A DNA stretch of 64,000 bases, taken from an uncultured Mycoplasmatota bacterium. Lineage in GTDB: Bacteria; Bacillota_I; Bacilli_A; Izemoplasmatales; Izemoplasmataceae. Shown here one piece after another: positions 1 to 64,000 of the stretch. The DNA lies in NCBI GenBank assembly GCA_913062645.1, contig CAJXVW010000002.1:301433-365432 (forward strand). Direction: 5' to 3'. The position numbers and the translations under genes were made by a program. Position 1 is the stretch's first letter, and each line of letters opens with the position of its first letter. Below the pieces are notes generated by a model. It made no database searches, had not been told where the DNA came from, and was given only the letters and a program-made list of their open reading frames with translations.

Positions 1-875
1 AGATCCCCTTCAACAGTACGTTTCGAGAGTGGTTCACCCTCTAAATATTCCTTGAAATCTTCGCTTGGATTTGCGACTGAATGGATGTCAGTCGTAGCTC
101 CGCCCACGTCAATCGTCATGATATTTCCAAGATTTTCGCGTAAAATCATCGTCGATTCCATCACACTTCCGGGGGTCGGCATGATTTTCTGATTGACAAC
201 TTTGAAAATGTCACTCATGCCAGGAGCATGGATGATATTTTCTTCGAAGGTCTCGTAGATCACTTTGCGGAGTGGCAGGATGTTCAAATAGTCAACCCTC
301 GGGTAGACATTGTCAACAATCTTCAAATATTGGGATTTTCCGTGTTGCTTGAAGAGATGTTTTACTTCATCATGGTTTTCTATGTTGCCGGCATAGATGA
401 TGGGGATATCAAGACCCATTTTGAGGAGTTTTTCCGTATTGTAAAGTGCCGTTTCGTACTCTCCGTAGTCGGTACCTCCGGCAACGATGATGATGTTCGG
501 GTTAATTGCTTTGATACGGTCCAAATCTTTGTGTTTGATTTTTCCCGCGGTAACCAGATGAATGTTCGCTCCGGCGTTCAATGCTGCCTCTTTCGAAGCC
601 CGTACGGTCATTTCATAGACCAACCCGTGAACCGTGACTTTGAGACCGCCTGCGGCGCTAGATGTAGCGAACATCTCCTTGTAAGAGAGGTCTTCGGTAT
701 GAAGGTGTTTCTTCAGATCATCGATGGCTTCCTGTAGTCCTTCATTGACATCCGTCGAAACCGTGGTGTTGGCGACACCACGTCCTAAAAAATGCGGTTG
801 ATCGGTATGGATCATGAAGGCGTTCACTATGGTTGTGGTCGAGCCAATTTCGGCGACCAAGACATCGATGTTCAT
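1..875 (-). CDS. MutL-like (glutamate-mutase reactivase family) protein, putative aminomutase accessory/reactivase; 3' end lies outside the window
   Basis: Hand translation of the reverse strand from ATG 875 gives MNIDVLVAEIGSTTTIVNAF ... IMTIDVGGATTDIHS (ASKHA-type phosphate motifs). It starts 4 nt after the oraE stop. The + strand ORF 228..737 is its antisense shadow. Confidence 0.55.
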   Translation of the reverse strand, partial: MNIDVLVAEIGSTTTIVNAFMIHTDQPHFLGRGVANTTVSTDVNEGLQEAIDDLKKHLHTEDLSYKEMFATSSAAGGLKVTVHGLVYEMTVRASKEAALNAGANIHLVTAGKIKHKDLDRIKAINPNIIIVAGGTDYGEYETALYNTEKLLKMGLDIPIIYAGNIENHDEVKHLFKQHGKSQYLKIVDNVYPRVDYLNILPLRKVIYETFEENIIHAPGMSDIFKVVNQKIMPTPGSVMESTMILRENLGNIMTIDVGGATTDIHSVANPSEDFKEYLEGEPLSKRTVEGD

Positions 876-878
876 CGG

Positions 879-3083
879 TTATTCCTCGGTAATTTCCGTC
901 ATTTTATCAAGAATGAAACTAGCGATGTGGATCCCTTTCGTACCACGGCCAAATCCTTGGTCCATCTTGTTGATACGGGCGATTTCCGGAGTCACCTGAG
1001 TACCGCCAGCGACCAGAATCAACTTGTCCCGTACACCCTTTTCAACGGCGTAGTTATGCAGTTTAAGCATGTTCTTGTAGTGCACGTCATCGTGTGAGAT
1101 GATCGTCGACATCATGATGACCTGAGAGTTGGTTTCAATGGCCGCATCGACGAATTTTTCGATCGGAACACTGGTTCCCAGATACTCGTACTTGATGCCA
1201 TATTTCTCGATGCCGCCATGTTTGATATCCAATACTTCTCGAAGTCCAACACTGTGCTCGTCGTTTCCGGCAGTACCGGCTACAACCCGCACCGGGTGGT
1301 CCTTGAAGAACTGGATGACCTCGTCTTCACTACGCGTTTCAACGACTTCGGGAAGCTCCAGTTCATCGATCTTGATATCGAAGTTGAAGGTCCCTTTCAA
1401 CTGAATCCGAGTTCCTTCACTGGGATGAAGAACTTCTTTGTGAATGACCTCCACATCGGTGAGATTCATCTGTTCTCCAGTCACCAGAGCCGCAGCTTCC
1501 GCCGTGCGGGCATCGGTGGCGAAAAACAGATCGACGGTAACCGTTCCGTCGCCCAGCCATTGGACTTCAGGACGTAACATGCCACCGGTTCGATACTTCT
1601 CAGTGCTCTCCATGCGGAGATAGACATTATCGGTTTCATCCAGTTCATCGATGAACTGGATCTTATCTGGATTCTCAAAGGTACAACCGTCAATCAAGGC
1701 ACTTGGATCGTTCACCAGATCGGGGTTATATTGGGCTATGTTGTTGTAGCCGTAATGTGCCGTTACCGGCGCCATGTAGTCCTTATCGCGTTCAATGACG
1801 GTGCCGGATCCGACGCCGCCATCGATGGCGCGGCTGATGCCGTCGCCATTGCGCTCCGGGTATTCGCCACTATCGACGAACATGCCGGCTTCGACTGCTT
1901 GGAAGTACCCGCCCATCTCGATGATTTCTTCCATCATCAGGATGGCACGCTCTTGGATTTCACGTTTCTTGTCGTACAAGTACCCTGTGTCATTAAGACT
2001 GACCATTGACATTATATCGTCCATTCCAATCATCGCTTGCTTGGCGGTGTCCAATGCTTCGATATTGTATACGTGCCAAGGTACATTACGCCCTTCATCG
2101 GGTGTGATCGTACTCTGAATATCCGCACTGGTCAAACGCGAAATCAGAAGATTCAGCACATGGGTGACGGTGGCTTCGCGGGTGCTGGACTCCATGTATT
2201 TGGTATTCATCTGCGCGCGCATCTTGTAATTGCTCATGAACTCGCGAAGCGCGATCGCATATGGAAGATTCAATTTCAGATCCGGTGTTGGAGCGGCCGC
2301 AGGAGGAACCGTCGAGAGACAAATGTTCTCGGGAGCGATGCCGACCTTCTCGCTGAAGCGGGAATTGATAACATGCTGGACCAAGAGCTCCGGCATGACC
2401 TTCCAGGCATCTCTCGCGGTGGCATTAGCGTTGTGTGCGCCATCGATTTGAGCCATCGAGCCGTAAGCCATGATGCGTTTGCTTTCGGCAGCGTCAACGA
2501 AACTACGGACCATGTTGATATTGCGATAAAGCACGTTGTACTGCGGATCCTGATGTGCGCCATTGACACCTTCCTCGGTGAACATGACGGCAATTTCCGG
2601 ACCGGCGACGCCGGACACGTAACTATGGTAGTTGATTGGGCGTCCGACTTCCTCCTCGATGATATCTAATGCTTTCCGCTGGGCTCTAACTTGTTTGCGC
2701 GTGATCGGAATTCCGCCAACTCCCTGTGGTGTTCCTTCGAGCAATCCATCAAAATGAGATTGGCCGGCGGTACGAATTACCATGATGTGATCGGCGCCAT
2801 GCCAGGCAGCCATCCGCATGCGTCGGATGTCATCTTCGAAACGGCCCGATGCGATTTCCGTGGTAATGACCGAATCAGGCTGTGGATCGATGTTTCCAAC
2901 GTGTCTTGCGGAGGGCAGTGGTACATAGTGTTTGAGCGACGGAGAGGCCTGTTTGTACGTGAAGTCACCGATGTTCTGTTCACCGGCGTCACGCCAGGTC
3001 CAACCGCGGCGCTTGGGACGATACTTGTCGAGATCCGTGAGAATGTTGTGCAGATCGAGGCGTTCGTTGGGTTTCAGTTTCAT
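879..3083 (-). CDS. oraE: D-ornithine 4,5-aminomutase large (E/beta) subunit
   Basis: 734-aa ORF. The C-terminal cobalamin-binding module has DxHxxG (GNDEHSVGL). Size and N-terminal region fit my memory of OraE. It lies directly after a 121-aa oraS-like gene and overlaps its stop. Confidence 0.85.
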   Translation of the reverse strand: MKLKPNERLDLHNILTDLDKYRPKRRGWTWRDAGEQNIGDFTYKQASPSLKHYVPLPSARHVGNIDPQPDSVITTEIASGRFEDDIRRMRMAAWHGADHIMVIRTAGQSHFDGLLEGTPQGVGGIPITRKQVRAQRKALDIIEEEVGRPINYHSYVSGVAGPEIAVMFTEEGVNGAHQDPQYNVLYRNINMVRSFVDAAESKRIMAYGSMAQIDGAHNANATARDAWKVMPELLVQHVINSRFSEKVGIAPENICLSTVPPAAAPTPDLKLNLPYAIALREFMSNYKMRAQMNTKYMESSTREATVTHVLNLLISRLTSADIQSTITPDEGRNVPWHVYNIEALDTAKQAMIGMDDIMSMVSLNDTGYLYDKKREIQERAILMMEEIIEMGGYFQAVEAGMFVDSGEYPERNGDGISRAIDGGVGSGTVIERDKDYMAPVTAHYGYNNIAQYNPDLVNDPSALIDGCTFENPDKIQFIDELDETDNVYLRMESTEKYRTGGMLRPEVQWLGDGTVTVDLFFATDARTAEAAALVTGEQMNLTDVEVIHKEVLHPSEGTRIQLKGTFNFDIKIDELELPEVVETRSEDEVIQFFKDHPVRVVAGTAGNDEHSVGLREVLDIKHGGIEKYGIKYEYLGTSVPIEKFVDAAIETNSQVIMMSTIISHDDVHYKNMLKLHNYAVEKGVRDKLILVAGGTQVTPEIARINKMDQGFGRGTKGIHIASFILDKMTEITEE

Positions 3084-3445
3084 GATCTTGCCTCAAACGT
3101 TTTTTTCAAGTAGTCAATTGCGTTGCCGGACTGTATCATCGATCCCGCCTCACGGATCGACACACCCTTGTCCCTGGCGACTAGATAGACACATTGACCA
3201 CTACCTTTTGAAAGAAGGTGTTGCTCGCCCAGCACATCGACGATCGCTTTGGCCTCCAGACTGTTGAAGCCCATGCGCAGAAGCACGCTGCGTTCGATCG
3301 ATTTACTGGTGTTCTTGTAGGCAAGGTCAAGAAGCGGGTCGACAATCTTGTCGGCCAGCTCGAAAAAGTAGGTTTTGAGTTGTTCGTCACTCATCTGTTC
3401 CAGATGTTTGCGACGTGAGATGAAGTCGTCTTTGCGCTCCTTCAT
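3080..3445 (-). CDS. oraS: D-ornithine 4,5-aminomutase small (S/alpha) subunit
   Basis: 121-aa ORF with AGGAGG SD 9 nt upstream. Size and position immediately 5' of oraE match the known oraS-oraE pair. Confidence 0.75.
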   Translation of the reverse strand: MKERKDDFISRRKHLEQMSDEQLKTYFFELADKIVDPLLDLAYKNTSKSIERSVLLRMGFNSLEAKAIVDVLGEQHLLSKGSGQCVYLVARDKGVSIREAGSMIQSGNAIDYLKKTFEARS

Positions 3446-3459
3446 GGGTGGATCCCTCC

Positions 3460-4845
3460 TTACAGTAAGTCTCGCACGTCCTTCGTGCTGATTCTCAGCT
3501 CTTCGGCCAAGAATGCGATGTCTTGTTCGGACAAGTCAGTGTCCTTGTAGCGTTTCAAATAGGATCGTCTCAGATCTTCCATGGGAATCTCCTGATGTTT
3601 CAGATAACTGCCGTCTTTGGGGAAGATGATGTTCTTGCCCGGCACTTCTTCCAGCGGATTTCCAAAGAGGATTTCGATGCCGTTTCGCTTGGCGAACGAG
3701 ATTTGTGGCTGAATGTGTTTGCCGGCGCCCGTATACTCGGTTTCCTGGACGACGATGATCTCGTCGTCCTTCATCTGTTGGGACAGACTGAACGCTGCCG
3801 CCAAAGAGGTGTTCCCGGCCGGTCCGCGTTCCATGCCTTCCAAAATGGCCAACGCTTCGGTGATGTAGAACACACTGCCCTGATTCACCATCACGTACTG
3901 ATCCATGTACCGGAGCGGGCGGGCCGCGCTGCGCGGTACGTCGCTGCGGTCGGGATAGGTCGCGAAGGGAATGCCGAAACCGGTATGTCCGGTCGTGAAC
4001 GACTTCTTGTTGAAGTCGGTGTCACTGGCCATGTGAAGACCATAGAGATTGACGCTCGCGCCAATCACCTTGGTGTTTGTCGCGCCGGCAGCCTTTAGTC
4101 CGCGGGCAGTGCCGGTGAGATTGCCGCCTCCGGCATTGGTGACGATCACGGCTTCGGGATGACGCCCGGTCTTCCGCATCACCTGTTCGGCGATTTCATG
4201 ACCGAGCGATTCGATGCCACGGACGCCATACGGGGAATAGAGCGAGGCATTGAAATAGCCGGTTTCGTCCAGTAACTTAAGGAAATAGTAAAACAGTTCC
4301 GGTCCGACGCTGCACTGCACGACTTCCGCGCCGAAGGCTTCGCATTTGCGCGCCTTTTCGAGGATCTCCGGCTGACTGACGTTCTTGGAGTCGAAACACT
4401 CCTGAACGATGATGCATTTCAAGCCCGCTTTGGCCGCGAGGGCGGCCACGGCGGCGCCGTAGTTGCCGCTGGTGGCGGCGATGACGCCCTTGTAGCCGAG
4501 CGTTTTCGCCTGGTGGACGCTGAGTGCGGCGCGACGGGCTTTGAAACTGCCCGAGAGATTGCCGGCTTCGTCCTTGAGGAAGATCCGTGCGCCATAGCCG
4601 GGTTTCGCATACTTACGGGCGTAGGCGGTGATGTTCTTCAGTTCGACTAACGGCGTGTCGCCGACCATGTTGTCGCGCTGAATGGCGCGGATCGTGTCGA
4701 TGTCGTAGTCATTGTCGGTCATCATTGCCTCGTAATCGAAGGCGATGCCGCCTTGTTCGTACTTGGCGTAGTCGAGACCGACGCTCTGTTTCATGATGGC
4801 ATTCTTGCGAGCCATCAGTTCATCGTAGGCGTTAGGCATCGTCAT
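3460..4845 (-). CDS. ortB: 2-amino-4-ketopentanoate thiolase beta subunit (PLP fold-type II)
   Basis: Has SGSFKARRA (PLP lysine motif) and ATSGNYGAAVA. I moved the start to ATGACGATG at 4845, behind GGGAGG. The 533-aa form in the ORF track is an upstream extension that overlaps ortA. Confidence 0.8.
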   Translation of the reverse strand: MTMPNAYDELMARKNAIMKQSVGLDYAKYEQGGIAFDYEAMMTDNDYDIDTIRAIQRDNMVGDTPLVELKNITAYARKYAKPGYGARIFLKDEAGNLSGSFKARRAALSVHQAKTLGYKGVIAATSGNYGAAVAALAAKAGLKCIIVQECFDSKNVSQPEILEKARKCEAFGAEVVQCSVGPELFYYFLKLLDETGYFNASLYSPYGVRGIESLGHEIAEQVMRKTGRHPEAVIVTNAGGGNLTGTARGLKAAGATNTKVIGASVNLYGLHMASDTDFNKKSFTTGHTGFGIPFATYPDRSDVPRSAARPLRYMDQYVMVNQGSVFYITEALAILEGMERGPAGNTSLAAAFSLSQQMKDDEIIVVQETEYTGAGKHIQPQISFAKRNGIEILFGNPLEEVPGKNIIFPKDGSYLKHQEIPMEDLRRSYLKRYKDTDLSEQDIAFLAEELRISTKDVRDLL

Positions 4846-5137
4846 CGCCTCCCATGTCGTGTTTGATGATGTCCCGGACACACAGGATCTCCGGAACAAA
4901 ATCGCCATACGAATGGCGATATGGCGGGTTTGCTTCTTTGAGACGGCCCGTTTCCAGACGGCCGTCGATGGTTTTGACGGTGACGATGTCGAAGAGGTCG
5001 GCCCAATCGTCCTGAAGATACCCTTTGACCCAGATCTTGAACGGGACCTGTTTGGTATCATCGGGGAGATTGGAACTGCGCTCTTCTGGTTTCAATACGG
5101 TCTTGCGGATCCGTACGTAAGTTCCTTGTTCAATCAT
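4832..5137 (-). CDS. ortA: 2-amino-4-ketopentanoate thiolase alpha subunit
   Basis: 101-aa ORF with AGGAGA SD. Its size and position just 5' of ortB match the conserved ornithine-degradation cluster. Confidence 0.75.
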   Translation of the reverse strand: MIEQGTYVRIRKTVLKPEERSSNLPDDTKQVPFKIWVKGYLQDDWADLFDIVTVKTIDGRLETGRLKEANPPYRHSYGDFVPEILCVRDIIKHDMGGDDDA

Positions 5138-6785
5138 CTTTGCGATTCTCCTGTCTGACGGTGTTTACCCCTTCCATGGCGATATTGGAGACGAAAGAGA
5201 TACTGAGGGCGAAGAACGTGAGACCGTAGATCCCCAGGAATCCGCCCCATGCCTGGGCAATCGGATATTCGGTGGATGGCGCGATGTCGCCGTAACCGAT
5301 TGTCGATACGCTGATGACGGTCCAGTACAGGAAATCACCATAGGTGTTCGAACGTGGCGTGATCGATTCGATTCGGGCCAGACGGCCTTCATAGAAGACG
5401 GGGTTGTTAACGAAGTTGCCGTCGCCATCGGTGATGTTGAACAGATTGGCGCCGGTCGCGTCATAGAAGTCCCAGACCATGCCGCCTTGTTCATCGTACA
5501 GATCAATCGTGTTGCCGTCTTCATCGAACCCGGCGGTGACTTCGTTGCCGGCCATGTCATACAACACATCGATGGGTTCGCCACCGCTGTCGTAGACTTG
5601 TTCGATGAGCGTGGTATTCGAATAGAGTTCCGTGTCCACTTCGATGTCGTAGTGGGTCTCGGCGAAGTTGAAGGAATCGGGTTCCCAATTGTAGATCGAG
5701 TAGGCGACAACCGAGGCGTACAGGATGACGTAAATGTGGAAGCCGAAGAAGATCACGAATACGACCCGTGTAACGGCCTTGGACTTGCGTCCACGCAGAT
5801 TCTGGAAGATGTTGATCTCCCCGACGATCATGTTGAGATTGACGCCCAGAAGGGCGACAAAGCCGATGATCAACACGAAGATCATGATTTCCGCGAGATA
5901 GGTGATCTCAAAGGTGATGAAGATGATGTAGATTGCGATCACCGCGGCGGATAGCGTCAGAACGTATCCGTTCTTGGCGTCGATGCTTTTTTCGAGGATC
6001 GACGGAATGATGTTGAACAGATACTGCCACGAACAGATCACGACGAGGTAGATCAACAGTGAGATGAGCGCCCCGTAGATGATCTCGAGGACAGTCTCGT
6101 CACTCGTTACGCCGTCCATCACGGCGGCGTAGGCGATGAGTCCGCCGAACAGTGCGTACAGCACCAGCGTGAAAATGGATTTGTATTTGTTGAAGGTCGT
6201 CTGAACCTGGTTCTTGCCGACCGAATAGATGATTTCTTTCTTCGCTTCCTGTTTCGCCTGTTTGAAGAGTCGTTTGAACGGCAGGACGAAGAACAGGAAG
6301 ACTAGCATGTGAATGTTGAACAGCATCAACACGAACGCGATGAACAGAGCCGCGAATGCGAAGATCGCACTCTGGAGATAGTCGCCGCCGTCGTAGACGA
6401 CGTTGTTGACATAGAAGAAGGCGATCGCGTAGAACACGATCGAAAAGATCAAATAGAAGGTCTTGCCGAGTTTCTTCTCGCGAACCGGTTTTCCTTCGAT
6501 TTCGGCTTCCAAAGTCTCGAGTGTCGAGAGTTCTTTTTGGTCCTTGATGCGGCCTTGGGACTTGGGTTTTTTGGTTCTGGGCTTGCGCGTCGTTTTCTTC
6601 TTGGTTGACGCTCCAGCGCTCTGTTTCGTGGACCCACTGTCCGTTTTGACTGCTTTAGCGCGAGGTTTCTTGGTTGAACTCTTCTTCGTACCGGACGAGG
6701 AAGACGACTTTTTCGTGGTGGTTTTCTTCTTCGTTGTCGAGGTCGCTTTCGGGGCGTTTTTGTCTTTCAAGTCTTCTGCTGCCAT
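5130..6785 (-). CDS. Polytopic membrane protein with a K+-channel pore module and a Lys/Ser/Thr-rich N-terminal tail
   Basis: Selectivity-filter signature VSTIGYGD near the C-terminus, flanked by hydrophobic helices. There are multiple upstream TM segments and an acidic D/G-rich loop (DEDGNTIDLYDEQGG...). Start set at ATG 6785, 8 nt after AGGAG; the track start at 6794 is GTG. The stop overlaps the ortA start. Confidence 0.6.
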   Translation of the reverse strand: MAAEDLKDKNAPKATSTTKKKTTTKKSSSSSGTKKSSTKKPRAKAVKTDSGSTKQSAGASTKKKTTRKPRTKKPKSQGRIKDQKELSTLETLEAEIEGKPVREKKLGKTFYLIFSIVFYAIAFFYVNNVVYDGGDYLQSAIFAFAALFIAFVLMLFNIHMLVFLFFVLPFKRLFKQAKQEAKKEIIYSVGKNQVQTTFNKYKSIFTLVLYALFGGLIAYAAVMDGVTSDETVLEIIYGALISLLIYLVVICSWQYLFNIIPSILEKSIDAKNGYVLTLSAAVIAIYIIFITFEITYLAEIMIFVLIIGFVALLGVNLNMIVGEINIFQNLRGRKSKAVTRVVFVIFFGFHIYVILYASVVAYSIYNWEPDSFNFAETHYDIEVDTELYSNTTLIEQVYDSGGEPIDVLYDMAGNEVTAGFDEDGNTIDLYDEQGGMVWDFYDATGANLFNITDGDGNFVNNPVFYEGRLARIESITPRSNTYGDFLYWTVISVSTIGYGDIAPSTEYPIAQAWGGFLGIYGLTFFALSISFVSNIAMEGVNTVRQENRKDD

Positions 6786-6811
6786 GTCATTCACTCCTGA
6801 TCAAATTGGGT

Positions 6812-7858
6812 TTAATCTTCGAGTAAGTCGCGCATGTCTCCTAAGATGGCTCTTGGCACCGGCAGATCGATCATCGTTTTGAGACCAGGCCGGGCATTTA
6901 GCACGTGGGGAATCATGTTGACGCAGACCGCGATGGTTCCGATGCCGCCGTCGATTTCGGGGGTGATCGCCATGTTCACTTCGGGGACACCCTTGATCGT
7001 GATGTAGTCGCCGGTGTGGGTTCCTTCCATCTCCGGTTCAATCTGTTGCGGGTGCTTCATGTCGATGAACACCTTGCCGTCAACAAAGCCTTGGCCGGTC
7101 ATGTTGACGCCGGCGACGTTGCCCTTCTTGGCTTCGCCATACTTGCTCTTGCGGTCGACGGACGTAATGATCGGTTTCATCTGCTGTTTGAAGTCCGACA
7201 GCTCGACGCCGATGGCGTCGGCGATCATCCGGACGCTTTCGGCGAAGCCGACATGTCCGGCGAGGGTTCCTTCCCGGACGCCTTTGACGAATTGTTCGAC
7301 GGTGATGCCGACACCCTGTTCCTCCATCACGGCGGGGCCGAAGGGGGACAGGCTGTTGACGCGGTTTGCTTCAATGTGATCTACACGTTCCATTGTACCA
7401 CTTAACGCTATCACAAGTAAATCCATTATGAATCCGGGGTTGATCCCGGTGCCCAGAACCGTCACGCCGTTGGCTTTGGCGATTTGGTCGAGTTCCTCCG
7501 CAAGATCGGGGTCCTGCGCCTTGGGATAGGCCATTTCTTCAGCCGTGGAGATGCAGTTGATGCCCTGCTCCAGGACCTTCTTCATTTTCGGGAAGGCCTT
7601 CTTTGTGAAGCTGTCTGTCGCCAAGAGCACGATGTCGCAGGTGTCCTTGTCGAGAAGGCGGTCGATGTCGTCGCTGACAAGCACGTCAGGATGCCCGCCC
7701 TTCGTGCGGGACAGAATGTGGAAGATGCTTTTGCCGATCAGTTCGGAATGGAGGTCGCAGACGCCGGTGATGGTGACACCTTTCTTGTTCAGAAGCATGT
7801 CGGCCATGCCGCGCCCCATGGCTCCGAAACCCCAGATCACTACGTTAATATTCTTCAT
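6812..7858 (-). CDS. ord: 2,4-diaminopentanoate dehydrogenase (DapB-like NAD(P) oxidoreductase)
   Basis: N-terminal Rossmann motif VVIWGFGAMGRG. The 348-aa size and its position as first gene of the ornithine cluster fit ord. Confidence 0.75.
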   Translation of the reverse strand: MKNINVVIWGFGAMGRGMADMLLNKKGVTITGVCDLHSELIGKSIFHILSRTKGGHPDVLVSDDIDRLLDKDTCDIVLLATDSFTKKAFPKMKKVLEQGINCISTAEEMAYPKAQDPDLAEELDQIAKANGVTVLGTGINPGFIMDLLVIALSGTMERVDHIEANRVNSLSPFGPAVMEEQGVGITVEQFVKGVREGTLAGHVGFAESVRMIADAIGVELSDFKQQMKPIITSVDRKSKYGEAKKGNVAGVNMTGQGFVDGKVFIDMKHPQQIEPEMEGTHTGDYITIKGVPEVNMAITPEIDGGIGTIAVCVNMIPHVLNARPGLKTMIDLPVPRAILGDMRDLLED

Positions 7859-8073
7859 ACTGTTCTCCTTATCTCATTAAGTAAATTTCATCACACTATA
7901 TAGTATCATAAAAACGCTTTCAATGGTACCCTATTATAAATATTGGTTCCGGATTGCTTCAGTTGATAATTTCAATTTTTTAATACTCACTTTGTTCATC
8001 AATTATAATTTTTTACATTCTAACAAACCTCATATGTTAGGTGATATTTTTCCGTGATTAATTCATCATTATT

Positions 8074-8082
8074 TGCTATAAT
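8074..8082 (+). promoter_or_regulatory. Extended -10 promoter element (TGCTATAAT) for the R-M operon
   Basis: TGnTATAAT match about 26 nt upstream of ATG 8108; AGGGGG SD at 8095-8100. Confidence 0.45.
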
Positions 8083-8107
8083 GGTATAGACAGTTAGGGG
8101 GACAAAT

Positions 8108-9856
8108 ATGTCTACGGAGCTTTATCAATCATTTGAGCAATTTCGAAAGAAACACTACCCAAATAATGAAAGCCTTGCTATAGATATCTATTTCGATACA
8201 CTTCTTCTTGTTGTTTGTCGGAATCTTTTAATTTGTGATAGTTTTGAAGCTGATTTGTTTTCTTACTCCAAGCTGGATAACGTACTTAGTTACATACCAA
8301 ACACATTAGAGTTAACGCCAGATGATATAGGTGTAGCCTATGAGAAAGCTGTAAATCGAAGAAAAACAGGAACATATTTTACCCCAAGAATCGTTACTGA
8401 TTTTATTGCAAAAAAAGCTTTGGATCAATATCATGCAAAGGAATCAAACTCCCAACCAAAGGTTCTAGATCCGTCCTGTGGATCAGGAGAATTTTTGCTC
8501 AGTGCCTTCGAATATCTTTTATTAAACAATACAGATGAGAAAAACGACATACAAGAAAGAATAATTAAATTATCTGATCAGATTTATGGCGTGGATATAA
8601 GCAGAACAGCTATAGAAATTGCGCGATTTCGACTTATCTACTGTGCTCTTAGCAATGGTTTAAGTCTTAAGAATGTCCCCAAGCTCAAGTTTCACCTGTA
8701 TGTAGGTAATTCTGTTCTCGGAAATGGATATGGAGGCCGCAGATCTCTAAAAAGGATTTTTGAAGAACAGCCTAAAGTATTCAATTATGAAGAGTGGTTA
8801 TCAGAATGCAACCCATTTAATTGGCGACGCGTTGCTACTAGATTTGATATAGTTGTCGGTAATCCTCCTTATATAGAATTATCAAAAGTTAAATCGTATA
8901 AGCCAACCCTGTCATCTTCTCAAACTGGCAACATTTTTGCATCATTTGTTGAAAGAAGTCTAGATTTATTAAGTGACGGTGGCGTAGTCGGAATGATTCT
9001 TCCTATTTCTTTTCTTACGACTAAAAGAATGAAACCTATTCGTGATCTGGTTCTAGCAAAATCATCTATTGTGGAGATTTACTCTTATGCAGATCGGCCT
9101 GGGAGTTTATTCACTGGTGTACATCAGAAACTGAATATCTTGTTCTGCAAAAAAGGCGATCCATCTGGCACTGCTACAATACGCACAAGCTCTTACATCC
9201 ATTTTTATTCAGACCGAATCACATTGGACACGCTCGACCCAGGAACAATTACAAACGAGCTTGTTTTTGATGACGGCATACCAAAACTTGGGAATGATAT
9301 TGAAAAGTCGATTTTTAACAAGGTGTACAATTGGGAAACCCAACAGACTTTTAATTATGGCGGGAAGCATCACTTGTATATTAACTCTAGAAGTTGTTTT
9401 TGGATGAAAACTTTCTTTGATCAACCACACTCTTCTGATTATCTTGATTTGAAGTTTGATAACCAAAACCGAGCGAGACATGTATATGCGGTTTTCAACT
9501 CCTCGTTGTTTTTTTGGTTCTGGGAAGTAATTTCTGATGGGTGGCACTTGAGGAAAGCAGATCTCAATAAGTTTAACTTCAAATCGAAGGAGCCCAATGC
9601 GGAGTTGATAAAACTAAGTTCTATTGTGGAAAATAAGTTGGAAACCACAAAAATGTATATTGGAAGTAAACAAGTTGATTACGAATATAAACATAAACTA
9701 GTTAAGAAGGAACTAGACCAAATTGATAAGGTGTTAGCGAAAATTTATGACCTTACTGACGAAGAACTTAAATACATAATAAAATATCAGGTGAAATATC
9801 GTATGAATGATGAGTACGGAAATTATATCAAAACGAGTGATCTATATGAAACTTAA
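8108..9856 (+). CDS. N6-adenine DNA methyltransferase, gamma-class (Eco57I/N6_Mtase-like)
   Basis: Motif I VLDPSCGSGEFLL lies upstream of motif IV VVGNPPYIE. A long C-terminal region is consistent with a target-recognition domain. Confidence 0.8.
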   Translation: MSTELYQSFEQFRKKHYPNNESLAIDIYFDTLLLVVCRNLLICDSFEADLFSYSKLDNVLSYIPNTLELTPDDIGVAYEKAVNRRKTGTYFTPRIVTDFIAKKALDQYHAKESNSQPKVLDPSCGSGEFLLSAFEYLLLNNTDEKNDIQERIIKLSDQIYGVDISRTAIEIARFRLIYCALSNGLSLKNVPKLKFHLYVGNSVLGNGYGGRRSLKRIFEEQPKVFNYEEWLSECNPFNWRRVATRFDIVVGNPPYIELSKVKSYKPTLSSSQTGNIFASFVERSLDLLSDGGVVGMILPISFLTTKRMKPIRDLVLAKSSIVEIYSYADRPGSLFTGVHQKLNILFCKKGDPSGTATIRTSSYIHFYSDRITLDTLDPGTITNELVFDDGIPKLGNDIEKSIFNKVYNWETQQTFNYGGKHHLYINSRSCFWMKTFFDQPHSSDYLDLKFDNQNRARHVYAVFNSSLFFWFWEVISDGWHLRKADLNKFNFKSKEPNAELIKLSSIVENKLETTKMYIGSKQVDYEYKHKLVKKELDQIDKVLAKIYDLTDEELKYIIKYQVKYRMNDEYGNYIKTSDLYET

Positions 9857-10862
9857 TGTCCTAGACCTTTTTGCAGGTGCTGGTGGTTTTTCTGCCGGTT
9901 TTAAACAGGCAGGCTACAATATCTTGGCCGCAAATGAGATTGACTCCATGATTGCAGAAACGTATAAACGAAATCATCCGAACACACTCACATATGTTAG
10001 CGATATCAAGATCTTCAAAGACAAGCTAGATTCTTTGCCTGAGAACATTGATGTTATTATTGGTGGACCACCCTGCCAAGGGTTTAGTATGGCTGGCGCC
10101 AGGAATAGAGAAAACAAACATGAAAAATTCATTAATGATGAGCGGAACCTGTTATTCCGCGAATATATCGAGATAGTTAAAAAATTAAAACCAAAAGCTT
10201 TCATTATGGAAAACGTAGAAGGTCTTGTTACCATGGATAAGGGATCCGTAATTAGTGAGATTGTTGAACTCTTAGGTGATAACAAATACGTTGGTCAAAA
10301 GTATAAAATCGAGTACAAGATTATCAATATGTCAGATTATGGAATCCCCCAAATCAGGAAACGTGTTATTATAGTTGGATATCGTAGCGAATCTGAACAT
10401 ATGAGCTTTTTTGATATTCTTAAGAATAAACGCGAAGGATTGGTTACTGTTAAGGACGCAATCTATGACTTAATGGGCTTAGAGAATACCATTCCAAACC
10501 ATACACCGACAAAACATTCTCCAGTTGCCATCAGCAGGATGAAACGAATCCTACCTGGAGAAAACTATGCTGTCTTAGGAGACACAAACATCAAATCTAT
10601 ACATAGTGGATCCTATGGTCGCATGGTGTGGAATAACCCTTCTAAAACTATTACAACACGCTTCGATACGCCTTCTGGTGGCGAATACATTCATCCCAAG
10701 GAACATCGCACGATCACGCCAAGAGAGGCTGCCAGAATTCAAACCTTTGATGACAACTATACTTTCTATGGAAACAAGAGTTCAATAATCCGTCAGATCG
10801 GTAATGCTGTGCCACCTAAAATGGCATACAAAATTGCCGTTTCGTTAAAAGAAATCTTATAG
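9846..10862 (+). CDS. DNA (cytosine-5)-methyltransferase
   Basis: Motifs LDLFAGAGGFSAGF (I), GGPPCQGFS (IV), ENVEGL (VI) and QIGNAVPP (X). Start taken at ATG 9846 (MKLNVLDLF), overlapping the upstream stop. Confidence 0.9.
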   Translation: MKLNVLDLFAGAGGFSAGFKQAGYNILAANEIDSMIAETYKRNHPNTLTYVSDIKIFKDKLDSLPENIDVIIGGPPCQGFSMAGARNRENKHEKFINDERNLLFREYIEIVKKLKPKAFIMENVEGLVTMDKGSVISEIVELLGDNKYVGQKYKIEYKIINMSDYGIPQIRKRVIIVGYRSESEHMSFFDILKNKREGLVTVKDAIYDLMGLENTIPNHTPTKHSPVAISRMKRILPGENYAVLGDTNIKSIHSGSYGRMVWNNPSKTITTRFDTPSGGEYIHPKEHRTITPREAARIQTFDDNYTFYGNKSSIIRQIGNAVPPKMAYKIAVSLKEIL

Positions 10863-10873
10863 GGGGGAAATTT

Positions 10874-12025
10874 ATGAAACTATTTAGTCAACTTCTTAGT
10901 GAAATCCGCACTGGTGCCAGAGCGTTTTGGTGGGTACCAAAACACACACCAGACCTAAAAGAACAGCTTACCCGGTGTGAATTGCTAGACGACTTTCATA
11001 GAACGAACCAAAAAGGATCTTTTCGTGATTACTATGGAAAACATTTCCCAATCGAAACATACAGAAAGTTGGACATTTCACGCTACCTAGGGTTAATAAC
11101 CAATCACACTAGCTATGATGACTGTAGAGTAACCAAAAAATATAGAGACATCATGAAACATCATAATGGTAATATTGATTTAATTGTTAAACACCCCGAG
11201 TTGACTGATCACTTATTCGAACAGCTCTCCGTCAAAGGTCTAAATCAGCCCTACCAAAACCCATATAACATTGTATTCAACTATATTGAAAATAGCCCTA
11301 GCCAGTATGTCACACGGGCTGAGTTCATGCTGGTTGTTTGCTCAACATGGACCGAACAACAGTACATAGATGGCTTGAAGATAATTCAATATATTCGATC
11401 CAATAATGTTCGTTTAGAAGCTCTACCTGAATATGCTTCGACAAGTGAAATAAGAATTCACAAGTATCTTGAACAACACTCAATATTCTCATTCGGTACC
11501 AGCAAGTTTGAATTTTCCAAAAAATATAAGCCAATCGATCTCATCGAACAACTCGAGGACACAAAAGAACAAGTTAGAATCCAAAAAAGCAAACATTATT
11601 CTACACAATCAGATATCAAAAAATCAAACAACAGAAAACCAAATAAGAAATCCTCAAAAACTGGTAGTTCCTCATACACCACGGATGCAAGACTTGGGAA
11701 GACTGCATTGCAAAATGCAAATTTCACTTGTGAATATGCATCACTTACCAAACAAACACATCCAACGTTTGATACAAAAGCCGGCAAGCGGTATGTTGAG
11801 GCACATCATTTAATACCAATGTCTGCACAAGATACATATCTACCAGACAACATTGATAGAACCGAGAATATAGTTGCATTGTGTCCGATTTGTCACCGTG
11901 CAGTCCATTATGGTAATAGTTTCGAAAGATATAAGATACTTGATGTTCTATTCAATAATCGGAAACGATTATTACAGAATGCAGGCATTAATATCACTTT
12001 GGGTGATTTATTGAAACATTATTAG
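10874..12025 (+). CDS. HNH-family nuclease, probable restriction endonuclease of the two-methylase R-M operon
   Basis: C-terminal HNH motif: VEAHHLIPMS ... NIVALCPICHRAVHYG. It starts 11 nt after the C5-MTase stop, with GGGGGG SD. Confidence 0.65.
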   Translation: MKLFSQLLSEIRTGARAFWWVPKHTPDLKEQLTRCELLDDFHRTNQKGSFRDYYGKHFPIETYRKLDISRYLGLITNHTSYDDCRVTKKYRDIMKHHNGNIDLIVKHPELTDHLFEQLSVKGLNQPYQNPYNIVFNYIENSPSQYVTRAEFMLVVCSTWTEQQYIDGLKIIQYIRSNNVRLEALPEYASTSEIRIHKYLEQHSIFSFGTSKFEFSKKYKPIDLIEQLEDTKEQVRIQKSKHYSTQSDIKKSNNRKPNKKSSKTGSSSYTTDARLGKTALQNANFTCEYASLTKQTHPTFDTKAGKRYVEAHHLIPMSAQDTYLPDNIDRTENIVALCPICHRAVHYGNSFERYKILDVLFNNRKRLLQNAGINITLGDLLKHY

Positions 12026-12046
12026 CAGACAATAGTCTGCTTTTTA
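12024..12046 (+). terminator. Rho-independent terminator closing the R-M operon
   Basis: AGCAGAC-aata-GTCTGCT hairpin followed by TTTTATT, overlapping the stop codon at 12023-12025. Confidence 0.6.
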
Positions 12047-12074
12047 TTATATTTCATGTTTTTCAATCACAATA

Positions 12075-12103
12075 TTGACTATATATTGAACATGTAGTAT
12101 ATT
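12075..12103 (+). promoter_or_regulatory. Sigma-A-type promoter of GHKL cassette 1
   Basis: TTGACT, 17-nt spacer, TATATT, about 20 nt upstream of ATG 12124. Confidence 0.5.
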
Positions 12104-12123
12104 ATTATTGTGGAGATGATAAA

Positions 12124-12339
12124 ATGGAAACTAAAAAAGATAAATTTATTCGACTGGCAGAGAAACGAGTCAATAATCTATTGAAACAGATGGAGCTTGT
12201 TGGCAATCTGGCAAACAAGAGAAACTACGATTATTCCGACAAAGAAGCTAGGGCAATATTAACTGCGATAAAGAAAGCATACCAAAATTTGGAAGTTCAA
12301 TTTGATAGTGCCAAGAATAAGAAGTTTAAGTTGAAATAG
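12124..12339 (+). CDS. Small basic protein, copy 1 of a duplicated ~72-aa family (unknown function)
   Basis: 71 aa. In my hand alignment, 35 of 71 positions are identical to ORF 22657..22878 (DKFI-LAEKRVNN-KQ-LVGNL-N ... KFKLK). Confidence 0.6.
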   Translation: METKKDKFIRLAEKRVNNLLKQMELVGNLANKRNYDYSDKEARAILTAIKKAYQNLEVQFDSAKNKKFKLK

Positions 12340-12359
12340 GGCTAGGGAGGGTCGTATGT

Positions 12360-14690
12360 ATGAATTATGCAAACTATGTTATGGAAGAAAAATTAGTTGC
12401 TCAACCAAACAATCCGGATAAGCAGATCGACAATCACAGAAAGATGTATGAATCACAATGTGACTATGGCTGGATACATGCTTTTCAAAAGGATGCGATT
12501 CAGAATAGTATGGGAGCCCGGGTCCAAAGGGATTATACCGGCTTTTCTGTTGAGATCTTTATCGAAGAAACTAACCAAGGTACCTTTGTCATTGTTGAAG
12601 ACCATGGAACTCACGGGTTAACCGGTCCGAACTTGGATAGAGAAGAGATTGAGAAATTACAGAAATCAGGAGATTTAAAATCCAACCTGCGTCTTGCTAG
12701 GTTTTCTTCGTCAAATAACTCTGGAGACATTGACTTGGGGGGAGGGTTGTTCGGGATCGGAAAAAGCGTTTATGCAATGGCATCCACTACCAAGACTTAC
12801 TTCTTCGATAGTCTTTGTGATGATGGTTATAGAGCTAATATTTTTCGTGCAGGATACTTGTATGGCAGAGCCGAAGAAGGTGTTCAAGCACAAGAGTTCA
12901 TCAAAAATAACACTGGATTGGACATTCTTGAGTCTTCAGGAACAAGAATTGTTATTTGTGAACCAGATCCAGATCTCCTTACAGCTATTGAAGACGGTAC
13001 ACTTATCCGATATGTCGAAGAAACATGGTGGCGTGCAATCGTAATGTTTCCAAATTCTGCTCATATTATCATTAATAGTATTGAAGCAAATAAACCGAAA
13101 GCTCTCAATAATAACAATATAATTCAAATGGATCAACTTGAAAAACCATACCGTCTAGATTCATACACAGTAAAACGAATCGGGCTATTTATTGTTAGGC
13201 AATGTGAAGTTGATGAGAGTGGATTCTACTTCTACAGACGCGGTATGCGTATTGGTAAGATTAATATTCAAAGTGTACCTAAGAAGTTAAATAATGATTT
13301 CATTGGCTATATTGAAATTGATGAAACCTGGGAATCCGAACTCTCAAATATTGAAGGAACAGCTCATTATGATGTTACTCATGGAGGTAAACATACAAAA
13401 GTATATAGTGTTCTTAGAAATGCTGTGAATGAGTACTTTACTGATATGATGGAGCAATGGGGTTACTCCTCTACGGAAAATTACGAAGATAAGAAGTTAA
13501 ACAGACAGATACATGAGATAAAGGCCAGGCTTGAAGATTTATTCGATAATCTGGGATATGATGATCTTGGCAAAGGAACAAGAAAGAAAAAACTTCATAT
13601 TCGATGGAAAAAAATCCTATACCCTGAAAAAGATACGAAGTCCGTTTATGAAAATGGCCATATTCACCTGGAGTTTGAGCTCACAAACGAGTATAAATCA
13701 CACAATAAGATAATCTTATCATCTTCCATTATTAACTACTTCCAGCAAGAAACACTGAATAGCAGAGAAACAATCTCACTGGAACCAAATCAAGTGTTTT
13801 CGGGATCAATTGACTTTGATCTGACAGACAGTAATTCAACCAAATATGAGAAGAATCGAATACAGGTTGTTGTCACACCCACTCGCGGTGATAAGATTAT
13901 TAAAAAGTTTGATTACTTCTATTTCGCGGATACACCAGAAGTTACGAAACGCGATTTCAACTTATCTCTACACGACATCCTGCTGCCGCGAAAGACTTCA
14001 AAAAGGGTAAACACTGGTGAATCAATCGAAAATGTTGTCTACACAATATCGAATAACACTTCATCTCCTGTCTCTCTTATGTTGAGTGTATCAACACATA
14101 ACATGGAAATGAATGGTAATGAAATTGAAGGCATAATGAGACAGACGCTCAAATTAGAACCAGGTGAAGATAAGAATATTGAAACTGGTCCAATTTTGTT
14201 GGAGCGCGACGTATACGAAAATCATCTAACAAAAGGGATAGTCCAGTTGAGAGCCCGGCTGATTGCAAATTCAACCATTGGATCCATTCAAAAAGGCGAT
14301 CGTTTAGCAACATATAAATATCAAATTTACTTCAATCGCAATGAGAAGAAAGGTATTCAAGATACTTTCGAGCCCTATCCACTGAAACAACCCGAAGATC
14401 CAAGAAGATCTTGGACTGGTGGAGCAGGGGAAAATCGAATGATATATCTGAATGTATCACATCCTGCGTATAGTTTGTCAAAAGATAACGGTACGACTGA
14501 AAGTTATATTTTTGAACAAATGCTAATTCAATTTGTAAATTTGTACATAAGAGAGGGGAATTACTCAGTGTTAGAAACGGATAAAGATGAGTTTTTAAAC
14601 CGTGATCCATACCAACAATACGAACTGATTCTGAAAAGTATTGACACCCTACTATTTAGGTCCCTTGGGGGCAATCATGCCAGTAATTAG
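12360..14690 (+). CDS. GHKL (Bergerat-fold) ATPase-like protein, 776 aa
   Basis: N-terminal motifs: KDAIQNSMGA (N-box-like), VEDHGTHGLTG (G1, DxGxG-like) and GGGLFGIGKSVY (G2). The remaining ~550 aa are unrecognised. GGAGGG SD. Confidence 0.5.
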   Translation: MNYANYVMEEKLVAQPNNPDKQIDNHRKMYESQCDYGWIHAFQKDAIQNSMGARVQRDYTGFSVEIFIEETNQGTFVIVEDHGTHGLTGPNLDREEIEKLQKSGDLKSNLRLARFSSSNNSGDIDLGGGLFGIGKSVYAMASTTKTYFFDSLCDDGYRANIFRAGYLYGRAEEGVQAQEFIKNNTGLDILESSGTRIVICEPDPDLLTAIEDGTLIRYVEETWWRAIVMFPNSAHIIINSIEANKPKALNNNNIIQMDQLEKPYRLDSYTVKRIGLFIVRQCEVDESGFYFYRRGMRIGKINIQSVPKKLNNDFIGYIEIDETWESELSNIEGTAHYDVTHGGKHTKVYSVLRNAVNEYFTDMMEQWGYSSTENYEDKKLNRQIHEIKARLEDLFDNLGYDDLGKGTRKKKLHIRWKKILYPEKDTKSVYENGHIHLEFELTNEYKSHNKIILSSSIINYFQQETLNSRETISLEPNQVFSGSIDFDLTDSNSTKYEKNRIQVVVTPTRGDKIIKKFDYFYFADTPEVTKRDFNLSLHDILLPRKTSKRVNTGESIENVVYTISNNTSSPVSLMLSVSTHNMEMNGNEIEGIMRQTLKLEPGEDKNIETGPILLERDVYENHLTKGIVQLRARLIANSTIGSIQKGDRLATYKYQIYFNRNEKKGIQDTFEPYPLKQPEDPRRSWTGGAGENRMIYLNVSHPAYSLSKDNGTTESYIFEQMLIQFVNLYIREGNYSVLETDKDEFLNRDPYQQYELILKSIDTLLFRSLGGNHASN

Positions 14691-15450
14691 AAAAGATAAA
14701 GAAAACTATAAGACCTATCTTGGATTAATGTCAGATGAAGAGATGGAGCACGCTGATGTACTCCTAGAAAAACTAATTAATGAAATCCCTCAAGTCGAAT
14801 CTAGTTTACAAAGAAAATATAACAACTCCCTAGATTATAAGTATTATTTAGGAAAACATTTGCATGATTATATAACCTCAGAAGGAATAAAAGAGAGAGA
14901 GAGATTATACTTCTGGCGTGAAATCGAAGACTTCGCATCAACAAATGATAATCCAAATAGCGAAAGTGATCAAAGGCATTTTTATGAGTATTGTTATACT
15001 ATCTACACTTTTGGATATGATATCGCTCATGCGCTCACCTACAGAGAGTGGAACGACATATTAGCTAGAAAAAAAATCCGACAGGATGAGCGAATATTTA
15101 AGTGGTTCCTGGACAAAAAGACTAATCATGAATCACTAAACTGGCGCTCTCTGCTACCTACCTTAAATAGCTATCTTACAAAAACTGACACGTCTGTTTT
15201 TTCTGATCAAGAACTCTTCGCAATGTATGATAAACTACATCTAATTGCATATTGCTTCGATAATTTTGTTAAAGAGTATGGCGGAAAGAATAAGTCAAAC
15301 TTGACACCGGCAAGAAGAAAGCATTTCTCCAAATACAAGAAAAAATATATTTCCGAAGCCTTACAATCACTGAGAGAGAACCGACTAGACGAAAAGTATT
15401 TAGAGAAAATATTTTCAAAAATCTTTCTAACAAATATGAAATCAAGCTAA
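14677..15450 (+). CDS. Hypothetical protein, third gene of GHKL cassette 1
   Basis: ATG 14677 overlaps the GHKL stop by 14 nt. The ORF is 257 aa and I recognise no motifs. Confidence 0.45.
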   Translation: MPVIRKDKENYKTYLGLMSDEEMEHADVLLEKLINEIPQVESSLQRKYNNSLDYKYYLGKHLHDYITSEGIKERERLYFWREIEDFASTNDNPNSESDQRHFYEYCYTIYTFGYDIAHALTYREWNDILARKKIRQDERIFKWFLDKKTNHESLNWRSLLPTLNSYLTKTDTSVFSDQELFAMYDKLHLIAYCFDNFVKEYGGKNKSNLTPARRKHFSKYKKKYISEALQSLRENRLDEKYLEKIFSKIFLTNMKSS

Positions 15451-15502
15451 TAGACACTAGATATGCTGACGACTATGAGTTTATTATCCGGAGGTTTGTT
15501 GT

Positions 15503-16492
15503 ATGCCCTTCAACGTCATCCGTAACGACATCACCAAAATGCAGGTCGATGCCATCGTCAATTCCGCCCACCCCGAACCCGCCATTGGCGGCGGGGTGGA
15601 TTTCGCCATACACGAAGCTGGTGGTCCGGAGCTGGTGCAAGCCAGGATCGCCCTTGGTGACATTTTTGTCAGTGACATAAAAGTCACCAGGGGATACAAT
15701 CTTCCTAGCAAGTATGTGATTCATACTGTCGGACCGAGATGGGAATCCACGAACAAGAAGAAAGAAGATGAGTTGTATCGGTGTTATTACAACTCACTAA
15801 TGGAAGCAAGCAAGCTCGGTTGCGAATCGGTCGCACTGCCATTGATTTCCGCGGGAACCTACGGCTTCCCGCGTCATCTGTCGATGTCGATCTGCAACGA
15901 CGCGGTTCGTGATTTCCTCGAAGATCATGAGATCATGATCTATCTCGTCGTCTTCGATCAGGAATCCTACATCATATCCAACGAACTCTACAACACCATT
16001 GAAGAATTGATTCATTCGGATGCCGTCGTTCGTCAGATCGAGCGCGAAGTCGCCTATGGCGCACGGCGCCGGAAAGAACGATTGGAACGTCCGGTTCGCT
16101 TACGCACACAAAAGGTCATGCATGAAAGTGTCCGCTTCGATCCCAGAGACAACGACAAGTCCTTCCGCGACAAGCTGTTCGAACTGATCGATGACCGTGA
16201 CATGACGGATCCCGAAGTCTACAAGAAGGCGAACCTCACCCGCCAACACTTTTCCAAGATCCGCAGCAACAAGGACTATCATCCATCCAAATCGACGGTA
16301 CTCGCATTGTCCATCGCGTTGGAGCTGGACATCGATGAAACCGAGGACCTCTTATCCAGAGCAGGATACAGTTTGTCTTGGTCGTTGTCATTCGATCGGG
16401 TTGTCCGTATGTTCATAGAAGATGAGGTGTATGATATCTTCCTGATCAATGAAGCATTGTTGGAGTTTGATTTGGAAACAATTGGAATATAA
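15503..16492 (+). CDS. Macro-domain (ADP-ribose binding/hydrolase) protein with C-terminal XRE-like HTH
   Basis: Macro motifs AIVNSAH...GGGVDFAIHEAGG and ALPLISAGTYGFP. The C-terminus has ANLTRQHFSKIRSN...STVLALSIALELD. Composition is host-like rather than island-like. Confidence 0.8.
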   Translation: MPFNVIRNDITKMQVDAIVNSAHPEPAIGGGVDFAIHEAGGPELVQARIALGDIFVSDIKVTRGYNLPSKYVIHTVGPRWESTNKKKEDELYRCYYNSLMEASKLGCESVALPLISAGTYGFPRHLSMSICNDAVRDFLEDHEIMIYLVVFDQESYIISNELYNTIEELIHSDAVVRQIEREVAYGARRRKERLERPVRLRTQKVMHESVRFDPRDNDKSFRDKLFELIDDRDMTDPEVYKKANLTRQHFSKIRSNKDYHPSKSTVLALSIALELDIDETEDLLSRAGYSLSWSLSFDRVVRMFIEDEVYDIFLINEALLEFDLETIGI

Positions 16493-16496
16493 AGAA

Positions 16497-16520
16497 TAGG
16501 CAGCCTATATGGGCTGCCTA
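16497..16520. terminator. Hairpin between convergent genes
   Basis: TAGGCAGCC-tatatg-GGCTGCCTA, a 9-bp stem with weak U tracts. Confidence 0.4.
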
Positions 16521-16544
16521 TAATTATGTATAGACTCCTAAATA

Positions 16545-18080
16545 TCAAGCTTCATTATCACCTGCAGATAGTTGTGGTCTCTGAAAACTCTCAAACGTTG
16601 TGCTAATACTCTTCAGATGGTTGTCTATACGATCAATGATTACTTTATCAATCTTGCTTTTCACTTCTTCCAAACTTTCATCTTCTTTGTAAGTAATGAT
16701 GTTGGTAATCTTTATAGTTGTCCATTTTTTGGATGATTTGGTTTTTTGTTTTTCTTTTTGGTTATAATACTCAATCAGTTCATCTCTCTCGTAACCATCG
16801 GATGGACCAATAACGGTTGATAACTTCACATCTTTTTCTCTTATCTGTAGTTCATGAAGGAGGATTGAACCATCTTTCACCCAACCGTGTGATACATTCG
16901 GATACATACGATTGATTGATCGTAGTGTGTCATCCGTGAAGCGAACGATTCTCTTGACACAATGGTTTAACTCAATGTCGTTGAAGTCTGATAATTTTTC
17001 TTTTAGGTATTCAGATATTTCATAGATCATATCAGGTTTGTACTCATATATTAAGTCCAACGCCTTTTTGTGTTTATAGTATATCCTTCTGCATAGTTTC
17101 ATTAAATCTTCATCGGTCATAATATGTCTCCTTAAGATGTCTCGATAGTCTTTTAAAAAAGAAGAAACGGAATCGCTTGACTTTTGAATTACTCTATCTA
17201 CTTGTTCGATGATTCCATCATATGAGTAAGTACCCCAGGTATCAGGATCAGATGATTCATCTCCGTCTTTTGTCAAGTAGACGAATAACTGCTTAAAGTT
17301 GGAATACTTCTCTCGAACGATTTCCTTATACTTGTTTAGTTGGTTATGATGCTCGGTGGTATCTACTTTATTTTCAATTACAATTACAAGTTGATTTTCG
17401 CGATCAATTAGTAATATATCGATATTGTCTCTTTCTCTATATACCTCAGTTTGATCGTAGTCCCACAGGAAGATATCTTCCGTATGGATACCTTGCTCGA
17501 GATATAATTTCTTATTTCTAAGATAGACATCTCGAATGAATAATTGTATGAACATATCCCCAAGTTCATGCGACTCGTTCGGATTCAAAAGCCAACTTAA
17601 CACATTGGAATGTCTGATTTCATTTCTTACAATCGATAAGGTCTCGAATAGATTAAATTTAGTAATGTCTTGTAACTGATCAAGATCAGATATATTCTCA
17701 AGAAACTCTGTGACGTAGTTGTATTTCTTAGTGATATCCTCACTAGTAACATCGATTTCCAAAGATGATTCGTAGTCGCCAATTGCTCTACCATCCTCTA
17801 GTTTCCATTCATAGGTGCCAGCGGCCGGTCTACCACCAATCACAGCCGCAGCGGAACTTAAACTGTTAAACAGGTAATCCTCTTTTAGAACAAAAGTATT
17901 GTCAACTATCCCAGAATTTAGCATACGCTCTCTAAGTTTATTATAATGGTGGTTCTTAAAACTCTTTGAAATCGTTTTTTCAAAAATCGCACCTTTTTGT
18001 ACCTTGATATTTCTGTCTTCAGTATCGTAAGTACCCTGCGCAAGTGCGTTCTTCATTGATAAAGTCAGATTGATTTTCAT
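16545..18080 (-). CDS. DUF4357-like N-terminal domain fused to a PD-(D/E)xK nuclease-fold domain
   Basis: N-terminus: FNSLSSAAAVIGGRPAAGTYEWKLEDG (pattern F-SPS-AA-V-G---NG--W as I remember DUF4357). Middle: RHSNVLSWLLNP ... NIDILLIDRENQLVIVIENKV (D...E-x-K). Confidence 0.55.
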   Translation of the reverse strand: MKINLTLSMKNALAQGTYDTEDRNIKVQKGAIFEKTISKSFKNHHYNKLRERMLNSGIVDNTFVLKEDYLFNSLSSAAAVIGGRPAAGTYEWKLEDGRAIGDYESSLEIDVTSEDITKKYNYVTEFLENISDLDQLQDITKFNLFETLSIVRNEIRHSNVLSWLLNPNESHELGDMFIQLFIRDVYLRNKKLYLEQGIHTEDIFLWDYDQTEVYRERDNIDILLIDRENQLVIVIENKVDTTEHHNQLNKYKEIVREKYSNFKQLFVYLTKDGDESSDPDTWGTYSYDGIIEQVDRVIQKSSDSVSSFLKDYRDILRRHIMTDEDLMKLCRRIYYKHKKALDLIYEYKPDMIYEISEYLKEKLSDFNDIELNHCVKRIVRFTDDTLRSINRMYPNVSHGWVKDGSILLHELQIREKDVKLSTVIGPSDGYERDELIEYYNQKEKQKTKSSKKWTTIKITNIITYKEDESLEEVKSKIDKVIIDRIDNHLKSISTTFESFQRPQLSAGDNEA

Positions 18081-18185
18081 TTTGTTCTTACTCCTTTAAA
18101 CGGTCATATACAACGAATTTTGTTGAGCTTCCTTACGATCTCTCACAAAATTTGATGAAAGACTATCCTATATAACACTTATGAT

Positions 18186-19133
18186 TTATAAATAGTTCTT
18201 TGCAGACAAATTATCTAAATCAAAATCAATCGCTTTTTTTACTGACATCAATAGATCAGAAATCTCATTGTTTGAAATACTATCATAAATGCTAATTGCT
18301 GTGTAATAATTAATACTCTTAACATCATCAAGACCTAAAACATTAGTAACAATTGATCTTTTGTGATGATTCGAAAATGCTTTCGATATATAAATGTAGT
18401 CCCTAATGTACTTCTTGAATGCATTGACCCTTTCTTCAAGTTTAAATACTTCTAAATAATAAGGCGACATTTTATTTACTTGTATATGGAACTCATTAGT
18501 TTGAAGCTTAACTTGGTGTATCTTGGGTATAGCCTCTTTTTTGATTTTCAGACTGAACAACTCTGGTGGACAAATCTTATTAATGTCCTCTATCACTAGC
18601 TCTTTGTCATTTTTCAAAATCGAATTACATGTGTAACAGCTACAAACTAGATTCCCGTATGACATAGATAGTATTGGATATTTCGACATAGGGAAAACAT
18701 GGTCGAGAAAACCTGTATAGTGTTTTCTGTTTTTACCCCTAAATATATATCCAATTTGAGTTTGGCAATAATCACAGGTATATGATCCAAGCGAATTAAA
18801 TAAGAATTCAGCAGAAGAACTCTGATCATATTTATTGGCAAACGAGTCTTCAAGAAACTTAGTAATAATCTTCTTATTCTTGGTTTCTTTAGCGATTTTT
18901 CGTATAGTCATGTAATCTGAAAAAAACAAATCATATACCGTATAGTTAGAACTATAGCAATTCTTTATACGTCTTTTGTTGGGCAACTCGTGCAAGTAGA
19001 TATTTTTATATTGGTCTTCAATTGGCAGATCAGTAATTTGCTTCCGTTGGATAATTTCTTCTAGATGCTTCGGAATTCTTGAATTGCTTCGAAGCCCAAG
19101 TATGTATTGTTTGTATAAGTATTTATCTATCAT
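18186..19133 (-). CDS. HNH endonuclease, Septu PtuB-like
   Basis: CDYCQ ... LDHVFPMS ... NLVCSCYTCNSILKND matches the TIGR02646-like C-x2-C / DH / N / C-x2-C-N layout. The start overlaps the stop of the upstream ATPase gene. Confidence 0.5.
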   Translation of the reverse strand: MIDKYLYKQYILGLRSNSRIPKHLEEIIQRKQITDLPIEDQYKNIYLHELPNKRRIKNCYSSNYTVYDLFFSDYMTIRKIAKETKNKKIITKFLEDSFANKYDQSSSAEFLFNSLGSYTCDYCQTQIGYIFRGKNRKHYTGFLDHVFPMSKYPILSMSYGNLVCSCYTCNSILKNDKELVIEDINKICPPELFSLKIKKEAIPKIHQVKLQTNEFHIQVNKMSPYYLEVFKLEERVNAFKKYIRDYIYISKAFSNHHKRSIVTNVLGLDDVKSINYYTAISIYDSISNNEISDLLMSVKKAIDFDLDNLSAKNYL

Positions 19134-20859
19134 TATTAGCGACTATCCTTTCCAATGTACTTCTTAAAAAATCATCGCCAATCTGCTCAACACGCTTTAC
19201 ATCTTGCTCTGTATACTGATTGTTAATAATTCTTCTTATCAACTTCTCAGAATAAGCTCCTATAGTTGATTTAATGATTAAATTATCTACCGATATATCT
19301 CCTATGTGCTTGGCTATGGTCTTATTTGGATTGTTTCCAACATGTAAATGATCTAGATTACTTAAGTCAAGGATATTTGTTGATGGAATGTCAGAGATAA
19401 TATATGGTGAATGTGTTGAAATAATAAAATGGTAATTACACTTCACCCCTTGAAATATATTTGTGATGTCCTGAATGAGATTTCTAGATAACTCTGGATG
19501 AAGGGTTAAATCAGGTTCATCAATAAGAATATATATATCCTTAGCACCTACGCTACTATTGATATTGTCTTCAATAGCTATTTTGGATAGATCTAATAAA
19601 AGACTTGTGTAGTCCTCTTCTCCTTTTGATCCGCTAAAAAGATCTAGCGAGGTAAACATCCTTATCATCTCATTGTCGAACTCTTGATCAGAGAATGTAA
19701 CGCTTTCCTTAAAAAGATACCTGCGCGCAACGTCTTTGTCTTGAAGATTTTCAATCATATCTAAGAAATCATTATACTTATTCAGTACTCTTTCGTACAA
19801 AACATTAGAATCATCAAAAAGAACAATCGGTCCGTCACCTTTATCCTCAAACCTATTTATGCCTAAAGTACCGGCATAATTCAGTAATACTCTCAGATCT
19901 TCTTTTGCAATGTCAACACTAAATGAGTTTGTGTTATGAGACAAAACAGTAAGAATTTGACCCATGTCATTGATGAAGTCTTCGCCTGTTAATCTAGTAA
20001 TCAATCCTTGCTCTTCGAAAACATGTAGTCCACCAAAAAACTCCTTCACGATGTTAGTCATTAAAAATTCATACAAGTTGATATCTTTGTACTCTTTTTG
20101 ATTTAACATGGTATTAAACCCATAATACTCATCATATTCAATGTCGAAATTGAGCAAATAGTCTGATACTTCTTTTTCGAATTGCTTTTCCCTGTCAGCA
20201 TCTTTAGGGTATAGCTCATAACTCATTGGTTTGAATGATAAGCAAACAGCATCACTATCGAAGTTTCGAAGTTTCTCCTTTAAGAAAACCTTGTTCTGAA
20301 AAAAGAATATCAATCTCTCAAGTTGAGAGCTAATTCTTAATTTCTTTCTTCTAGTAAAATAGTATCCCCCATGAACTCGAGTATCTAAATCAATATTAGT
20401 GTAAATGGGTCCTCTATCTTTGGCTTGATCCATATCATATAAACGAACATAAGTTTCATATTCTTGCTTACTCCAAAAGGGTTTTGTAACAAATCCTCTG
20501 TCTTCCGAGTCATCTTTTCCATTGATAACTACATTTGGAGTTTTCTTATTTCCGGTATATCCTTCTAAATAGCACATTTCTCTATTATTTACGTAAACTA
20601 AAATATACTCATGTAAATATTTGAAGCTTAGCATCTCAAGAACTGTAGTCTTCCCGGCACCATTTATCCCTAATAGAGCTGTAAAATGGACATTATTGTC
20701 ATCTGTATGATAAAAGTCAAAGATACCAGTTTTCCTAGTGATGTTAATTATGAAATGATCTTCATCAATTTTACAATCTACATTATACTTCATGTCAAAC
20801 TGTATAAATTGATTATTGAAATTTCTTGCTTTAATTACATAAACCCCAATTAGTTTCAT
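19123..20859 (-). CDS. ABC/AAA_15-type ATPase, Septu PtuA-like
   Basis: Walker A LLGINGAGKTTVLE, Walker B IYILIDEPDLTLHP, and ISTHSPYI. No Toprim or nuclease domain seen. Overlaps the downstream HNH gene. Confidence 0.55.
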   Translation of the reverse strand: MKLIGVYVIKARNFNNQFIQFDMKYNVDCKIDEDHFIINITRKTGIFDFYHTDDNNVHFTALLGINGAGKTTVLEMLSFKYLHEYILVYVNNREMCYLEGYTGNKKTPNVVINGKDDSEDRGFVTKPFWSKQEYETYVRLYDMDQAKDRGPIYTNIDLDTRVHGGYYFTRRKKLRISSQLERLIFFFQNKVFLKEKLRNFDSDAVCLSFKPMSYELYPKDADREKQFEKEVSDYLLNFDIEYDEYYGFNTMLNQKEYKDINLYEFLMTNIVKEFFGGLHVFEEQGLITRLTGEDFINDMGQILTVLSHNTNSFSVDIAKEDLRVLLNYAGTLGINRFEDKGDGPIVLFDDSNVLYERVLNKYNDFLDMIENLQDKDVARRYLFKESVTFSDQEFDNEMIRMFTSLDLFSGSKGEEDYTSLLLDLSKIAIEDNINSSVGAKDIYILIDEPDLTLHPELSRNLIQDITNIFQGVKCNYHFIISTHSPYIISDIPSTNILDLSNLDHLHVGNNPNKTIAKHIGDISVDNLIIKSTIGAYSEKLIRRIINNQYTEQDVKRVEQIGDDFLRSTLERIVANNDR

Positions 20860-21140
20860 TATAAATCCCTTCCTCTCAAATTTCGTATCATATATATCCG
20901 TTAGCTTGAATTATCTAAACATTTGACTCAATATAGTCTGTCAAACTAATTTCAATATGTTTCACAACTATATTATATCACGAATCTCTATAAAAATGCG
21001 TTATATCTAGCACAACAGGAGATGCCGTAAAAACAGTCGTTATCATCTTGATAGTTTCTATAGCTTAGTCCTAATCGATGTTGAATGGTATGTGAACATG
21101 ACCAGTCTGATTACATTAAATGTCGCCTGCCAGGCGACCA

Positions 21141-21194
21141 GATCACTCCTTCGTTGTGGCATACTATAGTCATAAACCAAACGAAGGAGTGATT
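21141..21194 (+). promoter_or_regulatory. SD-sequestering hairpin in the leader of the vWA gene
   Basis: CACTCCTTCGTT (21144-21155) pairs perfectly with AACGAAGGAGTG (21180-21191), which contains the AAGGAG SD of ATG 21198. Confidence 0.4.
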
Positions 21195-21197
21195 TTC

Positions 21198-21842
21198 ATG
21201 AAACAAGATTTGACGGAAATGGTATTCATCCTGGATCGCAGCGGATCGATGGCCGGGTTGGAAAAGGATACCATTGGCGGATTCAACTCGATGATCGACA
21301 AACAGAAAGACCTCGACGGTGATGCGATTGTCTCGACGGTCCTCTTCGACAACCACTTCGAGGTCATCCACAACCGCGTGAATCTCAAAGACATCTCGCA
21401 CCTGACACACAAAGACTACTACGTACGTGGTTCTACTGCTTTATTGGACGCAATCGGGCGATCGATTCGAAAGATCCGTACGATCTACGCGGAAACCTTG
21501 CGTGAAGATCGTCCGGACAAGGTGATGTTCGTCATCACCACCGACGGCATGGAAAACGCCAGTCGCCAGTTCTCCTATCATGACATCCAGCACATGATAC
21601 AGGATGTCAAAGAGAAATACGGCTGGGAGTTCCTATTCTTAGGCGCCAACATCGACGCCGTCGGCGAAGCTCGTCGCTTCGGCATCGATGCCGACCGCGC
21701 CGTTCGGTACCACGCCGACAAGGTCGGCACCCAAGTCAACTACGAGGCAATCAACGATGCAGTGTCTTCCTATCGAATGAACAAGGCGATCTCGAAGGAA
21801 TGGAAACAAAAGGTCGAGGACGATTTTGAGAAGCGCAAGTAA
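21198..21842 (+). CDS. von Willebrand factor A (vWA) domain protein
   Basis: MIDAS motif VFILDRSGSM, plus GSTALLDAIG and ITTDGMENAS. Start moved to ATG 21198, behind AAGGAG. Confidence 0.75.
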   Translation: MKQDLTEMVFILDRSGSMAGLEKDTIGGFNSMIDKQKDLDGDAIVSTVLFDNHFEVIHNRVNLKDISHLTHKDYYVRGSTALLDAIGRSIRKIRTIYAETLREDRPDKVMFVITTDGMENASRQFSYHDIQHMIQDVKEKYGWEFLFLGANIDAVGEARRFGIDADRAVRYHADKVGTQVNYEAINDAVSSYRMNKAISKEWKQKVEDDFEKRK

Positions 21843-22148
21843 GTTCCGATCCATCACGAATTGAAATGGACTTAAAAACCGGACAGATTTGCCGTATTCT
21901 CACAAAACTCAGTATGATATGACCTTATGTGAACGTAGGGGATGACCGTACTACCGCCATCGCATGGCGGGGCAACGTGGTTGCCAGCGGATTCATGCGA
22001 AGGGGAAAACAGTTCGTCCAACACGAACTGTTTTTTCATTCCCCAGACACGACAAGACAAGCGATAGAACATGTCTCCCTCTTGATTGATTTTTGCCTTC
22101 GCTTGTCTTGTTGCATTTGAATGCTCGGCCCAACTACCACACAAAAGG

Positions 22149-22409
22149 ATGATGAACATGACGAAAACATCCCATGCATTGATATTGATCATCGTCACGG
22201 TTTACGTACTTTGCACTATGGTTCTATGGCTGTCGCCGATCGCAGTAAGGATCGATCCCATGGCCCGGATCATGACCATCGGTTTCTTCGGCGTGTGCGT
22301 GTTAGTTGTAACTTTGAGTTTCTATTTACTCAAAGGCCCGGAACACCCTTTCAGTTTCTCCGATCTATATGATTCGAATATATCAAAACGAAAGAGGAGG
22401 GGATCCTGA
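22149..22409 (+). CDS. Small two-TM membrane protein
   Basis: Two hydrophobic helices (ALILIIVTVYVLCTMVLWL and IMTIGFFGVCVLVVTLSFYLL). The start is uncertain. Confidence 0.35.
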   Translation: MMNMTKTSHALILIIVTVYVLCTMVLWLSPIAVRIDPMARIMTIGFFGVCVLVVTLSFYLLKGPEHPFSFSDLYDSNISKRKRRGS

Positions 22410-22605
22410 ACAGAGCAATCAATGCTCATTATGCAACACAGCGCTTTTGCATAAATGCATATTTACTAAGGATTATCTACGTTATCTAACCAATCTGATA
22501 AAATGACAACCCAGTCACGACATAATGGATATCTTATCAAATCAAGAGCCATATTCAAGTTATATGTGTTTTTTATATATTTTATTATATCTATTTTACT
22601 AATAT

Positions 22606-22635
22606 TTGACTAATATGCTCTCCTTATGTTACCAT
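22606..22635 (+). promoter_or_regulatory. Promoter of GHKL cassette 2
   Basis: TTGACT, 18-nt spacer, extended -10 TGTTACCAT; AAGGAG SD at 22642-22647. Confidence 0.45.
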
Positions 22636-22656
22636 TAAATCAAGGAGTGATTTTAT

Positions 22657-22878
22657 ATGTCAAAAAAGCATGATAAATTCATTGATTTGGCCGAAAAGAG
22701 AGTCAATAATGCAATAAAGCAAATCCAATTAGTAGGAAACCTCTCAAACACATCATATTATGAATATGAGGATACAGAAGTCGATAAGATTTTTCGCACG
22801 CTCAAGAACGAGTTGAAAATCGCTCAAGATCGTTTTGCTAGTCGGCATCGCGAAGAGCCGAAGTTTAAGTTGAAGTAA
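22657..22878 (+). CDS. Small basic protein, copy 2 of the duplicated ~72-aa family
   Basis: 73 aa, homologous to 12124..12339 (see that entry). First gene of the cassette. Confidence 0.6.
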   Translation: MSKKHDKFIDLAEKRVNNAIKQIQLVGNLSNTSYYEYEDTEVDKIFRTLKNELKIAQDRFASRHREEPKFKLK

Positions 22879-22887
22879 TCTGTAACA

Positions 22888-24042
22888 ATGAGTAAACTAC
22901 ATCCATTCGTTAAGTGGCCAGGTGGTAAGTCATCAGAGTTAAAGGTTGTTTTACCAAACTTGCCAAACAATTTCAAAAGATTTTTTGAACCCTTTGTTGG
23001 AAGTGGCGCGGTCCTCTTTGCGCTATCAAATCAAGACTCTATCAAAAGCTTCGTGATCAACGATTTTTCCGAAGAACTATGTATGTTATACAAGTATGTA
23101 CAAGAATCAAACCAGCTTTTTCATAAATCTTTGATACTCCTAAGAGAGAACTGGTTGCAACTTGAAGCGGTTGTTGAAGCCCACAGTAATGAACTGCTAA
23201 ATTACTATTGTTCGTTCAAGCGCAACGGTGGTGATGAAGAGAAGCTCAACAACTCTTTTGAGTGCTTTCTTTACCAGCACGCTGCAGACTTCGGTGGAAT
23301 GTTATTAGACGATGAAAATCCCCATATCGAAAACCTCCGAAACGAGCTGTTAAAAACAATACGTAGAAAGTTCAAGCGAATGAGGCAGCTTGAAATGGAA
23401 TCTGGTTCATTCGATGAAACCATGTACATACCAAACATAGAAACAGTATTTAAGTCGGCATATTACACACATATTCGTCATCTATATAATAACCAAGAGA
23501 ACTTCAGTATTTCGCTAGAACGGCATATAGCTCATTTCTACTTTATCCGAGAGTACTGCTACTCCTCGATGTTTCGGTTTAACACTTCAGGTGGTTTCAA
23601 CGTGCCCTATGGAGGGATGAACTATAATCGAAAAGATTTCACGAAAAAGATTGATTACTTGAAAAGCATGGAACTGCTGCAGTTTCTGAAACAAGTTGAA
23701 ATATACAATCTCGATTTCGAAGAATTTTTAGGAGATTTCCAGATGGATGAATACGACTTCATATTTCTTGATCCTCCATATGATAGTGAATTTAACGAGT
23801 ACGATAGAAACTCGTTCAATCGAAAGGACCAAACCAGATTACGAGATTACCTGAAACAAACAAAAGCCAAATTTCTTTTAATCATCAAAAACACGGATTT
23901 TATTGATCAACTATACTCTAATCAAGGCTTTTACATCACTGGTTTTGATAAACGATATACGGTGAGTTTCATGAATCGGAACGAGCAAGATGTTGAGCAT
24001 TTGATTATAACAAACTACAAACTGCGAGGTGAAAAAGCATGA
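22888..24042 (+). CDS. Dam-family (D12 class) N6-adenine DNA methyltransferase with a long insertion
   Basis: FVKWPGGKS, FEPFVGSGAVLF (motif I) and FLDPPYDSEF (motif IV). At 384 aa it is clearly longer than classical Dam as I remember it. Confidence 0.8.
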   Translation: MSKLHPFVKWPGGKSSELKVVLPNLPNNFKRFFEPFVGSGAVLFALSNQDSIKSFVINDFSEELCMLYKYVQESNQLFHKSLILLRENWLQLEAVVEAHSNELLNYYCSFKRNGGDEEKLNNSFECFLYQHAADFGGMLLDDENPHIENLRNELLKTIRRKFKRMRQLEMESGSFDETMYIPNIETVFKSAYYTHIRHLYNNQENFSISLERHIAHFYFIREYCYSSMFRFNTSGGFNVPYGGMNYNRKDFTKKIDYLKSMELLQFLKQVEIYNLDFEEFLGDFQMDEYDFIFLDPPYDSEFNEYDRNSFNRKDQTRLRDYLKQTKAKFLLIIKNTDFIDQLYSNQGFYITGFDKRYTVSFMNRNEQDVEHLIITNYKLRGEKA

Positions 24043-24398
24043 AAAAACCACTATCTGAAAATGAAATTGCGAAAAAGGCAATTATTTTGGTTGGACTGGA
24101 TCCAAACATCAACACTTCAGAGCTCATTGAAAAGCTGGAGACGGTGTTTTATCCTCTTCATCCCCAGGATCAAGCAATACTCCAAGGCCGACGTGACAGT
24201 CATTTTTCGCAAAAGGTTCGGAATCTGAACTCCCATTACGATACCAATTTTTTCGGTAAACATGTGGACAAATCCGGCACCAGAGATAACGCCACAACTT
24301 GGATACTGAACCAGAGAGGTCGTAAGTTGTTCGAATCACTAATGACCCAATTGATCAAGAACAGTGGTGACATACTTGATAAAATCATTGAGAACTGA
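24039..24398 (+). CDS. Small protein, possibly winged-helix
   Basis: 119 aa. The ATG overlaps the methylase stop (ATGA). RRDSHFSQKVRNLNSH ... WILNQRGRKL resembles wHTH recognition segments; this is weak evidence. Confidence 0.4.
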   Translation: MKKPLSENEIAKKAIILVGLDPNINTSELIEKLETVFYPLHPQDQAILQGRRDSHFSQKVRNLNSHYDTNFFGKHVDKSGTRDNATTWILNQRGRKLFESLMTQLIKNSGDILDKIIEN

Positions 24399-24421
24399 AA
24401 CCTAAAAAGGAAGGTGATGCT

Positions 24422-26311
24422 ATGAAATGGAGATTCCCAGAGAATGCAACTGGTAGTGTCAAAGGGTTAAACGACCAGGTTGAGACCTTTATGAAAAATC
24501 CCTTGGGGTCGCTCGCAAAAGAAATTTGTCAGAACTCTCTTGATGAAATTCAAGACCTAGAGCAACCCGTTGAGATTCATTTTCAAACGTTTGACATGCC
24601 AACAAAAGACTACTTGGAGGGTATTCCCGAAACCCTTCAACAAGAGTTCAAATATTGGGATCAAAGACAAGAACACGACAAAAAAGTTCCCAATTTTTAT
24701 CAGCATGCACTCGATCTGATTTCCAAAGAAACGGTTCGATGCCTAAGAATAAGTGATTTCAACACCACGGGCCTCACTGGAAGCAAAGAAACCGATACAG
24801 GAAAATGGAATCATCTAATCAAGTCCACTGGTGTGTCTGATAAAAAGGGTGGACAGCTCGGAAGTTTTGGTCTCGGTAAGTTCGCTCCATTCGCTAACTC
24901 GAGTTTCAGAATGGTATTCTACAGCACCAAAGACACAGAGGGTTTAGAGGCCACACAAGGTGTCGCTCGATTGTCCAGTTTCCGTGAGGACTCGGGCCGT
25001 CTTCGCGATGGTTTGGGTTATTATTGTGCCGATGAGGATTATTCGGCAATCAATAAGTGGCTATCGCTCGATTCAGAATACACAAGAACCAGCGCTGGAA
25101 CCGATGTATTCATTGTCGCATTTAATGGAGGCGAAGATTGGATTGATCAATTGATCCAATCACTCTTGGACAACTTCATTTTTTCGTTTTTATGGAACAA
25201 GCTCATCGTTTCAATCAATGGCAAGCTTATCAATAATAGCAACATTCATACGATAATCGATGAGGCGAAATCAAAAGAAAAAATCGACCCCCTGACCTGT
25301 GATTATTATGAGTCGCTTATGGGGGCTGACAAACACCATTTCATGAAAACCATCTTCCAAAAAAATGATGTTGAACTGGTCATGAAACTAAAGAAAGGTC
25401 TAGGTCGAAAAGTCGCAATTGTAAGAAATAACGGAATGAAGATATTCGACAAGGATCGAATTTCGGCAAGGGCGCAATTCGCTGGAGTATTGACCTTGAG
25501 TGGTGAAAAAGTTAACTCCTATTTCAAACGCCTGGAAGATCCCACACATAGCGCCTGGGATCTAAGCAGAGCCCCAAATCCGAAAGATGCCGAAAACAAG
25601 CAAAAGCAAATATATGGTTTCATCAACCAGTGCTTCAACTCACTAATTGACAAAGAGCGGCCGGATACGATGGACGCCATAGGAGCAGGTGAATTTCTGC
25701 CTGATTTCGGAGACTTGAATAGCGACAAACAACCCGCTGAGAGTCTCACAGATCGAATCATCAAGGACCTAGAAGTCAAACGATCCAAACCTAGAAATCC
25801 AAACCGCGCGGACACCCAAGAAGACAATGATGATGGGACCAATATCGACACTGGAGAGCTCGGTTCGGCTGATCCAGACGGCAACGTATTGGTAGACAAA
25901 CCCGGTGATTTGGGTACTGGCGGATCGGGAACGCATGATATTGGCAGTGATACTGAAAAGGGATCCAAAGATGATGATGGGGATAGGCACGTTCTTGAAA
26001 AATCAAAGATTCATGACATTGATGTGAAATTCCGTGTAGTTCGTTTTGGGAGCGGTTTGCGAATCAATATTATACCAAAATTCGATATATCTGTTGGTGA
26101 ACTCGAGTTGTTCTCATCTGGCGAAAACGTGAAGGATCCGATCAACGTTCTTTCTGCTAAATCTGATAAGTCCAAACTGAAAGTTCTCAAGCAAAACGGC
26201 GTTGAGGTAACAAATCTTAAGCGGGATGTCGCGAACTTTGTATATGTCGAACTAGAGCGTGAATTTGGATATGCAGTGGAGGTTAGCCTATATGAAATTA
26301 AACAAAAATAG
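24422..26311 (+). CDS. GHKL (Bergerat-fold) ATPase-like protein, 629 aa, with an acidic low-complexity region
   Basis: AKEICQNSLDE (N-box), ISDFNTTGLTG (G1) and GGQLGSFGLGKF (G2). A D/G-rich segment lies around nt 25800-25990. Confidence 0.5.
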   Translation: MKWRFPENATGSVKGLNDQVETFMKNPLGSLAKEICQNSLDEIQDLEQPVEIHFQTFDMPTKDYLEGIPETLQQEFKYWDQRQEHDKKVPNFYQHALDLISKETVRCLRISDFNTTGLTGSKETDTGKWNHLIKSTGVSDKKGGQLGSFGLGKFAPFANSSFRMVFYSTKDTEGLEATQGVARLSSFREDSGRLRDGLGYYCADEDYSAINKWLSLDSEYTRTSAGTDVFIVAFNGGEDWIDQLIQSLLDNFIFSFLWNKLIVSINGKLINNSNIHTIIDEAKSKEKIDPLTCDYYESLMGADKHHFMKTIFQKNDVELVMKLKKGLGRKVAIVRNNGMKIFDKDRISARAQFAGVLTLSGEKVNSYFKRLEDPTHSAWDLSRAPNPKDAENKQKQIYGFINQCFNSLIDKERPDTMDAIGAGEFLPDFGDLNSDKQPAESLTDRIIKDLEVKRSKPRNPNRADTQEDNDDGTNIDTGELGSADPDGNVLVDKPGDLGTGGSGTHDIGSDTEKGSKDDDGDRHVLEKSKIHDIDVKFRVVRFGSGLRINIIPKFDISVGELELFSSGENVKDPINVLSAKSDKSKLKVLKQNGVEVTNLKRDVANFVYVELEREFGYAVEVSLYEIKQK

Positions 26312-27158
26312 ACTCTACCTATATCCGGTTCTGCACGAACTGAGAGATGACTATTTGGAAGACTCAAAGTTTTCTGTGGTTATTGAAGCAAAACAGCGTA
26401 CCACGAGTGTCGATTTGAGCGTGACATTTACGGTAAACGATAACCTGATTGAACAATATATAAGGGAAGAGAAATTCTTGCAGATCGTTCACGTCGAATG
26501 TCCGAAAACCAAGTTGAGGACTATACACCGAATCAAGAGTGACGAGATAAAAATCGATGTCAGTATACCTTCTGGTTTGCTTAATGGTGTAGTTGAAATT
26601 TCACCAATGATTATCTCCAACTATACCGGCCCTTACTACAATCCGAACTTCTCAGATGATTACAATGGTTTGGATATAGAATTGTCAATAGGCAATATTG
26701 TGGCATATGATGATACGCGGTACTTCTATGTTGAGAAAGATCGCATGGAATACGTTGACGTTGAATCGGTGTTCGTCTTGAACCGGACAAAAAACAATCA
26801 CATGATAATTGATGTAACCAGTGGTGATAAAATTGTTGTCGACCTTCCAAATGAAATCTATGCAAGTTATTTTGCCTTGGATGATGAAATCAATCGAACC
26901 ATCTCTTTGCAGATGATCATTTATCCCGCAGTTATCAAAGCGCTTGAAATGCTTGCAAATGAAGAGACCCGTTCACATGTCAAACATAAAAAGTGGTATC
27001 TCACCTTCAAAAATCAGCTGGCCAAGTACGATTATGACATCGATTCTAACTCATTGTCCGACATGGACGAGAAGTACGTTGCGGCACAAAAATTGCTCGA
27101 AGATCCTCTTCTTAGATCATACATTGAACTTACCAAGCTCCAGGAGGGATTATCATGA
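26292..27158 (+). CDS. Hypothetical protein (288 aa), cassette 2
   Basis: ATG 26292 lies behind GGAGG and overlaps the GHKL stop by 20 nt. I recognise no motifs. Confidence 0.45.
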   Translation: MKLNKNRLYLYPVLHELRDDYLEDSKFSVVIEAKQRTTSVDLSVTFTVNDNLIEQYIREEKFLQIVHVECPKTKLRTIHRIKSDEIKIDVSIPSGLLNGVVEISPMIISNYTGPYYNPNFSDDYNGLDIELSIGNIVAYDDTRYFYVEKDRMEYVDVESVFVLNRTKNNHMIIDVTSGDKIVVDLPNEIYASYFALDDEINRTISLQMIIYPAVIKALEMLANEETRSHVKHKKWYLTFKNQLAKYDYDIDSNSLSDMDEKYVAAQKLLEDPLLRSYIELTKLQEGLS

Positions 27159-27907
27159 GACTCAAGATATTCCGAGAAGATCCTTTGATTATTTTCAGGC
27201 GGAAGTCTCAAATAAAAGAAAACATTCAATTCTACTCTGAAACGGACAATGATTGGCAACAAATGATGATCGATCAGCCCTTGTTCCAAGAGTTCGGCAA
27301 GCAACTGCAGCCGATTGAACTCGACATGAGTTTTTCCGAACCGAACAAGTCCGATGTCGTCAACGCAAAGATCATTTATGAGGCATTGAGCTTTCTGAGT
27401 GACAGCCAAGCATCGGAGGAACGACTTTGGGCCGCATTGTGTCATGATATGTTTTGGGATTACATGCAGTATCGATGGCCCCTTTCTTTGACCAAGCGTT
27501 CAGAGGTAAACTATGTTTTGGCACATTATTTCTTCTCCGAACCGTCTAGAGGTCGTTATTTCAATGGCATTTCGAGATTGTGGTGGTTTGCTAGGAGCAC
27601 ATATGATCGAACCAGAGAGAACCCCTACGAAGTATTGGAATATTTCGGCGGCGACCTTAGTGGTAAATTGTATCCTCTACTTGCCGGTCATAATTACTCA
27701 AGCAACCCCATTATCATGCGGCAGTTCATGGATGGTCTGTTCGAATATGAGAAGTCACTTGGTGAGCAGGTAGGAAGAAAACAATTTAGCTACCTTACGA
27801 AAAGGTTGGACCTGTATTCAGGCGGAGTGCAACCAGATCTGTTGGCTGAACAAGGATTACTCAAAGACATCGTGATTGAAATCCTGCATGAGTTCGAATC
27901 CCGATAA
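27155..27907 (+). CDS. Hypothetical protein (250 aa), last gene of cassette 2
   Basis: ATGA start/stop overlap with the preceding gene. Trp/aromatic-rich (ERLWAALCHDMFWDYMQYRW) with no catalytic motif recognised. Confidence 0.45.
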   Translation: MRLKIFREDPLIIFRRKSQIKENIQFYSETDNDWQQMMIDQPLFQEFGKQLQPIELDMSFSEPNKSDVVNAKIIYEALSFLSDSQASEERLWAALCHDMFWDYMQYRWPLSLTKRSEVNYVLAHYFFSEPSRGRYFNGISRLWWFARSTYDRTRENPYEVLEYFGGDLSGKLYPLLAGHNYSSNPIIMRQFMDGLFEYEKSLGEQVGRKQFSYLTKRLDLYSGGVQPDLLAEQGLLKDIVIEILHEFESR

Positions 27908-28089
27908 ATCTCCGTCTGTTAGCTTGTTCGTTTCGATTTGACAACATCTGCACACAGACGAGCTATCCCTATGTTAATAATGCAGACTGGAGTAATTAAA
28001 TTATTTCCAAAGATCTCAGTTTGACATTTTCTAGCAGACTAAGTTATGTTATTATATTAATAGAATTGCGGTTATGTAAGGAGAAAAAA

Positions 28090-28170
28090 ATGCTGAGATT
28101 CGGGTCGAACGAAATCATTTTGATACTCAATTTAATCGTACGTGCAAATCATCTTGAGGATAGGTACTGA
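28090..28170 (+). CDS. Possible 26-aa leader ORF upstream of the giant gene
   Basis: TAAGGAGA SD 7 nt before the ATG. Sequence MLRFGSNEIILILNLIVRANHLEDRY. TTGACA at 28021-28026 lies upstream. Confidence 0.2.
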   Translation: MLRFGSNEIILILNLIVRANHLEDRY

Positions 28171-28236
28171 AACATGCAATCTTTTTGTTTGCATGTTTTT
28201 GTTTGATCACGGGTGTAATGGGAGGATGACAAGAAC

Positions 28237-31200
28237 ATGAATAAAAATGATCTAAATGCGGCTGTTGAGTCATGGAAAGCGCTTAATGAGAACTCAATTA
28301 TTAAATTAGATGAAATGGTCTCCAAGTTGAATAAGGGCTTAATTCCATCAGAAAAGCAAATCTCCGATTTGGTTTCTGGATTATCAGAGTGGGATATAAT
28401 CAGAGTTCGAATCAAAGATTATATATCATCCATTCAAAAGGATGGAAATATAGACACAATAACTCTAGAGGAGTTCACAAAGCTTTCTGATGAGTACATC
28501 AGCTCTTTTTTTGAAGCCTCCTCTAGAATTACAGATATTCTTGAACAGTTCATCCATGTGAAATCAGACGAGCAATATTTTGATGCGGCGATTGAGGAAT
28601 CTCGTAACGACGCAAAAGCATTACTCGAGAAGGTTCCCGACGCCAAATCACCAGAAAATATCGAAACCCTAGTTAAACAGACGGAGATCTACGATTACTT
28701 CATTAAAGCAATCCGGATTGTGGCAGAAAATGTAAAAACGAAGTCTGAAGTACTAAATATGATACCGAGCCTCTTCTCTCCCGATGTAACTCGGGGAGTG
28801 TATACGAACATGTACTACATTGATCAAGACAACACCGCAACTAGATTGGATAAGACATCCGAAACCAATGACTCATCTGACGCCAGTGAACCATCCGCGG
28901 ATACCAATGAAAATAAGGTTGACCTAGTCAAAATCGTCAAAGGTAAGAGAAAAAAAATCAAGGTCTCATCCTTTAAAGGTGATATGGAAAGCCATATTCA
29001 CTATAAGATTTTCGTGACAATTGGAACATATAAGGTTATGAGTCTTGATCAATTGTGTTATGTGGTGAATGATGAATCCAAAAATAATTATGATGAAGAA
29101 TATATTTCTGCGATCGCAGGATCATTGATTAGTCGAGGACACCTATATGAGCTTGAAGTGGCGGGTCTCAAAGAAAATGTATATGTCGTATCCACATATT
29201 CCCGGGAAGCTTTTGACAAGGCAAGTATAAAAGATAGACTGTTCAGTTATTCCAACTTCGGATATCCCGAAGTGTTCAAGATCCCCTTATGGGAAAAAAC
29301 GGGAGCCCCCGAGGCTCGATCACATTACTACAATACAGCGGCTGTAATACAATATGGCAAGTTGATTCAACAATTGTATGATCATACACCAGAACGAAGC
29401 GAAGCAATGAAACACTTGGTGGCCTACGCAGAGAATTTCGCTCTTAAGTTCAATGATGAAGAGGGAAATAAACAAACCGCGGCAATCATTGGTTATGATA
29501 TGTTACTTGATGATCAGATTGATATGCTATCGAATGAGGAAAATCCGATTAGTGTCGCTATTTTGATTGATGAATCACAAATCGAAAACTGCAAATCCGC
29601 TCTAAAACCCCATATGAGTGACTTCATCAATAGGGCTTTCTTGATAACAACTGAGCATGGTTCTGTTTTCCAATATCGTAATGAAGCCCTTACTGAGATT
29701 GGTACCATTTTTAACATGTTCAATGATTCCGCCAAGCCAAAAAGATCCAAGAAGTCCAAAACCCAGCTTCAAGATGAGACTGGCCGTCAGAGGGAAGAGA
29801 TTACATCAGGCCACACTCAATCCACATCAAAACAAAAGGATAAAGCAACGGAAGAGAACAAGAAATCAATTGAAAAAGAATCTACTCAGAAACCAAGTGT
29901 TCCAAAAAAGAAACAAGAAAAATCCTCATCGAAGGAACAGCTTGATTTAAAAGCAATCGCAAGTCAAATAATCGAAAACAATGAGGACTTCGAGATCTGC
30001 AACGTTCAGTTGAGTGACTTGATATGGACAACCATTCAAGAAGGCCGGGTTCCCGAAGCATTGGTACTGACCAAAGCCATCATCGAATCCAACAAAACCA
30101 GCGATAAATGTGAAGAGTTCACTGCCGTCTATGATTGGTTCCGCCACTCCATCAACAATAATCTTGATGAACTCAAATATACTAGTGCTAATATTGAAGA
30201 ACTCGATTTATACGACATTTCCGATTCACTTATCCCAACCAAAATACTATCCACAATGAAGCAATTGGCATTAATTTGGGCAATGCTCCGCCCAACCAAA
30301 AAATACGACCACGGATTCAGAGATAACCATAAGGAGATTATGGACGTAAATACCGGAGTGAGCCTGAAAAGCATTCACCATTTGCTTCACAATATGCATT
30401 TAAACAACGAGATGATGTCCGGATTCTCAAAATCTATCGTATCACTCTTGGAATCGAATCGAGACAGAAACATTGTTCAATCAGATTTTGCAAAACGGGC
30501 AAGCCATTTACAGATTGTCCCATCTCCCACCCAAAGAATCAAAAACCTTCATATCGTATACAAGAATGCTTTCGGAAAATCCTCACCATTATACGAACTG
30601 CTTTCACTCGTTAGAGACAATGCCTCAGATGGTATTGAGAAACTATCGAAATCCTCATTTTATAAAGTTGTACACCATCATGAGATGGATGACACGACCA
30701 TTGAGATTAACAATCACGAGGTTGAAGAGTTCATTTTGAACGAGTGGAACAAAGTTCGTGGTGACTTTGACTTGGAAAACTCCGCATATAAAAATATAAA
30801 GAGTCACATTGTAAGAAGACTCGAGTTGACCATCGATTGGTATGAGCATGCCAAGAACAACAATGTCCTAAATACCAAGATTCTCAACAAGTTCGATTCT
30901 GTCAGACAGCGGGTAATCGGTGCCATTCTTAACATTCACAACAAAATTGAATCAAGTTCGAGAAAACCGAATCCAGTTGTTGCCCAACTCGTCCGCTTTT
31001 CAACGAATCGTATGAAAGACTATCTCCAAGGTGTCTCAAACCAAAACGATTATTTGAACTTCTATAAAACGCCATACGTTTTGATGATTGATCAAATTCC
31101 CGACTTCAAAGCTGAGTTTATCTCAGTAACGGGTTATGAACCTTGGCGTTTGATTGTGAAACACCTAGCAACTGATTTACTTGATCTAGAAGATGCGGCT

Positions 31201-33570
31201 CATGCAATAGACAAAAGGGATAATCCTCATTGGTACTGTAATTACGGTCAGCTGGAACAGATTCATGACATATTGAACCCAGACAAAGACATAACTGACT
31301 TTGAAATGGCAAAAAAAGCTGCTGACAAGTACGCAGACCATAAGTACCAAGAATTTTGCAACGAAGTTGAAATGGCATTTGCGCTATTTCGAATCAACGA
31401 ATCACAAACGGAGTATCTAACTTCACTTGCAGACCGCAATAAAGATTATTTCGTCCAATATTCTGAAGCCGGCAAATTCGTCTTTTTCCTAGAAACGCTG
31501 GAAAAGCAAATCCAGATTGCAACACTCAAGAAACAAGAACTGTTCATGCAACGGTTTAGAAAAATCGAGCTGAATATCGACAAAACTGATAATAATATTG
31601 AAAAAGTCTTATCCATAACGAAAAACTGGATAGATAAGGGTAACTTCACAGTTGCTGAAGAATATCTCAATAGTCTCGCATCCGGTGAGGCCGAACTTAT
31701 ATTTGAAAGCATTCAGAACATCGAGTTCACGAACTATCGCAACGACTTCTTTGATAAACATCATCAACTAGCTCGTGCATGCTCTGCGAATTCAGGGAAA
31801 CGCCTCGCCAGTTTTGGTGCAGATGTCATTTCTTCATATCAGCCAAAGACATCAAAAAGTCAGTTCAATAAGACTGTTCGTAACATCACTGGCAACTGGC
31901 CGCGCATAACCAAAAACGAAGGCAGCTCAGGCTCTTATGCAAAATCAGAAAACGATATTAGAGATCTAATGAAGGTTTTAGGTTTCAGCGCAACAACTGC
32001 AACATATGACATAGCACATCGAAAAAATTACAGCAACTCATATGATGTCGATGTAGTTGCTACCAATGTCATCTTACCAAACTTCAGCCATCCGATTCCT
32101 GAGTTTGGTACCCAAATGACAGAGTTCGTAAAAGTCTTGGCGATATTTGGCGATCGAGGAAACAAAGGCATCACGACTGACATAAGCAATCTTCTTTCTT
32201 CAAGTCCGACGATAGTATTGATTGACAGGGCCCTAAAACTTAGTGACAGAAGAGAAATAGCTGAACTTGTGAAAGGGAACTCCCTCAATATTCCTCAACC
32301 TTTCATCTTAATCGACTGGGTACTGGCATTGTATCTCTGTACAGTTGTTGAGAGCGATCGGATGGCTGCTCTACTTCAATGCTCACTTCCCTTCACCAAT
32401 GTGATGCCATTTGTCAAACTTTCCGGAAAAGTAGCGGACGAAATGTTCATTGGTAGAAGCGACCAATTAAAAGACATCCTTTCCAAGAACGGTAGCAAGT
32501 TGGTCTACGGGGGAAGACAACTGGGCAAGACTGCGTTGTTAAGACGCGCTCAAAGCCTTAAAAACAATCCTGAAAACAAGGTTTACGCTTTGTATTTGGA
32601 AGCGAAGAACATGAACGAGGAAAAATTAACTCAAGAATTAAGTGAACTATTCTTGAAGAACGAGCTATACGTAACGGGTAGTTCAAAAGTCAAAACCATC
32701 GAAGAGTTCTTCAAAAAACTAGATGACATATGGGACAACCAAATCTCGGAACTTCACTTATACATAGACGAAGCAGATGCATTTCTTGATGAATGTTCAA
32801 AAGATGGCTATCAGTTGTTGAATCACTTCATAAAACTGGCTTCAAACAGAAATTTCCGTTTTGTGTTCGCTGGATTGCATGATGTTCTGCGATCACACAC
32901 TGGAACTTCACATAACTCCTCATTACCCCAACTTGGTGATCCACTCGCTATCAAACCACTATCACCATTCGAAGGGTTTAGTCTTCTCGCAAAACCATTA
33001 TCATTCATGGGCATAGATCTAGAGTATGAACAAGCAGCTTTGATACTTGCAAACTCAATGTACTATCCTGGCATCATTCATTTGCTTGGGTATTCCTTAG
33101 TAAACTCGATTTCTGAGCAATACAAATCAAAATTTTATGATGCACAAAACAATCCACCGTATTTTGTCAATGCAATCAACCTCAAGAAAATATTCCGTAA
33201 TGAAAACATAAATGACAAAATCAAGGAACGTTTGGATATGACGCTGGATCTTGAAAAACCAATTATGCCTTATCGAAAGATTGCTGCTGTTTTCTCATAC
33301 CTTTATCACACTGACAAGGACATCGTTGGTTCTGATGGAATTCCCATTGAGCGCATCATGAATTTCATCAAACAGCAAAAAGTACCTTCCATCAAAGATT
33401 TGTCAGCTCCGGGGTTAAAGAATCTATTGCTTGAAATGGTAGGCATGGGGATATTGGCAAGCAACATTAATGATACCAAGTTCATGTTGCGCAAAACTAG
33501 ATTCCGTGACCTCATAGCTCGAGATGATATGGAAGCTATGGCAATGATCGATCCGGAGTTAAGCCAGTGA
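28237..33570 (+). CDS. Giant (1777 aa) protein with a C-terminal P-loop NTPase (Arch_ATPase/AAA+-STAND-like) module
   Basis: FIGRSDQLKDIL...LVYGGRQLGKTALLRRAQ (Walker A, about nt 32500-32540) and LHLYIDEADAF (Walker B, about nt 32755-32785). A Lys-rich disordered stretch lies around nt 29730-29940. The N-terminal ~1300 aa are helical and unrecognised. Confidence 0.55.
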   Translation: MNKNDLNAAVESWKALNENSIIKLDEMVSKLNKGLIPSEKQISDLVSGLSEWDIIRVRIKDYISSIQKDGNIDTITLEEFTKLSDEYISSFFEASSRITDILEQFIHVKSDEQYFDAAIEESRNDAKALLEKVPDAKSPENIETLVKQTEIYDYFIKAIRIVAENVKTKSEVLNMIPSLFSPDVTRGVYTNMYYIDQDNTATRLDKTSETNDSSDASEPSADTNENKVDLVKIVKGKRKKIKVSSFKGDMESHIHYKIFVTIGTYKVMSLDQLCYVVNDESKNNYDEEYISAIAGSLISRGHLYELEVAGLKENVYVVSTYSREAFDKASIKDRLFSYSNFGYPEVFKIPLWEKTGAPEARSHYYNTAAVIQYGKLIQQLYDHTPERSEAMKHLVAYAENFALKFNDEEGNKQTAAIIGYDMLLDDQIDMLSNEENPISVAILIDESQIENCKSALKPHMSDFINRAFLITTEHGSVFQYRNEALTEIGTIFNMFNDSAKPKRSKKSKTQLQDETGRQREEITSGHTQSTSKQKDKATEENKKSIEKESTQKPSVPKKKQEKSSSKEQLDLKAIASQIIENNEDFEICNVQLSDLIWTTIQEGRVPEALVLTKAIIESNKTSDKCEEFTAVYDWFRHSINNNLDELKYTSANIEELDLYDISDSLIPTKILSTMKQLALIWAMLRPTKKYDHGFRDNHKEIMDVNTGVSLKSIHHLLHNMHLNNEMMSGFSKSIVSLLESNRDRNIVQSDFAKRASHLQIVPSPTQRIKNLHIVYKNAFGKSSPLYELLSLVRDNASDGIEKLSKSSFYKVVHHHEMDDTTIEINNHEVEEFILNEWNKVRGDFDLENSAYKNIKSHIVRRLELTIDWYEHAKNNNVLNTKILNKFDSVRQRVIGAILNIHNKIESSSRKPNPVVAQLVRFSTNRMKDYLQGVSNQNDYLNFYKTPYVLMIDQIPDFKAEFISVTGYEPWRLIVKHLATDLLDLEDAAHAIDKRDNPHWYCNYGQLEQIHDILNPDKDITDFEMAKKAADKYADHKYQEFCNEVEMAFALFRINESQTEYLTSLADRNKDYFVQYSEAGKFVFFLETLEKQIQIATLKKQELFMQRFRKIELNIDKTDNNIEKVLSITKNWIDKGNFTVAEEYLNSLASGEAELIFESIQNIEFTNYRNDFFDKHHQLARACSANSGKRLASFGADVISSYQPKTSKSQFNKTVRNITGNWPRITKNEGSSGSYAKSENDIRDLMKVLGFSATTATYDIAHRKNYSNSYDVDVVATNVILPNFSHPIPEFGTQMTEFVKVLAIFGDRGNKGITTDISNLLSSSPTIVLIDRALKLSDRREIAELVKGNSLNIPQPFILIDWVLALYLCTVVESDRMAALLQCSLPFTNVMPFVKLSGKVADEMFIGRSDQLKDILSKNGSKLVYGGRQLGKTALLRRAQSLKNNPENKVYALYLEAKNMNEEKLTQELSELFLKNELYVTGSSKVKTIEEFFKKLDDIWDNQISELHLYIDEADAFLDECSKDGYQLLNHFIKLASNRNFRFVFAGLHDVLRSHTGTSHNSSLPQLGDPLAIKPLSPFEGFSLLAKPLSFMGIDLEYEQAALILANSMYYPGIIHLLGYSLVNSISEQYKSKFYDAQNNPPYFVNAINLKKIFRNENINDKIKERLDMTLDLEKPIMPYRKIAAVFSYLYHTDKDIVGSDGIPIERIMNFIKQQKVPSIKDLSAPGLKNLLLEMVGMGILASNINDTKFMLRKTRFRDLIARDDMEAMAMIDPELSQ

Positions 33571-34700
33571 TTTTTGGTGCCTCGATTTGGTGGGATTTGA
33601 TAACCGGTCCGCGAAGATTCATTCAAGAAGCTTCCAGACTAATCCGTGAAGGCCATTCTATAATGCTTCAAATTAGTCAGGACACCCCTTGGCGAAGTGA
33701 ACTTCGTCTTCAGATTGAACCCCAGTCTAAAACAAGCAAATCTATAATGGTGCTAGATTTTGAAGATACTTATGACGGAACTGATTTTGACAATTACATT
33801 CTAAATCAAATTGCTCCCCAAAAAGCCAATGATTACCGCGCACATGTGCATGGTAATATACAGAATTTCATCACAATGGAAAATTTACTGTCCGACAGAA
33901 TACTTTGGATCAAAGGCATTACACAACAACACAATTCTCGGTGGCAGGAGTTGTTTTCGCAGTGGAAAAGTTCCATTGGACAGTTGGTCCTAGAGTTGAC
34001 TCATAATCAAGAACGAAACCTAGTTAAGCTGGGAAAAAATAAATCCCATTTGTATGATCTAGATTTCATAACGAGCGAAGACAATCGCGTGTTCGTATCC
34101 ATGTTGTGTCGTGAGATGTCGGAAAACGCAACTCACCAGCGCTACCTTACATCATTGTTGGTACACATGTGTGGTATGGATGCGGAAGTTAGCTCAGCAT
34201 GTTTGGAAGAATCTGATTTTCTAAAAGAAGATCCGCTGGAGATAATTACCAAAGTCTACAACAAGCATTTTTTTGGGGGATTCAGAGGATCGTCATCAAA
34301 CAAAATGATTGAGCATCCCTTTTATCACATCAAAAACGATAATCGATCAGCCTTGGAAAAACGAGTCCGTAAAGCACAAGTGGAAGTCTTCTTCCCCATA
34401 ATCGAGGACATAAGAATGGATTTCATAAATCTACACACTGACACACTAAGAAGAATCATGCCAAGTAGTGATCGTTTTGGCAAAGCTGTTCATTCCGTAT
34501 ACGACATGGATATCAACATGGTCGTTTCATGCATTGAGACCAACCGGAATCGGGACAAAGATGCCAAAATCATTTACTACAGTGAAGAGTTTAAATCAAT
34601 CCGTAAATTTCGTGACATTCGGAACAGGTTGGCTCATGCTGAAGTGTTGAACTTGAGTGAAGTTCAGATAATGATTCAATGGAATAGAAAGATATCTTGA
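33567..34700 (+). CDS. Protein with a C-terminal HEPN-like Rx4H motif
   Basis: The GTG start overlaps the giant gene's TGA (GTGA). KFRDIRNRLAHAEVL near the C-terminus resembles the HepT/DUF86-type RNxxxH motif. Confidence 0.5.
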   Translation: MIFGASIWWDLITGPRRFIQEASRLIREGHSIMLQISQDTPWRSELRLQIEPQSKTSKSIMVLDFEDTYDGTDFDNYILNQIAPQKANDYRAHVHGNIQNFITMENLLSDRILWIKGITQQHNSRWQELFSQWKSSIGQLVLELTHNQERNLVKLGKNKSHLYDLDFITSEDNRVFVSMLCREMSENATHQRYLTSLLVHMCGMDAEVSSACLEESDFLKEDPLEIITKVYNKHFFGGFRGSSSNKMIEHPFYHIKNDNRSALEKRVRKAQVEVFFPIIEDIRMDFINLHTDTLRRIMPSSDRFGKAVHSVYDMDINMVVSCIETNRNRDKDAKIIYYSEEFKSIRKFRDIRNRLAHAEVLNLSEVQIMIQWNRKIS

Positions 34701-34710
34701 GAGAATAATA

Positions 34711-34741
34711 TTCACAAAAACTGAATGTTCTATGATACAAT
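34711..34741 (+). promoter_or_regulatory. Promoter of the riboswitch-like leader
   Basis: TTCACA, 19-nt spacer, extended -10 TGATACAAT. The same TGATACAAT recurs at 35462-35470. Confidence 0.45.
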
Positions 34742-34745
34742 ACAA

Positions 34746-34834
34746 GTACCTATGAAGAGTACGCGAGAGACTGGCTCCGTGACCGTACAGCAACCTACCT
34801 AAAGGGCAAGGTGCTAACGCCAGAACGATGGGAC
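34746..34834 (+). promoter_or_regulatory. S-box / SAM-I-like riboswitch aptamer (P4-less variant?)
   Basis: AGAG-UACGC-GAGAGA-CUGGCUCC-GUGA-CCGUAC-AGCAACC-(hairpin ACCU..AGGU)-GCUAACGCCAG tracks the SAM-I core as I remember it (AGAG.GGC.GAGGGA.UGGCCC.AUGA.GCC.GGCAACC...GGUGCUAA.UCCAG). A CUGGC/GCCAG pseudoknot is possible. P1 would be GUACCUAU with AUGGGAC. Confidence 0.5.
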
Positions 34835-34849
34835 TTTTTTTGATGCCTG

Positions 34850-34897
34850 ATCTCCTTTCGTTTGCTCTTCAGGGACCAAACGAAAGGAGATTTTTAT
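34850..34897 (+). terminator. Terminator / SD-sequestering hairpin (expression platform)
   Basis: A 14-bp perfect stem, ATCTCCTTTCGTTT (34850-63) with AAACGAAAGGAGAT (34878-91), followed by TTTT. The 3' arm contains the GGAGA SD of ATG 34902. GAACGAUGGGA (34823-33) can pair with the 5' arm instead, acting as an anti-terminator. Confidence 0.6.
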
Positions 34898-34901
34898 TAT
34901 C

Positions 34902-35444
34902 ATGATTACTAAATGTCAACGTTGTGGTAGTAGAGACATCACTTGGAAGCGTGAAGATTACTACCGCTGCAACACCTGCAAGATCTATGCGAAAGTCATC
35001 AATCAAAAACTGATCAATCGAAAGATCCCAACTCATTGTCCTATATGTGACAGTGATAATGTCGTCGGAACATCAGATTTCAATATCTGTAAAGACTGCG
35101 GAAGTGAAGTCAGGTTTAGGAAGTCGACTGTGAAACGAAGAATATTCAACAATTATGATACTTGGATGTATACCGTGCATAATACCAAGTATGGCCTCTT
35201 GAGATATTGTGGTGTTCAATATGACTGTGATGATGAGCTGGATCGATTGCATCTAATGATCCGCCTAGTAAACAATGATGTAATTGAACTTGATGAAAGC
35301 ATCAACAACTTGCATTATCGTTTCAAAGATTCATCTGTGATCAATTCTTTTAGGGAAACTTTTGCATACAAAGATCAAGACAACGCGAATCTAAACTCCA
35401 AAGCCGTGATACTAAATCTAAAAAAAGTTCGTATTATCTCTTGA
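34902..35444 (+). CDS. Double zinc-ribbon protein (180 aa), unknown function
   Basis: CQRCGS-x15-CNTCK and CPICDS-x13-CKDCG. Lies directly downstream of the riboswitch-like leader. Confidence 0.5.
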   Translation: MITKCQRCGSRDITWKREDYYRCNTCKIYAKVINQKLINRKIPTHCPICDSDNVVGTSDFNICKDCGSEVRFRKSTVKRRIFNNYDTWMYTVHNTKYGLLRYCGVQYDCDDELDRLHLMIRLVNNDVIELDESINNLHYRFKDSSVINSFRETFAYKDQDNANLNSKAVILNLKKVRIIS

Positions 35445-35470
35445 CACATACGGGGATAAGATGATACAAT
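35441..35470 (+). promoter_or_regulatory. Strong promoter for the 438-aa gene
   Basis: TTGACA, 18-nt spacer, TGATACAAT. Confidence 0.5.
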
Positions 35471-35514
35471 GTATTTGTAGCATCACTTGACATTATCGGA
35501 AATGGGGTAATCAC

Positions 35515-36831
35515 ATGTTCTATCCAACCAATCTATTAGCAATCATACAAAGTGACTTCAACGGCTACGAAGAACTTGCAGAAGAACTATCAGAGAAGTA
35601 TGATCTCAAAATGACGGGAAGCACGCTGTATCGCTATGCCTCGGGTGAGAGAACGCCCCCTTTGGAGATTTATCTCGCCGTAGCGGATCATTACAACGTA
35701 TCGCCTGATCAAGTCGCTGGTTGTTACTGCCCTATGTGCATGAATCTACTTCCATCAAACTCGTTTCAAATTGATCGTTTTGGAACAAAAACCAGTTCGA
35801 GATCCGATAAACATGTGGTGATCGACTGTTTGAACTGCGGGTACCTTGCAATGGACAAACACAATCAATACTTCGATGATGAACTTGAGATTAGTTACTT
35901 CGAAAATGAGAGTACCATTGTAACAGATTACATTACAGCCTTTCGCAGAGAAAACAACCTTGAATGGCACGACGTAATCGAGGTCGAAGTAGAATGCATA
36001 ATCGACCAAGTAATCAACAGATTGACTTTGTGTCACGATACAAATACCAAAACCTACATGTTACATCCAATCAATTTTGGTTTCGTGGGCGGGTTAAGCA
36101 CAAATGCCAATGTTTCAGCTCCAAGTTTTGATGATTCTGACATCATTTTGGAGGGAACAAATGCAAATGGCTATTGGCGATTGGTCAGCCAAGAAGATGA
36201 GCCCTACTACATTTTCGAGCTGGAAGCGGGAACTTGCATAGCAAGAAAAACGAGTGCAACCATTCCTGAAATAAACATCATTAGAACTCAAATCTTCTCA
36301 AGCGATTATGTCATTGAGCATGAAAACTGTTATGAAATCACTCGTTCCTTCCTCGTTCGTGATACCCAACTTGCTGAAATGCTCGTCAAAGGCATCGATC
36401 ATGCTGAAGTGCTAAATAATGAATTCCTGTTTGCATTCATGGATATCGACACTCCCGAAAAAGTATCCAACTATGAAGATGTATTGAACAATGCCAAAAC
36501 ATATGCTCAACTGATTGAAGAAAAAAACCCATTCTTCTACTCGAACATGTCATCAAACAGGTATTGGTACTACTTTCCTGAAATTGACACATTCGCCGCG
36601 AACAAGTTTCTCGCCTACAAAAACAACAATTACCTGCTTTACAAGTATTTCACCAACAAAAAGCAGAATCGCGATAAGATGGATGGCGGCCACGCCAATA
36701 GAATTTTATCCAACTTCTTCGTAAAAACCAGTGATCCAACCATCTTGAAGAAGTTTGATAAGTATAAATTAGAACATAATATCAAAGAAACAAAAAGAAT
36801 CCGAAACGCCGAAATCAGAGTCAAGAAGTAA
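35515..36831 (+). CDS. HTH (XRE-like) + zinc-ribbon protein, 438 aa
   Basis: N-terminal TGSTLYRYASGERTPPLEIYLAVADHYNVSPDQV, then CYCPMC ... DCLNCG. The rest is unrecognised. Confidence 0.45.
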   Translation: MFYPTNLLAIIQSDFNGYEELAEELSEKYDLKMTGSTLYRYASGERTPPLEIYLAVADHYNVSPDQVAGCYCPMCMNLLPSNSFQIDRFGTKTSSRSDKHVVIDCLNCGYLAMDKHNQYFDDELEISYFENESTIVTDYITAFRRENNLEWHDVIEVEVECIIDQVINRLTLCHDTNTKTYMLHPINFGFVGGLSTNANVSAPSFDDSDIILEGTNANGYWRLVSQEDEPYYIFELEAGTCIARKTSATIPEINIIRTQIFSSDYVIEHENCYEITRSFLVRDTQLAEMLVKGIDHAEVLNNEFLFAFMDIDTPEKVSNYEDVLNNAKTYAQLIEEKNPFFYSNMSSNRYWYYFPEIDTFAANKFLAYKNNNYLLYKYFTNKKQNRDKMDGGHANRILSNFFVKTSDPTILKKFDKYKLEHNIKETKRIRNAEIRVKK

Positions 36832-36853
36832 TCTAATTGGAACGTGAGGGATC

Positions 36854-36943
36854 ATGAAATCATTCAGTAGTCTTGTTAGAAGCATATCAAAGGCCATTTT
36901 TGCGATCGTCTTCGCAATGCTCGCGATCGCCAAGAAGAAATAA
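36854..36943 (+). CDS. Possible 29-aa hydrophobic peptide (type-I-toxin-like shape)
   Basis: MKSFSSLVRSISKAIFAIVFAMLAIAKKK: a single TM-like helix with a KKK tail. GTGAGGGA lies upstream. Not in the ORF track because it is too short. Confidence 0.25.
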   Translation: MKSFSSLVRSISKAIFAIVFAMLAIAKKK

Positions 36944-36958
36944 GGAAGGGAAGATACT

Positions 36959-38113
36959 ATGCCGAAACAAAGCACGAAAAACATTCAGGACGCAATCGTA
37001 CGACTCGGAGAACAACTGGGATTCATCAGCATCGCCGAGTTTCGCACCAATCACAAAGGCACGTATTCACCGATCATCGATGTCGCCTGGTTGATCGATC
37101 TCGATCAACACTTCGATATCGATGCGCTCAAACCGTTGTTCGGAAAAGAGTACGACAATCTCAACACACTTCACCGTTTTCCGATCGCCGGGTTTGAGAT
37201 CGAGGGTTCGAACACCACCAGCAAGAATCAGCTCAGTAACTTCGCCAATCTCGCCGCGTCCAACTTCTTCTTCAAGTTCGTGGTTGTCGACAATGCCGGC
37301 GCCTTGAAAGAAAATGACACCTACCGCCGAGGTGTCAAGATCGCAAACTATTTCGAATCTCTGATCGGCGACAAACAAATCATTTTCTCCGACTGGCTCC
37401 ACATCAAGGAGTCGATCGAACGGATGGACGCCAAAGAGTTCGAACTACTTCATTTTGATTGGCTGATGTGGCTGAAATCCATCCCGAACAATGAAACATC
37501 ACGATCCGCTGTCGGCGGAGAAACCAAGTCCGTTCCCGTTTTCGATTCGATCACGCCGCACTTCCGTGCATCCGGACTTGAACTCCGAGAGAATCATCAA
37601 CCCAACTGGCAGACAATGGAGTTTGAAATGAACAAAGATCTCCTCAAAGCCGAGACCATTGAAAACGAGCAGTTGAAATTCGCTCTGCGCCAACGGTTCT
37701 ATCCGCAACCGGACCATGCAACCATCAAAGACGTGAGAACCGTGAAAGACGCATTTTATGTCCCGAAACTCGATCTGGTCGCAGGTTTCCGGGCTCCGGA
37801 TCCGTTCATTCACTGGTTGTCGATCCTAGCCGGATGCAAACACAATGATGTGGTTTACAGTCCATTACTGTACAACATTCTTCATCTCAACAAGAAGGAT
37901 TTGTTCATCCCATTGATTTCCTGTGAAATCGAAACATCGTCAAACAAACATCTCAATGGCGGATTGATCAACATGGCCAAGAACTCGCACATCGGATTGC
38001 TTGTGAGCAAAGCCGAAGGTGACTCCCACATCTCGTATTTCTCAAAGCAACTCGGATTGAACAATATATATCATTACTGTTATGAAACAACAAATCATAA
38101 GGAGGAACAATGA
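36959..38113 (+). CDS. Protein with two tandem PD-(D/E)xK-like nuclease motifs
   Basis: IIDVAWL ... AGFEIEGSNTTSKNQLSNFANLA, and again KLDLVAGF ... SCEIETSSNKHLNGGLINMA. Visibly more GC-rich than its neighbours. Confidence 0.45.
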   Translation: MPKQSTKNIQDAIVRLGEQLGFISIAEFRTNHKGTYSPIIDVAWLIDLDQHFDIDALKPLFGKEYDNLNTLHRFPIAGFEIEGSNTTSKNQLSNFANLAASNFFFKFVVVDNAGALKENDTYRRGVKIANYFESLIGDKQIIFSDWLHIKESIERMDAKEFELLHFDWLMWLKSIPNNETSRSAVGGETKSVPVFDSITPHFRASGLELRENHQPNWQTMEFEMNKDLLKAETIENEQLKFALRQRFYPQPDHATIKDVRTVKDAFYVPKLDLVAGFRAPDPFIHWLSILAGCKHNDVVYSPLLYNILHLNKKDLFIPLISCEIETSSNKHLNGGLINMAKNSHIGLLVSKAEGDSHISYFSKQLGLNNIYHYCYETTNHKEEQ

Positions 38114-38415
38114 GAATCAACTGGAAAGTCGTTACCCGAGATCACGTTCTGAAGGCCATCGAGAAGTTCAACACCGAAAACATCAAGGCACCGAAAGCAC
38201 GGAGCACCTTCCTGCTCCACGAAGGCCAGTCGCTGCCAGCCAAACACATCCGCGGCATGGCATATGAAATCGCCACTGGAATCCGTCTGAGCAAAGAAGA
38301 TTACACAGGTGGACAGGAAACCGTCGATTTCTTCGACAGATTGACCTTCATCGTACGACACACCCCGAAAAGTCGAAATAAGATAACATACAAACAGCGT
38401 AAAACAAATAACTAA
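38110..38415 (+). CDS. Hypothetical 101-aa protein, translationally coupled to the tandem-nuclease gene
   Basis: ATGA start/stop overlap. I recognise no motifs. Confidence 0.4.
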   Translation: MRINWKVVTRDHVLKAIEKFNTENIKAPKARSTFLLHEGQSLPAKHIRGMAYEIATGIRLSKEDYTGGQETVDFFDRLTFIVRHTPKSRNKITYKQRKTNN

Positions 38416-38460
38416 CCCGATTAGTCCAGTACTCAAATGTGCAACCCCCTTTCATACAAC

Positions 38461-38499
38461 TGGCACCGGAATACCGGTGCCAATTGTATTTTTTTTTAT
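38461..38499 (+). terminator. Rho-independent terminator
   Basis: TGGCACCGG-aata-CCGGTGCCA followed by a T-rich run (attgtattttttttt). Confidence 0.65.
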
Positions 38500-40256
38500 T
38501 ATTTACAGTCAACTTTACAAGCAACCGCTTTTTGAAATTTGCCTTTTGATTCTTGAAGTATTTCCTCGAGTTCGTTGCTCTTAGTCTGCAAGGTATGGTA
38601 CATATTTTTTTTGTCAGTAAGTTCCTGTTTTAAATTATTGTATTTATCTCTTTTCTTGTTCACTAGTTCCATCTTATTATCAACAAAATTTGTGCTTTTC
38701 AAATAAAGTTTACATAGATGATTACGTTCACAACTCTCCTTCTCTAAACGTTCTTGATTATATATTTTGACAAGTTCTTTATACTTTTCATGGCAGTTAT
38801 TTCTATTAAGAATTTCAATGACCTGCTCAAAACCACTTCTTTCCAAGACTCCTTTAAATATCTCGTACACAATGGATAAATATACGTATGTGATATCTCT
38901 GGCATTTTTCTGCGCACTCAGTGTGCTGAAAAGTTTATTAAACAACTCATCGTCGAAGTCAAGTAAGTCTTCTTTCTGACACTTGAGATCTTCAATTGAC
39001 TCTCTCAAGTTTTGACTGTGACTATCAAACTTTTCCTTATCAGGGTGATTGTTATCTAAAAGTATCATAATAGCAGATAAATTATCTCTAATCTTTAAAA
39101 AGATTCCTAATATTTTGAACTCTGAACTCGTTTCCCAGGTCACTTTTTCTTGTAACTCTTTTTTATGCATCTCTTTGAGGTATATTCTTTTTTGGGTTAA
39201 GTCTTTTTTAACATTGCAAATGAAAAGCTTTGCGTCCACAAGAAAATCTGAAATCAATGAAATAACTTTCTCGTATGTGCTTACGTCTTCAACTTTGTAT
39301 GACAAACTCTTCAAGTCATCAACAATATCTATTGCCAACAGCACTTTTTTTCCTCTGTATATATATAAATCCACACCACTGAACTCGTATGGTTTGCAAT
39401 CGTAATTTTCGTCAAAATAGTTGTCCAGATATGTGCTTATATCAGAATCCAACATTTTTTCTAGGCGAAGTAAGTCATCCACATAGAAGAAAGATCTCTC
39501 TGTTAGTACTTTCTCAAATAACATTACAAAATCGGAGAGAGACTTACGAACATATTTCCCAAATTTTCCATTCAAACCTCTCAACCTATAGTCGTTATAG
39601 ACTGAGATGATATAATCAAACAACTCATTCCACGATTTCTCATCAACCGTTAATATCTTGGTAGATAACAATAATTCAGCTGCTTCGGCAAAATCATATA
39701 ATATCATTCTTGAGTATCGTAATATGCTAACATTTTGAAAAATTACCGTTGCATAAAAATATGAAGAGTTCCCATAACCAAAATTCGTTTTAATTACGAT
39801 CTCGAAATCATTGTCGATAGTCAATCTTCTTTTGTTGAAACCCCTTATCCTATGCGAGTATGCAATGACATTATCATTATTGTCATAGTTTCGATAGTAA
39901 GACTTGAGAAGATAAGCGTAATAATAACCCCGAATCACCTCTCGCAAACTATCTTTCACAATTTCTGAAGTATCGATATTGGATATATCTATCAGATCAC
40001 AGTTTGCTCCATTATATTCTAAACAATATTCGTTTTTTCGATAATGAAACAAACCAGGATATTGTACTTCTAGTTTACTAATCAGTTCCTTAACTCTTTC
40101 ATCACTTATAGATTTGTTGGGAAGATTACAGAAGTTGTTGATTTGTCCCCAAAGATAGGGATTATGTGCAATTTGTCGTGTTTGCTTCTTAATAGTACTT
40201 CCGTGACGTTCTAATGATACCAAATAATCTCTTGTAATCTTCGCCATTTCTCTCAC
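38499..40256 (-). CDS. Hypothetical 585-aa protein with a coiled-coil C-terminal half
   Basis: Long AT-rich ORF with no recognisable catalytic motif. Divergently arranged with the HTH gene at 40668. Confidence 0.45.
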   Translation of the reverse strand: MREMAKITRDYLVSLERHGSTIKKQTRQIAHNPYLWGQINNFCNLPNKSISDERVKELISKLEVQYPGLFHYRKNEYCLEYNGANCDLIDISNIDTSEIVKDSLREVIRGYYYAYLLKSYYRNYDNNDNVIAYSHRIRGFNKRRLTIDNDFEIVIKTNFGYGNSSYFYATVIFQNVSILRYSRMILYDFAEAAELLLSTKILTVDEKSWNELFDYIISVYNDYRLRGLNGKFGKYVRKSLSDFVMLFEKVLTERSFFYVDDLLRLEKMLDSDISTYLDNYFDENYDCKPYEFSGVDLYIYRGKKVLLAIDIVDDLKSLSYKVEDVSTYEKVISLISDFLVDAKLFICNVKKDLTQKRIYLKEMHKKELQEKVTWETSSEFKILGIFLKIRDNLSAIMILLDNNHPDKEKFDSHSQNLRESIEDLKCQKEDLLDFDDELFNKLFSTLSAQKNARDITYVYLSIVYEIFKGVLERSGFEQVIEILNRNNCHEKYKELVKIYNQERLEKESCERNHLCKLYLKSTNFVDNKMELVNKKRDKYNNLKQELTDKKNMYHTLQTKSNELEEILQESKGKFQKAVACKVDCK

Positions 40257-40616
40257 CCTTCACATAAAACCAGCAAACCCGTCAAGAAAAACCAAAATAA
40301 TTTAGAGTGGCCTATAATTTCACCTTATAAGGATTACTAGAATCATTAGATTCGATTTTCACATTTTTAGACCATACATCAAAATGGTAATCAGCATCAA
40401 TACAATGTCCCCATCTTAGCATCTGAGATTGACATTGACGCCTGGAAACACCATGAAATTAACACACTTGTCTCCCAATAGGTTTTTTAGCATTTGAGTT
40501 ACATTAAGATTATATCATGATTTTCGGATTTCACGGACAAGCCTTTCATGTATATCACCAAACCAAGTAGTTCATTATATTCCAGTCAAACTGGAATGAG
40601 TTCCCACCATAATATT

Positions 40617-40646
40617 TTGACATCACATTTCCTACGGTAGTACAAT
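40617..40646 (+). promoter_or_regulatory. Promoter of the 486-aa HTH gene
   Basis: TTGACA, 18-nt spacer, TACAAT; AAGGAGGAG SD before ATG 40668. Confidence 0.5.
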
Positions 40647-40667
40647 GAAAGCAAAGGAGGAGTTCAC

Positions 40668-42128
40668 ATGCTAAAATCAAAAACGGAAATAGGAATGGCG
40701 ATTAGGAAATATCGAACTGAGCAAAAACTAACGCAAACAGAGTTTGCTGAATTGCTGAACGTTTCAAAAAGTGCCGTGTCTAATTGGGAAAACGGAGAAA
40801 CATATACGGATTTGGAAGTGCTTGAAAAACTTGCTACGATGATGAAAATCACATTGGATGATCTGATTCGTGAAAAAGATGTCCCATCCAAATTGCGAGT
40901 GTTTGATGCGGTTAATTTTGGCGCACTGATGATTCAGTTTCATGAACTCACTGTCAAACCACGTACGACCCTTCGCCTAAAAGCAAAGAATAATACCGAC
41001 AAACCACTCAACCTGAAATCACTTCATTATCAACTAACAGATCCTGAAGGGCGCGTTCTAAAGGAGACAACAAAAATCATTCCAAGTTACGACGAATGGG
41101 ACGATGACATTCGAACCACTGAAAAATTATCCAATATTCCTAGTTTCATCAGTTCCAATGACGAAATCATATTGGAGTTCATATATGATACGAGTTTGCA
41201 TCGGAATGTTGGCACATACGTTTTCACTCTAATATTCAACAATCATGAGGTCAAATTAGAGATTTCACCGAGCATCATTGAGTTTCTCGATAATCAAAAG
41301 CGGATGATTAGAAGTCCCGACAAACTTAATGAAGATGTTTTCCAAGAGATTTTACAATACATTCTAGCAACCGGCAATTTGGAAGAGGCTATCTCATTCT
41401 TTCTAAAACGCAAAGAACTGCTAGATCTCGACGACTTGAAGACGCTAGGTATTGCCGAGATGGATCAGTACTGCAATAAACTATCCCAAAACCTCACAGA
41501 AGAAACGAAGTACCAACTACTAGAGGACCATTTCCCATCGTCACGGCTCTTGGTTGATCTGAAGGACGCCGATCGTCTCAATAAGATTTTCGATGCTCAC
41601 GAAAGCCAGATTTTGTCCCTGCTTCAGAAAGAACCGACGCAAGCAAAAGTTCTCTATTATCACCTCTACCCGCTATTGACATCTGATCACAAAGCCCGAT
41701 TCGCAAAATTGTTCGCACAAGTTGAATATGAACATCGTGGCACCGAAGGGTTATCCTTATTTGATGCATACGTACATCACTTTGTAAATGATGGAACCTA
41801 TTCAAGTACTTATGAAGCCATAAAGACGCATGGCAAAAGAGTTTCGAGTCGTCAGCTCCGTTCCATGATCGCCGACTTGAGTGATAGCCAAATTTTGGAC
41901 TTAATCCACGAAAAAGACGTTCAAATCACATTGAGTGATGCATTGAGGATGATCCAAGAACGAATGTTCAAGAAAGAATCGAATCAGGAACTTCAAATGA
42001 TCTTGCTTGAATACGTTGAGTTTAACGACAAAGAGCACTTCTTACAGTCAAAAAATCTGATTCATTCCAAAGAGTTATTGGAACTTCTAATTCAATCCGG
42101 AAAAGTCTCATACGACTATTTATTGTAA
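40668..42128 (+). CDS. XRE-family HTH protein with a large unknown C-terminal region
   Basis: IRKYRTEQKLTQTEFAELLNVSKSAVSNWENGETYTDLEVLEKLA is a classical HTH_3. After it come a beta-rich segment and then helical repeats. Confidence 0.6.
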   Translation: MLKSKTEIGMAIRKYRTEQKLTQTEFAELLNVSKSAVSNWENGETYTDLEVLEKLATMMKITLDDLIREKDVPSKLRVFDAVNFGALMIQFHELTVKPRTTLRLKAKNNTDKPLNLKSLHYQLTDPEGRVLKETTKIIPSYDEWDDDIRTTEKLSNIPSFISSNDEIILEFIYDTSLHRNVGTYVFTLIFNNHEVKLEISPSIIEFLDNQKRMIRSPDKLNEDVFQEILQYILATGNLEEAISFFLKRKELLDLDDLKTLGIAEMDQYCNKLSQNLTEETKYQLLEDHFPSSRLLVDLKDADRLNKIFDAHESQILSLLQKEPTQAKVLYYHLYPLLTSDHKARFAKLFAQVEYEHRGTEGLSLFDAYVHHFVNDGTYSSTYEAIKTHGKRVSSRQLRSMIADLSDSQILDLIHEKDVQITLSDALRMIQERMFKKESNQELQMILLEYVEFNDKEHFLQSKNLIHSKELLELLIQSGKVSYDYLL

Positions 42129-42222
42129 AACCCATTGATTAATGATTTAGCAGGTTCGCAAAATGATTTAATTTGATGAATGACAAGATTTGCATGAGGC
42201 AGATCTACGAGGAGGTGAAACC

Positions 42223-42396
42223 ATGTCAAAACGAGGAGGAGTATCCGGTCATACACACACGCAACAACAACTGGATCATTACGCCAATCAAAACAACCCC
42301 AACAATGATGCGTATCAGGATGATCATGACAACCATGCCAATCAACTCAATCCCAACAACGACGAATACAAAGGTGACGACAAAGACGATAAGTAA
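42223..42396 (+). CDS. Small acidic/Asn-rich repeat protein (57 aa)
   Basis: GAGGAGGTG SD. Internal repeat HYANQNNPNNDAY / NHANQLNPNNDEY. Confidence 0.4.
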   Translation: MSKRGGVSGHTHTQQQLDHYANQNNPNNDAYQDDHDNHANQLNPNNDEYKGDDKDDK

Positions 42397-42419
42397 AGGG
42401 ATAATCCTTTAGGGGGGGG

Positions 42420-43739
42420 ATGAGAATGCTGAAAAACGCACTCAAACGCTTTGATTACAAGTTGTTCCTGGCCATCTTCATCACCGGGTTGCTGCCGACC
42501 ATTTACACCACGGTTCGCTTCAACTTCCTCGGCAATCTGCCTGGTGACTGGGGCTACAACATCGCATCGCAACTGCAGTATGTCAATCTGATCTTCGAAG
42601 TCATCCAGGAGATGCTGATTCTGCCGCTATTCTTTCTTATCGGCAAGACCATTCTGGATGACAGCGAGACACGAAACAAGATCAAAACCGGACTCATTGG
42701 TCTGTTCGCAGTCATCCTCTTCTTCAGTACGATCCTGTTCGTTTTCGCCGAAGGCATCGTCACGGCGATGGCGCAGAATCCGGACTTGATCAGTGGTACC
42801 GTAACCTACATCCGATATGAACTCGGCGGCGTCCTCATCAGCAACATGGTGAAGTTTCTGATGGTCGTGTTGGTATTGAAGGAGTTCAAAAAGGACATCT
42901 ACATTGTTCTGGTAATCCAGATGGTTTTCACGGTACTGTTCGACTCCTGGTTCATAAGTGAACTGAGCTTCAGTCTCGATCTCGGTGTCAACGGTATCGC
43001 CTTCACCAACATCATTGTCAACGTGTTGATGTTCGTCTACATGGCATATCGGATCTTCACCGTCTACGCTATCAAAGTCAAGACTTTCTTCCAAGATCTT
43101 GATTTCATCTGGACCAAGGAATGGCTCAAAGTCGGCGGGTTCAGCGGCATCGAATCGTTCGTGCGCAACTTCGCCTTCATGATCATGATCATTCGGATGA
43201 TCAACGTCGTCAACGAACAAGGAACCTTTTGGGTTGCCAACGGATTCATCTGGGGCTGGATGTTGTTACCGGTGTTGACACTTGGTGAGCTGATCAAGAA
43301 AGAAACCGCCGAAGGCGATCAGTACATTGCTCGCAATACGATTGGTTATTTCGTAGTGACGACTATCATCGTCATCATCTGGTTGGTGACCATACCAGTT
43401 TGGTCCCCCTTTCTCCAGCATGTCATGAACGTACCCGAATACGGCAAGGTGTTCGATCTCATCGTACTGCAAGTGATCTTCTACATCATCTTCGCCTACA
43501 ACAACATCATGGACTCCACGTTCTATGGTGTCGGACGAACCGACTACATGTTGTATCAATCGTTAATCGTCAATATCATCTTTTACGGTGCTGCGTTCAT
43601 CCTGTTCCGCGCCGGCATCTTCGAACCAACTCTCAACGGCATCGCCATCATGTTCGGACTTGGAATGACGTTTGATTTCATCCCCACTGTGGTTTTGTAC
43701 ATCAAGTTATTGAAAGATCGCAACATCAAGTTCACTTAG
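42420..43739 (+). CDS. Polytopic membrane transporter, MATE/MOP-superfamily-like
   Basis: About 12 hydrophobic segments in 439 aa. The family assignment rests only on size and topology. Confidence 0.4.
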   Translation: MRMLKNALKRFDYKLFLAIFITGLLPTIYTTVRFNFLGNLPGDWGYNIASQLQYVNLIFEVIQEMLILPLFFLIGKTILDDSETRNKIKTGLIGLFAVILFFSTILFVFAEGIVTAMAQNPDLISGTVTYIRYELGGVLISNMVKFLMVVLVLKEFKKDIYIVLVIQMVFTVLFDSWFISELSFSLDLGVNGIAFTNIIVNVLMFVYMAYRIFTVYAIKVKTFFQDLDFIWTKEWLKVGGFSGIESFVRNFAFMIMIIRMINVVNEQGTFWVANGFIWGWMLLPVLTLGELIKKETAEGDQYIARNTIGYFVVTTIIVIIWLVTIPVWSPFLQHVMNVPEYGKVFDLIVLQVIFYIIFAYNNIMDSTFYGVGRTDYMLYQSLIVNIIFYGAAFILFRAGIFEPTLNGIAIMFGLGMTFDFIPTVVLYIKLLKDRNIKFT

Positions 43740-43749
43740 GAGTGGTATC

Positions 43750-44508
43750 ATGAAAACCAACATGAGCACGTTAGAACGCCTTCTCAGCACCATGTCCTGG
43801 GAAGGGAAACTCGTCGTGAAAGCGTATCGGAACGGCGGCAAGGGAATGGAGAACGTCCTCACCACCGAGGCCTTCAACATTCTTGAGTTCTTGCCTCGAA
43901 AAACCTTCTGGACACCGATCGTGAACGCGCTTCACATGGAGAACGATTCTACTCGCAGGACATTCTTGAAGGAACTTGACTCATTGACATTCTCCATTCT
44001 TCCGGACAACTACTACCTGAAAGAACCCGTCACCTCCCATGCCAGGAGCATGCCGGTTCAACCCGACGGCATCCTCGAAACGGATTCGCTTTACATCCTG
44101 TTAGAAGTGAAACCAATCAAACCGGGACCATTCCAACGGTATCAGATGACCAAGGAATACTACCTCGTCGTCCGTGAAGCAAAACGTCTGGGCAAGACCC
44201 CGCTGTTGTTGTTCGTCACAGGAAAAGAGCCACCATATACTGTCAAACAATACGGCAAAGCGAACCCTGTCCCATTCATCCAGGAAAGCATCTCACACAT
44301 CTACTCACAAACCAAATCAAATACACTCACGCTGGATGAACTCATCAATCAAGTAGAAGATGTCGTCACATGGGTTACATGGAACGAAATCAATCAAGCT
44401 GTAAAGTTGGCTGGGGATACATACGAGAATGTGGATCAAGACACATATAGTGCCGTTTCACGTTTGTACGAAGAGTTTCAAGCAATCATCAAACGTCATA
44501 CGAAGTAG
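43750..44508 (+). CDS. Hypothetical protein with a PD-(D/E)xK-like motif
   Basis: VQPDGILETDSLYILLEVKP (D ... E-x-K). Confidence 0.4.
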   Translation: MKTNMSTLERLLSTMSWEGKLVVKAYRNGGKGMENVLTTEAFNILEFLPRKTFWTPIVNALHMENDSTRRTFLKELDSLTFSILPDNYYLKEPVTSHARSMPVQPDGILETDSLYILLEVKPIKPGPFQRYQMTKEYYLVVREAKRLGKTPLLLFVTGKEPPYTVKQYGKANPVPFIQESISHIYSQTKSNTLTLDELINQVEDVVTWVTWNEINQAVKLAGDTYENVDQDTYSAVSRLYEEFQAIIKRHTK

Positions 44509-44522
44509 ACTGGGAGGATACC

Positions 44523-45005
44523 ATGGAACAATGGAAACCGGTTCAAGGTCTGAAAGACAAATATGAAGTGTCAAACACTGGTAAGGTTCGCTCTTTGATT
44601 ACGAACAAAATACTGAAAACATACTCCAACAACGGACGCCGTGTCGTTAGTCTCAGCACCGATGGAAAAAGCAAGAACAAGATGGTTCATCACCTGGTTG
44701 CTGGTGCGTTCATTCCCAATCCGCATAACTGCAAGTACGTCAAACACAAGGATCACGACTGGACCAACAACCACGTTGACAACCTCTACTGGTCCAACAC
44801 GCGGGGCAGTGGCAAGCCAACATTCATATCAATGAAAGACCTTCAAACGCAACGTGAACTCCAAATCTGGAGCAGCATCCGCTCAATATCAGTCTGGTTC
44901 CGCACCAACCGTCCGAACGCCGGATTCAAAGTGACTGATTTTCGTGCTGCAATGTATAAATCCAAACGCTTCAGCATGTACGGATACTCTTGGGAGTTAT
45001 TGTAA
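44523..45005 (+). CDS. NUMOD4 + HNH_3 homing-endonuclease-like protein
   Basis: EQWKPVQGLKDKYEVSNTGKVRS (NUMOD4) and VHHLVAGAFIPNP...VKHKDHDWTNNHVDNLYW (HNH). Confidence 0.7.
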   Translation: MEQWKPVQGLKDKYEVSNTGKVRSLITNKILKTYSNNGRRVVSLSTDGKSKNKMVHHLVAGAFIPNPHNCKYVKHKDHDWTNNHVDNLYWSNTRGSGKPTFISMKDLQTQRELQIWSSIRSISVWFRTNRPNAGFKVTDFRAAMYKSKRFSMYGYSWELL

Positions 45006-45038
45006 ACACGAAGATAATCCTCCATCCAACCAAAATAA

Positions 45039-45061
45039 AAAGACCATTTAAGGTCTTTTTT
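45039..45061. terminator. Bidirectional terminator between convergent genes
   Basis: AAAGACC-atttaa-GGTCTTT flanked by A and T runs. Confidence 0.55.
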
Positions 45062-46277
45062 AGTGTTTCCCGGAAGCATAGTCACAGTAGTTGCTTAATG
45101 GACATTGCGTGCACAAGGGAGAACTTGGTTTACAGTAATCCCTACCGATTTCCCAAGCGCCTAGATCGAAGATCCCTGGGAAATCGGGGTTCATCGTACG
45201 AGCTTTCCTAATTGTGTCGGTTTTTGATTCTTTGGGTATCAAGCCCAATCGATGGAATACTTTGACAACTTGAATGTCAGGGGATATGTCGATGCCTAAT
45301 AAGTTGTTGAATGGAAACTTGAAATCACGAAGTAGAATGTTGACGATCATGGTACCTAACTTGTCGCCGACACCGTGAAACTCCTGAAATCGTTGTACCA
45401 ATCGGGAGGCATCCGTCTCGGATTTCCACAGGTTGGATGGATCGCCAGCATACTCCGAGTTGACTTTTTTGATTGCCAAATACAATACTTTGGCCATACC
45501 TTTGTTATCAATATGAAGATGGTTCCGGTTGAAAAATGCAATCCACTCATCAAGCGGAACGTCCTTGAGCTTCTCAAAAGAGAGTGTTCCATAATGCGAC
45601 AGAATGATGTAGGGAATGCTCCAGGCACGTTCCGCTTTGATACGACGGTCCATCAACATGCCGATGAACAGGGCTTCCGGCTGATGTTCAATGTCCTTGA
45701 TCAGTGCATCTGCTGTAGGGTTGTCATCCACGTAAACAATGGAGGTGACATCACGGTCCATCTCTTCCAAATGTCGTCTGGACAACAGCTGTTTGATTTG
45801 CTGTTCATGTTCGTGCTCCGATGCTTCGAGGGTTTCGGTGGTGTTTTTTACTGGTTCGTTTTGTTTCTTATGTTTGATTTTTTCTGAGGAACCGTCATTT
45901 CGTTGCGGGAGTTCTCCTCGCTCAACTTGCTGTTTGATCTCATTGAATGATTGGCCCTGTCCAGTCTTCCAGACATGCCCGCCTGTCATCTCTTTTCCAA
46001 GCATCACGGCGGCGGCGAGTGCCGGAGACGTGAACGATACGTCTTCAATCAATACTCTGGTTTTGCCATCGTGAGGTTTTGATTTAAGAGTAACGACACG
46101 TTGTCGGTTGCGAACGGTGTTAGGTTTGTTTGTTCTGTCTTCTCTCATGAGGTAACCTCCCTCTAAAACAATCATTTCATTATCAGAAGGGGTGAATGTT
46201 CCGGTGTAAATCCCCTGCGCCATAATCGTTCGAGATTTCGCGGTCTGGTGCAAATAGAACCGAATTCCTTTACTCAT
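45060..46277 (-). CDS. DUF4357-like domain fused to an endonuclease III / HhH-GPD DNA glycosylase domain with a 4Fe-4S loop
   Basis: N-terminus FTSPALAAAVMLGKEMTGGHVWK. HhH region FHGVGDKLGTMIVNILL and IDISPDIQVVKVFHRLGLI. C-terminal CKPSSPLCTQCPLSNYC (C-x6-C-x2-C-x5-C). Start set at ATG 46277 (MSKGIRF). Confidence 0.6.
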   Translation of the reverse strand: MSKGIRFYLHQTAKSRTIMAQGIYTGTFTPSDNEMIVLEGGYLMREDRTNKPNTVRNRQRVVTLKSKPHDGKTRVLIEDVSFTSPALAAAVMLGKEMTGGHVWKTGQGQSFNEIKQQVERGELPQRNDGSSEKIKHKKQNEPVKNTTETLEASEHEHEQQIKQLLSRRHLEEMDRDVTSIVYVDDNPTADALIKDIEHQPEALFIGMLMDRRIKAERAWSIPYIILSHYGTLSFEKLKDVPLDEWIAFFNRNHLHIDNKGMAKVLYLAIKKVNSEYAGDPSNLWKSETDASRLVQRFQEFHGVGDKLGTMIVNILLRDFKFPFNNLLGIDISPDIQVVKVFHRLGLIPKESKTDTIRKARTMNPDFPGIFDLGAWEIGRDYCKPSSPLCTQCPLSNYCDYASGKH

Positions 46278-47391
46278 CGCGTTTACCACCCATCTCGCTT
46301 CTAACTTCATTTTCTTGTGCAACAATCAGAACCTCATCATCTCGTCGATACTCACGTACGAAGTGTTCATTAATTTCCTCTTCCGACATGGCATAATTTC
46401 CGGTATCGTGAACGCTGTGAGACAACTCCTCCAGGTCACTGTAATACAAACCAGGCAACAGCGACCGTCTTACATAAAAATGCTTGATGCCCCTACGCAG
46501 CTGGTAGGATTTTCCCAGTACTGATTGCAGTTTGTGGAACGATTGATCCGGTAGATTGCCGGCGATTCGAACACTCACATATTTGGTACGGATCATTTCC
46601 TGCCACATCGCATCGACCGCGTCATTGAACTCCATTTTCTTCATCCTGTCATAGATATCATCGAAGTCATAATCCCAATGCTCTTTTTGATGTTCTTCCA
46701 CCAGTTCCGTGCTACGGATAAATCGCAGATGGATCACACGCGGTTTCATACGTTTTAGATCCAATACGACAATGGGATCGGAATCAATGAAATGACACTC
46801 ATGATCGTTCAATCTATAATACCCGGCCAAACTTAACACGTCTAGATTTTCAAGACCTTTTGTGTTGTGATATTTGATTTTGACGTATCTGGGATAATTA
46901 TCATCCAGCTCCGTCAAGTGAATGTCATGGACCAACATGATGCTTCGTGCAGCTTGGTAGTAGTTGACGTAATCAATATCGTTCCATAGTTTCAATTTCT
47001 CGTTTGTTCCTTTGTCATCTCCAGCAGCGGATTGATGAGGAAGAACATGGTTGATTTGATCCGTCAGTTCCTGTTTCACCTTGGGAGACCCCTGAGAATC
47101 ATCCACCAGTTCCATGGCCGTTGTTTTCAGTTCCGACAGTCCATCATAACTGATACCAAACAGATAATCATATACATCCTGACCCAGACGATATCCACCT
47201 TTCGGTCCTCGTTTCGACCGAATATCAATGCCAACATCGTTCTTTAACAGCGCTACTATACTACGGATGTTTCTCTCATCCGTTCCTATTTTATGCTTGA
47301 TCTCGTTAACGGAAACAAAATCGTCGTTGTATGACGCTGTCCCTGCGATGGAATGAAGAAACCTCATTGCTTTCAACACTCTGCTTCCCAT
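46270..47391 (-). CDS. wHTH + WYL-like transcriptional regulator (BrxR/CapW-like architecture)
   Basis: N-terminal VSVNEIKHKIGTDERNIRSIVALL...GPKGGYRLG (HTH_11-like). Later YYRLNDHE...RVIHLRFIRSTEL resembles the WYL core. The stop overlaps the glycosylase start (ATGAGTAA). Confidence 0.5.
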   Translation of the reverse strand: MGSRVLKAMRFLHSIAGTASYNDDFVSVNEIKHKIGTDERNIRSIVALLKNDVGIDIRSKRGPKGGYRLGQDVYDYLFGISYDGLSELKTTAMELVDDSQGSPKVKQELTDQINHVLPHQSAAGDDKGTNEKLKLWNDIDYVNYYQAARSIMLVHDIHLTELDDNYPRYVKIKYHNTKGLENLDVLSLAGYYRLNDHECHFIDSDPIVVLDLKRMKPRVIHLRFIRSTELVEEHQKEHWDYDFDDIYDRMKKMEFNDAVDAMWQEMIRTKYVSVRIAGNLPDQSFHKLQSVLGKSYQLRRGIKHFYVRRSLLPGLYYSDLEELSHSVHDTGNYAMSEEEINEHFVREYRRDDEVLIVAQENEVRSEMGGKRDE

Positions 47392-47672
47392 TGTTTTCTC
47401 CTTTCATGCTTCTATTGTGATACGTGAGGCATGGACAACACCAATCCGTGCCCCACTGTATCAAAGGGGTGTCATATCGTACCAAAACTACTATTCAATC
47501 GATTGAATATACTTAAATTTTATCATATACCAACTCATTTTAGGGTTATTTCATTCCTTTATTAGAGATTTTATTGATATTGTATCAAGCCCAAAGTGGA
47601 ATATACTCTACAAAATAATATCAATAGATTGTGTTCGTTTTCCATAATCAACACATCTGAGGAGGCTGGGCA

Positions 47673-47780
47673 ATGAGTTATATAAAGAAATCAGAAGTAT
47701 TTCGATTGCTGAAAAATTCAGCTTTATCCTCTCGAATCGTACCAATCAATCATTTACTTCATCGTTTTATGCTGATATAA
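47673..47780 (+). CDS. Possible 35-aa ORF
   Basis: GGAGG 7 nt upstream of the ATG. Followed by a hairpin terminator, AGGCAAC/GTTGCCT + TTTT, at 47805-47830. Confidence 0.25.
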   Translation: MSYIKKSEVFRLLKNSALSSRIVPINHLLHRFMLI

Positions 47781-47861
47781 TGTCATTAGGAAATAGGGGA
47801 TAACAGGCAACTCCTATGGGTTGCCTTTTGATTTGATACTACTGACAAGGAGATCTGCCAC

Positions 47862-48209
47862 ATGAAAACGAAACAACAAATGAACACGTTCAAGAACGTC
47901 ACCATCATCAGCAATTTCGTCCTCGCCTTTTTCTGGTTGTTCTGGATTGCATTCGCAATCAATGCGTTGTTGGGAAACTTTGATCCAAGCACCGGTGATT
48001 TCGCCATGTGGATTGTCATCATGATGTTACTTGTATTGCTCTTTCTGACAGGGCTGTTGATCTATACCAAGGATGCGATGGATGACATCATCTCATTGCG
48101 CCATGTGAACAACACCCAAAACAACAAACTCTACCGTCTCGAAAAGGAACTGGAGGCACTGAAAGCGAGTGTCAAATCACTGGAATCGGATAAGGAGTCA
48201 TCGCAATGA
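47862..48209 (+). CDS. Small membrane protein (2 TM) with a C-terminal coiled coil
   Basis: Hydrophobic segments; the stop overlaps the next start (ATGA). Confidence 0.5.
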   Translation: MKTKQQMNTFKNVTIISNFVLAFFWLFWIAFAINALLGNFDPSTGDFAMWIVIMMLLVLLFLTGLLIYTKDAMDDIISLRHVNNTQNNKLYRLEKELEALKASVKSLESDKESSQ

Positions 48210-48964
48210 CGACCAAAGACTACATTAAGAAACTTGCGCTCGGCTTTGTACTGATGATCATGGGCATCGTCAGTTTCTTCGTCGCCGGCGCCCTTCAGGA
48301 CGAAGACACGCCGGAACTGATTTACAATCTGATCGGCGCCAGTGGGTTTCTCTGGCTGATCGGATCAATCTGGTTCTTCTGGAAAAACCGCAAGATGATG
48401 ATGGACTTCGAGATGGACCGCAATGTCAAACGCATCGAACAAAGCGGAAACTACCATCTATCCACATATCGTCTCCCATTCGATCAGAAATCCGTTCTGA
48501 GCGCGTTTGAGACCGCCAAGCACAAACAGATCATGGACGACACCGCGTGGATCCACAAGCGTTACATGGGCGATTCATTCCTTTACATGGTCCAGTTCTC
48601 CGACATCGAGGACGATCCCTCGCCCGAAGAACTGAGCGAACGACGCGATCAGATCGCCAAACTGCTTCAGGTTCACAAACCGCCAAGGCATCAATACGTT
48701 GTCCATGTCCACATCGTCTTCGCCGATCAACTGACGAGTGAACAAAACGACAAGATGGAACAGATCGTGGCTCGCGCTCGCGCCCTTGCCAAAACGCTAG
48801 GACGCGCCGCACCCCTGGCTCTGTACTACATCTATGACAACGCAACCCAAACCATTCATTACGAACCACACAAGAAACTGCCTATCCTGATCCGCGAAGA
48901 AGCAAAGAAATACTTCAACAAGACGCTCGGTCTACCGATCCCGCCAAAGGAGACCACCTCATGA
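48206..48964 (+). CDS. Membrane-anchored hypothetical protein
   Basis: Two N-terminal TM helices followed by a soluble domain. Overlapping junctions on both sides. Confidence 0.5.
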   Translation: MTTKDYIKKLALGFVLMIMGIVSFFVAGALQDEDTPELIYNLIGASGFLWLIGSIWFFWKNRKMMMDFEMDRNVKRIEQSGNYHLSTYRLPFDQKSVLSAFETAKHKQIMDDTAWIHKRYMGDSFLYMVQFSDIEDDPSPEELSERRDQIAKLLQVHKPPRHQYVVHVHIVFADQLTSEQNDKMEQIVARARALAKTLGRAAPLALYYIYDNATQTIHYEPHKKLPILIREEAKKYFNKTLGLPIPPKETTS

Positions 48965-50652
48965 TCCTCAAACGACTATTGATCCTGTTACTGATACTCC
49001 CACTTGCAGGATGTGCCTTCCTCAACGACGTCCGCGCCAAGGTGGCGTTGATCAATACCGATCTCGGCCAGAAACTGGCCGACATTGAAGCTTACGCCAA
49101 GGAAGTCAACGGCTACAAGATGAACTCGCGCCTGACTTTCAAGATCACGGACCCCGAAACCGACAACACCGCCAACGTCTGGGGCGCCTACGAAGTCGAA
49201 GCGAGCCAGGAACAAGATTACTTCTATTCCTATCTCTATGACAGCGAGAACACCTCCATCCAGCAATACGTCTACAAGGAAAACGATACCTACTTCGAGT
49301 TCACGATAGATAGTGACATCGTTGACGTAAAGGACGTCGATTCGGCGACGTTCAATAGTTTGTTCACCGATGTCGACGACGAGTACGAACTTGATCTTCT
49401 GTCGCTCGAAGTCCGGTCCTTCGAGGAACTGGACGACGGGTCCTACGAGTTCGAGCTCGACATCGACAGCCTTCGTGAACAGACCGATCTCGACAGCATG
49501 TTCGAGCAGATCGGTCTCACCAACGTTGAAGCCTCCAAGGCGATGTTCAACATCGAAGTGTTCGAACCATCCGGCTACCGCGTCCGGTTCGACATCACCG
49601 ACATCGAGATGCCGAGCGAGGACCTCATTGTCGATATTGTGTCATCGACGTACTTCCGATACGATGACATCGAAGTGGAAGATCTCCGCGACGATTCGAA
49701 TCTGAAATGGTTTTTGCCGCACGATCCCGACGGATTCCAAGTCTTCGCCGATGCCGCGACACAGAACCAACTGTACATGCACGGCGTGCGCGGCAGCGGC
49801 TATGTCTGGGTCGAACTGGAGCCGGGATTCTACGATGTCAACCTGTATTCTTACGACACCAACGATTACTTCACCTACATCATTCAGGGTGCAGACGGGA
49901 CCGCCTTTGATCCGTCCGAACTGCTCATCACGGAAAGCGGCATTTACCGGATGCGGATCAACACCGAAGCAAACTACGACATCAGCATCAATTTGAGTTT
50001 CGAGCATCGCGGCATCACCGACATCGTACGACTGGAGAACTTACCACTCTCGGGTCGCATCGAAGGGACGCACGAAGGCGCGGCCGACCGCGCCTACTAC
50101 GATTTTCAGAGTGTTCCCGCAAATGGTTTCTTCGTGTTCACCGACGTCCTGGAAATCGAAGGATATTTCGCCATTTTCAGCGACTTGGATGAGATGCCGC
50201 GCTCCTGCAATTTCGCTTTCATGGACACCTGTTACATGAGTGTCGCAGCGGGTGAAGCCCTGTCCTTGATTGCCAATGGATCGTACAACGGAACCTTCCG
50301 CTTGGACTACGACTACGTCCAATACGTCACACCCCCGAGCGATCCTACCTTGTATCGTAACATCACTGCGGTCACCGACGACACACCGATCGTCCTGATG
50401 AACGGCGACACCGAATACATCCGGTTCACCATTGACGAACAATCCGATATCGAACTCGACATGGAATACTGGATGGAAAATCCCGGTTTCGTCCGCTATC
50501 AGTTGCTGGACAGTGACGGGAATCTACTCCTTCCCTATCTGGAATCCAGACAACAGCTCGACGCCGGCGAATACATCCTCAAGATCACCCTGGATGACGA
50601 GGAACCAGCCGTCGTGTTCACGCTCTTGATGGACGTCACCCCGACCAACTGA
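48961..50652 (+). CDS. Acidic lipoprotein (563 aa)
   Basis: Signal peptide with lipobox: MILKRLLILLLILPLAGC. Confidence 0.6.
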   Translation: MILKRLLILLLILPLAGCAFLNDVRAKVALINTDLGQKLADIEAYAKEVNGYKMNSRLTFKITDPETDNTANVWGAYEVEASQEQDYFYSYLYDSENTSIQQYVYKENDTYFEFTIDSDIVDVKDVDSATFNSLFTDVDDEYELDLLSLEVRSFEELDDGSYEFELDIDSLREQTDLDSMFEQIGLTNVEASKAMFNIEVFEPSGYRVRFDITDIEMPSEDLIVDIVSSTYFRYDDIEVEDLRDDSNLKWFLPHDPDGFQVFADAATQNQLYMHGVRGSGYVWVELEPGFYDVNLYSYDTNDYFTYIIQGADGTAFDPSELLITESGIYRMRINTEANYDISINLSFEHRGITDIVRLENLPLSGRIEGTHEGAADRAYYDFQSVPANGFFVFTDVLEIEGYFAIFSDLDEMPRSCNFAFMDTCYMSVAAGEALSLIANGSYNGTFRLDYDYVQYVTPPSDPTLYRNITAVTDDTPIVLMNGDTEYIRFTIDEQSDIELDMEYWMENPGFVRYQLLDSDGNLLLPYLESRQQLDAGEYILKITLDDEEPAVVFTLLMDVTPTN

Positions 50653-50767
50653 CGAACAGGAGTCCGACCGGACTCCTGTTTTTGTTGGAATTGAAACAAG
50701 CAATACAACCGGTGCGAGTTTTGTGCTACAATGGAAATAAGGAAATTCAAGTGGAAAGGAGTACGCC

Positions 50768-52792
50768 ATGTTCCAAGTCGACTGGATCTACATCCGCCGT
50801 AATGTATCGCACGGATTCTTCGTGCTGGCCGCAGCCCTCATCGGATACCTGTATCTGCCCGAGGACTCGTTTTTCAGCGTGCTGATGCCGGTCACCGGAT
50901 ATGCCGTGGCACTCTTTTACATTACCAAAGGCCGAACCCTGCCCGGCATCACCGCCGGCCTGTTCTTCGGGTTCTTCGGTTTGACGATATTCCGCGAGAT
51001 ACCAATCAATGTGGCCATTCCCATCGCTCTTATCTACGCCCTCGTGATTCTTGGTGAAGCGGCCGCCGTTCACTTCATCGTACGACCGATCGACAACAAG
51101 AACATCCCGACGCCGGAACGGCTGACGCTGTATGGTCTCTTGTCGCTCGCCATCGTCGGCGCCGGTACGGGGCTGATGATTCTGTCGCACTGGGTCTTCC
51201 CCAGAGCGATGTTGCCCTGCGATTGGAACTGTTGGCTGATCGGCACCGGCGGCCAGTTCTTGTCGCTACTCGTGTTCGCCTACACCGTCACCCGCAGCCA
51301 CGATCACGGCCATGTCTATCGCTGGCGGGATTTCAAGGCGATGTGGTTCGCGTTCTTGTTCATCGGTGTGTTGGTGAACGCGATGGTGTTCGATTTGATC
51401 CCGTTCCTCAACTTCAACGATCACAAGTATTTCCTGTTCATCTTCTTCATCTTCGCTCCGTTCAAGCTCCGACGCTCGGTCATCACCCACTATGTCAACA
51501 TCATCGTCGTCGCCTACGGCATCCGGTTCTACTTGTCGGGCGCAAACGACAGTGGTAACCTGTACGACGTCATCCTCGAGCTGAACCTGTTTCTGATCGC
51601 GATGATTTCAGCCTCGCTGATCATGTACCACCTCAATGACAACATCCAGACCAGGACCAAGGAAGTCCGTGATTCGGCGAAGCGGATAGAAGACATGTTC
51701 TTCTCCACGACCGACATCCTCAACATCTCCTCCGACATTCTCGACCGGTCCTACCGGCTTGATCAGTTCTTCATGAAACGGGCGTTCAAGATCGCCCAGC
51801 AACTGTTCGGCAAGTACGACGCCGCGTCGTGCTACTACTTCGAAGACGACAAGATCGTGTTCATCGACGCCGTCAACTACGACGTCGACTTTCTCAACAC
51901 GCTGACCTTCTACAAACCCGAACTCGGCAACAAGCGGATCATCATCCGCAACAACATCGAACAGATCATTCAGAACGAGCTCCAGACTCAATACAACGAA
52001 TACAACCGACGCTACAAGCCGATCAGACGATCGATTTCACTCTACACGACGATGGAGAACAACACCTTCTACGGCATGACCTTCGACATCCTCGAAGGCA
52101 GTGACGAACACTACACCGTCGATGACGCCAAGAAGATGGAAGCGTTCCAGCACTTCCTCGACAACGCCTATGAAATCCATCGCACCCAGTATCAGAAGGA
52201 CAAGTTCCTGACCGACATCGTCGACGCCTTGATCCAGACCTTGGAACTCTACGACGTCTACACCGGAACCCACTCCCAGGACGTCGCCTTCCTGACCCAG
52301 AAACTGTGCGAGAAAGTCGGACTAAGCCGCAGTCGCACCGCCACGGTCTACTGGGCCAGCGTGCTCCACGACATCGGCAAGATCGGCGTCCCCGACCACA
52401 TCATCAACAAACCCGCCAAACTCACCAAGGAGGAATACGAAGCCGTCAAGCAACATGCGATCAACGGGTTCGACATCCTCGACAACACCGAATCGCTCCA
52501 CGACATCGCCGTGTTGGTCCGCCACCACCACGAACACTGGGACGGCGGTGGCTATCCCGACGGTCTCCAAGAAACCGAAATCCCTTATGGCTCCGCCATC
52601 ATCGGCATCGCCGACGCCGTCAGCTCGATGCTGACGAAGCGCCCCTATTCGCCGATCCGCACGATTGACGAAGTCAAGGAAGAACTGCTACGGTGCAAGG
52701 GCACCCAGTTCCATCCCCAGCTGGTCGACGCGACGATCGAACTGCTCGATGACACATCCATTCAGGACTACTTCAGAGACAATAATGAATGA
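50768..52792 (+). CDS. Membrane sensor with a C-terminal HD-GYP phosphodiesterase domain
   Basis: Multi-TM N-terminus, then HSQDVA...VLHDIGKIGVPD...HHEHWDGGGYPDGL. Confidence 0.8.
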   Translation: MFQVDWIYIRRNVSHGFFVLAAALIGYLYLPEDSFFSVLMPVTGYAVALFYITKGRTLPGITAGLFFGFFGLTIFREIPINVAIPIALIYALVILGEAAAVHFIVRPIDNKNIPTPERLTLYGLLSLAIVGAGTGLMILSHWVFPRAMLPCDWNCWLIGTGGQFLSLLVFAYTVTRSHDHGHVYRWRDFKAMWFAFLFIGVLVNAMVFDLIPFLNFNDHKYFLFIFFIFAPFKLRRSVITHYVNIIVVAYGIRFYLSGANDSGNLYDVILELNLFLIAMISASLIMYHLNDNIQTRTKEVRDSAKRIEDMFFSTTDILNISSDILDRSYRLDQFFMKRAFKIAQQLFGKYDAASCYYFEDDKIVFIDAVNYDVDFLNTLTFYKPELGNKRIIIRNNIEQIIQNELQTQYNEYNRRYKPIRRSISLYTTMENNTFYGMTFDILEGSDEHYTVDDAKKMEAFQHFLDNAYEIHRTQYQKDKFLTDIVDALIQTLELYDVYTGTHSQDVAFLTQKLCEKVGLSRSRTATVYWASVLHDIGKIGVPDHIINKPAKLTKEEYEAVKQHAINGFDILDNTESLHDIAVLVRHHHEHWDGGGYPDGLQETEIPYGSAIIGIADAVSSMLTKRPYSPIRTIDEVKEELLRCKGTQFHPQLVDATIELLDDTSIQDYFRDNNE

Positions 52793-52938
52793 TTCCGTTG
52801 TCCATACCTGAACATCAATGTCATCCATTACGTGCCCCGTCTTCGCCAAGCATGTTGTGTTCGCCCGCTTCTCATAGTATAATGGAACAAGGTGCGAACT
52901 CAGTGACACTGTCACCATACGGGAAAGGAAGGTTGTAC

Positions 52939-53467
52939 ATGACCACACGCGACATCTACGAACAACTCAAAACCAAGCACAAGTACAACACGATCGGCAA
53001 GGAAATCATCGAACTGGTGCAAGCCGACGTGATCAAGAAGCAATCATTCGAAGGATATCCCAAGTACGAGCGGGTGTCCGAAAGCAACATCGTATACCGC
53101 GACGCATACAAACTCTACAAGCATGTTGACAAGGAGCGCTATGCCTTGTTGACACAATCGACCGGCGCCGACGGCCTCACGAGAGGTCAGAAGTTCGAAC
53201 TCGACTACAGTGATCCCCAAATCATCCAGGAGATGCTTGCGATCATCCGCAAGACCAGTTCCAATGTGATCGTCGGGCTATTGCGGGCTGCGGCCTTCGT
53301 GATTCTCATCATCGGTATCGTGGTATCGTTTCTTGATTGCGCAAAACGGTGGCGAGTTTCTGATCTTCGGACTCTTCAGCACCTTCACCTCGGCCCTCGT
53401 GTTCTTCGCTCTGGCGCAGATCGTGGCCCATTTGGAAAACATCGACAATCAAACAAAAAACGGCTGA
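52939..53467 (+). pseudogene. Membrane-anchored hypothetical gene with an apparent +1 frameshift near 53335
   Basis: The frame from ATG 52939 reads through the terminator hairpin at 53456-53487. The +1 frame gives a clean TM helix (FLIAQNGGEFLIFGLFSTFTSALVFFALAQIVAHLENIDNQTKNG) and stops at 53465-53467, just before that terminator. Confidence 0.35.
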
Positions 53468-53522
53468 TTTCAGCCGTTTTTTTCATTTTTACTCAACACT
53501 AATTGCTGAAAAAACTAGATAA

Positions 53523-54368
53523 TCACTTGACACTGATGATGTAAGTCAATCGATACAAACCATTCATCATCTTCTCAACGTACTCAATCTCACAAACGGG
53601 AACAAAATCGTAGTCGATGTCGTTCCATTCGTCGATGATCATTGTTTTGAGTGTCCGGATCGATGCCAGAGACTCGCCGGTGCCGGTATACTTGAGATAC
53701 TTGTGGTGATCAATCGTGACTGTGTCATAACCAGGGAGATCGTGTTCATCCGCATCCAGCCCGAACGTCAGTTGATAGGCCTTGTGGTAGGTGTCGATGT
53801 CCGTCTTGACTTTGTAGATGATGCGGTTGGTGCCGTACATGTCGGTTTCGCCGATGGCATCGGCAAACGCTTGTTGCGCGGTGTCGATGTCGCGGCGTTG
53901 GCGAAAGATGTCGCCCTCCTCCACGACGTCATGGGTGACGCCGATGAATCGGAACGTTTGTGCGCCCAGTTCTTCATATTCCAATTGAAAGACATCGGTC
54001 TTGGGAATGTCATACATGACGGAGGGGAAATGCACGAAGGTCTTGATCTTCCGTTTGCGCGCTTCGGAGGGATTCATGCCGTGGGTCTGTTTGAACGCGC
54101 GGCTGAACGCTTCGTTGCTGGAATAGCAATACTTGACGGCGATGTCGATGATGCGCTGATCGGTGTTCGATACTTCATAGGAAGCGAGCGTCATCCGCCG
54201 GTTGCGGATGTACTCCTTGATTGGATATCCGGTGATCATCGGAAACACCTTGGCGAAATAACTGTAACTCACGTTGCAGTGTTTCGCCAGTTCGTGCAGA
54301 TCGATGTCTTCGGTGATGTGATGTTCGATATAGGTCGAGGCCTTGTTGACGATTTCCAGCCAGTTCAT
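53523..54368 (-). CDS. AraC-family regulator with a GyrI-like effector domain
   Basis: HTH_18 motifs (LAKHCNVSYSYFAKVF ... SSNEAFSRAFKQTHGMNP). Start at ATG 54368 behind GGGAGGTGG. Confidence 0.75.
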   Translation of the reverse strand: MNWLEIVNKASTYIEHHITEDIDLHELAKHCNVSYSYFAKVFPMITGYPIKEYIRNRRMTLASYEVSNTDQRIIDIAVKYCYSSNEAFSRAFKQTHGMNPSEARKRKIKTFVHFPSVMYDIPKTDVFQLEYEELGAQTFRFIGVTHDVVEEGDIFRQRRDIDTAQQAFADAIGETDMYGTNRIIYKVKTDIDTYHKAYQLTFGLDADEHDLPGYDTVTIDHHKYLKYTGTGESLASIRTLKTMIIDEWNDIDYDFVPVCEIEYVEKMMNGLYRLTYIISVK

Positions 54369-54507
54369 GATGCCACCTCCCGTCACATCAAATTATATCA
54401 CAGATTCGTTTCGTTGGTTCAATCGATTGCGGTGAATACAAATAATCAAGTGGAATCCCCATGGGTGGGGTATGCTGGTAACGACAAGACCCCAAGGAGA
54501 TGATTCG

Positions 54508-55161
54508 ATGTTCATATTCGAACGGATGTGGCGCAACAAGATCAAGACCAACACCAAACAGATCGCCGGAACCGAATCCCATGAGACTGTCTCGGCGATT
54601 GTTGAAGACGATCCGGTATGCTTCAGTCGGACATTGATCCGCGAACTACGAGGCGCGACCACCGATGAAAAAATCAGGGCGATCTTCTCGCAGAGCGCCT
54701 GCTACATGCCTCACGAGAAACTCGCCGAACCGAAGCAGGTGTATGCGGAAACCAAGGACATCGAGATAGCCCGGAAAGCACTCGAAGACATGTTCAGACG
54801 CGACATCAAAGAGTACAAGAACCTGTCCGACGCGCAGGTCGAAGACATCCTCAATCGTGGCTGGGGTGCGGCCGGTCTGTTCGTCGATGGCGCGATCATC
54901 GCCACCAAGATTCCATCCCAGTTTCACGAGTATTTTGCAACCGAAGACCCGATTCAGAAGAAGTACTACTACTGTCATTGTCCCCGTGTCAAAAAAGAAT
55001 TGCTTGAAGCGGTCGACCTCGACAGTATATACTGTAATTGCGGAGGCGGATTCTATCGTGACATCTGGGAGACGATCACCGGCGAAGCTGTCACCATCAC
55101 CGTCCTGAACAATCTGTTCGACGGTGACGATGTCTGTCGTTTCCGCATCGAATTCACATAG
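54508..55161 (+). CDS. Cys-rich hypothetical protein
   Basis: YYYCHCPRV ... IYCNCGGGFY ... CRFRIEF. AAGGAG SD 8 nt before ATG 54508. Confidence 0.5.
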   Translation: MFIFERMWRNKIKTNTKQIAGTESHETVSAIVEDDPVCFSRTLIRELRGATTDEKIRAIFSQSACYMPHEKLAEPKQVYAETKDIEIARKALEDMFRRDIKEYKNLSDAQVEDILNRGWGAAGLFVDGAIIATKIPSQFHEYFATEDPIQKKYYYCHCPRVKKELLEAVDLDSIYCNCGGGFYRDIWETITGEAVTITVLNNLFDGDDVCRFRIEFT

Positions 55162-55175
55162 AAAGAACTGATACC

Positions 55176-55727
55176 ATGGACGACAAACTCCACCTCAAAC
55201 CCTATCCGCTCATCCATCCGACGACCATTTGTCTGGTCGGAACGCTCGTCAACGACAAGCCGAACTGGACGACAATCGGCGATCTCGCCGTCGCCGGTCT
55301 CAACCCGCCGCTGGTGATGATTTCCTTGCACGCCGAACACGGCGCGATGCGTTACATCGACGAACACCACAAGCTGTCGGTGAACATCCCCACCAAGGAG
55401 ATGGTGGCGAAGGTCGACTTCGCCGGCATCCACTCTTCGAAGAAACTCGACAAGTCGACCTTGTTCGAACATCACATGGAGGATGGCCTGCCGCTGATTG
55501 CCGATGCACCGATCGCACTTCTGCTCAGGGAACTCGATCGCATTCAGGTGAAACAGCGGGTCGTGCTGGTCTGTGAAGTCTACGACACCATCGTGGATGC
55601 ATCACTCGTACAAGACGGACGCTTGTCGCTCGAACCACTCAAAACCGTTCTATATGGTCTGGACAATCTCTACTACACCATCGGTGACATCATCGGTGAA
55701 GGCTACAAGAGTGGCCTGACGAAATAA
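55176..55727 (+). CDS. Flavin reductase-like (FMN-binding split-barrel) protein
   Basis: 183 aa. The pattern PTTICLVGT...NWTTIGDLAVAG...PPLVMISL is typical of the flavin reductase domain. Confidence 0.55.
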   Translation: MDDKLHLKPYPLIHPTTICLVGTLVNDKPNWTTIGDLAVAGLNPPLVMISLHAEHGAMRYIDEHHKLSVNIPTKEMVAKVDFAGIHSSKKLDKSTLFEHHMEDGLPLIADAPIALLLRELDRIQVKQRVVLVCEVYDTIVDASLVQDGRLSLEPLKTVLYGLDNLYYTIGDIIGEGYKSGLTK

Positions 55728-55884
55728 TTCACTTAAGTAATTTCCGATCTCGAAACCTCCTGATTCTTTACGAACGGACCGCAATCGCGGTCCGTTCTTG
55801 ATTGTTGAGAATACGAAATATCAAGCATGTTTGCCCTTCCAGCGCTACAATACTGGTACTACCACGGGACAAGGAGGGGTTCGC

Positions 55885-56808
55885 ATGCTGCGTTATCTGA
55901 TCATCCGCACGCTGTCGCTGGCGGTGACGATATTCGTCATTTTCACATTCTGTTATTTCGCGCTCAACTTCGCGCAGTACGCACTCTATACCGATCTGAC
56001 ATTCCCAGCCTACCTCGAGAAAACCTGGATGATGTACCGACTCTACCTCGATGCGATCGTCAAGCACAACTGGTGGGGTTTCGCCAAAGACGGAACGCCC
56101 CTTTGGGATGTATTGGCCGATCGTTCGGTGATTTCGCTCAAGATCAACGCCATCGCCTTTGCCATCTACCTTCCCGGTGGTGTCATCATCGGGATGTTGT
56201 CGGGCATTTATCGTGATTCTTGGTTCGATCGTTTCTTCACCTTTTTCAACTCGATCTTCGCGGCGATTCCCGTTCACATTCTAATATCGATGTTGATCTA
56301 TTATCTAGGATTCCGCCTGCACATCGGTCATTACCAGTACGTGCGCGGATGGGGATCGATCAACTTCGTTCTGCCGGTCATGGCGCTCCTGTTCAAACCG
56401 ATCGCCGAACTGTCGCGACTGGTGCGCAGCGAACTGATCGAAAGCACCACCGCCGAATACATATTGCTGGCCCGTGTCAAGGGGTTGTCACGAGCGCGGG
56501 CGCTGTTCCGCCATTCCTTCCGCAACAGTCTGATCACCATCATCCCGGAAATCCCGAACGTGTTCATGTTTGCGCTGACTGGCAGTTTCTTCGTGGAAAT
56601 CATCTACGGCATTCCCGGTCTTGCGCGCTTTCTGTATGACAATCTCATCAATGTCTCACCAATCGGCACGTTGTTTGTCAAGATCGACATCTACCCGGTG
56701 ATGGTGATTCTGATGTTTTATGCCGGTATCTCGTTGTTGATGAATCTGGTGGTTGACATGTCGCTTGGTTTCATCGATCCACGAATCCGTCTGTACGAAC
56801 GCACATAG
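55885..56808 (+). CDS. ABC transporter permease, OppB/DppB-like
   Basis: N-terminus MLRYLIIRTLSLAVTIFVI. Permease-type loop ELIESTTAEYILLARVKGLSRARALFRHSFRNSL. Confidence 0.7.
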   Translation: MLRYLIIRTLSLAVTIFVIFTFCYFALNFAQYALYTDLTFPAYLEKTWMMYRLYLDAIVKHNWWGFAKDGTPLWDVLADRSVISLKINAIAFAIYLPGGVIIGMLSGIYRDSWFDRFFTFFNSIFAAIPVHILISMLIYYLGFRLHIGHYQYVRGWGSINFVLPVMALLFKPIAELSRLVRSELIESTTAEYILLARVKGLSRARALFRHSFRNSLITIIPEIPNVFMFALTGSFFVEIIYGIPGLARFLYDNLINVSPIGTLFVKIDIYPVMVILMFYAGISLLMNLVVDMSLGFIDPRIRLYERT

Positions 56809-56816
56809 TTTGCAAA

Positions 56817-56846
56817 AGAAAAGAAGCACTTCATGTGCTTCTTTTT
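56817..56846. terminator. Bidirectional terminator
   Basis: GAAGCAC-ttcat-GTGCTTC flanked by A and T runs, between convergent genes. Confidence 0.6.
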
Positions 56847-56864
56847 TCACTCTCCCGATGGAAT

Positions 56865-58313
56865 CTAACCCTCATAGGTCGTTGAGGACGTCGCTCCGCC
56901 TTGTCCGGTCCAGTCGGTATGATGGTGTTCGCCCCGAGGACGATCCACCCGTTCGTAGGTATGGGCACCAAAATAATCTCGCATCGCCTGGAGGAGATTG
57001 GCGGGAAGTGACTTCGTAGTGTATCCATCGAAATAACTTAGTCCCGCGCTCAATGCCGGAACCGGAACGCCATGAAGAACTGCTTCAGACACGACATGAC
57101 GCCATCCATTCAATCGTGATCCAATCTCATTTTGAAAGAACGGATCCAACATCAGATTGGATAATGTTCGATCCCGATCGTATGCCGTTTTGATGTCATC
57201 GAGGAATGCGCTGCGGATGATGCATCCGCTGCGCCATAGTTCAGCGATGCGACCATAATCGAGATTCCATCCATACGTATCGGCGGCAGTTCTCATCAAA
57301 TCGAAGCCTTGGGCATATGAGATGATTTTAGCCGCGTACAGAGCATCTTGAAGGACATTGACAAAGGATTGCTTGTCTCCGTCATACTCAAGAACGGTGC
57401 GACCATACTGTCGTGCCGCTTTGATCCGTTCGTCCTTGCGGGAACTCAACGTACGGGCAAACACCGCTTCGCCTATCAGTGAAAGCGGAACGCCTTCGTC
57501 CAAGGCAGTGACGACCGTCCATCGACCGGTGCCTTTCTGCCCGGCCACATCAAGAATCTTGTCTACCAGTGGCGTTCCATCCGTATCTTGCTTGCGAAGG
57601 ATGTCGGTCGTGATTTCAATCAGGTAGCTGTTCATCGGTCCTTGGTTCCAGGTTTCGAATGCATCGGCCATCTCCGTTGCCGTCATACCGAGCAAATCCC
57701 GCATCAAATGATAAATTTCGGTGATGAGCTGGATGTCTCCGTACTCGATGCCGTTGTGAACCATCTTGACGAAGTGTCCGGCTCCATCCGAACCTACCCA
57801 GTCGCAACAGATTGCGCCACGGTTGGTTCGAGCCGCAATTGCCTGAAGAATGCCTTTGACGCGAGGCCATGCATCCGGGTTCCCTCCCGGCATGATCGAG
57901 GGACCATGAAGAGCGCCCTCTTCGCCTCCGGATACGCCAGCGCCGATGAACTGAATTCCATGTTCGGCCAGCCATGCGGTACGACGAATCGTATCATGGA
58001 AGTTCGAGTTGCCTCCATCGATGACGATGTCGTCGATTTCCAGAAAGGGAATCAGTTGTTCCAAGACCGCATCGACCGGCTTTCCGGCGCGGATCATAAT
58101 CATGATCTTGCGCGGTTTGGACAGTTTTCCAGCCAGATCAGCGAGATCCGTGGCGAAGTGGATATTGCGATCTTTGGCCCGGCTTTCAGCGAATGTCGTC
58201 ATTCGTCCGAGATCGATGTCGTAACCGATGACGGAAAAGCCTCGCGATTCGATGTTCAACGCGAGGTTTTCACCCATTACGGCAAGTCCGATCATGGCGA
58301 TGTCATACATCAT
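56865..58313 (-). CDS. gnd: 6-phosphogluconate dehydrogenase (decarboxylating)
   Basis: IAMIGLAVMGENLALNIESRGF N-terminus. The 482-aa size and conserved blocks throughout fit Gnd. Confidence 0.9.
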   Translation of the reverse strand: MMYDIAMIGLAVMGENLALNIESRGFSVIGYDIDLGRMTTFAESRAKDRNIHFATDLADLAGKLSKPRKIMIMIRAGKPVDAVLEQLIPFLEIDDIVIDGGNSNFHDTIRRTAWLAEHGIQFIGAGVSGGEEGALHGPSIMPGGNPDAWPRVKGILQAIAARTNRGAICCDWVGSDGAGHFVKMVHNGIEYGDIQLITEIYHLMRDLLGMTATEMADAFETWNQGPMNSYLIEITTDILRKQDTDGTPLVDKILDVAGQKGTGRWTVVTALDEGVPLSLIGEAVFARTLSSRKDERIKAARQYGRTVLEYDGDKQSFVNVLQDALYAAKIISYAQGFDLMRTAADTYGWNLDYGRIAELWRSGCIIRSAFLDDIKTAYDRDRTLSNLMLDPFFQNEIGSRLNGWRHVVSEAVLHGVPVPALSAGLSYFDGYTTKSLPANLLQAMRDYFGAHTYERVDRPRGEHHHTDWTGQGGATSSTTYEG

Positions 58314-58318
58314 GGTAT

Positions 58319-59389
58319 CTATCTCCTAATGCGTGCGTTGCCTTTCCACACGCTCCATATTTGTGATTCACTCATCGGTGAACTGAAGTCGTCCAGCAAA
58401 GTCACCACATAAGCTCCATTGGCCCATCCGAAATGACATGCATCCTGATGGTCCCATCCTTTTAATAGTCCGTACAGGAGCCCTCCGACAAAAGCGTCGC
58501 CGCCACCAATACGATCAAGGACGGGAATCCGTCGTGGGGTCACGACATGCCAGTCGTCGCTTTTCATCACGGCTCCCCAGAGATGTTCGTTGGCGCTGGT
58601 GACTTCCCGCAAGGTGGTCGCGATGACGGCAGCATTCGGGTAGTCCGGCTGCATGCTGTCGATCATCTGTTGGAAGGTGGCGATTTGATCATTCAAATCG
58701 CGGCCGCCCGTGTCCGGGCCGGGTACTCCGAGAGCGAGTTGAAAATCCTCTTCGTTGCCGATCAACACGTCAGCCAACGTGGCGAGTTCATGAAAGACAT
58801 GAATCAATTCATCGTTGCGACCATCCCAGAAACTTGCCCGATAGTTGATGTCGAAGGATAACTTCGTCCCGCTGCTGCGAGCGGCTCGGGCCAGTTCGAG
58901 ACTGAACTGGGCGGTCTCGTCACTAAGCGCTACGAACAATCCCGATAGATGTAGAATCTTCACGCCATCCTGTCGAAACAGTCGATTAAGATCAAAATCT
59001 TCTGCGCGTAATAATCGTCCCACCTCATTGGCACGATCGTTGTGGACCGAAGGAGCGCGCATGCCATACCCGCTGTCAGCAAAATTGATTTGGTGGCGAT
59101 ATCCCCATGGCCCATTCTGAGGGACATGTTTCGCGTCAATCGCAATGTTGCGCCGGCCGAGATCATTCGTAATTCGTCTCGCGATCGGACTACCTTCGAC
59201 GATTGCCGTCAGCACCTTTGTCGAGAGACCCAGCGCCGCGGCCGTGCTGAGCACGTTGCTTTCCGCGCTGGTGACCTGCAAGCACAACTCTCTTGCCAGT
59301 TCCACCGGTTGATGATCGACGGGTGTCAGACGAATGCCCATGCTCGTCGGGGCAACGATGTCATACGCACAATCTTGCTTGAACTCCAT
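58319..59389 (-). CDS. PfkB-family sugar kinase (KdgK-like)
   Basis: C-terminal GGGDAFVGGLLYGLL. Start set at ATG 59389 behind GGAGGG. Confidence 0.7.
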   Translation of the reverse strand: MEFKQDCAYDIVAPTSMGIRLTPVDHQPVELARELCLQVTSAESNVLSTAAALGLSTKVLTAIVEGSPIARRITNDLGRRNIAIDAKHVPQNGPWGYRHQINFADSGYGMRAPSVHNDRANEVGRLLRAEDFDLNRLFRQDGVKILHLSGLFVALSDETAQFSLELARAARSSGTKLSFDINYRASFWDGRNDELIHVFHELATLADVLIGNEEDFQLALGVPGPDTGGRDLNDQIATFQQMIDSMQPDYPNAAVIATTLREVTSANEHLWGAVMKSDDWHVVTPRRIPVLDRIGGGDAFVGGLLYGLLKGWDHQDACHFGWANGAYVVTLLDDFSSPMSESQIWSVWKGNARIRR

Positions 59390-59800
59390 GGCGATCCCTC
59401 CATTTCCATTATACGTGCAATGTGTATCATCTACTACCATAATACATCATTGCCGATGCTTTGTCATATGGTTTGTACTACCGAAGGCGAACAGCGTGAT
59501 GTTTTCATTTTGGCAATAATGTGTTAAAATGATAGATGACGGTGAAGTAGTCTAAATCAGTAATCGATACCCGATGACACCGATGTTTTCGCAGCTGTCT
59601 CAAAAGGTATCTAAGACGATGAAAATCTAGATGAAAAACCTTCATGGAACTGAGGTCTGTTCAGGGTCAAGAGGCAATGAACCACAGTATCGAACGATGC
59701 TGTGTCATGAGTTACCAACGTAGCGAAATGAAGACACCCTAACTCTATGGCAATGTCATGGAATGGGGTGTCTTTTTCATTTCATGTTAGGAGTGGTACC

Positions 59801-60334
59801 ATCAGCAAATACACCTACGCGCTCGCGACGATGGCCGATGTCGATGCGATCAACGCCATCATGGAGCGCACCAACAAGGAAATTGCCAGTGACGACGTGT
59901 TCGTCATGGACGACAAGGACTTCATCGCGCATCACATCGAAAAACAGGGCTTCATTGTCACGGTCACGCACCATGACGCGATCATCGCCTTTCTTCTCGT
60001 CCGCTTCCCGAACACCGATGACGACAATCTCGGTCGCGATGCCCAGGTGGACGATGACGAACTCCATCACGTCGCCCACATCGAATCGCTTGCCGTCGTG
60101 CCCAAGCACCGCGGCAACCGTCTGCAGTACAAGATGATTCACTACGCCGAAAAGATCATCAAACAGCGTGGTCTAAAATATTCGATGGCGACCGTATCGC
60201 CCAAGAACAAATACAGTCTCATCAATTTCCTCAAACACGATTTTCGCATCGTCAAGATCAAACGCAAGTATTCCGGAGTCAGACGACTGATTCTCAAAAA
60301 ACAACACAAAGATAGAAAGGAAGGATCCCAATGA
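59801..60334 (+). CDS. GNAT-family N-acetyltransferase (start uncertain)
   Basis: HIESLAVVPKHRGNRLQYKMI (acetyl-CoA motif A-like). AGGAG at 59789-93 is spaced for ATC 59801. The first in-frame ATG downstream of the upstream hairpin is 59831. The track start at 59747 lies inside that hairpin. Confidence 0.55.
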   Translation: MSKYTYALATMADVDAINAIMERTNKEIASDDVFVMDDKDFIAHHIEKQGFIVTVTHHDAIIAFLLVRFPNTDDDNLGRDAQVDDDELHHVAHIESLAVVPKHRGNRLQYKMIHYAEKIIKQRGLKYSMATVSPKNKYSLINFLKHDFRIVKIKRKYSGVRRLILKKQHKDRKEGSQ

Positions 60335-60843
60335 ATGTCATCGGAATCGTTGACAACACCACCAAAGACGACAACTCCCACACTCTCGTAAAAGTCGCGC
60401 TGAAGTACATTCAGACCTTCAAGTACGACACGCGCATCATCTCCGCCGACGACTTTGACTTCTCGAAGGCGAACCCCGACAGTGACAAACTGAAGGCGGA
60501 TCTCGAAGGCGCGGACGCGTTGATTCTCGCCACCAGCGCAAATTTCCCCGAGGCCACGACCGACATCGATCCGTTTCTCCAGTGGGTCGATAGAAAGGGC
60601 GTCGATCTCACCGATAAGCCGGTCGGAGCGATGCTTCTGATTGAACCCCGCGACTCGATCAAGGACATCGACGAGGACATCCTCGTCAAACACGTCAAAG
60701 GCTGGAAAGCGAACGTCGTCAGTGAAGTCAAGTTCACCAAAGTCGCCGAAGACAACGACGCCCGCAGCAACACCTACGTACTAACCGAAGCAATGCGTTG
60801 CGGCGAGGACATTGGAAAGTATCTCAAAAAACTTGACAAATGA
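60331..60843 (+). CDS. Flavodoxin-fold / NAD(P)H-dependent FMN reductase-like protein
   Basis: 170 aa. GADALILATSANFPEATTDIDPFLQWVD resembles the FMN_red core. The ATGA overlaps the GNAT stop. Confidence 0.4.
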   Translation: MNVIGIVDNTTKDDNSHTLVKVALKYIQTFKYDTRIISADDFDFSKANPDSDKLKADLEGADALILATSANFPEATTDIDPFLQWVDRKGVDLTDKPVGAMLLIEPRDSIKDIDEDILVKHVKGWKANVVSEVKFTKVAEDNDARSNTYVLTEAMRCGEDIGKYLKKLDK

Positions 60844-61019
60844 TGAAGAACGACCTTCTTGTAGGGTCGTTTTTATCTGCGAATTAAAGTTCTTATACAC
60901 ACTGTCTGTTGCGTGGTAGCGTTTACAGCTGGAAAGTTTTCCACGACCTCGTTTTTCCCTATGTACGGTCGATGTCGTTGGTTGGCCCTCTCTGGGGTTG
61001 ACTGCCATGTTGTGGATAA

Positions 61020-61050
61020 CTTTGTGGATAAGTTGTGGTACCGATTTCAT
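61020..61050. promoter_or_regulatory. DnaA-box cluster (two perfect, one degenerate)
   Basis: TGTGGATAA at 61020-28 and 61032-40, TGTGGTAC at 61043-50. All are in the same orientation with starts 12 and 11 nt apart. Confidence 0.55.
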
Positions 61051-61058
61051 TGACTTTA

Positions 61059-61087
61059 GCAACTTAAAGTAGGATAATATGTGTACG
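61059..61087 (+). promoter_or_regulatory. Near-consensus promoter immediately downstream of the DnaA boxes
   Basis: TTGACT, 17-nt spacer, GATAAT. No convincing ORF follows on the + strand. Confidence 0.45.
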
Positions 61088-61363
61088 GAGAGAAGAACAA
61101 ATAGAGATTTCGATCTTGAAAACAGGCAGCGAAAATGATCGGCTCGTATGTCGGGATAGTTGGTTCTTATATCTTGATCCGTGCAAAGAGTTGGATTTTG
61201 ATCCGAGGATTTGCGAGGGATCGGTGCAACAGCCAATCTGAACCGTGTATGAAATGAGAAAATGAAATGTCGTTGACGGGTCTGTAGACTCGTTAAAGAA
61301 ATGGATCTTTATCAAATCCTGACAGGTCTTCTCTCCCTTTTTTATGCAAAAAAAACGAGGTGC

Positions 61364-61741
61364 TCAGGCACCTCGTTTTTGGTTGCGCGCATGCAGCGCA
61401 TATAGACATCCGCCTCCAGTCAAAACCAGAAGCAAAGAGAAGAGTACAATCATCGCATATTCGCCGCTTTCGGCATAGTAGCCACTTGAGTTGATGACCG
61501 AGTAGAGAATCATTCCAGAGGCGAACAGGAGGGCCTCGACGGACCATTTGTGATTCTTTAGTGTCAATGTACCCGCGGTGATCGCGGCCACGGCCATCAG
61601 ACATTCGACAATGATGTGAAAGGTGATGGCGGCCGGCTCCGTCTGTAGTTCGGGAACCTGATCGGACACGATCAACATCAGCCAAAGAGCGACAATGCCG
61701 ATCCCGACAACAATGAAATACCATCCCAATACTTTGTTCAT
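61364..61741 (-). CDS. Small 4-TM membrane protein
   Basis: 125 aa, four hydrophobic helices. A hairpin terminator (AACGAGGTGC/GCACCTCGTT) lies at its 3' end. Confidence 0.5.
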   Translation of the reverse strand: MNKVLGWYFIVVGIGIVALWLMLIVSDQVPELQTEPAAITFHIIVECLMAVAAITAGTLTLKNHKWSVEALLFASGMILYSVINSSGYYAESGEYAMIVLFSLLLVLTGGGCLYALHARNQKRGA

Positions 61742-61802
61742 GTCATCACCTCACCTTGATTGTAGTACAATCCAATCCGATTCGCAAGCAACCCTCGGTT
61801 GC

Positions 61803-63638
61803 CTAACGATTACGCCGGAAGATCTGTTCCAGCAGATTGCGGAAGACCGATCGCGTCGTATCGCTGTACACGATTTCTCGCGTAACACGCGGCGTTCCGG
61901 TGATGATGCCGTCGACACCGACGGTACTCAGCCGGGCTATCAGATCCTCATCATCGACGGTCCACACATACACGCCTTTGCCCGCCTCTTTCAACTCACG
62001 AATGATGTCGATGTTGCCATCGACGATCGACCGATGGAACCCGATGTAATCGATGTAGTCGTAACTCGCCAGCAGTTGCACGTCACCGACGTAGTTGCGC
62101 AATAACAACACCGTGTCGATTGACGCGTTGTCGGCTTTGATTTCTTCCAGGAGCAGCCCGTTGAACGACAGGATCTTGACATGGCGCTGCATGTTGGTTC
62201 GTTCGATGATCGGTACCAACACGTCGGCCAGATCGGTAATCCCCGCCTTCAGTTCGATGTAGACGTCAACTCGCCGATCGATTGTGGCCAAGGCCTCTTC
62301 CAAGGTCGGCACCGGCTCGTTGAAAAACGCCGCGGCATACCAACTGCCGGCATCGAGCTGTTTGATTTCCGCGAGGGTCATCTCGGCGACCTTCCGGTTG
62401 AGCGCGTCGTTGGTCGTGCGACCGGTCGTCTCGTCGTGCATCAGAATTGGAACGCCGTCGGAGGTGAAACGAACATCGATCTCGACGGCATCGGCACCGA
62501 GATCGATGCCGGTCTCGATCGCAGCAATCGTGTTTTCCGGCGCGAAGTTGCCGCCACCACGATGAGCGACGATGCTGGGGTTGCTTAAGAAGGCAATGCG
62601 GGTCGGACTGGATGAACCAAATCGAAACATCACGAAGATCACCACCAAGAGGGATAGAGTAACAAACAGAAGCACGCGTTGAAACAGTCTGGTACTGAGC
62701 GGTTTGTGGCGTTTGATGCGGCGAACTTCCTGAACCGTGACACGGTCGGGTGTTCGCTTCTTCTCATAATAATGGGAGTTGATCCAGGCGAAGTTGACAG
62801 GAATCAAGATGATCGTTCCGATGAAGCCGATGACGATATAGATGGAATATAGAAACGACAGCATGATGCCGAAGACGGCCGCATCATCGCGGATCCACAG
62901 GACGACCAGCGCAACGATGCCGACAACGATTGCATACAGCACATACAAGATGCCATTCAATACCCCATTGACGATGAGAAACTCGCCGACCATCTTGGCG
63001 CGATGTCCGTGAAGCAGTTGACGTGAATGCGAGATGTTCTCCCGGAACGACGTGTTCTCGATGGTACACTGAATTTCATAATAGATGGTCTCGATGAACA
63101 ACACCATCAGAATCAACAGCAATATACCGATGACGGGATAGATCCAACCGGCGGCAACGAGTTCATTGAGGATGAATGTCGGCAACTGAATTGTCGAAGC
63201 AATCCCGGCGACATGCAGCCCTTCGACGATGAACAGAAACACCATCGACGACATCAAAATCGTCACATGATACTTGCGGAACACCTTTCGCAGTCGGCCG
63301 AAGGCAACAACCAACAAGGTCTGAAGGCCGATGGATTCCTCATAATATGAACTATGAAAGAGGGCCGACAGCGCCACCACTTCAAAGGTTACATAGAGCC
63401 CGAACACGAATACAATCAGTACGAACACGACGATGGTCGAGGGGCGAAACAGATAGGCGAAGAGATTGTCGTTGATGATGAAGGCATTGCCGGTAAGACG
63501 GATTGACAGATAGAAGAGCTGGTTGACAATCGGAAACACCAGCGCAATCCCGACAAGGCGATACAACACTTCAAACAACAACAAGGTGCGCTTGTTGATC
63601 GTCAGCAATTTCCAGATGTCATGCATGCGTTGTTTCAT
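61803..63638 (-). CDS. Membrane-anchored glycerophosphodiester phosphodiesterase (GDPD) family protein
   Basis: Multi-TM N-terminal half, then VAHRGG..FAPENTIAA...GADAVEIDVRFTSDGVPILMHD. Start set at ATG 63638 behind GGAGGTGGAGGG. Confidence 0.8.
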   Translation of the reverse strand: MKQRMHDIWKLLTINKRTLLLFEVLYRLVGIALVFPIVNQLFYLSIRLTGNAFIINDNLFAYLFRPSTIVVFVLIVFVFGLYVTFEVVALSALFHSSYYEESIGLQTLLVVAFGRLRKVFRKYHVTILMSSMVFLFIVEGLHVAGIASTIQLPTFILNELVAAGWIYPVIGILLLILMVLFIETIYYEIQCTIENTSFRENISHSRQLLHGHRAKMVGEFLIVNGVLNGILYVLYAIVVGIVALVVLWIRDDAAVFGIMLSFLYSIYIVIGFIGTIILIPVNFAWINSHYYEKKRTPDRVTVQEVRRIKRHKPLSTRLFQRVLLFVTLSLLVVIFVMFRFGSSSPTRIAFLSNPSIVAHRGGGNFAPENTIAAIETGIDLGADAVEIDVRFTSDGVPILMHDETTGRTTNDALNRKVAEMTLAEIKQLDAGSWYAAAFFNEPVPTLEEALATIDRRVDVYIELKAGITDLADVLVPIIERTNMQRHVKILSFNGLLLEEIKADNASIDTVLLLRNYVGDVQLLASYDYIDYIGFHRSIVDGNIDIIRELKEAGKGVYVWTVDDEDLIARLSTVGVDGIITGTPRVTREIVYSDTTRSVFRNLLEQIFRRNR

Positions 63639-63925
63639 GGCTGTCCCTCCACCTCCATTATACACCCGAATGATTTCAAAAGAAATTGAAACAAATCCCT
63701 TGCCATAACTTTCACAGTGTGTTAACATACTAATGACACTTTATCGATGTAAAGCGTTAAAGGATGAGAATCATGAACCGCAAATCGTATTGTCAAGTCC
63801 ATCATCATATCTAGACATCGGCCTGTATGACATCATACAAGCCATTTGGATATGGGCTTGTACCAAACGCAATCAAACGCCAGGTACATTCGACCTGGCG
63901 TTTTCTATGGAAAGGAGTCATTGCA

Positions 63926-64000
63926 ATGACATTCACAACCATCTTTCAAGAACTGGAGTTCGTCAAAAAACGTTATGCCATCCAGTCGCGCCTCGAGCAC
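63926..64000 (+). CDS. 5' end of an unidentified gene
   Basis: AAAGGAG SD, then ATG 63926 (MTFTTIFQELEFVKKRYAIQSRLEH), open to the window edge. Confidence 0.3.
   Translation, partial: MTFTTIFQELEFVKKRYAIQSRLEH

Follow-up and report, generated by a model that had tools for sequence, protein, structure and literature searches.

The regulation of sulfur and methionine metabolism is the textbook role of SAM riboswitches. Within the SAM clan, SAM-IV has no internal P4, a loss for which P5 and a second pseudoknot compensate, and has a 4-nt turn in place of the k-turn; in SAM-I/IV, P2 is undivided and PK-1 is missing (PMC6890682). The example of SAM-IV shows that the core common to the clan can work without P4. 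Rare SAM-I variants that sense spermidine keep all four stems and are altered in J1/2 and in the P3 internal loop (Salvail et al. 2023, PMC10853860), and in prophages of C. difficile c-di-GMP-I riboswitches control type I antitoxin RNAs (PMC11477304). Here we describe a 201-nt intergenic region that, from comparative sequence evidence, is quite probably a functional SAM riboswitch, namely a P4-less SAM-I with a three-way junction that would act as an OFF switch on the gene of a zinc-ribbon protein. The locus presents a known riboswitch class in a variant form, with a target that is unusual, conserved and non-metabolic.

Among the Rfam covariance models, SAM-I (RF00162) gives the only match within the window (the whole 64-kb stretch of DNA that was analysed), scoring 55.8 bits (gathering score 44.4; E 3.5e-10) and ranking above SAM-IV (RF00634) and SAM-I/IV (RF01725). 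The gathering score is exceeded here and in every homologous leader. The alignment covers model positions 1-108, from which nothing but the 17-position P4 hairpin is deleted, and with a covariance model built in this analysis the aptamer scores 91.6 bits. The original prediction had listed the SAM-I core elements, had regarded a P1 helix as possible and had seen no P4; all of this was borne out, as every core element is present with covarying helices, P1 is found as a 5-bp helix belonging to the P1-P3 set kept across 22 aptamers, and it is precisely P4 that the alignment omits.

Besides the helices collected in Table 1, the aptamer has J1/2 AAGAG, GCAACC and GGUGCUAA, and it also follows the SAM-I consensus at J1/2 AGAG, at GCAACC/GGUGC and at the AU/UA pairs of P1. 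The nucleotides that contact the ligand (the J1/2 G, A.U/G-C of P3 and the tandem A-U/U-A of P1) are those of the SAM-I consensus and are invariant in the homologue alignments. The P2 internal loop is an asymmetric GA...GA of 3 nt/6 nt, with AG invariant in its 5' strand and GA invariant in its 3' strand, and is k-turn-like as read from its sequence. J3/4 CCAG passes directly into AACGAUGGG, P4 being missing here and in every other member of the clade, so that the junction is three-way instead of four-way.

Table 1. Elements of the leader and the gene downstream, in window coordinates
Feature	Position	Strand	Details	Basis
Promoter	34711-16 (-35); 34733-34 (TG); 34736-41 (-10)	+	-35 TTCACA; extended -10 TG; TACAAT	Read from sequence
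SAM-I-type aptamer without P4	34747-34834	+		RF00162, own covariance model, covariation in 22 sequences
P1	34749-53 / 34828-32	+	CCUAU / AUGGG, 5 bp	Aptamer fold
P2a	34759-63 / 34784-88	+	GUACG/CGUAC	Aptamer fold
P2b	34767-69 / 34775-77	+		Aptamer fold
Pseudoknot	34771-74 with 34820-23	+	CUGG/CCAG	Complementarity
P3	34789-34815	+	Short hairpin	Aptamer fold
U7 run	34835-34841	+	Immediately 3' of P1	U-rich run there in 9/10 homologous leaders
Intrinsic terminator / SD sequestrator	34850-34899; arms 34850-34864 / 34877-34891	+	15-16 bp, then UUUUUAUU	MFE and centroid of leader fold
Anti-P1 / antiterminator segment	34855-34874; core box 34865-74	+	Core box CUCUUCAGGG	MFE and covariation in 7 leaders
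SD	34886-89	+	GGAG, inside terminator 3' arm; ATG 34902	Sequence
Regulated gene	34902-35444	+	180-aa protein	ORF list

The helices are well supported by comparison. In P1, P2a/P2b and P3, 93% of cells are paired over the 22 homologous aptamers, as against 30-40% in slid controls, and covariation far exceeds that in slid and in shuffled controls. Changes on both sides occur at 10 pairs, with double changes in four of the five P2a pairs and in four P3 pairs. The two strands of the CUGG/CCAG pseudoknot can pair in all 22 aptamers and are almost invariant, so that they display complementarity and no covariation. For three homologues (L028, L029 and L032) cmscan favours a longer alignment, in which the anti-P1 box is taken as the P1 3' strand, and this leaves the boundary between aptamer and platform open to dispute. 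A P4 hidden in these longer alignments was ruled out, the short P1 3' strand being the conserved one and a longer helix being one that would pair J1/2. A search of the window for a second aptamer, near the segment that it has in common with L001 (21876-22318), found none. At the level of comparative analysis, these data establish the identity of the RNA and its conserved structure and confirm the leader as a real SAM-I-type riboswitch, in a natural form without P4.

The aptamer is set between a promoter and an expression platform. The extended -10 promoter that had been proposed is present, and its layout (a TTTACA -35 and TGnTAnAAT) is kept at equal distance in the alignment of homologous leaders; a consensus scan missed it because the spacer measures 19 nt. 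The terminator escaped a simple scan because the loop limit of that scan was 8 nt. It has the long stem that had been predicted, with the SD buried in its 3' arm, nine other leaders have the same design of terminator and sequestered SD, and the fold of the leader has z = -3.6 relative to shuffles. The U-run that follows P1 may cause pausing; alternatively, P1 may itself act as a terminator stem. A real terminator formed by P1 and this run was considered; L001 has no U-run at this place.

The 5' arm and loop of the terminator have an alternative partner in the 5' half of the aptamer (34749-34769), which comprises J1/2 and the 5' strands of P1 and P2a. The core box of the anti-P1 segment can pair with J1/2 and the 5' strand of P1, and the remainder of the segment pairs with the P2a 5' strand. 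In seven leaders this anti-P1 helix is 91.8% paired, versus 35-49% in slid controls, with compensatory changes at two pairs; comparison and folding together show the alternative pairings. In the original prediction the switch consisted of GAACGAUGGGA, pairing either in P1 or with the terminator 5' arm. The latter pairing does exist, at 9 of 10 positions, but the stronger and conserved alternative is the one that uses the aptamer 5' half. The OFF-switch logic itself was upheld, through the terminator/SD platform and the conserved anti-P1 box within the terminator 5' arm and loop. For a transcript ending at 34876 the MFE structure is the antiterminator (-40.5 versus -26.0 kcal/mol for the aptamer fold), and by folding energies the antiterminator is favoured by 9-14 kcal/mol before the terminator 3' arm is made. 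Once this arm is made, aptamer plus terminator are favoured by ~4.5 kcal/mol, the ligand not being counted. The ligand-free MFE of the full-length leader already favours the terminator, and thus the switch must work kinetically.

Members of the P4-less clade are found upstream of metK and metN-like genes, which makes SAM almost certainly the ligand, and we infer that the leader binds SAM and controls termination. In the mechanism that we propose, transcription would start at ~34745-34749 from the extended -10 promoter. With SAM bound, P1 and the pseudoknotted P2-P3 core would be locked, the terminator hairpin and its U-run would form, and transcription would end, while in any read-through RNA the SD would stay hidden. 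At low SAM, the terminator 5' arm and loop (the anti-P1 box) would be taken up by J1/2 and the 5' strands of P1 and P2a; this would block the terminator and free the SD, and the 180-aa protein would be made.

This protein has two N-terminal CxxC...CxxC zinc ribbons, followed by a C-terminal orphan domain of ~100 aa (R.YNNYD...ILNLK), and it has no metabolic annotation, in agreement with the double zinc-ribbon target without a metabolic role that had been described for the locus. A single close homologue, with 53% identity, was found among 5.8 billion proteins, and the family is rare and orphan: a set of 1.84 billion proteins yielded 26 representatives. The part conserved in the family is the C-terminal domain and not the zinc ribbons, which several members lack. 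The AF2 model reaches a pLDDT of 83 with a 23-sequence alignment (46 with two sequences); a Foldseek search of the former against PDB and BFVD gave no match with E <= 1e-3, and above this value only generic zinc-ribbon matches, such as TFS4, RPA12 and TFIIB-like proteins. A profile search against PDB sequences returned nothing meaningful, and no family in PHROGs, Pfam, NCBIfam or PADLOC is above threshold. The best match in PADLOC-DB 2.0, DrmB, is at chance level (E 0.0063, 12.9 bits). No toxin, nuclease or NTPase domain was detected in the protein, and the NNYD family was not found in IMG/VR, the INPHARED phages or the PLSDB plasmids. The protein is probably a small regulator that binds nucleic acid or RNA polymerase, rather than an enzyme.

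Every long family member whose upstream DNA is sufficient for assessment (seven cases) is preceded by the whole cassette, from promoter and aptamer to U-run and terminator, and comparison shows the association of leader and gene in seven lineages, at 24-53% protein identity. Between the window and L001 the aptamer is 91% and the terminator 88% identical, and for the genes the identity is 57.5% at the nucleotide level and 53% at the protein level. The leader resembles a recombinant of two copies. On three viral contigs the same cassette drives metK, which is co-transcribed with a 105-aa protein that has no detectable relation to the zinc-ribbon family. In the Actinobacteria Nesterenkonia and Jonesia, P4-less aptamers precede MetN-like or sulfur genes, and other related aptamers precede non-metabolic operons beside R-M systems; one of these controls a MoxR-VWA operon and lies directly 3' of an R-M system of the C5-MTase/McrB-like/LlaJI kind. 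The regulated operons of L001, L005 and L013 have no PADLOC family. A further P4-less aptamer precedes a small ORF in INPHARED MT835503, an unverified scaffold with bacterial-looking genes, and is uninformative. In L003, L010, L014 and L016-L018 the junction pattern GGTGCTAANGCCAGAANGATGG falls in coding sequence and there is no aptamer (P4-less model R1 <= 15 bits).

Control of Met/Cys/SAM genes is thus found in other members of the clade and not in the window copy or in six homologous leaders, all of which precede the orphan family, contrary to the alternative that homologous leaders always precede methionine or SAM genes. In the contigs examined, members of the family never adjoin met/cys genes. 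Judging from this distribution, the promoter-aptamer-U-run-terminator cassette is a mobile unit that came to control a rare orphan family, and P4-less aptamers with other platforms have been recruited to further non-metabolic operons near genes of DNA-methylation-based immunity.

In the window, the gene lies within a 40-kb, low-GC, horizontally acquired defence island that holds R-M genes, PDC-S26, Septu-like PtuA/B and a Dam MTase with PDC-M33. The methylase-based defence surroundings that had been claimed are real by PADLOC-DB 2.0, whose matches among the neighbours comprise PDC-M33A/B/C, MTases, PDC-S26 and PtuA/B. Elsewhere in the family, the L001 homologue is located among HNH nucleases and a ThiF/JAB module, L019 adjoins a C5-MTase and a Macro-domain protein, and short family members adjoin an Eco57I/MmeI-type system. 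Methylase or restriction neighbours occur at the window, L019, L013 and L023, three members (L029, L032 and L033) have housekeeping neighbours, and across the family there is no fixed partner R-M system.

An OFF riboswitch implies that the zinc-ribbon gene should turn on at low SAM, and we infer that its physiological meaning is a low-SAM response of mobile immunity islands. Phage T3 reportedly uses its SAM lyase to deplete SAM against BREX and R-M. It is plausible, as a live hypothesis and not a finding, although we consider it rather unlikely, that the RNA serves as an immune guard: the P4-less riboswitch would silence the zinc-ribbon/NNYD protein (elsewhere the MoxR-VWA and GGACT operons) until a phage, by means of a SAM lyase or MetK inhibitor, turns against methylation-based immunity by destroying SAM or blocking MetK, and by reporting this collapse it would call up the protein as a back-up effector or island activator; for phages of these taxa, riboswitch-controlled metK would be the countermeasure. 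Expression at low SAM, the island rich in SAM-dependent methylases, the settings of L001, L019 and the short family members, and the aptamer that follows the LlaJI-type system all fit this account, as does the manipulation of SAM by phages that carry metK under the same switch, and the idea was not found in the searchable literature. However, that same viral metK is an ordinary target of SAM feedback, the protein has neither a PADLOC family (the DrmB match being at chance level) nor a toxin, nuclease or NTPase domain or structural match, three members live in housekeeping neighbourhoods, and during infection a response that needs transcription and translation may not be fast enough or may be blocked. 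These last neighbourhoods are compatible with a role of the orphan protein in SAM or methionine homeostasis, for instance by regulating MetK or acting together with it, with its place in the island incidental to horizontal transfer. Such a role is suggested by the usual relation of riboswitch-controlled genes to the ligand and by the identical cassette in front of metK and the 105-aa gene, but it sits badly with a family so rare and patchy, without features of an enzyme or transporter, never found beside met/cys genes and without detectable kinship to the phage 105-aa protein; we regard it as fairly improbable. The protein might instead act on the cell's own restriction, given that at low SAM its DNA would be under-methylated and resident restriction dangerous, by damping restriction or protecting the genome in the manner of restriction alleviation. 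Methylase and restriction neighbours at four loci and a weak zinc-ribbon likeness to the Lar restriction alleviation protein (PF14354, E 0.0022) point in this direction; yet the Lar match, at 18.6 bits, falls short of the 28.6 cut-off and is one among eight generic zinc-ribbon matches, conservation resides in the C-terminal domain rather than in the ribbons, and a fixed partner R-M system is missing, which leaves this role distinctly unlikely.

Two further readings concern the RNA itself. The loss of P4 together with unusual, non-metabolic gene associations could mean that the ligand is no longer SAM but SAH, a SAM derivative or an unrelated compound, and the spermidine class is a precedent among rare SAM-I variants (PMC10853860). 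That class, however, changed J1/2 and the P3 loop, while here the binding-pocket positions are unaltered and members of the same clade control metK and metN, so that no ligand change is indicated and we consider one highly unlikely. It is extremely improbable that the leader is a non-functional remnant of a met-gene leader brought into the island by chance. The horizontal acquisition of the island and the recombinant-like leader could be explained in this way, but such decay is contradicted by an RNA far better conserved than the gene, in both aptamer and terminator, by covariation that upholds the aptamer and the anti-P1 helix, and by the persistence of the leader-gene pairing through seven diverged lineages.

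In the searchable literature, subscription journals being outside its scope, there is no report of SAM riboswitches that control defence or R-M-linked genes, in keeping with the lack of an earlier description for defence systems that had been claimed, and no SAM example of a mobile-element riboswitch on a non-metabolic gene. By comparative evidence, a natural SAM-I works without P4, which bears on the design of minimal aptamers and on the diversification of the SAM clan. Promoter, aptamer and terminator travel together, as a complete cassette, between metK operons of phages and genes of islands. It appears that SAM level, and not a protein sensor, gates orphan genes within islands of DNA-methylation-based immunity. 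Should the target act in defence or restrain restriction, a cofactor riboswitch would for the first time be tied to prokaryotic immunity; at minimum, the riboswitch indicates when the protein is required, namely at low SAM, for a family to whose function there is no other clue.

To our knowledge, the guards described so far are proteins or retrons. The immune-guard reading would have in common with guard-type anti-phage sensing the concept of a host sensor that detects a counter-defence activity of the phage and not a phage molecule, and it would differ in that an RNA sensor of a cofactor would be a new kind of guard. With the riboswitches of C. difficile prophages the locus shares a metabolite or signal sensor on a phage or island that is wired to a selfish or immunity-type gene, although there the signal is a second messenger and here a central cofactor. 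The spermidine variants are, like this RNA, rare SAM-I look-alikes that were found via an unusual gene association and act as OFF switches by termination, but the window RNA has lost one stem and its pocket is unaltered. With SAM-IV and SAM-I/IV it shares the binding core of the clan. It differs from SAM-IV in a P3 loop, UAAA (3-7 nt in this RNA type), that is too short for PK-2 and in a P2 loop of the SAM-I type (3/6), and from SAM-I/IV in keeping P2a/P2b and the complementarity of PK-1. The closest relative is SAM-I, whose gathering threshold it passes and with which it shares J1/2 AGAG, the succession of P2a, an internal loop that is k-turn-like in sequence, and P2b, the loop-J3/4 pseudoknot, the GCAACC...GGUGC P3, the AU/UA of P1 and an OFF platform with an intrinsic terminator. 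In contrast to SAM-I, the RNA (87-91 nt) lacks P4 and has a three-way instead of a four-way junction; its terminator contains a segment mimicking the P1 3' strand, by which the antiterminator engages J1/2 and the 5' strand of P1 rather than the P1 3' strand itself; and its target is an orphan zinc-ribbon protein in place of a Met/Cys/SAM gene.

A search with Rfam 15 returned a single match in all 64 kb, to RF00162 (SAM-I/S-box) at 34747-34834 on the + strand, the minus strand giving no match. Its score of 55.8 bits exceeds the gathering score of 44.4 (E 3.5e-10), and the alignment covers the model in full apart from a deletion of the P4 hairpin's 17 positions. The covariance-model check proposed in the original prediction was thus significant, and both the SAM-I-like elements that it listed and its remark that no P4 is evident were borne out, as was the terminator said to bury the Shine-Dalgarno sequence (SD). 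The fold of the window leader, in the 201-nt intergenic region before ATG 34902, beats 200 of 200 shuffles (z = -3.6).

Features of the window and of contigs fetched for comparison (L handles; L036, L037 and L040 are IMG/VR viral contigs); positions without a handle are window positions
Feature	Position	Strand	Basis
Promoter upstream of aptamer, TTCACA and TGaTACAAT	34711-16; 34733-41	+	read from sequence
P1, 5 bp	34749-53 / 34828-32	+	read from sequence
J1/2 AAGAG	window aptamer	+	read from sequence
P2a GUACG/CGUAC enclosing asymmetric GA...GA loop	window aptamer	+	read from sequence
P2b, loop CUGG complementary to CCAG	34771-74; 34820-23	+	read from sequence
Short P3 flanked by GCAACC...GGUGCUAA	window aptamer	+	read from sequence
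Post-P1 U-run	34835-34841; same position in L019, L028, L029, L032, L033, L036, L037, L040		
Terminator hairpin, 15-16 bp, then UUUUUAUU	arms 34850-64 / 34877-91	+	sequence + fold
GGAG inside terminator 3' arm; ATG	34886-89; 34902	+	sequence + fold
Segments compared between leader copies	34711-34834; L001 4616-4752 and 7901-8025		
P4-less SAM riboswitches, Acholeplasmataceae MAG	L005 1634-1720 and 3349-3435, 1.7 kb apart		
P4-less SAM riboswitch	L013 4246-4332		
Type II/IIG methylases; type IV-like endonuclease	~8-48 kb		
PDC-S26; Septu-like PtuA/PtuB pair	~8-48 kb		
Dam-family methylase with PDC-M33A/B/C	~8-48 kb		
1777-aa AAA protein; HTH regulators; NUMOD4/HNH homing endonuclease	~8-48 kb		

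A junction-pattern scan for the P4-less form, with the matches then scored by RF00162, recovered further aptamers without P4, 87-93 nt long. An alignment of 22 aptamers gives 93% pairing for the proposed structure, versus 30-40% with partners slid, and a complementary pseudoknot in 22/22. Changes on both sides occur at four of the five pairs in P2a, at one in P2b and at four in P3. In Nesterenkonia and Jonesia (L004, L006-L009) control is predicted to be translational, because the start codon lies 4-13 nt past P1. The genes that follow encode a MetN-like ABC ATPase (E 4e-68 to E. coli MetN 3DHW), a second ABC ATPase (ssuB-like), a rhodanese-like protein and a luciferase-like monooxygenase. As annotated, the MetN-like and sulfur genes are the canonical regulon, which argues that aptamers with a three-way junction serve routinely in sulfur/SAM sensing. 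Some of these copies carry long P3 insertions, and in Jonesia a SAM-IV lies ~110 nt from the P4-less SAM-I, on the opposite strand. Another P4-less SAM-I aptamer (49 bits) precedes a small uncharacterised ORF at 3999-4082 of L043 (GenBank MT835503.1, "UNVERIFIED Bacteriophage sp."), a record with bacterial-looking neighbours (TrpB-like, aldo-keto reductase, HAD, glutamate dehydrogenase) that may be no phage at all.

In every leader, the terminator 5' arm/loop includes a box that can pair with the P1 5' strand and J1/2. This anti-P1 box reads CUCUUCAGGG in the window and CUUUAUGG in most other leaders, while L033, a contig with a distant family member, has CCUAUGG, its aptamer reading CCAUAG. 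Pairing in the anti-P1 helix reaches 91.8% across seven leaders, versus 35-49% in slid controls; two pairs carry compensatory changes. In the window transcript cut off at 34876, before the terminator 3' arm, the computed minimum free energy structure is an antiterminator joining 34749-34769 with 34855-34874 (-40.5 kcal/mol), against -26.0 kcal/mol for the aptamer fold. The original prediction had the switch work through a segment that pairs either in P1 or with the terminator 5' arm; pairing of the P1 3' strand with that arm is indeed possible (-35.2 kcal/mol combined with the anti-P1 box), but the favoured structure uses the pairing just described. Once the 3' arm is complete, aptamer plus terminator reaches -45.7 kcal/mol versus -41.2 for the antiterminator, a margin of 4.5 kcal/mol that excludes ligand and tertiary energy; the L001 leader shows the same computed behaviour. 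Before the terminator 3' arm exists, the aptamer 5' half would thus pair with the terminator 5' arm/loop, and once it is made aptamer and terminator would be favoured. The OFF-switch logic put forward earlier agrees with this pairing and with the balance of the energies. The predicted OFF switch would be decided by kinetics and would act on termination and, via the SD, on translation.

The ORF at 34902-35444 encodes 180 aa, with two zinc ribbons (CxxC...CxxC) and a ~100-aa domain at the C-terminus. Searches of Pfam, NCBIfam, PHROG and PADLOC found no family above threshold, in keeping with the non-metabolic double zinc-ribbon target originally proposed. Among 5.8 billion proteins there is one close relative (53% identity), and HMMER, run exhaustively over 1.84 billion representatives, gave 26 proteins at E < 1e-3, all aligning through the C-terminal domain (R.YNNYD..MY.VH.L.YG...Y....Y..D...DR..L...AIILNLK). 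The AF2 model is confident (pLDDT 83), and comparison with PDB and BFVD gave no significant match, only zinc-ribbon matches.

The L001 relative has the same leader directly upstream, and between it and the window nucleotide identity is 91% in the aptamer, 88% in the terminator and only 57.5% in the gene. Contigs of distant members (24-42% identity) were scanned with Rfam and with our own covariance model. A P4-less aptamer lies immediately upstream of every long member (150-215 aa) with sufficient upstream DNA: the window, L001, L019 and three near-identical contigs, L028, L029/L030, L032 and L033; L031, with 62 nt upstream, was left out. Neither model found an aptamer at the short stand-alone members of ~110 aa (L023-L027). 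Homology among the leaders spans the entire cassette, including the -35 TTTACA and TGnTAnAAT, the aptamer, and a terminator (hairpin and U-run) that carries the SD in its 3' arm. In 9/10 homologous leaders, the L001 leader having none, the P1 3' strand is followed at once by a U-rich run (U5-U8), which could be a programmed pause or let a ligand-locked P1 serve as terminator stem. In L028, L029 and L032, cmscan favours a 106-126-nt alignment that takes the downstream anti-P1 box as P1 3' strand and casts the true P1 3' strand and U-run as "P4"; in L029, AAUGA-UGGG-UCAUU can form a mini-hairpin. At the comparative level it is secure that the window leader is no chance match and no remnant. The same comparisons make secure its assignment to a P4-less subtype of SAM-I, as a predicted functional OFF riboswitch that responds to SAM and governs a conserved orphan gene.

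L001 carries two SAM riboswitches in series within one operon. Between the two lie, in this order, the genes of a 313-aa, a GGACT-domain and a 228-aa protein. The window matches copy 1, which heads the 313-aa operon, over its promoter and aptamer nt 1-31, and matches the promoterless copy 2 over the aptamer 3' part, platform and gene. By these matches the window leader is a putative chimera, and it looks like the product of recombination between two tandem copies that deleted the 313aa-GGACT-228aa cargo.

The same cassette occurs on three IMG/VR viral contigs. In L040 and L036 it is followed by a 105-aa uncharacterised protein and then by a full-length SAM synthetase (metK) in which Pfam recognises all three MetK domains; an HNH endonuclease comes next and, a few genes further, the large terminase. 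In L037 metK follows directly. The cassette is therefore phage-borne, where it would perform textbook SAM feedback, and this placement is the best indirect evidence pointing to SAM as ligand and to OFF logic. Close P4-less relatives of the aptamer, fitted with classical antiterminator/terminator platforms, lie before more non-metabolic operons, one being the 313aa-GGACT-228aa operon of L001. In an Acholeplasmataceae MAG and related contigs, one such operon encodes a 287-aa zinc-ribbon protein and a protein of 217 aa; another holds genes for a MoxR-type AAA_3 ATPase and a DUF2201 VWA/metallopeptidase, plus five uncharacterised genes. The L005 and L013 platforms are textbook (ACCCAUCG-UUAU-CGAUGGGU, then a U-run), and in L013 genes for a C5 methylase, a McrB-like ATPase and a LlaJI-type endonuclease immediately precede the MoxR-AAA/DUF2201-VWA operon.

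G+C in the window is ~0.52 and drops to 0.36-0.46 between ~8 kb and ~48 kb; from the gene content of this stretch, the term defence island was correct. The predicted riboswitch would certainly control the 180-aa gene and, since a scan after that gene found no terminator, may add read-through into the following genes, of which the next (HTH, 35515-36831) has its own strong promoter. Upstream, within 28237-34700, lie the 1777-aa protein, with only a weak AAA_22 match (residues ~1419-1550), and an overlapping 377-aa ORF directly before the riboswitch. Pfam, NCBIfam and PADLOC have no family for either of them, and the two may belong, together with PDC-M33A/B/C and the Dam methylase, to a single large system that is uncharacterised. 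Besides the cassette, the only DNA-level match between the window and L001 islands is a 443-nt segment, 88% identical (within 21876-22409 and L001 4095-4613), with no Rfam match even at E 1. It contains promoter-like TATGATATGA and a nearly invariant ~115-nt non-coding stretch (two hairpins and terminator-like CAGTTCG...CGAACTG, then T7; fold z = -3.9), after which comes a small hydrophobic ORF (MTKTSHALILIIV..., ~80 aa). This could be an unrecognised leader or sRNA accompanied by a membrane peptide, perhaps a type I toxin or holin.

What the protein does bears on the original proposal that phage depletion of SAM triggers the zinc-ribbon gene. Outside the window, family members do not always lie in an island of this kind: L001 has HNH nucleases and a ThiF/JAB module, and in L019 the neighbours include a C5 methylase and a Macro-domain protein. 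DNA methylases and restriction genes recur in these neighbourhoods and phages carry metK under the same switch, which fits this proposal, yet we consider it rather unlikely. The same metK genes, and the DNA methylases and restriction genes that repeatedly adjoin, would also suit a protein shielding the under-methylated genome from resident restriction enzymes; the Lar-like Pfam match that would favour this is below threshold and generic, and we hold such a role to be decidedly improbable. Riboswitch targets generally relate to the ligand, and L029, L032 and L033 have housekeeping neighbours (Bmp/PnrA lipoprotein, FAD-dependent protein, CitMHS-type transporter, GNAT, NUDIX), which would fit an unrecognised role of the orphan protein in SAM homeostasis, a doubtful reading as well. 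The protein sequence and AF2 model do not discriminate among the three.

The predicted OFF riboswitch itself points to a conserved coupling of an orphan gene family in immunity islands to SAM sensing, and to a mobile regulatory cassette in common with phage metK. A literature search, reaching few subscription journals, found no report of a SAM riboswitch controlling defence-linked genes. The RNA would represent a natural minimal SAM-I aptamer. In the alignment the SAM-contacting positions of SAM-I are unchanged in the window aptamer and its P4-less relatives, in contrast to the spermidine-sensing variant, where J1/2 and the P3 internal loop are altered (PMC10853860). SAM-IV shows that the clan core is able to function without an internal P4 (PMC6890682), but unlike SAM-IV and SAM-I/IV, the window RNA keeps the SAM-I-type P2a/P2b and PK-1.
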